NCBI RefSeq assembly: GCF_036321535.1
Contig: NC_087436.1
Span: 53,136,001-53,200,000, forward strand
From: Camelus dromedarius
Lineage: Eukaryota
Direction of reading: 5' to 3'
DNA length: 64,000 nucleotides
Shown piece by piece: positions 1-64,000 of this stretch; position 1 is the stretch's first letter; each line of letters starts with the position of its first letter. The notes beneath the pieces were generated by a model that saw only the letters and a program-made list of their open reading frames with translations, did not search any database and was not told the DNA's origin. The position numbers and the translations under genes were made by a program.

Positions 1-59
1 AACGTGAGGATTAAGGAGGTATGAAAGTCATTGCTGGTTGCCCTTCTTTTAACTCATAT

Positions 60-525
60 TGACAGAATCACAGCTTTGTTTAGAATGTCAATATAATAAT
101 TGAGAAACTATATTTATCAGCTTCTCTTGAAGCTACGGGCGTCCATATGACACAGCTTCATCATTAACAAAAGGGTTTCCTTTGGCAGATGCTTATCTTT
201 TATAGGAATAGATAGGGCTTCCAGGAAAGTTCTTGAACGAATCAGACTCTGCTGCCCCTACCCTTCCCTCTTCCTTCCTGGAATGAGGAAGTAGTGCTGG
301 AATGCAGCAGCCGTCTGATATTCATGAGGTAACAAGCACAAGGTTAAAGCCATGAGTAAAGATGGCTGAGCTGAGGAAAAAGAGTCTAGATCCTGATAGT
401 ATCTTAGGGTGCTCATATCAACCCTGAAGTAGCAACTTCCAAATATTTGTTACATGATAAAAATCAAACCATGTGGTTAAGCTACCCAAACTTGGTTATT
501 TTTGTTCTAGACAGCTATCCTGACC
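60..525 (+). mobile_element. old MaLR (MLT1-like) LTR
   Basis: cagcttctcttgaagctac..., gctggaatgcagcagccgtctg..., gttaagcta...ttttgtt...cagc terminus. Confidence 0.5.
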
Positions 526-1857
526 TGTGATGAGGAATAATAAAGATAGGGAATTAATATTTTGTTCCCATCAATGAAGTTTCATGGGAGTTTTAGTAAT
601 ATCTGATACTTAAGGTCTCTCCCAGATCTTAAAAGCTATGATTTCATAACTAGAACCCAACAAATCAAAATCCTCATATTACCTGGCAAAGAATAAAGCT
701 GATAAAAACTTTGGATCATCTGTTCCAAATGCCTCACTTTATCAGTAGGAAATCTTAGTTTAAAGCTATTAAGTAACTGCTCAAGAGCACACAGACAGTA
801 ACTAGCGGAGGCAAAATTCAAACCCAAGCTATTACTTGTAAATGTATTAAACCACAAAAGCAAACTTCCCAAGCAAGTTCTATAGCCTATAAATTTTAAT
901 CTAATCTCCTCATATATATTCAGTATCACAATTATGAATGAGTGTGCCCAGTGACCACTTTAAGGATTTCACATAAGCTCCTTATTTGGCAAATATTCTG
1001 TTTTTTTATATTGCTGTGCTTAGTGAGGCAGGAAATAAGTTAAGCCAAAAAAAGTTTAAGCATCGAACATTCAAACTCAAAGGTTATTCAGATTAACCTT
1101 CTTCTGTTTCTCAGAAATTCAAAGAGGCAGACCACGCCCATCCCACAGTAACTTGGTCACCTAAATCTCTCACTGCATGGAAGATGGTATGGTCATACCT
1201 TAGTACAGTAATGTAAGATTTGGGGGTGAAGAAAATTGAAAACTATTCTGAAGAATGCAGTTCAAGTGAATGAAAGTTCTCTTATTCTCTAATAATGAAT
1301 GAACCTTTGTAAACATGAGAATTTAGAGCAAAGAGTCTCCATTAAACACATGCTTGGTGTAAGCGGTTGCCTATGCCTCCACTGATTTGGCAGGGTCAAA
1401 ACGATGCATTATTTGGATCTTTATCATCGATGTCATGATAAATATCATCAGTAACTTATGAAGCCATGTAGTTCAGCTCCTGTCTTCAGAAAAAAATGTA
1501 ATCTAAGTCCACATATCTAGGAAATTCAAGTGGAGAGGTAATACCATCTCTTCTCTGTCAAATCCTAGGTTATTTTTCCATAACTTCTTGTTTCTATTAG
1601 CACCAGTTTTTTTCCCTCTCTCTCCCTTTTTGGCTTTATTGAGATATAACTGATATTATATTATATTCATATTAAATTGAGTATGTCCTCTTTTGCCTCA
1701 ACAGTGAGATGTCTTCACCAGCTAACAAAAGCCAAAGGAAACCCCATTTACTTATAGCAAAGGAGAAAAGGAGAAAGGGCACAATACCAAGAGAGCAGAC
1801 TGCTTAGAGTGTGAGCTCGAAGATGGGTGGAACTTTGTCCTGTATCCTCCAAGCCTA

Positions 1858-36601
<34,744 letters not shown>

Positions 36602-36699
36602 ACTGACTAGCTACCCTCTAATGCATCCAGTTCCCAGGGAGGAGTCACTGAGAAGTGGACTCTTCCAATGGCAGCGAGGCAGTGACCCTCCTCAGAACC

Positions 36700-36795
36700 T
36701 GCAACAATGTTTATCTTTGGGGGAAAGGTCAGATTCCAAACTCCAAAATCAGGACCTAAGTTCGCAGAAAGGTTCACTATTAATGATTAAACTTA
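36700..36795 (-). promoter_or_regulatory. MTTP: MTTP proximal promoter: DR1 (GGGGGA-A-AGGTCA, 36719-36731), HNF4-like CAAACTCCA (36737-36745), HNF1-like ATTAATGATTAAA (36779-36791), GATAAA TATA-like box (~36710-36715)
   Basis: Motifs read directly from the sequence 110-190 nt upstream of the ATG. The arrangement matches the known HNF1/HNF4/DR1 architecture of the liver and intestine MTTP promoter. Confidence 0.8.
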
Positions 36796-37970
36796 GGTGG
36801 GCTGTAGCTTTCAGTCTCTCACTTTTTATTTTTATTTTTTCCCAGAAATGAAAACCAAGAAAATTTTCACTTTGGGAGCTAAACTAAACCAGTCTACCAT
36901 CCTATAAATTCAGAAGTACTGAGAGACTGTCAAGGATAACTGGTGGCAATACTTTTCTGCTCAACACGTAATCGTCATCACGCCTGTAACATTAAATGCC
37001 CATCTTCACATTTACACTTTATGTAGGAGGGCAGTGAGGATTTGCAAATTCAGATAAATTTGATTGAATTTTATTGTCTTGGATGGTCATCTGAATTTTT
37101 TTATACCATGTGCATGCTATTATTTAAAAAAAATCACTCTGAATTTTAGGATTTAAATTTAAAATTTTTAAGTTGTACCACCACCAATCACTTCTAAATA
37201 ATGTTAGAACAGATAAAACTTTCTCATTTCTAAAACCTAAATGATTTTCCTTATGTGTGAGTCAGCATCATCTATCTAACACCCTAGTAGGCCGTTGAGT
37301 TTAACATTGTAGACCTCTAGCTCTATGACAAGAAACACTTGTCTGAGTCCCCGCACTGGCTGGCTGGAGTCCCTTGTGCTTTCTGAATCCCATTTCTAGG
37401 AAGAAATTCAGAGAAGGAATTCTAGCCCTTAACATTTCTACTATAGAAAATTAACTAGAAAACTGCTCTAGAACTAAAGCAAATACCCTAAAGGCTAAGG
37501 CCACACTAACTAAACCAACTCTTCTCTTTGGAAACTTCTGCACGAGAACTCTGATATGAACAAACCTACAAAAACGAGGCAGTTTAGGGGACACGTGGGA
37601 TGTTTTGGCAAAGGGAGGAACAAAGTGCTGGCAAATAGCTAATTGAATGAAACTGAAAATACTTACAGCCATGTTTACACATAAAATGGGTTTAAGAAAA
37701 TCTACCCTCATCTCTCTTCAAACCTTTTTCTAGAATCCTAACCTTAAGGTTAAATCTAGACAACTCAGTTAAAAGATAGTCAACATGATAGACAGGGCCA
37801 TACGACGAAAGCTAAAATTTAAAAATCTCCGAAGTCAAGCATATTTCCTCTTGAAATAAGTTTTTATATAAAGAACTGAAATGTGAAAATTGTCTTTATC
37901 ATCTATTGAGATTAGAACTTAGTTTGCTATCATGTTTTATATATAAATCATGGCTAAAGTACCTATACAA

Positions 37971-38084
37971 TAAGCATGACTGGGGCATTGTGCTCGACAC
38001 CAGAAATTCCAGACTGTAATTGACTATACTTCAATAAAAAAATTAAATAAAACAAAAAATAAAGACACGACATTAGAAAAAAAT
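37971..38084 (+). mobile_element. short L1 3'-end insertion with extended tail
   Basis: gcatgactggggcattgtg...gactatacttcaataaa; TSD GTACCTATACAA at 37959-37970 / 38085-38096. Confidence 0.8.
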
Positions 38085-39763
38085 GTACCTATACAAAAAT
38101 AAAATAGTTACGACTATTGCCTTAAAGTTATAAATATTAAGTTTTCCTGGTGTAAATAGAAAAGGCCATTCTTAGAAAAATAACTGTTGAAGAAATATAA
38201 GCTTTTATGACTAGTAGGCATTATAAATACAAGATAATGTGAAAGTGCTTTCTTGCTTTATATTTGAATAGATTTCTATGTAGTCCCACAATTTCTTCAT
38301 TACATGCACAGTGGTATGAAGCCACTTAACTTTACATACTTATTTATTTAAATTAAGGATTAGTTTGAATCTTATGAGAACTGTCTTTTGTATTTCCATG
38401 TTTAGGCTCACAGTTATGTGTCTGGGCTTAGACTATGTGGGGCATGATACGTGTCTCTTCGGGTAAAGTACCATTCGTTGTCAGGTGTTTACCAGAGTCC
38501 AACCAATAAAAAGCATATCACTATTGCCTAACAAAATAAACGCTGTTTCATTCGAGCATTTGCTTTCCACTAGAAAGCTTCTATGAGTCACTGTATTAAG
38601 TAGTCAGTTCAACACAAAATGTTCAAATAAGATTGCTTCTGTTGTTAATAAATAGTATCATCCTTTTATATTTTGCTTGTAACTTTTTACAAAGACATTT
38701 GAAAGACTTCAGATAAGGATGCCAAACTCTTTCTATATTCAGTGAATTCTGTGTACCAAAGGAGAGGCATTCTCCTCTGCTGCTCTGTTGATCAAGCAGC
38801 ACAAACAATGTACAGTATATATGAGAAATACCTTCCAAAACTCATCAGCTATTTTACACGGCATGTGAAGCAGGACAGAAGCACAGCACACAGTACAAAG
38901 ATAACAAGAGCTCCCATCTATGGGATGGTTCCTATGTACAATACACTATGCTGAGCTCTTCACATTGTCTAGGGTATCCTAACAACAATTATTTCACAGA
39001 TTAGATTTGATTGATTTAGTAAAATGATTTAAGGACTATAGAAAAATAAACCTTGAGACCTAGATCCAATATTAGAGATAAAAAATATTAGAGATAGGAA
39101 GTGGAAAAATGAATTTCTTATGGATGACATAGAATTATTAATTGAGACTATCTTTTAACAAATCTGTCACACTTTCGTATGGAGGCTAACAGAGCACTTG
39201 ATTGTTGTTGTTAGATGTTCCAGGCTGAACAAATTGCTCCGGGGGGGAAATTGATCTGTGCTAGCCAATTTAAAATCAAATAATAGATTTTAAAACAATG
39301 CTATTGCAATGAAATTTCATTGGTAGTACATGACACTGTGGAATATATACTACTATTTTGCAGTGATAATAAGAGACAATGAAGTGAAGATGGCTGACTA
39401 ATTCCAAAGTACAGTTGTGTTTCTGTTGAGTGTCAGAGGCTGTTAGGAGCTAACTCTTTTCCTAGATTAGAGGATTGAATGAACTTCACCCCACTAAAGG
39501 TTGGAAGGAAATGTATCACCCTACTAGATACAGATAAGGTAAGTAAGAATGTATGATCGCTATAGAGGGAAAAAAAAGTCTTTGTAACATCAGAACACTC
39601 TACTCTGTTCAAGAAAAAAGCACATTAATGAAAAAAAGTTTTTTAGAGGGACTCTTCAAGTTATCCCTAAGTGGTCATAATAAAGACTAATACTATTTTC
39701 GATTCAGTGATGGAGTTAGCATTTTCAAAGAATCCTGTAAAAAAATATTGATAGGTTAAAAAT

Positions 39764-39904
39764 ATAGTTTGTCCTCTGTATTGGCAGATACAAAGCCAGG
39801 GGATACCCAGGAGGGCCAACTGTAAGGGATTTGAGCATCTGTAGAATTTGGTAACAGCAGGGATCCTGGAACAAATCCCACAAGGATACTGAGAGAAGAC
39901 TGTA
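39764..39904. mobile_element. TcMar-Tigger (MER2-like) MITE remnant
   Basis: Degenerate terminal inverted repeats tagtttgtcctctgtat ... gatactgagagaagactgta with TA flanks. Confidence 0.5.
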
Positions 39905-40358
39905 TTCTTAAGAAGTGATGATCTCTTTTGTACCAAGACAAAAATTATAGGCAAATACATGTACTATTTTATAAGGTTTTATTTAAGAATTCTCTTTGAG
40001 AAAATAAAAATGCACTAAATACATTTCCTTAACAAGAGTAAATGAGACTTAGGTTTGAAACACTTGGAAACTTAAGACTCTCTAAGAAGGACAGTCATTT
40101 TTCCAAAATGGAGTTATTAACCAGACTTTACCTTCACCTCCCACCCCTCCACACACATATATTTGACAACAATAAAAAAATCCTTATGGGTCAATAATAG
40201 TCACCCTAAAAGGAGTCTAACTTTACACTATATTTGGCCACACAAAATTGAATTTCTAACATTTACAGGAGAGAATTCATGGCTTTATTTCCATAAACTA
40301 TTATAAAGAAAGCAAAACTTAAATTTTGATCAGAATCATTTTATTTACTAAGACGTTC

Positions 40359-40828
40359 TGTTACCAAGCCCAAGTTCATACCGCTTGTGACACAACAGGC
40401 CAGTAAGTCAAGGAGTTCTTGGAGCAAGGAATAGTGACTTTATTCAGAAAGCCAGCAGACTGAGAAGATGATGGACTAATGTCCCAAAGAACCATCTTTC
40501 CTGAGTTAGAATTCAGGTTCCTTTTATACTAAAAGGAGGGAGTGAAGTCAAACATTTCCTGGTTCCCGTGGGCCTCTGAAGGGGATGTGTTAATTTCTTC
40601 CTTCCTGCAGTCATTTGCAGGTGGGCCTGGTCAGGATGTTTCTTGTGAGCCAAATAAAGGTAATTTAGCTTAACACTCATTACCTGGGTGGCAAGCTTCC
40701 CAGAAATGGGCCATTATAATTTAAGCTTATAGCCAATATCCCTTGAGTGATTAACAAGCAATAGAAAACAAAGGTTAAAGTAAAAGAACAGATTCAATAT
40801 GGAGTCAGGTTTGTTCTTCCCTATTAAA
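40359..40828 (-). mobile_element. ERV1-type solo LTR
   Basis: About 470 bp with a TGTTA terminus, minus-strand TATAAAA (40522-40528) then AATAAA (40439-40444), GACTCCATATTG near the 5' end, 4-bp flanks GTTC/ATTC. Confidence 0.7.
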
Positions 40829-42509
40829 ATTCCAGAGATTTCTCATATAGCCTGCATCCAGTTACTCTCATTATTAATATCTTACATTAGTGTGGTGTAA
40901 TTATTATTACTGATTGCTGTATTAACTAAAATCTATACTTTATTTAGATTTCCTAGGTTTAAATCTAATGCTTTTTTTCTGTTCCAAGATCCCAACCAGG
41001 TTACAATTCAATTGTTCATTTCTGGTAGATAGGAAATCAATTGATTTTTGTCTCTTAACCTTGTCACTTGTGACCTTGCTATAATCATTTATTAATTCCA
41101 CAAGGGGTTTCTTTTGTTGACTTTTTTGGATGTTTTTCATAGACAATCATGTCACCTGAGAATAGTTTTACTTCTTTAATTCTCCTTTCTTCTTGTTGCA
41201 CTAGCTAGCACCTTCAGTGTAAGTTGAATATATATGTGTGCTCCTTACATTTCATATTCTTTTCTGAGTTCTGTGACACCTCTTCAGATCTTTTTTCCAA
41301 TCACTTTATTTCTGAGTTTTTGTTTTATTTTGTTCTATATTCTATCATTAAAAAATTTTCTCCTGTTTTGAAATATTGGGTTAGTTTCCATATGCTTTTT
41401 TCCTGCTCCATATTCTTTTTTATTATAACAGCTTTAAATAGGGTTCAATTATTGTTCTTATTGTGGTATGTTTTTAGGCTAAATAAGTTATTCTACACTT
41501 TTAAGAGGTAGGAGTGGGTAGAATAGTTCTTCTGGCTTCCAGAGCTTCCTTTTCTGATATTTTCATAAAATGACACCTATGTATCTTGGTCATTTCTTAG
41601 CTCTGTCTCCTTTTCCTTTTCTCCCACTTTTATTTGAACTTTTCCTTTGCCTCTATTGTACCTGTCCTGTTCAATTTGGATTCCATTCCCAGAAGTTTCT
41701 CCTTAGTGGGAGCTCAGGTTTATTAAGTTTTGAGAATTCATAGACCCCAATACCCCTCTGGCACTTTCGGACTTTCCTGCTTGTCCTTTTATACTCATTC
41801 TGAAATTACAATCTGTCAGTTTTGCTGCTACTTTCATATTGATCTCCCTTGCTTTTCAGTGAATACCTGTTGGCAGCTTGAGATCTTCCCACTCTCATGG
41901 CCTTCAGGTGCTCTGCTGCCATCCCACTGTTTCCTCCTACACAGATGCTGATACTAAGTTGGTGGTTTGCTCCCTTCTGCTCACATTTTGAGCTTTATGG
42001 GGATTCCTTTTCTTGTAGCCATGATTTGTTATTATTGTCGCTTTTTTATCCTAGATGCTCTACCTGCTGTATGAGGAGGTTGAGACTACACTGCCTCCGT
42101 AGTCATCTTCCTAGTCTTCTATATTCATGTACTACTTAGGAGGGGGAAATGAGATATTTTTAAAAACATTAAAATTTTTTTTCTATATTTTTGAAGTCAA
42201 TCCAAGTTGAAATAATTATAGATAGGTTGATTCTGCCTCTTAGATGCCTTTCATATCATTTTTAAAAATTAGTTTCTTTTTGGTTTTAGCCTGAAGTTAA
42301 TGTACTCACAAGTGTAACTCTATTCCCACAACTCTCCAACCTGCTGAAGAGCACTCTCAGACTTAATAAAACATCAGACCTAGGCTTAAAATAATTTGTG
42401 ATGACTGCCCAATGTTTTCAGGCCAAGCATCTTGGAGGAGCTCATAATTTTATTTATTACCATATTTTTGTGTCCTAAAATTCTGGTTCATCTTTCTCAC
42501 TCTACAGTC

Positions 42510-42830
42510 CAATTTAACAAACTGGCTGCCAATTGTCTGAATGTGGTCCAAGACATGTTTTGTTTAGCCTGCTCAGTATTTAAACACAAATAAAATAGTT
42601 GCCAACACTTAAAAATCATATTTCACATTAAAAACAAACAAACAAAAAGATTTCCAGCTGCTCTTAAAAAATTGAGATCTGATGGCATTAGGCCCACATT
42701 ACTACTTAGAACTTGTACCCTGATTAAACAGAGAATATGCTCTCAGGCTTGTGGCACTTTTCTCCTAGATAGCTTCTCTCATTTACCTTCCAGTCCTAAT
42801 AAACATTATAGGTTTGTAACCCAGGGTCTA
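42510..42830. mobile_element. hAT-Charlie (MER102-like) remnant
   Basis: caaactggctgccc...gacatgttttgtttagcctg resembles the MER102 left end as recalled. Confidence 0.45.
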
Positions 42831-43729
42831 GCATCTCTGATTCCAACCTCTTAGGTTGGCTTAAAGGACCACATACATGCTGATAACTTCTACTTAGCTG
42901 TCCTGCAGACTCCCCAGACCCACATATTCAAAATGAAGCTAATTTTTTTCAAAGCTTAACTTTCTTCCACTATTCTCCAAATGACCCATTTAACAGAATT
43001 ATATTCCTACAGTTGTCTAAATCAGAAAAATCTTTAGGGTTATTCTTTCCTCCTCCTTACTCATCCTACCCACAGCTTTTCAGTCATGTACCAAACTATG
43101 ACATGTCTTTGCTTTCCCCGTTCCCAGTATTTTAAATACTTTTCCTTTCTTGAGATCTGTAAAACTCCAATTTAAATAATTTCCAAGATGGAGCAAATTA
43201 TTCAGTTTCTGAAACTACATCCCCTGCCTCCAGGATCATTTAGTTGCTCCTTTCCATGTACAGGCTTCTCAAGTACATTATATGTTGTATGGTATTTAAC
43301 ACTGGCTCTCCCACTAGTCTAGAGATTCCTTAAGAACAGAGATCATGATTTCATTATCTCTGTGTAAACAGTACTAAGACAAAAAGCATGGAACTCAATA
43401 AATGTGCCAAATAAATACATGAATTTTACAAATCAGTGAAAATAAGATTATTTCATACCATGATTTTACCTTCCTATACTTTCTATATGCTTTCTGTATC
43501 TTTGGTTAAATTGTCCATTTTTTGCTGGTGCTTGCTTTGGATTGATACTAGAATTATTTTAAATTTTTGCACCCTATGGCTATAAAGTTCAATGGCTATG
43601 TCAAAAGAAAACATATTGACCCCACTGATAAAATATGAGGGTTTTTAAAGTAACTTAAAATTTTTGTTTTAAATATCTAAGGAGACTGAGTATTAACTGA
43701 AAAAATATACATAATTATTCATAAAACAG

Positions 43730-44010
43730 ATCCCTGTGGGGCAACTGAACAGCTGTTGAAAGATTTGGCATATCATTATGCCAGCCTGAGTTTAACGACC
43801 TACATGTGAAGGGCTACATATCCAATTACTAATCCTTCCTCAGCTACTCTTTGGCCTGATATGGATACAGCTGAAAAAAGATGCCCTACTAACAGATCAG
43901 AAATGGATCCAGACTTCCTTGCCAATGCTCAGTTAAAAGATCTTTTGGATTTGAGATAACGAAGAAACAGAGTGATCTACAACCATGTTACAGCTGACAT
44001 ACTTTTTCAA
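43730..44010 (+). pseudogene. putative decayed coding exon of an unidentified gene
   Basis: GC step relative to AT-rich flanks, cag| ... |gtaaaa boundaries, 93 codons with two stops; product not recognised. Confidence 0.35.
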
Positions 44011-44799
44011 GTAAAATTTGATGGTTTAAAGCAAGAGTGGCTTCAGTTCTGTAACTAAATTTAGAGAAATTTTTAATTCTTTTAGAAAATTCAAATTATG
44101 AATTTAATTTTCTATCCATTAAAACCTTTAAACATGTTAAAATGTTTTCAAATATCAAGAATACTTTAGTTCAGAGCTCTTTTCATACTGAGATGGCTGT
44201 CTTCTATTCATTGACTCAAACCTCATTCTTTTCTTCAAATTCTGAAATAATCATCTATTAGAAGTAGGACCAAATCAAAAACTAAATAGAAAACGACAAT
44301 CTACCAGATTCTGTTTCAGTTCTCCCTCAGTTGACTTGATCTATATATAGCAAAAAGATTACATAAGGTCAAGTATTACAATGAAATGTCACTTGGTGTT
44401 TTGCAAAATATATTAAAAAATAGTTCAAGGAATGAATGGAGAGTAAAACGCAAGTAAGCGAGAAAAAGCTTAAACATTCTAGATTTAAACGCCTCTTATT
44501 AGGGATTTGATTCAGTTTTTAAATCTAATTTTCCATTTCAGTTGTGTAAAATCATGTGATACTGACAACCCTCTGTATTAATTATAAATAGTTCAGGCAA
44601 GAGATGCTTTCCTCTCATCTCCAACACGGAAGAATTAACAGCTCTTCAGCAGTGTTTCGCATTTTTAATTTTTAAGAGTAGTAATATCTTAACAGCCCCT
44701 GCCATCTCCACAGGAATAAATGAATGAATATATACCCACAGATACACACTCGCTTTCAAGTGGGGAAAAAAAAACAAAAAACCCACAAATCAGGGAACT

Positions 44800-45900
44800 A
44801 CCGCCCACTCTAGAAACCCTAACTCCAAGCCCCGCCCCACATAAAATCCCTCCCCTTTCTCCCACTGCAGGTCCGCAGTTGGCGCAGCTAGTTGACGTAA
44901 GACGTAACCTCCGTAGCATCCTACGTGCAGCTACCGTCTCTGCCTCTGGGAGTTGAAGTTTCCGAAACAGGACCTTCTGGAGTGGTAAAGACCGCTCTGA
45001 AAAGCGTGCTCTCAGGTTCCCCGACAACTTCTCCGCTCGGTAAGTCTCTTGGCACGTAGGCTAGTGCTCGCCTATCCCTTGGTATAATCCGGGCGCAAAA
45101 GGAGCGCGTGCTGGTGCCGCCTTCCACTACCAATAAGGGCTTCCGGGGGTGAGGGAAGAGGGGTTTTGGGAGCGGCTGCCTAGCCCCAGCTCCTGGCGGA
45201 AGTGACGTCGGAGGGAATGCGCCCTTGCGGCTCCCCTAGCAGCTTTCTCATTCGTTAGCTGCATTTTAATCCCGCCTCTGGAGTGTGTCCGCCTGCGGGT
45301 GGCCTGGAGGGTAGGAGGGGAGGCTTGCTGTCCACGTTTGTTTGCTGGTCGGGATCCGGGCCCTAGTGTGTGAGGAGTGTGAGTTTCTCAAGAATAAAGG
45401 GAGAGGGAAATCTGGACCCTGAAGGGCCAGAAAACGAGTTGTGGTTCTGCCACTGGTGGCTAGAGACAGTGGGCAAGTCGCTCTACCTCTTTAAACCTGC
45501 CTTACCTCATCTCTTCAACGAGGGACTGCCGTCCCTGAGCGCTCTGAAATGGAGGGGCCAGGGGAGAGTTGCTGCAGGTGCTGTTAGGCCCCATGGTGGT
45601 GAGCTGAGGACGATTTTAAGAAGACCGAGGTGTTACTTGATTTCACTGAAATGTTTTATGTTGAAATTCGGGATTTTTAAAAATTTTAGCGATATAAAGA
45701 GTATAGCAAAAGATGACAATCTCAGTTTTTGTTCGTTGTAAATCCTCCACCTCCCCCCACTCCAGCCTGACCCACCGCCCCAAGGGCCAGATAGCTTTCG
45801 CCGTTGCGGATTTGGCCCGCGCGTTTTAAAAAGCATATTAATTCACTGTCGCTGTCAGCTCATTTAATTACGTTCGGCAGTTACTCCAACATTCATGTGA
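44800..45900. promoter_or_regulatory. TRMT10A: CpG-island promoter of TRMT10A, head-to-head with MTTP
   Basis: Abrupt GC and CpG enrichment; GC box 44830-44838, TGACGTAA 44893-44900, ETS-CRE CGGAAGTGACGTC 45197-45209. Confidence 0.85.
44900..45039 (+). other. TRMT10A: TRMT10A candidate non-coding first exon (5' end approximate)
   Basis: Strong donor TCG|gtaagt at 45040 inside the CpG island; a second donor AGT|gtgagt at 45379 suggests an alternative first exon. Confidence 0.6.
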
Positions 45901-47984
45901 ATCTGGAAGGGAGGCTGTGTCATAAATTGCGACGACTTTATTTCAGCCCAATCAATAAAATCCATGAAAGTTTTTTTTTTCTTTCTTTTGGCCATTCACT
46001 GATTATGGTGTACGCCCTCCTTGCTGAAGCTGTGCTAAGTAGAAATATAAGGACGATTAAGATAACTACTTTTTTATATATTTGCCCCACACCAAATTGC
46101 CTTAGTCCGCTTTATCCAGTTGTTAGTTTTTAAAAGACCACTAGGTAAACTGTATCTGTAACTAAATGAACCAGTTTTTTAATTCAGTGCTCAAGTAAAC
46201 TAAATTTCACACAAATAATTCTATAACTGCTATAAAATTTTTTGAACGTGACGAATGGATGAAAATGTACTATGAGGGAGGAATGCAAAACTCTGCCATG
46301 GAGCTTGTGTTTTGCTTAACAGATAATCCGAACAAACTAGCACATAGTGAAATGCTTATTTTATGGTATAGGCAGTAAGAGTTGGTACATACCTTTGTAT
46401 GTAAAGTGTGCAGCAAGCAGTAATTTATAGGATCTCAACCTAGCATCATTTTTGTTGTATTCCGTGCAATGCATCTAGCTTATTCAAACCTTGAAAAAAA
46501 TTCACTTACTACAGTGCATTTTCTTAATTGGGAATAACTTTAGAAATAATAATGATAATGATGTGGGCTAGCTCATGACCTTTCCTTGTATTTGATAGGC
46601 TGTTTAAAAACATTAATATGCAAAGATAGGCCAAATTAGATTTAATTTAGACTTCTTAGATAGGAAAGGCAAAAGCTCCCCCTAGTGTGCATGGACTTTA
46701 AAACATTGCTGTACATTTTTTTTTTTTAATTTTCACGTTATAGAGCCAATTAACATTTGCAGTTTTTGAACATAATAGAGAACTAGCGAAAAAAGATGCC
46801 ACAGATGAACAGAAATGTTCTTTCTTAGAATATTAATCACTGTTTCATGAAAGAGCAGTTTGTTTCCTCTGAATTTTAATTGTGCATTTAAGTTTGCACA
46901 TTTAGCTTAATGGGCATGTTTAGCTTGTGTTTTCTCCACCTTATATTGTTTTGGATACATTTCTTGCTGATTTTTTTTTTAATGTACTACCTTTGGAAAG
47001 GAAATAAAATATAAAGGATTCTAGAGATCACACTATATATTTTAAATTTTTCTTCTAATCTTTTCAGGCTTGCTTTGTTTCTCCTGTCTCCTGTTTCTTA
47101 AATTGAATGCTTACCTTATTTTCCAGATTTTAAAAGAAATTAATGAATGCACTCAAGGTTGTATATTTACCCCTAGTTACTTATTTTGCCTTTTTCTTAT
47201 CCTATTATTCGAATCTTTTAAATGCTCCAACATATTTTTTACTCTATTTTTCTGTCTGAATTCTGAGTCAGATTGTGAAAATGTCTTCTGATTAAGTACC
47301 TCTTGGACTCCAGGTAACCTGGAGTTTGTCTCATCTGTTGAAATTTTTATATCTTCATTTCCTGGTTTCCAAATTGGTTCTTTTTTATGGATTCTTGTTT
47401 TGCTATTTTTATGCGTGCTTTTGTTTTCCAATTTCCTGTTTTGTTTTTATGGTTCTTACTCCTTATCATCTGTGAAAGATTTCAACCACAGTTATTTTAA
47501 AGCCATTTTCACATTGCTTTATTATTTTCAGTTTGTATAGAGTGGATCTCGTGATTGTTGAATTTTTGAGGGGATGGTTCCTACTGTCATTTCTGTCTTT
47601 TTGTAATTTTGCTTTGCAGATTTATCTTGAAAGGAATTATAACTTTCCCCTCCAAACAACCTCTCTGTCTACCACTGATTTTGTGGTTACTCTTACCCAT
47701 GACCCTTTTCAGTGCTTCAGTCCACAGCAGCACTTGTATAGGTGGTTCAGAATTCTAATCATGTAATATTATAAGTTCATATGTCATCTCATGGCTGGGC
47801 AGAGTTTGTAGCCGAGAGGCCGTGTCTGCTCCCTTCAGTAGTTCCCCCAAGTAGTCAGCTTTGTATAAGCCATAGTCTGTAGTTGTACCTGTTTTCATGC
47901 TTTTTTCATGAAAGGAGAGGCCTTGCTCCCAGCACTAGTTTAAGGGCTCCCATCCTTTGTCTAGTATTATTCTTTTTCTCCCTA

Positions 47985-48318
47985 TTTTATTTTATTTTAT
48001 TTTTATTGACGTACAGTCAGTTATGATGTGTCAATTTCTGGTGTATAGCACAATGTTCCTGTCATGTATATACATACGTATATTTGTTTTCATATTCCTT
48101 TTCATTAAAGGTTATTACAAAATATTGAATATAGTTCCCTGTGCTATGCAGAAGAAACCTGTTTTTTTTTAATCTGTTTTTATATATAGTGGCTAATGTG
48201 CAAATCTCAAACACCCAAATTTATCCCTCCCCCCACCCTTTCCTCAGTAACCATAGGATTGTTTACTAAGTCTGCAAGTCTGTTTCTGTTTTGTAGATGA
48301 GTTCATAGTATCCTTTTT

Positions 48319-48370
<52 letters not shown>

Positions 48371-51300
48371 TTAGATTCCATATATGAGTGATATCATATG
48401 ATATTTTTCTCTTTCTGGTTTACTTCACTTAGAATGACGATCTCTAGGCCTATCCATATTGCTGCAAATGGCATTATTTCATTCTTTTTTATGGCTGAGT
48501 AGTATTCCTTTGTATATAAATAACACAGCTTCTTTATCCAGTCATCTGTTGATGTACATTTAAGTTGCTTCTATGTCTTGACTATTGTATATGGTGCTGC
48601 TATGAACATTGGGGTGCATGTTTCTTTTTGAATTAGAGTTCCCTCTGGATATATATCCAGGAGTGGGATTGCTGGATCATTGTTTGAGTCTGTAAGTCTG
48701 TTTTTAGTTTTCTGAGGAATCTCCACACTGTTTTCCATAATGGCTGCCCCAAATTACATTCCCACCAACAGTGTAGGAGGATTCCCTTTTCTTCACAGCC
48801 TCTCCAGCATTTATCATTCATGGACTTTTGAGTTATGGCCATTCTGACTGGTATGAGGTGATACCTCCTTGTAGTTTTGATTTGCAATTCCTGATAATTA
48901 ATGATATTGAGGATTTTTTTCATGTGCCTATTAGCCATTTGTATGTCTTCATTGGAGAATTGCTTGTTTAGGTCTTCTGCCCATTTTTGGATTGGGTTTT
49001 TGTTTTTTGTTACTAAGTTGAATGAGCTGTTTATATATTCTGGAAATTAAACCTTTGTCAGCTACATAATTTGTAAATATTTTCTCCCATTCCATAGGTT
49101 GTCGTTTTGTTTTGCTTATGGTTTCCTTTGCTGTGCAAAAGCTTCTAAGTTTAATTGGGCCCCATTTGTTATTTTTTGCTTTTATTTCTATTGCCTGGGT
49201 AGACTGCCCTAGGAGAACATTGCTAAAATTTATGTCAGAGACTATTTGCCTATGTTTTCTGTTAGGAGGTTTATCGCGTTTTGTCTTACATTTAAGTTCT
49301 TAAGCCATTTTGAGTTTATTTTTGTGTATAGTATGAGGGAGTGTTCTAACTTCATTGATTTACATGCTGCTATCCAGTTTTCCCAACACCACTTGCTGAA
49401 GAGATTGTTTTTCTCCATTGTATATTCTTGTCTCCTTTGTCGAAGATTAATTGACCATAGGTCTGTGGGTTTATTTCTGGGCTCTCTATTCTGTTCCATA
49501 GATCCATATGTCTGTTTTTATGCCAATACCACAGTATTTTGATTACTGTATCTCTATAGTATTGTCTGAAGTCTGGGAGGGTTATTCCTCCAGCTTTGTT
49601 CTTTTTCTTCAGTATTGCTTTGGCAATTCTGGATCTTTGTGATTCCATTTAAATTTTAGGATTCTTTGTTCTAGTTCTGTGAAAGATGTCCTGGATAATT
49701 TGATACGGATTGCATTAAATCTGTAGACTGCCTTGGGCCATTTTGACAATATTAATTCTTCCAGTCCAAGAGCATGGGATATCTTTCAATTTCTTTAATC
49801 ATCTTTAATTTCCTTAATCAGTGTTTTGTAGTTCTCCATGTATAAGTCTTTCACCTCCTTGGTCAAATTTATTCCTAAGTATGTTATTGTTTTGGATACG
49901 ATTTTAAAAGGTATTGTGTCTTTACTTTCTTTTCCTACTAATTCATTGTTAGTGTAAAGAAATGCAAGTGATTTTTGTATGTTAATCTTGTATCCTGCTA
50001 CCTTGCTGAATTCTTTTATCAGCTCTAATAGCTTGTTTGGAGCTTTTAGGAATATATATTCATGTCATCCACATATAGTGACAATTTTACTTCTCGTCCA
50101 ATTTGGATCTCTTTTATTTCTTTTTCTTGCCTAATTGTTGTGGCTAGGACTTTCAAGTCTATGTTGAATAGAAGCGGTGTGAATGGGCATCTTTGTCTTG
50201 TTCTAGATTTTAGTGGGAAGGCTCTCTTCTTGGTTTCACCGTTGAGTATTATGCTGGCTGTGGATTTGCCATAAATAGCTTTTATTATGTTGAGATATGT
50301 TCCCTCTATACCTACTTTAGTAAGAGTTTTTGTCATAATTGGTGCTGAATTTTATCAAATGCTTTTTCTGCATCTGTTGAGATGATCTTGTGATTGTCCT
50401 TTTTGTTGTTGTTGATATGGTGTATCACATTGATTGATTTGCATATGCTGAACTATCCTTGTGTCCCTGGGATGAATCCAACTTGATCATGGTGTATGAT
50501 CTTTTTTTATGTGCTGTTGGATTCCGTTTGTTAATATTTTGTTGAGGATTTTTGCATCTATGTTCCTCAGTGATACTGGCCTGTAATTTTCTTTTTTGGT
50601 AGTGTCTTTGTCTGGTTTTGGTATCAGGGTGATGATGGCTTCCTAGAATGAGTTTGGAAGTACTCCTTTCTCTTCTGTCTTTTGGAAGAGTTTGAGAAGG
50701 ACTAGTATGAATTCTCTGTATGTTTGGTAGAATTCCCCAGTGAAGCCATCTGGTCTTGGACTTTTGTTTTCAGGGAGGTTTTTTGTTGCTGATTCTATTT
50801 CATTTCTAGTGATTGGTCTGTTCAAGTGGTCTGTTTCTTCCTGATTCAGTCTTGGTGGTCTGTATGTTTCCAGAAACTGCTCCATTTCTTCTAACTTGTC
50901 CAGTTTGTTTCCATATAGTTGTTCATAGTATTCTCTTATGTTTTTTTGTATTTCTGTCATACTCTTTGTAATTTCTCCATTTTCCTTTCTTATTTTGTTT
51001 ATTTGTATTCTCTTTTTTTTTCTTCTTGGTGAGCCAAGCCAGATGTTTGTCAGTTTTGTTTAGTCTTACCAAAAAACAGCTCTTGTTTTGATTGATTTTT
51101 TTCTTGTTTTTTAAAATCTCTTACTTTACTTATTTCCTCCCTTGTCTTTATTATTTTCTTCATTCTGCTGACTTTAGGTTTTTGTTTGCTCTTCTTTTTC
51201 TAATTCTTTTAGGTGATAGGTTAGGTTGTTTATGGGGATTATTCTTTTTTTTGAAGAAGGCCTGTATCACTGTGAACTTCCCTCTTAGGACTGCTTTTGC

Positions 51301-53573
51301 TGCATCCCATAGATTTTGTGTGGTTGTGTTTTCATTGTCATTTGTCTCAAAGTATTTTTTACTTTCTTCTTTGATTTCGTCATTGACCTATTGGTTTTTT
51401 TAGTAGCATGTTGTTTAATCTCCATGCTCTCGTTTTTTTCTCCTTTTGTTTTCCTGTGGTTGATTTCTAGTTTTATGGCATTGTGGTCAGAAAAGATGCT
51501 TGAAATAATTTCTATCCTCTTAAATTTGTTGAGGCTTCTTTTGTCCACAAGTACACAATCTATCCTAGAGAATGTTCCATATGCACTTGAAAAGAATGTA
51601 TATTCTGTTTTTGCAGGATGTAATGCCCTAAAATTATCAACCAAGTCCAACTGTTCTGTTGTGTCATTTAGTATCTCCATTGCCTTATTGATTTTCTGTC
51701 TGGAAGATCTGTCCAATGATGTTAATAGGGTGTTAAAGTCTCCTATATGATTGTGTGCCCATTAATTTCTACCTTTATGTCTGTTAGTATTTGCTTTATG
51801 TATTTAAGTGCTCCTATATTGGGTGCGTATATGTTAACAAGTGTAATATCCTCATCTTGTATTGCTCCTTTAATCATTACATAGTGTCCTTTATCTTTTT
51901 TTGTGGCCTTTGCTTTAAAGTCTGTTTTGTCTGAAATCAGTATTGCTACTCCTGCCTTCTTGTAGTTTTCATTTGCGTGAAATATATTTTCCCATCCTTT
52001 CACTTTCATTCTATCTGTGTCCTTCACCCTATAGTGGGTCTCTTGTATGCAGCATGTTGTAGGTTCTTGTTTCATTATCCAATCTGCCACTCTGTGCCTT
52101 TTGATTGGAGCATTAGTCCATTGACATTTACAGTAATTATTGATAGATGTGGGGGTTTTTTGCCATTTTGAACTTAGTTTTCCAGTTGATTTGATATTTC
52201 CTCTTTGTTCCTTTCCTTTTCTTTTTCTTTTTGTGGTTTGATAATTTTCTTTTGTATTATCTTTGTTTCTTTTTGGTTTTTGTGACTCTATTTTGATTTC
52301 AATTTGTGATTACCCTGTTTTTCAAGTATATTAACCCATTACTGTATCTGTTTGCTTTAAACTGATAGTCATATAAGCTCAAACACATCCTAAGAAGAAC
52401 AAAAACAGAAGAGTAAATCTATATTTTCCTGATGCCTTCTCCCACCTTTAATGATTTCGATGTCCTCTTTTTTATCTTCTTGTTTATCCTGTTGCAACTC
52501 ATTGTAGTTACCACATTTCCAGTTATGATTTTCTCCTTTCTGTAGAGTCCTGCTTCTTTTCTATTTAGAGTAGATCTTTCAATATTTCTTTTAGCATAGG
52601 TCTAGTATTGCTGACTTCTTTTAATTTTTGCTTGTCTGTGAAATTCTTTAGCTCTCTTTCTATTCTAAAGGTTAGCTTTGCTGGATAAACTATCCTAGGT
52701 TGCAGCTCTTTCTCATTCAGGACTTTGAATGTATCTTGCCACTCCCTTCTGGCCAGCAGTGTTTGTGTTGAGAAATCAGCTGAAAGTCTTATGGGGGTTC
52801 CATTGTAAATAACTCATCGTTTTTCTCTTGCTGCCTTTAGAAACATTTCTTTATCTTTAACCTTGGTGATCTTAATTATATGTCTTGGTGTAGGTCTTTT
52901 TGGCTTCTTCTTTTAGGGGGCCCTCTGTGTTTCCTGTACTTGGATATCTGATTCCTTCTTTAGGTTTGGGAAGTTTTCAATCATGATTTCTTTAAATACC
53001 TTTTCAGCCCCCTTTGATATTTCTTCTCTTTCTGGGACCCCTGTTGTGCGTAGCTGGGCAAACTTTACATTATCCCATAAGTCCCTTATATTGTTTTTAC
53101 TGATTTTGTTCTGATTGGGTGACTTCTGTTACCTTGTCTTCTAAGTCACTTATTCATTCCTCTGCATTATCTAGTCTGCTTTGACTGCCTTTAGCTAGGC
53201 TCTCATCTCAGCCATTGAGAGTTTCCTGTTTTTACTTCTCTTGTTCTTTTAATTGGGAGTAGTTCCTGTGCTTCTTCATTTTACTCATAGCTCTCTGGCA
53301 CTGTGGATTATGGAGTATCAGTTATCTACTGTGGTCTTGAAGGGCTTTTTTTTTATTTTAAAGAAGATGCGTTCCTGTGTAAACTGTACATCTCTGATAA
53401 TTTTGTCTAAGGTTTGTTTTTAGTATGGATAGTTGCCATGTTTTTCTTCTGTGTTTGTTTGCTGTTACCCCTTTGATTGGGGGTGTGACTGATGTTGTGG
53501 TGATCAGAGCCTACTCTGGTTGTTGAGCAAACCTCCTTTTTGTTCTATGGTTATCACAGTCCTGATGGGGCCA
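47985..53573 (-). mobile_element. LINE-1, about 5.6 kb, decayed, in TRMT10A intron 1
   Basis: ORF2 endonuclease (CCIQETH, GVAILISDK) and RT (PLLFNI...YVDDM) fragments; tail read as T-run at ~47985; TSD TCCCTATTTT at 47979-47988 and 53574-53583. Confidence 0.93.
48317..48371 (+). repeat. (TTTC)n microsatellite inside L1
   Basis: About 13 perfect TTTC units. Confidence 0.95.
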
Positions 53574-55589
53574 TCCCTATTTTAAAGCTAGGAAAACTCT
53601 CAGCTGCCTTTACACACCAGACCCATCCAGTTCTTATTTTTAATTTTGTTAAAATTTTAACAATTTTAATTGTTTTCCCTTTTTATATTTTATCTACTGT
53701 TGTCTTATATTTCAAGATTGGGCTCAGGGTGCCTCAAAACATGAACTTTTTGCAGTGATCTCTAGGAAGTCTGTTCCAATTTGTTGATGCAGTGGCATAG
53801 GAATAGAACTAGAGCTATTTTTTTCTCATCTTTCAGTGACACAGGTCTTCTCAGAGCCCTCTAACAGCAGGATTGAAACAACATAGCTCTTTAACATCCT
53901 TTGGAAACCCTCATTTTTCTAAATAAAATTTTTGATTTCTGGGAGATAGTAGAATTAAATGTGGGTTTGAATCTTAGCTCCATCACTTTATTCAGTGAGT
54001 ATTTTGAGGACCTACTTTGTGCTGCATTTGCTCTAGGTGCCTTGTTTCTTAAGAATTAGTAGCTTTGTAACCTTGGGCAAGTTATTTAACCCTTGTACCT
54101 CCTTCCTTTGCAAAGTAGGTATATACTGTCTACCTCATAGGGTTGTTTTAAAGAGTAAATTAGAAAATAAAATTTTTGTTAAGCACAGTAAATTAATAAG
54201 TGTTTGCTATTACTGTTTTCATTACTTTTAAAAGTCCCTTGTAATATCGTATTCACTCATTTATTTATTCCACCAATATATGATAAGCATCTACTAAGTG
54301 CCGAGCACCGTGCTAGTATTGGCAGTATAATGTTGGTCAGAAGCAGACATTATCCCTGCCAGATGGAGTTTCCAGTGTAGAGTCAAATTTGAGATGTCAT
54401 TTCTTGGAGATGCTCTCCCAAACTAAGGATTCTGTTTGGTTGCTGATGTAAGGAAAACTTGTGAACTCTTACTTGGATTACTAGATGACTCCTTCCCCTT
54501 TTTAGTAATTTTGTGATCTAGTAAAATGCCAGGGCTTTTGCTCTAGTCCCCAAAGCACACATCTTAAAATTTTTTATCTTTCAGTCAAAATTTGGTAAAC
54601 TTTCTAGTTTGCTTAATTATCCCCATATATCCTGTTACAACACTGCAGTTTTAAAGAAAAAAGGAACCATAAATAAAACTACTGCTTAAATTATGTTTGG
54701 CAAAAGTTTTTGTCCTATTTTCTGAATTGTGGGAATTGACCTTTTTTCTTTTAGGTATTCTGCACTGACTTGTTAGCTGTCTCCGTAAAAGGGGAGAATC
54801 ATAAATTTTTCTTTAAGGCCAGTAAAACATTTGCAGGCTTCATGTTTAGTCTTTGGTGGGGATAAGTGACATATTTTTAAGCCTTGATATTAATAATCAA
54901 TTAAAGAGAAAAGAAATCTCAGTATTTCTAAGCCCTTTCCCTAATCTGAAGGCAAGTTCAGTTCTGAGCAATAGGTATAAAGATGTGGGTGGTTAAATCC
55001 AAATAAAGATGTTTGAAATGGCCCTAAGCATTCCACAGCTGATTACAGAGTTAACTTACATATTTTGGTTTTTAGCCATGACTTAAGTGGAATATTTACA
55101 ATGAAACTTACAACCAAATTTGTTTTCTGCACTGTCCAAAATGTAGAAATCTGTAACATATCTTTTGTCAAAAACCAATGCTGAGTGTATACCCAGATAA
55201 TGAGAATAACATTTTTCTTATACTATAGCTTTAAAGGCAACTATGAAAAGGTGTTTTTCATCTCTTTTTTTAATAATATAATTTTCTTTTATAAAACTAT
55301 TTTCAATGTATAAAATTTAGAAAATGTAGAAGCCATGGGTCAGAATTAAAGCATGTGTATATATGTTTTTTTAAAACAAAATTGGACATTATGTGTTGTT
55401 TTTTGTTTTGATTTTCTTATTTAACAATTCAGTTTCCCATTATCACTAAATAATTTTGGGAAGCATGGTTTTTCCTGGCTGCTTAGTATTTCCAGCCAGT
55501 GTTATAGATGAACTGTAATTTATTATTTAGTCCCCTTTTGCTGATATTCAAGTAGTTTCTAATTTTTTATTGTTAAAAATAACAGTACT

Positions 55590-55721
55590 GGGGGAGAGTA
55601 TAGCTCAGTGGTAGAGTACGTGCTTTGCATGTACGAGGTCGTGGGTTCAATCTCCAGTACTGCCATTAAATAAATAAGTAAATAAATAAATAAACCTAAT
55701 TAACCCCAAAAAACAAAATTA
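55590..55721 (+). mobile_element. tRNA-derived SINE, Vic-1-like (camelid)
   Basis: GGGGGAGAGTATAGCTCAGTGGTAGAG (A box), GGTTCAATCTCC (B box), AATAAATAAACCTAATTA tail; TSD AAAAATAACAG(T/C)AC at 55575-55588 / 55722-55735. Confidence 0.85.
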
Positions 55722-56098
55722 AAAAATAACAGCACATATATGCTTTTGCATTAATTTTGTGTATATTTCTGATTAATTTACAGAGATTTATTCTACGGAA
55801 ATAAGTTACTGGATGAAAGAGTATCAACATTTTAGAGCTCTTGAAACATATAGATCTGTGTAGCCTTCTGGAAAAACTGTGCCATGACTGCCAATAATGT
55901 ATGAAAATATCGCATTTCATAAAATGATCTTTGCCAGTAAATGACATTTAATTGCCTAAATTTATGTTTTTATTCATTACTGATATGGTTTCATTTTAAT
56001 CACATCCTTTGGTCTTTCTTTTTCATTTTACTTTTTTTCTACGTGAATCATTTGTTCATGTCAAAAGTTGCTTTTCAATTTTTCAGAAGCATCAAATA

Positions 56099-56283
56099 AT
56101 GTCATCTGAAATGTTACCAGCAGTTAGTGGGACTTCTAATGATGAAAAAAAACAAGACTTAAGTGAAGACCAGGAGGAGAACCAGAAGCCAGGATTAGGT
56201 GAAAGGTTTGAACCCATATCTAAAAGGCAAATGAAGAAGCTCATGAAACAGAAACAATGGGAAGAGCAACGAGAACTCCGCAA
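56099..56283 (+). CDS. TRMT10A: TRMT10A first coding exon, tRNA (guanine-N1)-methyltransferase 10A ([11 protein letters not shown]...[13 protein letters not shown])
   Basis: ATG at 56099, [22 protein letters not shown] motif, donor CAA|gtatgt, 185 coding nt; acceptor tttcag at 56086. Confidence 0.95.
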
Positions 56284-57031
56284 GTATGTTTCAAAATGCA
56301 TATATTCTACCCCTATTCAGAGATATGGAATATGGAATGTTGGACCTTGCATAGACCTTTGATATATTAAAAGTAATTGTGTTAATTAAAATTGGGGCTA
56401 TGCGTATTGTTAGCTAACACTGTCAATTGACTGCTAAAATTGTATGTGTTTTTGAATTCTTTTTAACAATGTTGATGAATTTACACTACACACTTTTCTC
56501 ACCCAGAACCTATTGTGAGTAGCTGCACAATTTCTGAAACAACTGATTTAGATGAGGGATAGCATCCATGTCCTAGATATGGAACAAAAATAACCACCTC
56601 AGAAAGGTCAAATTTGGGCCTCAGAAGATCTCAAATTTTACCAAAAGAACTATTACAGATTTTGGTGAGAGCAGTTGGGCTGAAGCTATTACTATATACA
56701 GACAAAATTTACTGGGAGAAAATAAACTGTAGTTGATGTACCTTAGAGAAAAAGTATATGAGTCTTTTTCACCAACAATTTTCCTTTTAATATGGTTATA
56801 AATATTACTCAAAAGTCATGTAGGTGAAGAATGATAAAATTCATCACAACTCTCAAATTTAGTATAAAGTTTTCTTAGTACATATAATGTGGTACCTACC
56901 AGTAATAAATGAAATTACTAGTATAGCTAGGATTTGTGTAGAAAGCATTATATTATTTTTGCAAATTTATTTCTTTTGTATCTAAAGCTTTTAGATAGAC
57001 CATATAAAATTGCTGGTATTTGAGAATTTTT

Positions 57032-60000
57032 ATTTATTTTTATCAAAGTATGGTTGATTAATAGTGTGTAATTTTCAGGTGTACGACAAAGTGATTCACT
57101 TATACATATACATATATATCTTCTTTTTCAGATTCTTTTCCATTATAGGTAATTATGAGTTATTGGATATAGTTCCCTGTGCTATACAATAGGTCCTTGT
57201 TTATCAATTTTATGTATAGTAGTGTGTATATGTTAATCCCAACCTCCTAATTTATCCCTCCCCACAAGCCCCTTTCTCCTTTGGTAACCATATTTTGTTC
57301 TTTATGAGTCTATTTCTAGTTTGTAAATAAGTTTACTTGTATCTTTTTTTAATTTTAGATTCCACATATAAGTGAAATCATATTTGCCTTTCTCTGTCTG
57401 ACTTCACGTCATATAATAATCTCATCCATGTTATTGCAAATGGTGTTATTTCATTCTTTTTTATGGCTGAATAATATTCCATTGTATAAATATACTATAT
57501 GTTCTTTATCCATTCACCGGTCCATGGACACTTAAGTTGATTCCGTGGCTTGGCTATTGTAAATAATACTGCTGTGAACATTGTGGTGCATGTGTCTTTT
57601 CGAGTTAGAGTTTTCTTCAGATATATGACCAGGAGTGAGATTGCTGGATCATATGGTAACTCTGTGTTTCATTTTTTAAGGAACCTCCGTACTTTTCTCC
57701 TGTGGCTGCAGCAATTTACATTCCCAATAGTGTAGAGGGCTCCTTTCCTCCACACCTTATCCAGCATATTATTTGTAGACTTTTTGATGATGGCCATTCT
57801 GACTAGTATGAGGTGATACCTCATTGTAGTTTTGATTTGCATTTCTTTAATAATAAGCGATGTTAAGCATCTTTTCATGTGCCTGTTGGCCATCTGATTA
57901 TCTTCTTTGTAGAAATGTCTGTTTAGGTGTTCTGTCCATTTTTTGGTTGGGTTGTTTTTTGATACTGAGCTGTAAGAACTGTCTGTGTATTTTGGAAGTA
58001 AATCTCTTGTTGGTCTCATCCTTCACAAATATATTCTCCCATTCCGTAGGTTGTCTTTTTGTTTTGTTTATGGTTTCCTTTGTTGTGCAAAAGCTTTTCA
58101 GTTTAATTAGGTCCCATTGGTTTATTTTTGCTTTTGTTTCCATTTCTAAAAGATGGATCCATAAAAATAGTACTGTGATTTACGTCAAGGAGTGTTCTGC
58201 CAATGTTTACCTCTAGGAGTTGTATAGTATCTGGTCTTACCTTTATGGCTTTAATCCATTTTGAGTTTATTTTGTTATATGGTGCTAGAGAATGTTCTAA
58301 TGTTATTCTTTTACATGTTGCTGTGTGGTTTTCCCAGCACCACTTATTGAGGAGACTGTCTTTTCTCCATTGTATATTCTTGCCCCCTTTGTTGTAGATT
58401 AATTGACCATAAGTGCATGGGTTTATTTTAGGGCTTTCTATCCCATTCCATTGGTCTTTGTATCTGTTTTTGTGCTAGTTCTACACTGTTTTGATTACTG
58501 TAGCTTTATGCAATAGTCTGAAGTCAGAGACTTTGATGCCTCCGACTGTTCTTCTTTCTCAAGATTCTTTTGCCTCTTCAGGGTTGTTTGTGTTTCCATA
58601 CAAATTTTCAATTTTTTTGTTCCAGTTCTTTGAAAAGTGCCATTGGTAATTTGATAGGGATTGCATTGAATCTCTCTATTGCCTTGGGTAGTCTGGCCGT
58701 TTTAACTAATGATGCTTGCAGTCCAGGAACACAATATATCTTTCCATCTGTTTGTGTTGTCTTCAGTTTCTTTCATCAGTATCTTATATCAGGGTACAGG
58801 TCTTTTGCCTCCTTAGGTAGGTTTATTCCTAGGTATTTTATTTTATTTTATTGATAGGATAGTAAATGAAATTATTTCCTTAGTTTCTTATCCTGATATT
58901 TCATTGTTACTGTATAGAAATACAACAGATGTCTGTGTATTAATTTAGTATCCTGCAACTTTCCTGAATTTATTGATAAATTCTAGTCGTGTCTTTAGGA
59001 TTTTCTATGTGTATAATAGCATGTCATCTGCAAACAATGACCATTTTACTTCTTCTTTTCCAACGTGGATTCCTTTTATTTCCTTTTCTTTTCTGATTGC
59101 TGTGGCTAGGATTTTCAAAACTATGCTGAATAAAAGTGGTGAGAGTGGACACCCTTGTCTTTTTCCTGATCTTAGAGGAAATGCTTTCAGCTTTTCCCCA
59201 TTAAGTATGATGTTAGCTGTGGGTTTGTCATATATGGCCTTTATTATGTTTAGGTATGTTCCCTTTGTGCCCACCTTCTGGAGAGTTTTTATCATAAATG
59301 GATGTCGAATTTTATCAAAAGCTTTTTCTACATCTATTGAGATGATAATATGGTTTTTATTCTTCAGTTTGTTAATGTGATGTATCACACTGATCAGTTT
59401 GCAGATATTAAAAAATCCTTGCACCCTGCGATAAATCTACCTTGATCATGGTGTATAATCCTTTTAATGTATTGTTGGATTTGGTTTGCTAATATTTTGT
59501 TGAGGATTTTTGCATCTGTATTCATCAGTAATAGTAACCTGTAATTTCCATTTTTTGTGATATTTTTCTTTGCATTGCTATCAGGGTGAATGGTGACCTC
59601 ATAGAATGAGTTTGGAAGTGCTCCATCCTCTTCAATTTTTGGAATAGTTTCAGAAGAATATAGACATCACCGTTTTTCTAAATGTTTGGTAGAATTCACC
59701 TGTGAAGCCATCTGGTCCTGGACTTTTGTTTGTTGCGGGTTTTTTAATTATTGATTCAATTTCATTACTGGTAATTTGTCTGTTCATATTTCTATTCCTT
59801 CCTTCCTAGTTTCTTGGGAGAGTCTGCCTTTCTAAGAATTTGTCCATTTCTTCTTGGTTGTCCATTTTATTGCCATATAGTTGCTTGTAGTAGCCTCTTA
59901 TGATCCTTTGTATTTCTGTGGTGTTGGTTGTAACTTCTTTTTCATTTCTGATTTTATTGATTTGGGCCCTCTCCCTTTTTTTCTTGATGAGTCTGGCTAA

Positions 60001-63000
60001 AATTTTATCTGTTTTGTTTATCTTATCAAAGAAACTAAAAGCTAGTTCTTTTGACTTATTTTTTTAATCTCTATTTTTTTTTAATTTCTGCTCTGATGTT
60101 TATGATTTCTTTCCTTCTGCTAACTTTGGGTTTTGTTTGTTCTTCTTTTTCTATATGTTTTAGGTGTGAGGTTAGGTTTATTTGAGATTGTTCTTGTTTC
60201 CTGAGGTAAGCTCATATCACTGTAAACTTCCCTCTTAGAACTGCTTTTGCTGCATCCCATAGATTTTGTATTGTCCTGTTTTCATTTTCACTTTTTCTAG
60301 GTATTTTTAAAATTTCCTTCTTGATTTCTTCAGGGAACCATGGGTTGTTTAGTAGCATATTGTTTAGCCTCCACATGTTTGTGTTTATTGCAGTTTTTTC
60401 TTGTAGTTGATTTCTAATTTCATAGTGTTGTGGCTGGAAAAGATGCTTGATATGATTTCAGTTTTCCCAAATTTACTGGGAGTTGTTTTGTGGCCTAGCA
60501 TGTGATCTGTTCTGGAGAATGTTCCATATACACTTGAAAAGAATGTATTCTGCTGCTTTCAGGTGGCATACTCTAAATTATCAATTAAGTCCCCTTGGTC
60601 TCTTGTATTACCTAAGACCTGTGTCTCCTTATTGATTTTCTGTCTGGATCTTCTGTCCGTTCATATAAGTGGGTGTTAAAGTTCCCTACTTTCATTATGT
60701 TACTATTGATTTCTCCTTTTATGTCCATTAAGATTTGCCTTATGTGTTGAGGTACTCCTGTGTTGAGTGCTTATATATTTACAGTTGTTATAGCATCTTC
60801 CTGGGTTGATCCCTTGGTCATTTTGTAGTGTCTTTCTTTATCTCTTATAACAGTCTTTATTTCAAAGTTTATTTGTCTGATATAAGTATTGCTACTACAG
60901 CTTTCTTTTGATCTCCATTTAAGTAGAATACCTTTTTCCACCCCCTCACTTTCAGTCTGTATCTGTCTCTAGATCTGAAGTGAGTCTCTTGTAGGCAGCA
61001 AATATGAGTCTTGTTTTTGTATCCATTCAGCCAGTCTATGTCTTTTGGTTGGAGTATTTAGTTGGTTTACATTTAATGTAAAATGTAATTAAATTACATT
61101 TAATTTATTGGTATGTATGTTCTTATTGCCATTTTGTTAATTGTTTTGGATTTGTTTTGGTAGATGTCTTTTTTTCCTTTTTTTCTTTTGTTCTCTTGTG
61201 ATTTGATGACTATCTTTAGTGTTATGTTTTGATTGCTTTCTTTTTTGTGTGTATATATATTATAGATTATTGGCTTGCAATTACCATGAGGTTTTGGTAT
61301 AGCAGTCTGTATCTATATATGATTGTTTAAAATTGCTGATTTCTGAATTTCAAATGCATTTTAAATACCCTGAATTTATGCTCTCCTCCCCTCATGATTA
61401 CTGTTTTTGATACCATATTTTACATTTAGTTGTTTTGTGTATCCCTTAAGTGCTTATTGTGTATACAGATGATTTTACTAGTTTTGTCATTTAACCTTCT
61501 TCCGAGTTTGTGCATGGATGATTTCCTACTTTTACTGTGTATTTACCTTTACCAGTGAGCTTTTCCATTTTATAGTTTTCTTGTTTCTAGTTGTGGCGTT
61601 TTCTTTTCTACTGAGAGAAGTTCCTTTAGCACTTGTTGTAAAGCTGTTTTTGTGGTGCTGAATTCTTTTACCTTTTGCTTATCTGTAGAGCTTTTGATTT
61701 CCCCATCAAATTTGAATGACAGCCTTGCTGTTAGGGTATTCTTTGTTGTAGGTTTTTCCCTTTCATCACTTTAAATATATAGTGCCACTCCTTTCTGTCT
61801 ACAGAGTTTCTGGTGAAATATCAGCTGATAACCTTATGAGAGTTCCCTTGTATGTTTTTATTGCTTTTCCTTTGTTGCTTTTAATATTCTGTCTTTGTCT
61901 TTAACTTTTATCATTTTAATCATACTATGTCTAGGTTTTGTTCTTAGGGTAATCCTGTATGGGACTCTGTGTTTCCTGGACTTGGTTGACTGTTTCCTTT
62001 ACCAAGTTAGGGAATTTTTCAGCTATTATCTCTTATTAAATATTTTCTCAGGCCCTTTCTCTCTCTCTTCTCCTTCTGGGACCCCTATAATGCAAATATT
62101 AGTGTCCTTGATGTTGTCCCAGAGTTCTCTTAAAGTGTCCTTCTTTCTTTTCTTTCTTTTTTCTTTTTTCCTGTTTTGTGGTAGTGATTTTTACTACCCT
62201 GTCTTCTATCACTCGCCTGTTCTTCTGTCGCATTTAGTTTACTGTTGGTTTCTTCTACTGTGTTTTTGTGCACCCATTCTTCTCCCAAATTCTCTGAACA
62301 TCTTTATGACCGTTACTGAAAACTCTTTCTCAGATAGATGGCCTATCTCCACATCACTTAGTTCTTCTTCTGAGATTTTGTCTAGAACATATTCCTCTGC
62401 TGCCTTGTTTTGTCTAAATTTCTATTGTATTTTTATGTTATGTAGTAGGTTAGTTACATTTCTTGACTTTGGAGAAGTATCCCATTGTAGGAGATGTCCT
62501 GTGCATCCCAGCAGTGAACTCCCCTCTCGTCACCTAAGGACTAGGGGCCAGCTGGTCCCAGGGTAGTCTGGTCTGAATTTTGGACTCATTTCAAAGGCTG
62601 CAGGATCATAGTTTTCTTGCTCCTGGTGTCTGTTCCCAGGTAGGTGAGACTGGTCTAGAGGCTTGTGCAGTCCTCCTGGTGGGTGGCGCTGGTGCCTGCC
62701 CACTGGTGATGGATCTGGATCCTGCCCCTGTGATGGCAGGTGGCTTTGGGCTTAGGAAATCTTTAGAGAGCCTGTCTACTGATGGGTAGGACTGTGTTCC
62801 CACCCAGTTATTTGTTTGCCTGAGGTGTCCCAGCACTGGAGCCTACAGGCTGTGGGGTGAGGCCAGGTACTAATGACCCAAGCAAGATATCAGCCTGGAG
62901 GAGCATTTGTGCAGATGAATACTCCCCAGTATATTGGCCACCAGCTTTTCGGTTTCTAGAGTGATCCAAAGCTACCTCTCACCTCCCCAGGAGACCCTCC

Positions 63001-63506
63001 AAGACCAGCAGGTAGGTCTGGCCCTGGTTTCTATGAAATTACTGCTTTTCCCCTTGGTCCAGTACATGGGATTTTGTGTGTGCCCTTTAAGAGTGAGGTC
63101 TCCATTTCCCCCATTCCTCTGGAGCTCCTACAGTTAAGCCCCACTGGCCATATAAACCAAATACCCTGGGAGCTCCTCTTCTTGATGGCAGACCCCCAGG
63201 CTGGGGAATCTGCCATGGGGCTCAGAGCTCTCACTTCTATGGGAGAACTTATGCAATACAGTTATTCTTCAGTTTGTCAGTCATCCATCCCGGAGGGTAT
63301 GGGATTTGATTATATCGTAAGTGTGCCCCTTCTACCACCTCATAGTGGTTCCTTCTTTACGTCTTTAGGTGTAGAATATCTTTTTTGGTAGGTTCCAGTC
63401 TTTTTTATCAATGGTTGTTCAGTAGTTAGTTGTGATTTTGTTATGTTCATGAGAGGATGTAAGCTCAAGTTCCTACTATGCCATCTTAATCCAGTAATCT
63501 CTCACT
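57032..63506 (-). mobile_element. LINE-1, about 6.5 kb, near full-length and decayed, in TRMT10A intron 2
   Basis: RT fragment ([13 protein letters not shown]...LFADDM), 3' end and tail at ~57032, AAGATGGC-type 5' start near 63487; 19-bp TSD with 2 mismatches (57013-57031 / 63507-63525). Confidence 0.93.
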
Positions 63507-63657
63507 CTGATATTTGACAATTTTTGATCTACAGAAATGGCAGTTTCTTACGGTTTAGGTTGCTGATTTTAAAAATTGTTTGTCTATTAAGAAAAGTCTT
63601 GTAAATATCTGAATATACAAATAACAATAAAAAATTGTTTTCAACTACTAATTTTAG

Positions 63658-63820
63658 ACAAAAGCGGAAGGAAAAACGCAAGAGAAAGCAGTTAGAGCGA
63701 CAGTGTCAACTGGAATCAAATACAGATGGAAGTGACAGAAAACGTATTCGAAGAGACGTTGTTCACAGCACACTCCGCCTTATCGTTGACTGCAGTTTTG
63801 ACAGCTTGATGGTACTAAAG
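63658..63820 (+). CDS. TRMT10A: TRMT10A second coding exon ([15 protein letters not shown]...[15 protein letters not shown]); gene continues off-window
   Basis: tttag|A...AAG|gtatcc, 163 nt, in phase with the previous exon; includes the start of the SPOUT domain (IVDCSFD). Confidence 0.95.
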
Positions 63821-64000
63821 GTATCCTGAATACCTTTAATAGGTCTGAAAATAGACTGAATAATTCTTGCTTTAACATGTAATATGACTTTGATAAGAAT
63901 TTGTTTACTAAAATGCATCTTAAATCAAACTTTTCAACATCTGTACCCCCAAATTAAAGTAGTTAATAAGTTCCTTTTATTCATATGTTATAGTACAGAC

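Follow-up and report, generated by a model that had tools for sequence, protein, structure and literature searches.

A conserved single-copy stretch between the MTTP and TRMT10A promoters of the dromedary as a candidate fossil coding exon

The window is a 64,000-nucleotide stretch of Camelus dromedarius DNA, and we here evaluate the interval within it that separates the MTTP and TRMT10A promoters. One side of the interval is marked by an exon that we take, from its peptide, to be the first coding exon of MTTP, and the other by a CpG-rich promoter that is presumably that of TRMT10A. Between them lies a single-copy stretch of approximately 280 bases that, as judged by sequence comparison, is conserved in other mammals. 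A preliminary description had proposed a dead multi-exon gene made of five plus-strand segments, whose coordinates, ag/gt ends and translations are exactly as given there and whose phase-consistent chain is confirmed. The features are as follows.

36541..36601, minus strand: presumed first coding exon of MTTP (context)
38398..38462, plus strand: segment 1, with acceptor at 38406 and in-frame ATG at 38398; GC-rich, splice sites moderate
38695..38864, plus strand: segment 2, acceptor and donor poor; core 38736-38864 weakly Rho-GTPase-like
39466..39538, plus strand: segment 3, 73 nt, exon-like; consensus donor AAG/GTAAGT, acceptor in the top 3%
43708..43956, no strand: conserved, indel-poor core block, comprising 8 codons upstream of the proposed segment 4 acceptor and segment 4 codons 1-75
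43730..44010, plus strand: segment 4, candidate fossil coding exon of 93 codons; acceptor weak, donor weak
43807..43809, plus strand: premature TGA at segment 4 codon 26, Trp in 5/5 related lineages
43957..43959, plus strand: premature TAA at segment 4 codon 76, Trp in 1/1 lineage spanning it in frame
44170..44280, plus strand: segment 5, no donor; acceptor in the top 70% of random AGs, composition below the null mean
44800..45400, no strand: CpG-rich promoter, presumably of TRMT10A (context)

The interval had been called intergenic, which is doubtful given that human MTTP transcripts starting at exon 1B (MTP-B/-C), 10.5 kb upstream of exon 1A, have it as an intron (PMC4891672). Mouse exon 1B lies 2.7 kb upstream (PMC4714884), and in both human and mouse the interval contains further minus-strand MTTP exons (PMC4891672). 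Of three short mouse primer sequences, none has a meaningful match in the interval, and a chicken gene list restricted to named genes has no entry between TRMT10A and MTTP. Twelve RNA or possibly-RNA contig sets share 5-43% of the words of the interval, which is not evidence of transcription.

The description of the segments as non-repeat holds, in that a DNA search finds segments 1-4 to be single-copy in the genome and none of the five overlaps the repeats found by comparison with 872 kb of other genomic DNA. An intact paralog or parent was not found in the same genome, the locus itself being the sole significant match for both DNA and protein. A repeat of approximately 470 nt with at least 39 other copies does lie between segments 3 and 4, where transposons had been reported as expected for an intron. 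Its position is uninformative in that respect because the gap makes up 4.2 of the 5.9 kb.

As a five-exon gene around segment 4, the chain is mostly unsupported. The few stops ascribed to it are ordinary: 10-76% of frames from 60 random 10-kb stretches do as well in stop count, and 57 of 60 random 8-kb loci contain a stop-free frame of at least 93 codons. A phase-aware gene model, which recovers the majority of MTTP exons, selects segments 1 and 3 alone, with a low score. The donor of segment 3 lies 4.2 kb upstream of segment 4 and matches it in phase, and the quality of the segment 3 acceptor/donor pair is matched by 13 of 120 random strands; at its length, the segment is too short for a search for relatives. 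Segment 1 is in the top 1.8% for GC contrast, and its splice sites are equalled by 119/120 random strands. For segment 2, the lack of a good donor had been conceded from the start, and the acceptor is poor as well (top 32% of random AGs). Its one related sequence, from a single lineage, carries an additional 22 nt after 38710 as well as other indels; the alignment places five gaps inside segment 2 (probably four events), and the frame shifts at ~38733. Hence, the claim that segments are free of indels fails for segment 2. A candidate better acceptor in the 22 extra nt ranks between the top 26% and the top 2% of random AGs, this being the 5th-95th percentile range over unseen codons, and a stop just inside the proposed acceptor appears, from the residues, to be present in the relative too. 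The boundaries of segment 2 as drawn are probably wrong, and segment 5 is noise-like and probably not an exon. Segments 1, 3 and part of 2 are possibly upstream exons of the same gene as segment 4. The features that do exceed chance (the segment 3 sites, GC contrast and composition) are probably those on which the preliminary description selected.

Against 1.84 billion representatives, phmmer yields six matches to segment 4, of which four are short DNA-derived reading frames (62-77% identity). The two others, a frog hemicentin-like protein and a repeat protein, are long and repetitive, and their 11-12 matching stretches at 32-38% identity are repeat artefacts. A profile search adds a fifth lineage at 85% identity (5 matches among 3571 candidates). 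Over segment 4 codons 1-75 the five other lineages share 74-86% amino-acid identity with the window, and the flanks that they have in common with it place them at the same locus. They were compared as translations alone, and having been recovered as open frames similar to the query they are biased toward few stops and few indels.

The segment 4 frame, which runs on past the donor to a TAA at 44056-44058, is disabled in the window by two stops at codons that relatives read as Trp, and a full protein is therefore impossible from this genome. With Trp in every relative at codon 26, the TGA there is likely a change specific to the lineage of the window. The polarity of the codon 76 stop depends on a single in-frame lineage; a second lineage is frameshifted at this codon in a way that would fit a Trp codon minus one base. 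A different lesion of their own inside segment 4 is found in four of the five related lineages (seen at the protein level, from which the type of lesion is deduced), and P0004 probably carries a 13-nt deletion at its end. We propose that the lineages sampled share an ancestor in which this frame would have been open, and that the two stops broke it here.

Two readings have to be weighed at this point. We give roughly an even chance, on these sequence comparisons, to segment 4 being a fossil coding exon of a lost gene. An appreciable although less than even probability goes to the explanation that 43708-44050 was never a gene, and is instead a conserved non-coding (regulatory) element that lies within MTTP's long first intron, at ~1 kb from the TRMT10A / MTTP-1B promoter. 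The protein-looking frame would then be open by coincidence, and the other four segments would be chance ag/gt picks. Conserved non-coding elements are far more numerous than unrecognised dead exons, which speaks for this explanation, as does the very large number of windows from which the preliminary description was drawn. The required coincidence speaks against it. For a fixed GC-matched stretch, the chance that any of its six frames lacks stops over 93 codons is only 3%, and protein-like composition is found in the very frame that was open ancestrally (0.108 per residue, within the top 1% for stop-poor frames matched in GC, compared with at most 0.012 for the other five frames and -0.02 to 0.16 for MTTP exons). 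In simulations, a stop-free ancestor arises by chance in 17/1851 and 27/1694 random frames for two stops in 93 codons, and in 133/1569 and 197/1836 for one stop in 75 codons, that is, in 1-10% of cases. Segment 4 is in addition a GC island with AT-rich flanks (top 0.2% for GC contrast), and its use of G at first and second codon positions resembles that of MTTP.

Indels point the same way as the frame. Across codons 1-75 of the five related lineages the alignment contains one 15-nt deletion, the sole deletion inside the aligned core, and it is in-frame, which also counts against a non-coding element. In one relative, 12 alignment gaps in 345 nt upstream stand against this single deletion in 165 nt of segment 4 (P 0.014-0.08).

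The extent of conservation and the type of substitution, in contrast, favor the non-coding element. Conservation crosses both ends of segment 4 with no drop at the proposed splice sites: 8/8, 5/6 and 6/8 residues are identical just upstream of the acceptor and 10/11 after the donor, yet only 9/18 over codons 76-93. The 5' edge near 43708 is the only conservation boundary seen for segments 2 and 4, and segment 2 is no better conserved than its own flanks, with 12/12 upstream codons identical. The segment 4 acceptor ranks in the top 38% of random AGs (60 random 10-kb stretches, same contig), and its A-rich sequence is common to the relatives, so that the ancestral acceptor was weak as well. An exon-intron structure bounded by splice sites, which a unitary pseudogene would have, is thus not what the sequence displays. 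On the minus strand there is a good acceptor (score 5.3) at 43733, which together with the intronic position of the human interval in MTTP-B/C and its additional minus-strand MTTP exons (PMC4891672) suits an element within MTTP. The 42 distinct amino-acid changes are neutral-like and not more conservative (mean BLOSUM -0.21 compared with approximately -0.46 under neutrality, P 0.09-0.18). The block is also single-copy, indel-poor and slower than neutral, as suits a non-coding element, and the slow change is counted in favor of a fossil exon as well: 9/75 window residues do not occur in the four rows that are more distant, for a neutral expectation of 18-27, and for an assumed neutral distance of at least 0.12 this has P of at most 0.007. 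Neutral evolution would be expected of a gene that has been dead since placentals radiated, and the window's lineage does not show it, which counts against a gene. If segment 4 is nevertheless a fossil exon, residual constraint at the DNA level, probably regulatory and adjoining the shared TRMT10A / MTTP-1B promoter, would explain the slow change; late, separate gene deaths may be an alternative cause.

Protein searches likewise agree with a non-coding origin in returning no homolog. Among the annotated proteins of any organism in the 1.84 billion representatives, segment 4 has no match, and an intact syntenic homolog, whose absence had been set beforehand as refuting the gene, was not found among those searched. 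Pfam gives 0 families for segments 2-4, and for the relatives weak, mutually inconsistent matches that all fall below cut-off. The best PDB matches (E 0.034-2.2) are unrelated to one another, two relatives reach 0.75 and 0.85 in the ESM Atlas (lead level at most), and the single Rfam match is under its gathering score. In JGI metagenomes a related locus was found in 0/29 and 0/598 pattern matches. Literature on MTTP and TRMT10A with pseudogene, bidirectional or synteny contained nothing relevant to the interval, and none of the papers naming both genes concerns it, judged by title.

Two further explanations are less probable. A living, low-expression spliced transcript, encoding a small protein in some mammals and acting as a lncRNA or as alternative TRMT10A 5' exons here, would suit P0011, which is free of lesions across codons 25-93 and shows only a single private residue in 51 columns, as well as P0013 and P0014, which differ from each other at 3 of their first 8 residues and then at none of 76, and the consensus donor retained in segment 3. 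We consider it very unlikely, given that an intact gene would be expected to be annotated somewhere in vertebrates at >100 bits and none was found, and that two stops stand in frame in this genome. The open ancestral frame, the weak splice sites and the neutral-like changes would also fit the insertion, not long before placentals radiated, of an old low-copy transposon or a piece of a retrocopy. This origin has a marginal chance at best, as the sequence is single-copy at DNA and protein level and changes slower than neutral, and the phmmer matches and Pfam contain no transposase, polymerase or parent protein.

Hence, of the dead multi-exon gene originally proposed, segment 4 alone finds support as a fossil exon and the five-exon model as drawn does not. 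The fuller version is improbable: early placentals would have carried an intact protein gene of several exons, conceivably a highly divergent Rho-like GTPase, which most lineages then lost independently, which no vertebrate annotation contains and which the P0011 lineage may still keep intact. Should segment 4 prove to be a fossil exon, annotation and the genome-wide PhyloCSF screen would appear to have overlooked its mammalian source gene, for which no living relative is catalogued, and constraint would be acting on a dead exon next to the promoter of a gene involved in lipid-transport disease. As a conserved non-coding element, it would be an unremarkable candidate for the regulation of either TRMT10A or MTTP-1B.

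The segment 2 core aligns to the strand-4/helix-3 region of Rho, scoring 6.3 bits with a profile built from the Rho genes of this genome, a score reached by 1/5906 random stop-free tiles; with an earlier four-sequence profile, 16/60 random loci equalled the core somewhere. The match is not significant because the family was picked after the fact from many, and its HHalign probability is 6.8%. The relative of segment 2 has Leu and Asn at two positions as in RhoB, where the window differs. A P-loop, GxxxxGK[T/S], scores -2.0 bits in segment 1 (exceeded by 2013/5906 random tiles) with no PDB match, the Rho comparison found no switch-II motif, and the best interval score for a BTB domain after the GTPase domain (4.8 bits) is reached by 36/60 random loci. 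A RhoBTB identity remains a weak lead.

The alternative first exons of MTTP (PMC4891672, PMC4714884) occupy the same interval and show transcription and cryptic exons there, on the minus (MTTP) strand, whereas the segments described here are on the plus strand. The part of the human PhyloCSF lists consulted is without an entry at the MTTP interval, and in the chr1-8 portion of the S3 table of Mudge et al. 2019 the one chr4 row lies at 82.3 Mb, not at MTTP (PMC6886504). As far as that source was consulted, its unitary pseudogenes each have a named coding ortholog in another species, whereas none was found for segment 4, and their expression is weak or none. Like segment 4 if it is a fossil exon, those cases (for example TMEM274P and crescent) are single-copy exon remnants at the ancestral locus that carry stops and frameshifts (PMC6886504).

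The preliminary description had read five plus-strand segments between the MTTP and TRMT10A promoters as possible exons of a unitary pseudogene. Their coordinates, ag/gt ends, phases and peptides were all recovered as proposed, and detected repeats overlap none of the five.

38406-38462, plus strand: segment 1, acceptor in the top 8% of random AGs
38695-~38864, plus strand: segment 2, acceptor in the top 32%
39466-39538, plus strand: segment 3, acceptor in the top 3%
43730-44010, plus strand: segment 4, acceptor in the top 38%
44170-~44280, plus strand: segment 5, acceptor in the top 70%

The null consisted of 60 stretches of 10 kb drawn at random from the same contig, scored with general splice-site and codon tables; it is conservative, given that such stretches may include real exons and L1 pieces. 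The few stops proved to be no rarity, since 10-76% of random frames equal the counts (10% for segment 4; 17%, 34-68%, 58% and 76% for the others), and of 60 random 8-kb loci, 57 contain a stop-free frame at least as long as the 93 codons of segment 4. Splice-site pairs of the quality of segments 3, 1 and 4 occur on 13, 119 and 120 of 120 random strands, respectively. The five-exon gene as drawn is unsupported; what survives of the dead-gene reading is segment 4, at about even odds a fossil coding exon. Segments 4 and 1 stand out as GC islands, in the top 0.2% and 1.8%, respectively. The composition of segment 4 is protein-like solely in the proposed frame (top 1% of 4852 matched, overlapping windows), and that of segments 1, 2, 3 and 5 is not protein-like (14-87%).

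Around the segments lie a solo-LTR-like repeat of ~470 nt at 40355-40830, of which the genome has no fewer than 39 further copies that are 80-86% identical, and short repeat fragments at 37960-38060, 39585-39762 and 39823-39893, two of them older pieces and one an L1-like 3' tail. On the plus strand at 44055-44258, an alternative frame over segment 5 runs for 68 codons without a stop, exceeding the proposed frame in length, and shows no BTB score against a genome-derived BTB profile.

Segment 4 had zero matches in Pfam, PDB and a word search among longer proteins. Of six matches from a phmmer search of 1.84 billion protein representatives, four were unnamed short frames called from assembled reads, and the other two, repetitive proteins, were discarded; a profile search gained a fifth related cluster. 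No annotated homolog was found among these representatives, which carries weight because the library includes vertebrate RefSeq proteins (a frog entry surfaced). All relatives were ascertained as open frames resembling the query. In frameshift-aware alignment they run on into the DNA flanking the segment in the window, which identifies them as the same locus in other mammals.

Over codons 1-75, the five relatives are identical to the window at 56/65, 46/60, 37/50, 39/53 and 43/51 residues. The window's first stop (TGA, codon 26) is Trp in all five; its second (TAA, codon 76) is Trp in the sole lineage in frame there, and a second lineage would fit a Trp codon minus one base. Each of codons 1-104 is sense in at least one relative. 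In never-coding simulations with two stops in 93 codons today, the ancestor is stop-free in 0.9-1.6%, or in 8.5-10.7% when codons 1-75 alone are trusted. One related lineage, P0009, differs from the window by 12 gaps in 345 nt upstream versus one in-frame deletion in 165 nt of segment 4 (P 0.014; 0.08 with upstream gaps merged to 8). The window lineage has changed 9 of 75 residues versus 18-27 expected from the neutral distances we assume. Four relatives end or shift within segment 4, each at a different place, and another lineage, P0011, is uninterrupted over codons 25-93.

There is no doubt that segment 4 is old and under constraint. Its ancestrally open frame is also the protein-like one, a coincidence that shifts the odds roughly 10-100 fold towards a coding origin. 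That coincidence weighs against the close rival, a conserved element that never coded, to which we give somewhat less than an even chance. Conservation boundaries ignore the frame: residues are identical at 8/8, 5/6 and 6/8 just 5' of the acceptor and at 10/11 3' of the donor (small samples), as high as within the segment, with the minimum over codons 76-93 (9/18). Amino-acid changes are no more conservative than neutral (P 0.09-0.18). These frame-blind boundaries, the missing homolog, the preselection of the segments at the first stage and the sheer number of conserved non-coding elements return the odds to about even. The reading we settle on is a fossil coding exon whose DNA was likely kept under regulatory constraint.

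Segment 2 has one related cluster of two sequences (1/1 candidates). After 38710 the relative carries 22 nt absent from the window; it shifts by 2 nt at ~38733 and further on has a +10/-1 pair, and its flanks match the segment in degree of conservation. The proposed acceptor and first codons are therefore unsupported. Speculatively, the extra 22 nt may include the real acceptor, in which case their loss would be a lesion of this genome; 84% of weighted back-translations place an AG there, and the median score is in the top 10%. The reported want of a good donor was borne out. The plus-strand frame is open for 83 codons at 38703-38951, far beyond the proposed donor, and the relative's for 126 codons via a different combination of frames. 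The segment 2 core, which weakly resembles Rho GTPases, scored 6.3 bits against profiles for which the Ras, Rho and BTB genes of this genome supplied the sequences (1 in 5906 random tiles; HHalign probability 6.8%). Because the family was chosen after the fact, possible Rho kinship remains a lead. Segment 1, with its P-loop-like spacing, and the BTB idea gave background-level scores against these profiles.

The literature listings searched, with PMC5774710 and PMC13329495, contained no paper on the MTTP-TRMT10A interval. In PMC6886504, the supplements other than files 1 and 8 gave 0 matches to the gene names, and in the first of the two parts of table S3 (chr1-8) the one chr4 row is at 82.3 Mb, away from MTTP. 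Six coordinate prefixes gave 4 matches, 0 at the locus, in the leading 4.0 million of the 8.0 million characters of S6; the prefixes use assumed human coordinates, and the remaining half could contain an entry.

The names MTTP and TRMT10A are those suggested by the encoded peptides. TRMT10A lies on the plus strand, downstream of a CpG-rich promoter at ~44800-45400. Its introns contain two long insertions with a strong T skew (~48000-53500 and ~57030-63460) that resemble antisense L1 elements, and a tRNA-type SINE at ~55590-55720, of a camelid-specific type, marks the window as camelid DNA. The first coding exon of MTTP, a minus-strand gene, is at 36601-36541, and a crude gene model recovered most of the MTTP exons. 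At 43733, where segment 4 starts, the minus strand has a good splice acceptor (score 5.3), a candidate site of an alternative MTTP 5' exon. The supposedly intergenic interval is likely a minus-strand MTTP intron instead, since human MTTP has an exon 1B 10.5 kb upstream of exon 1A (PMC4891672), and human and mouse both have additional upstream MTTP exons (PMC4891672, PMC4714884).
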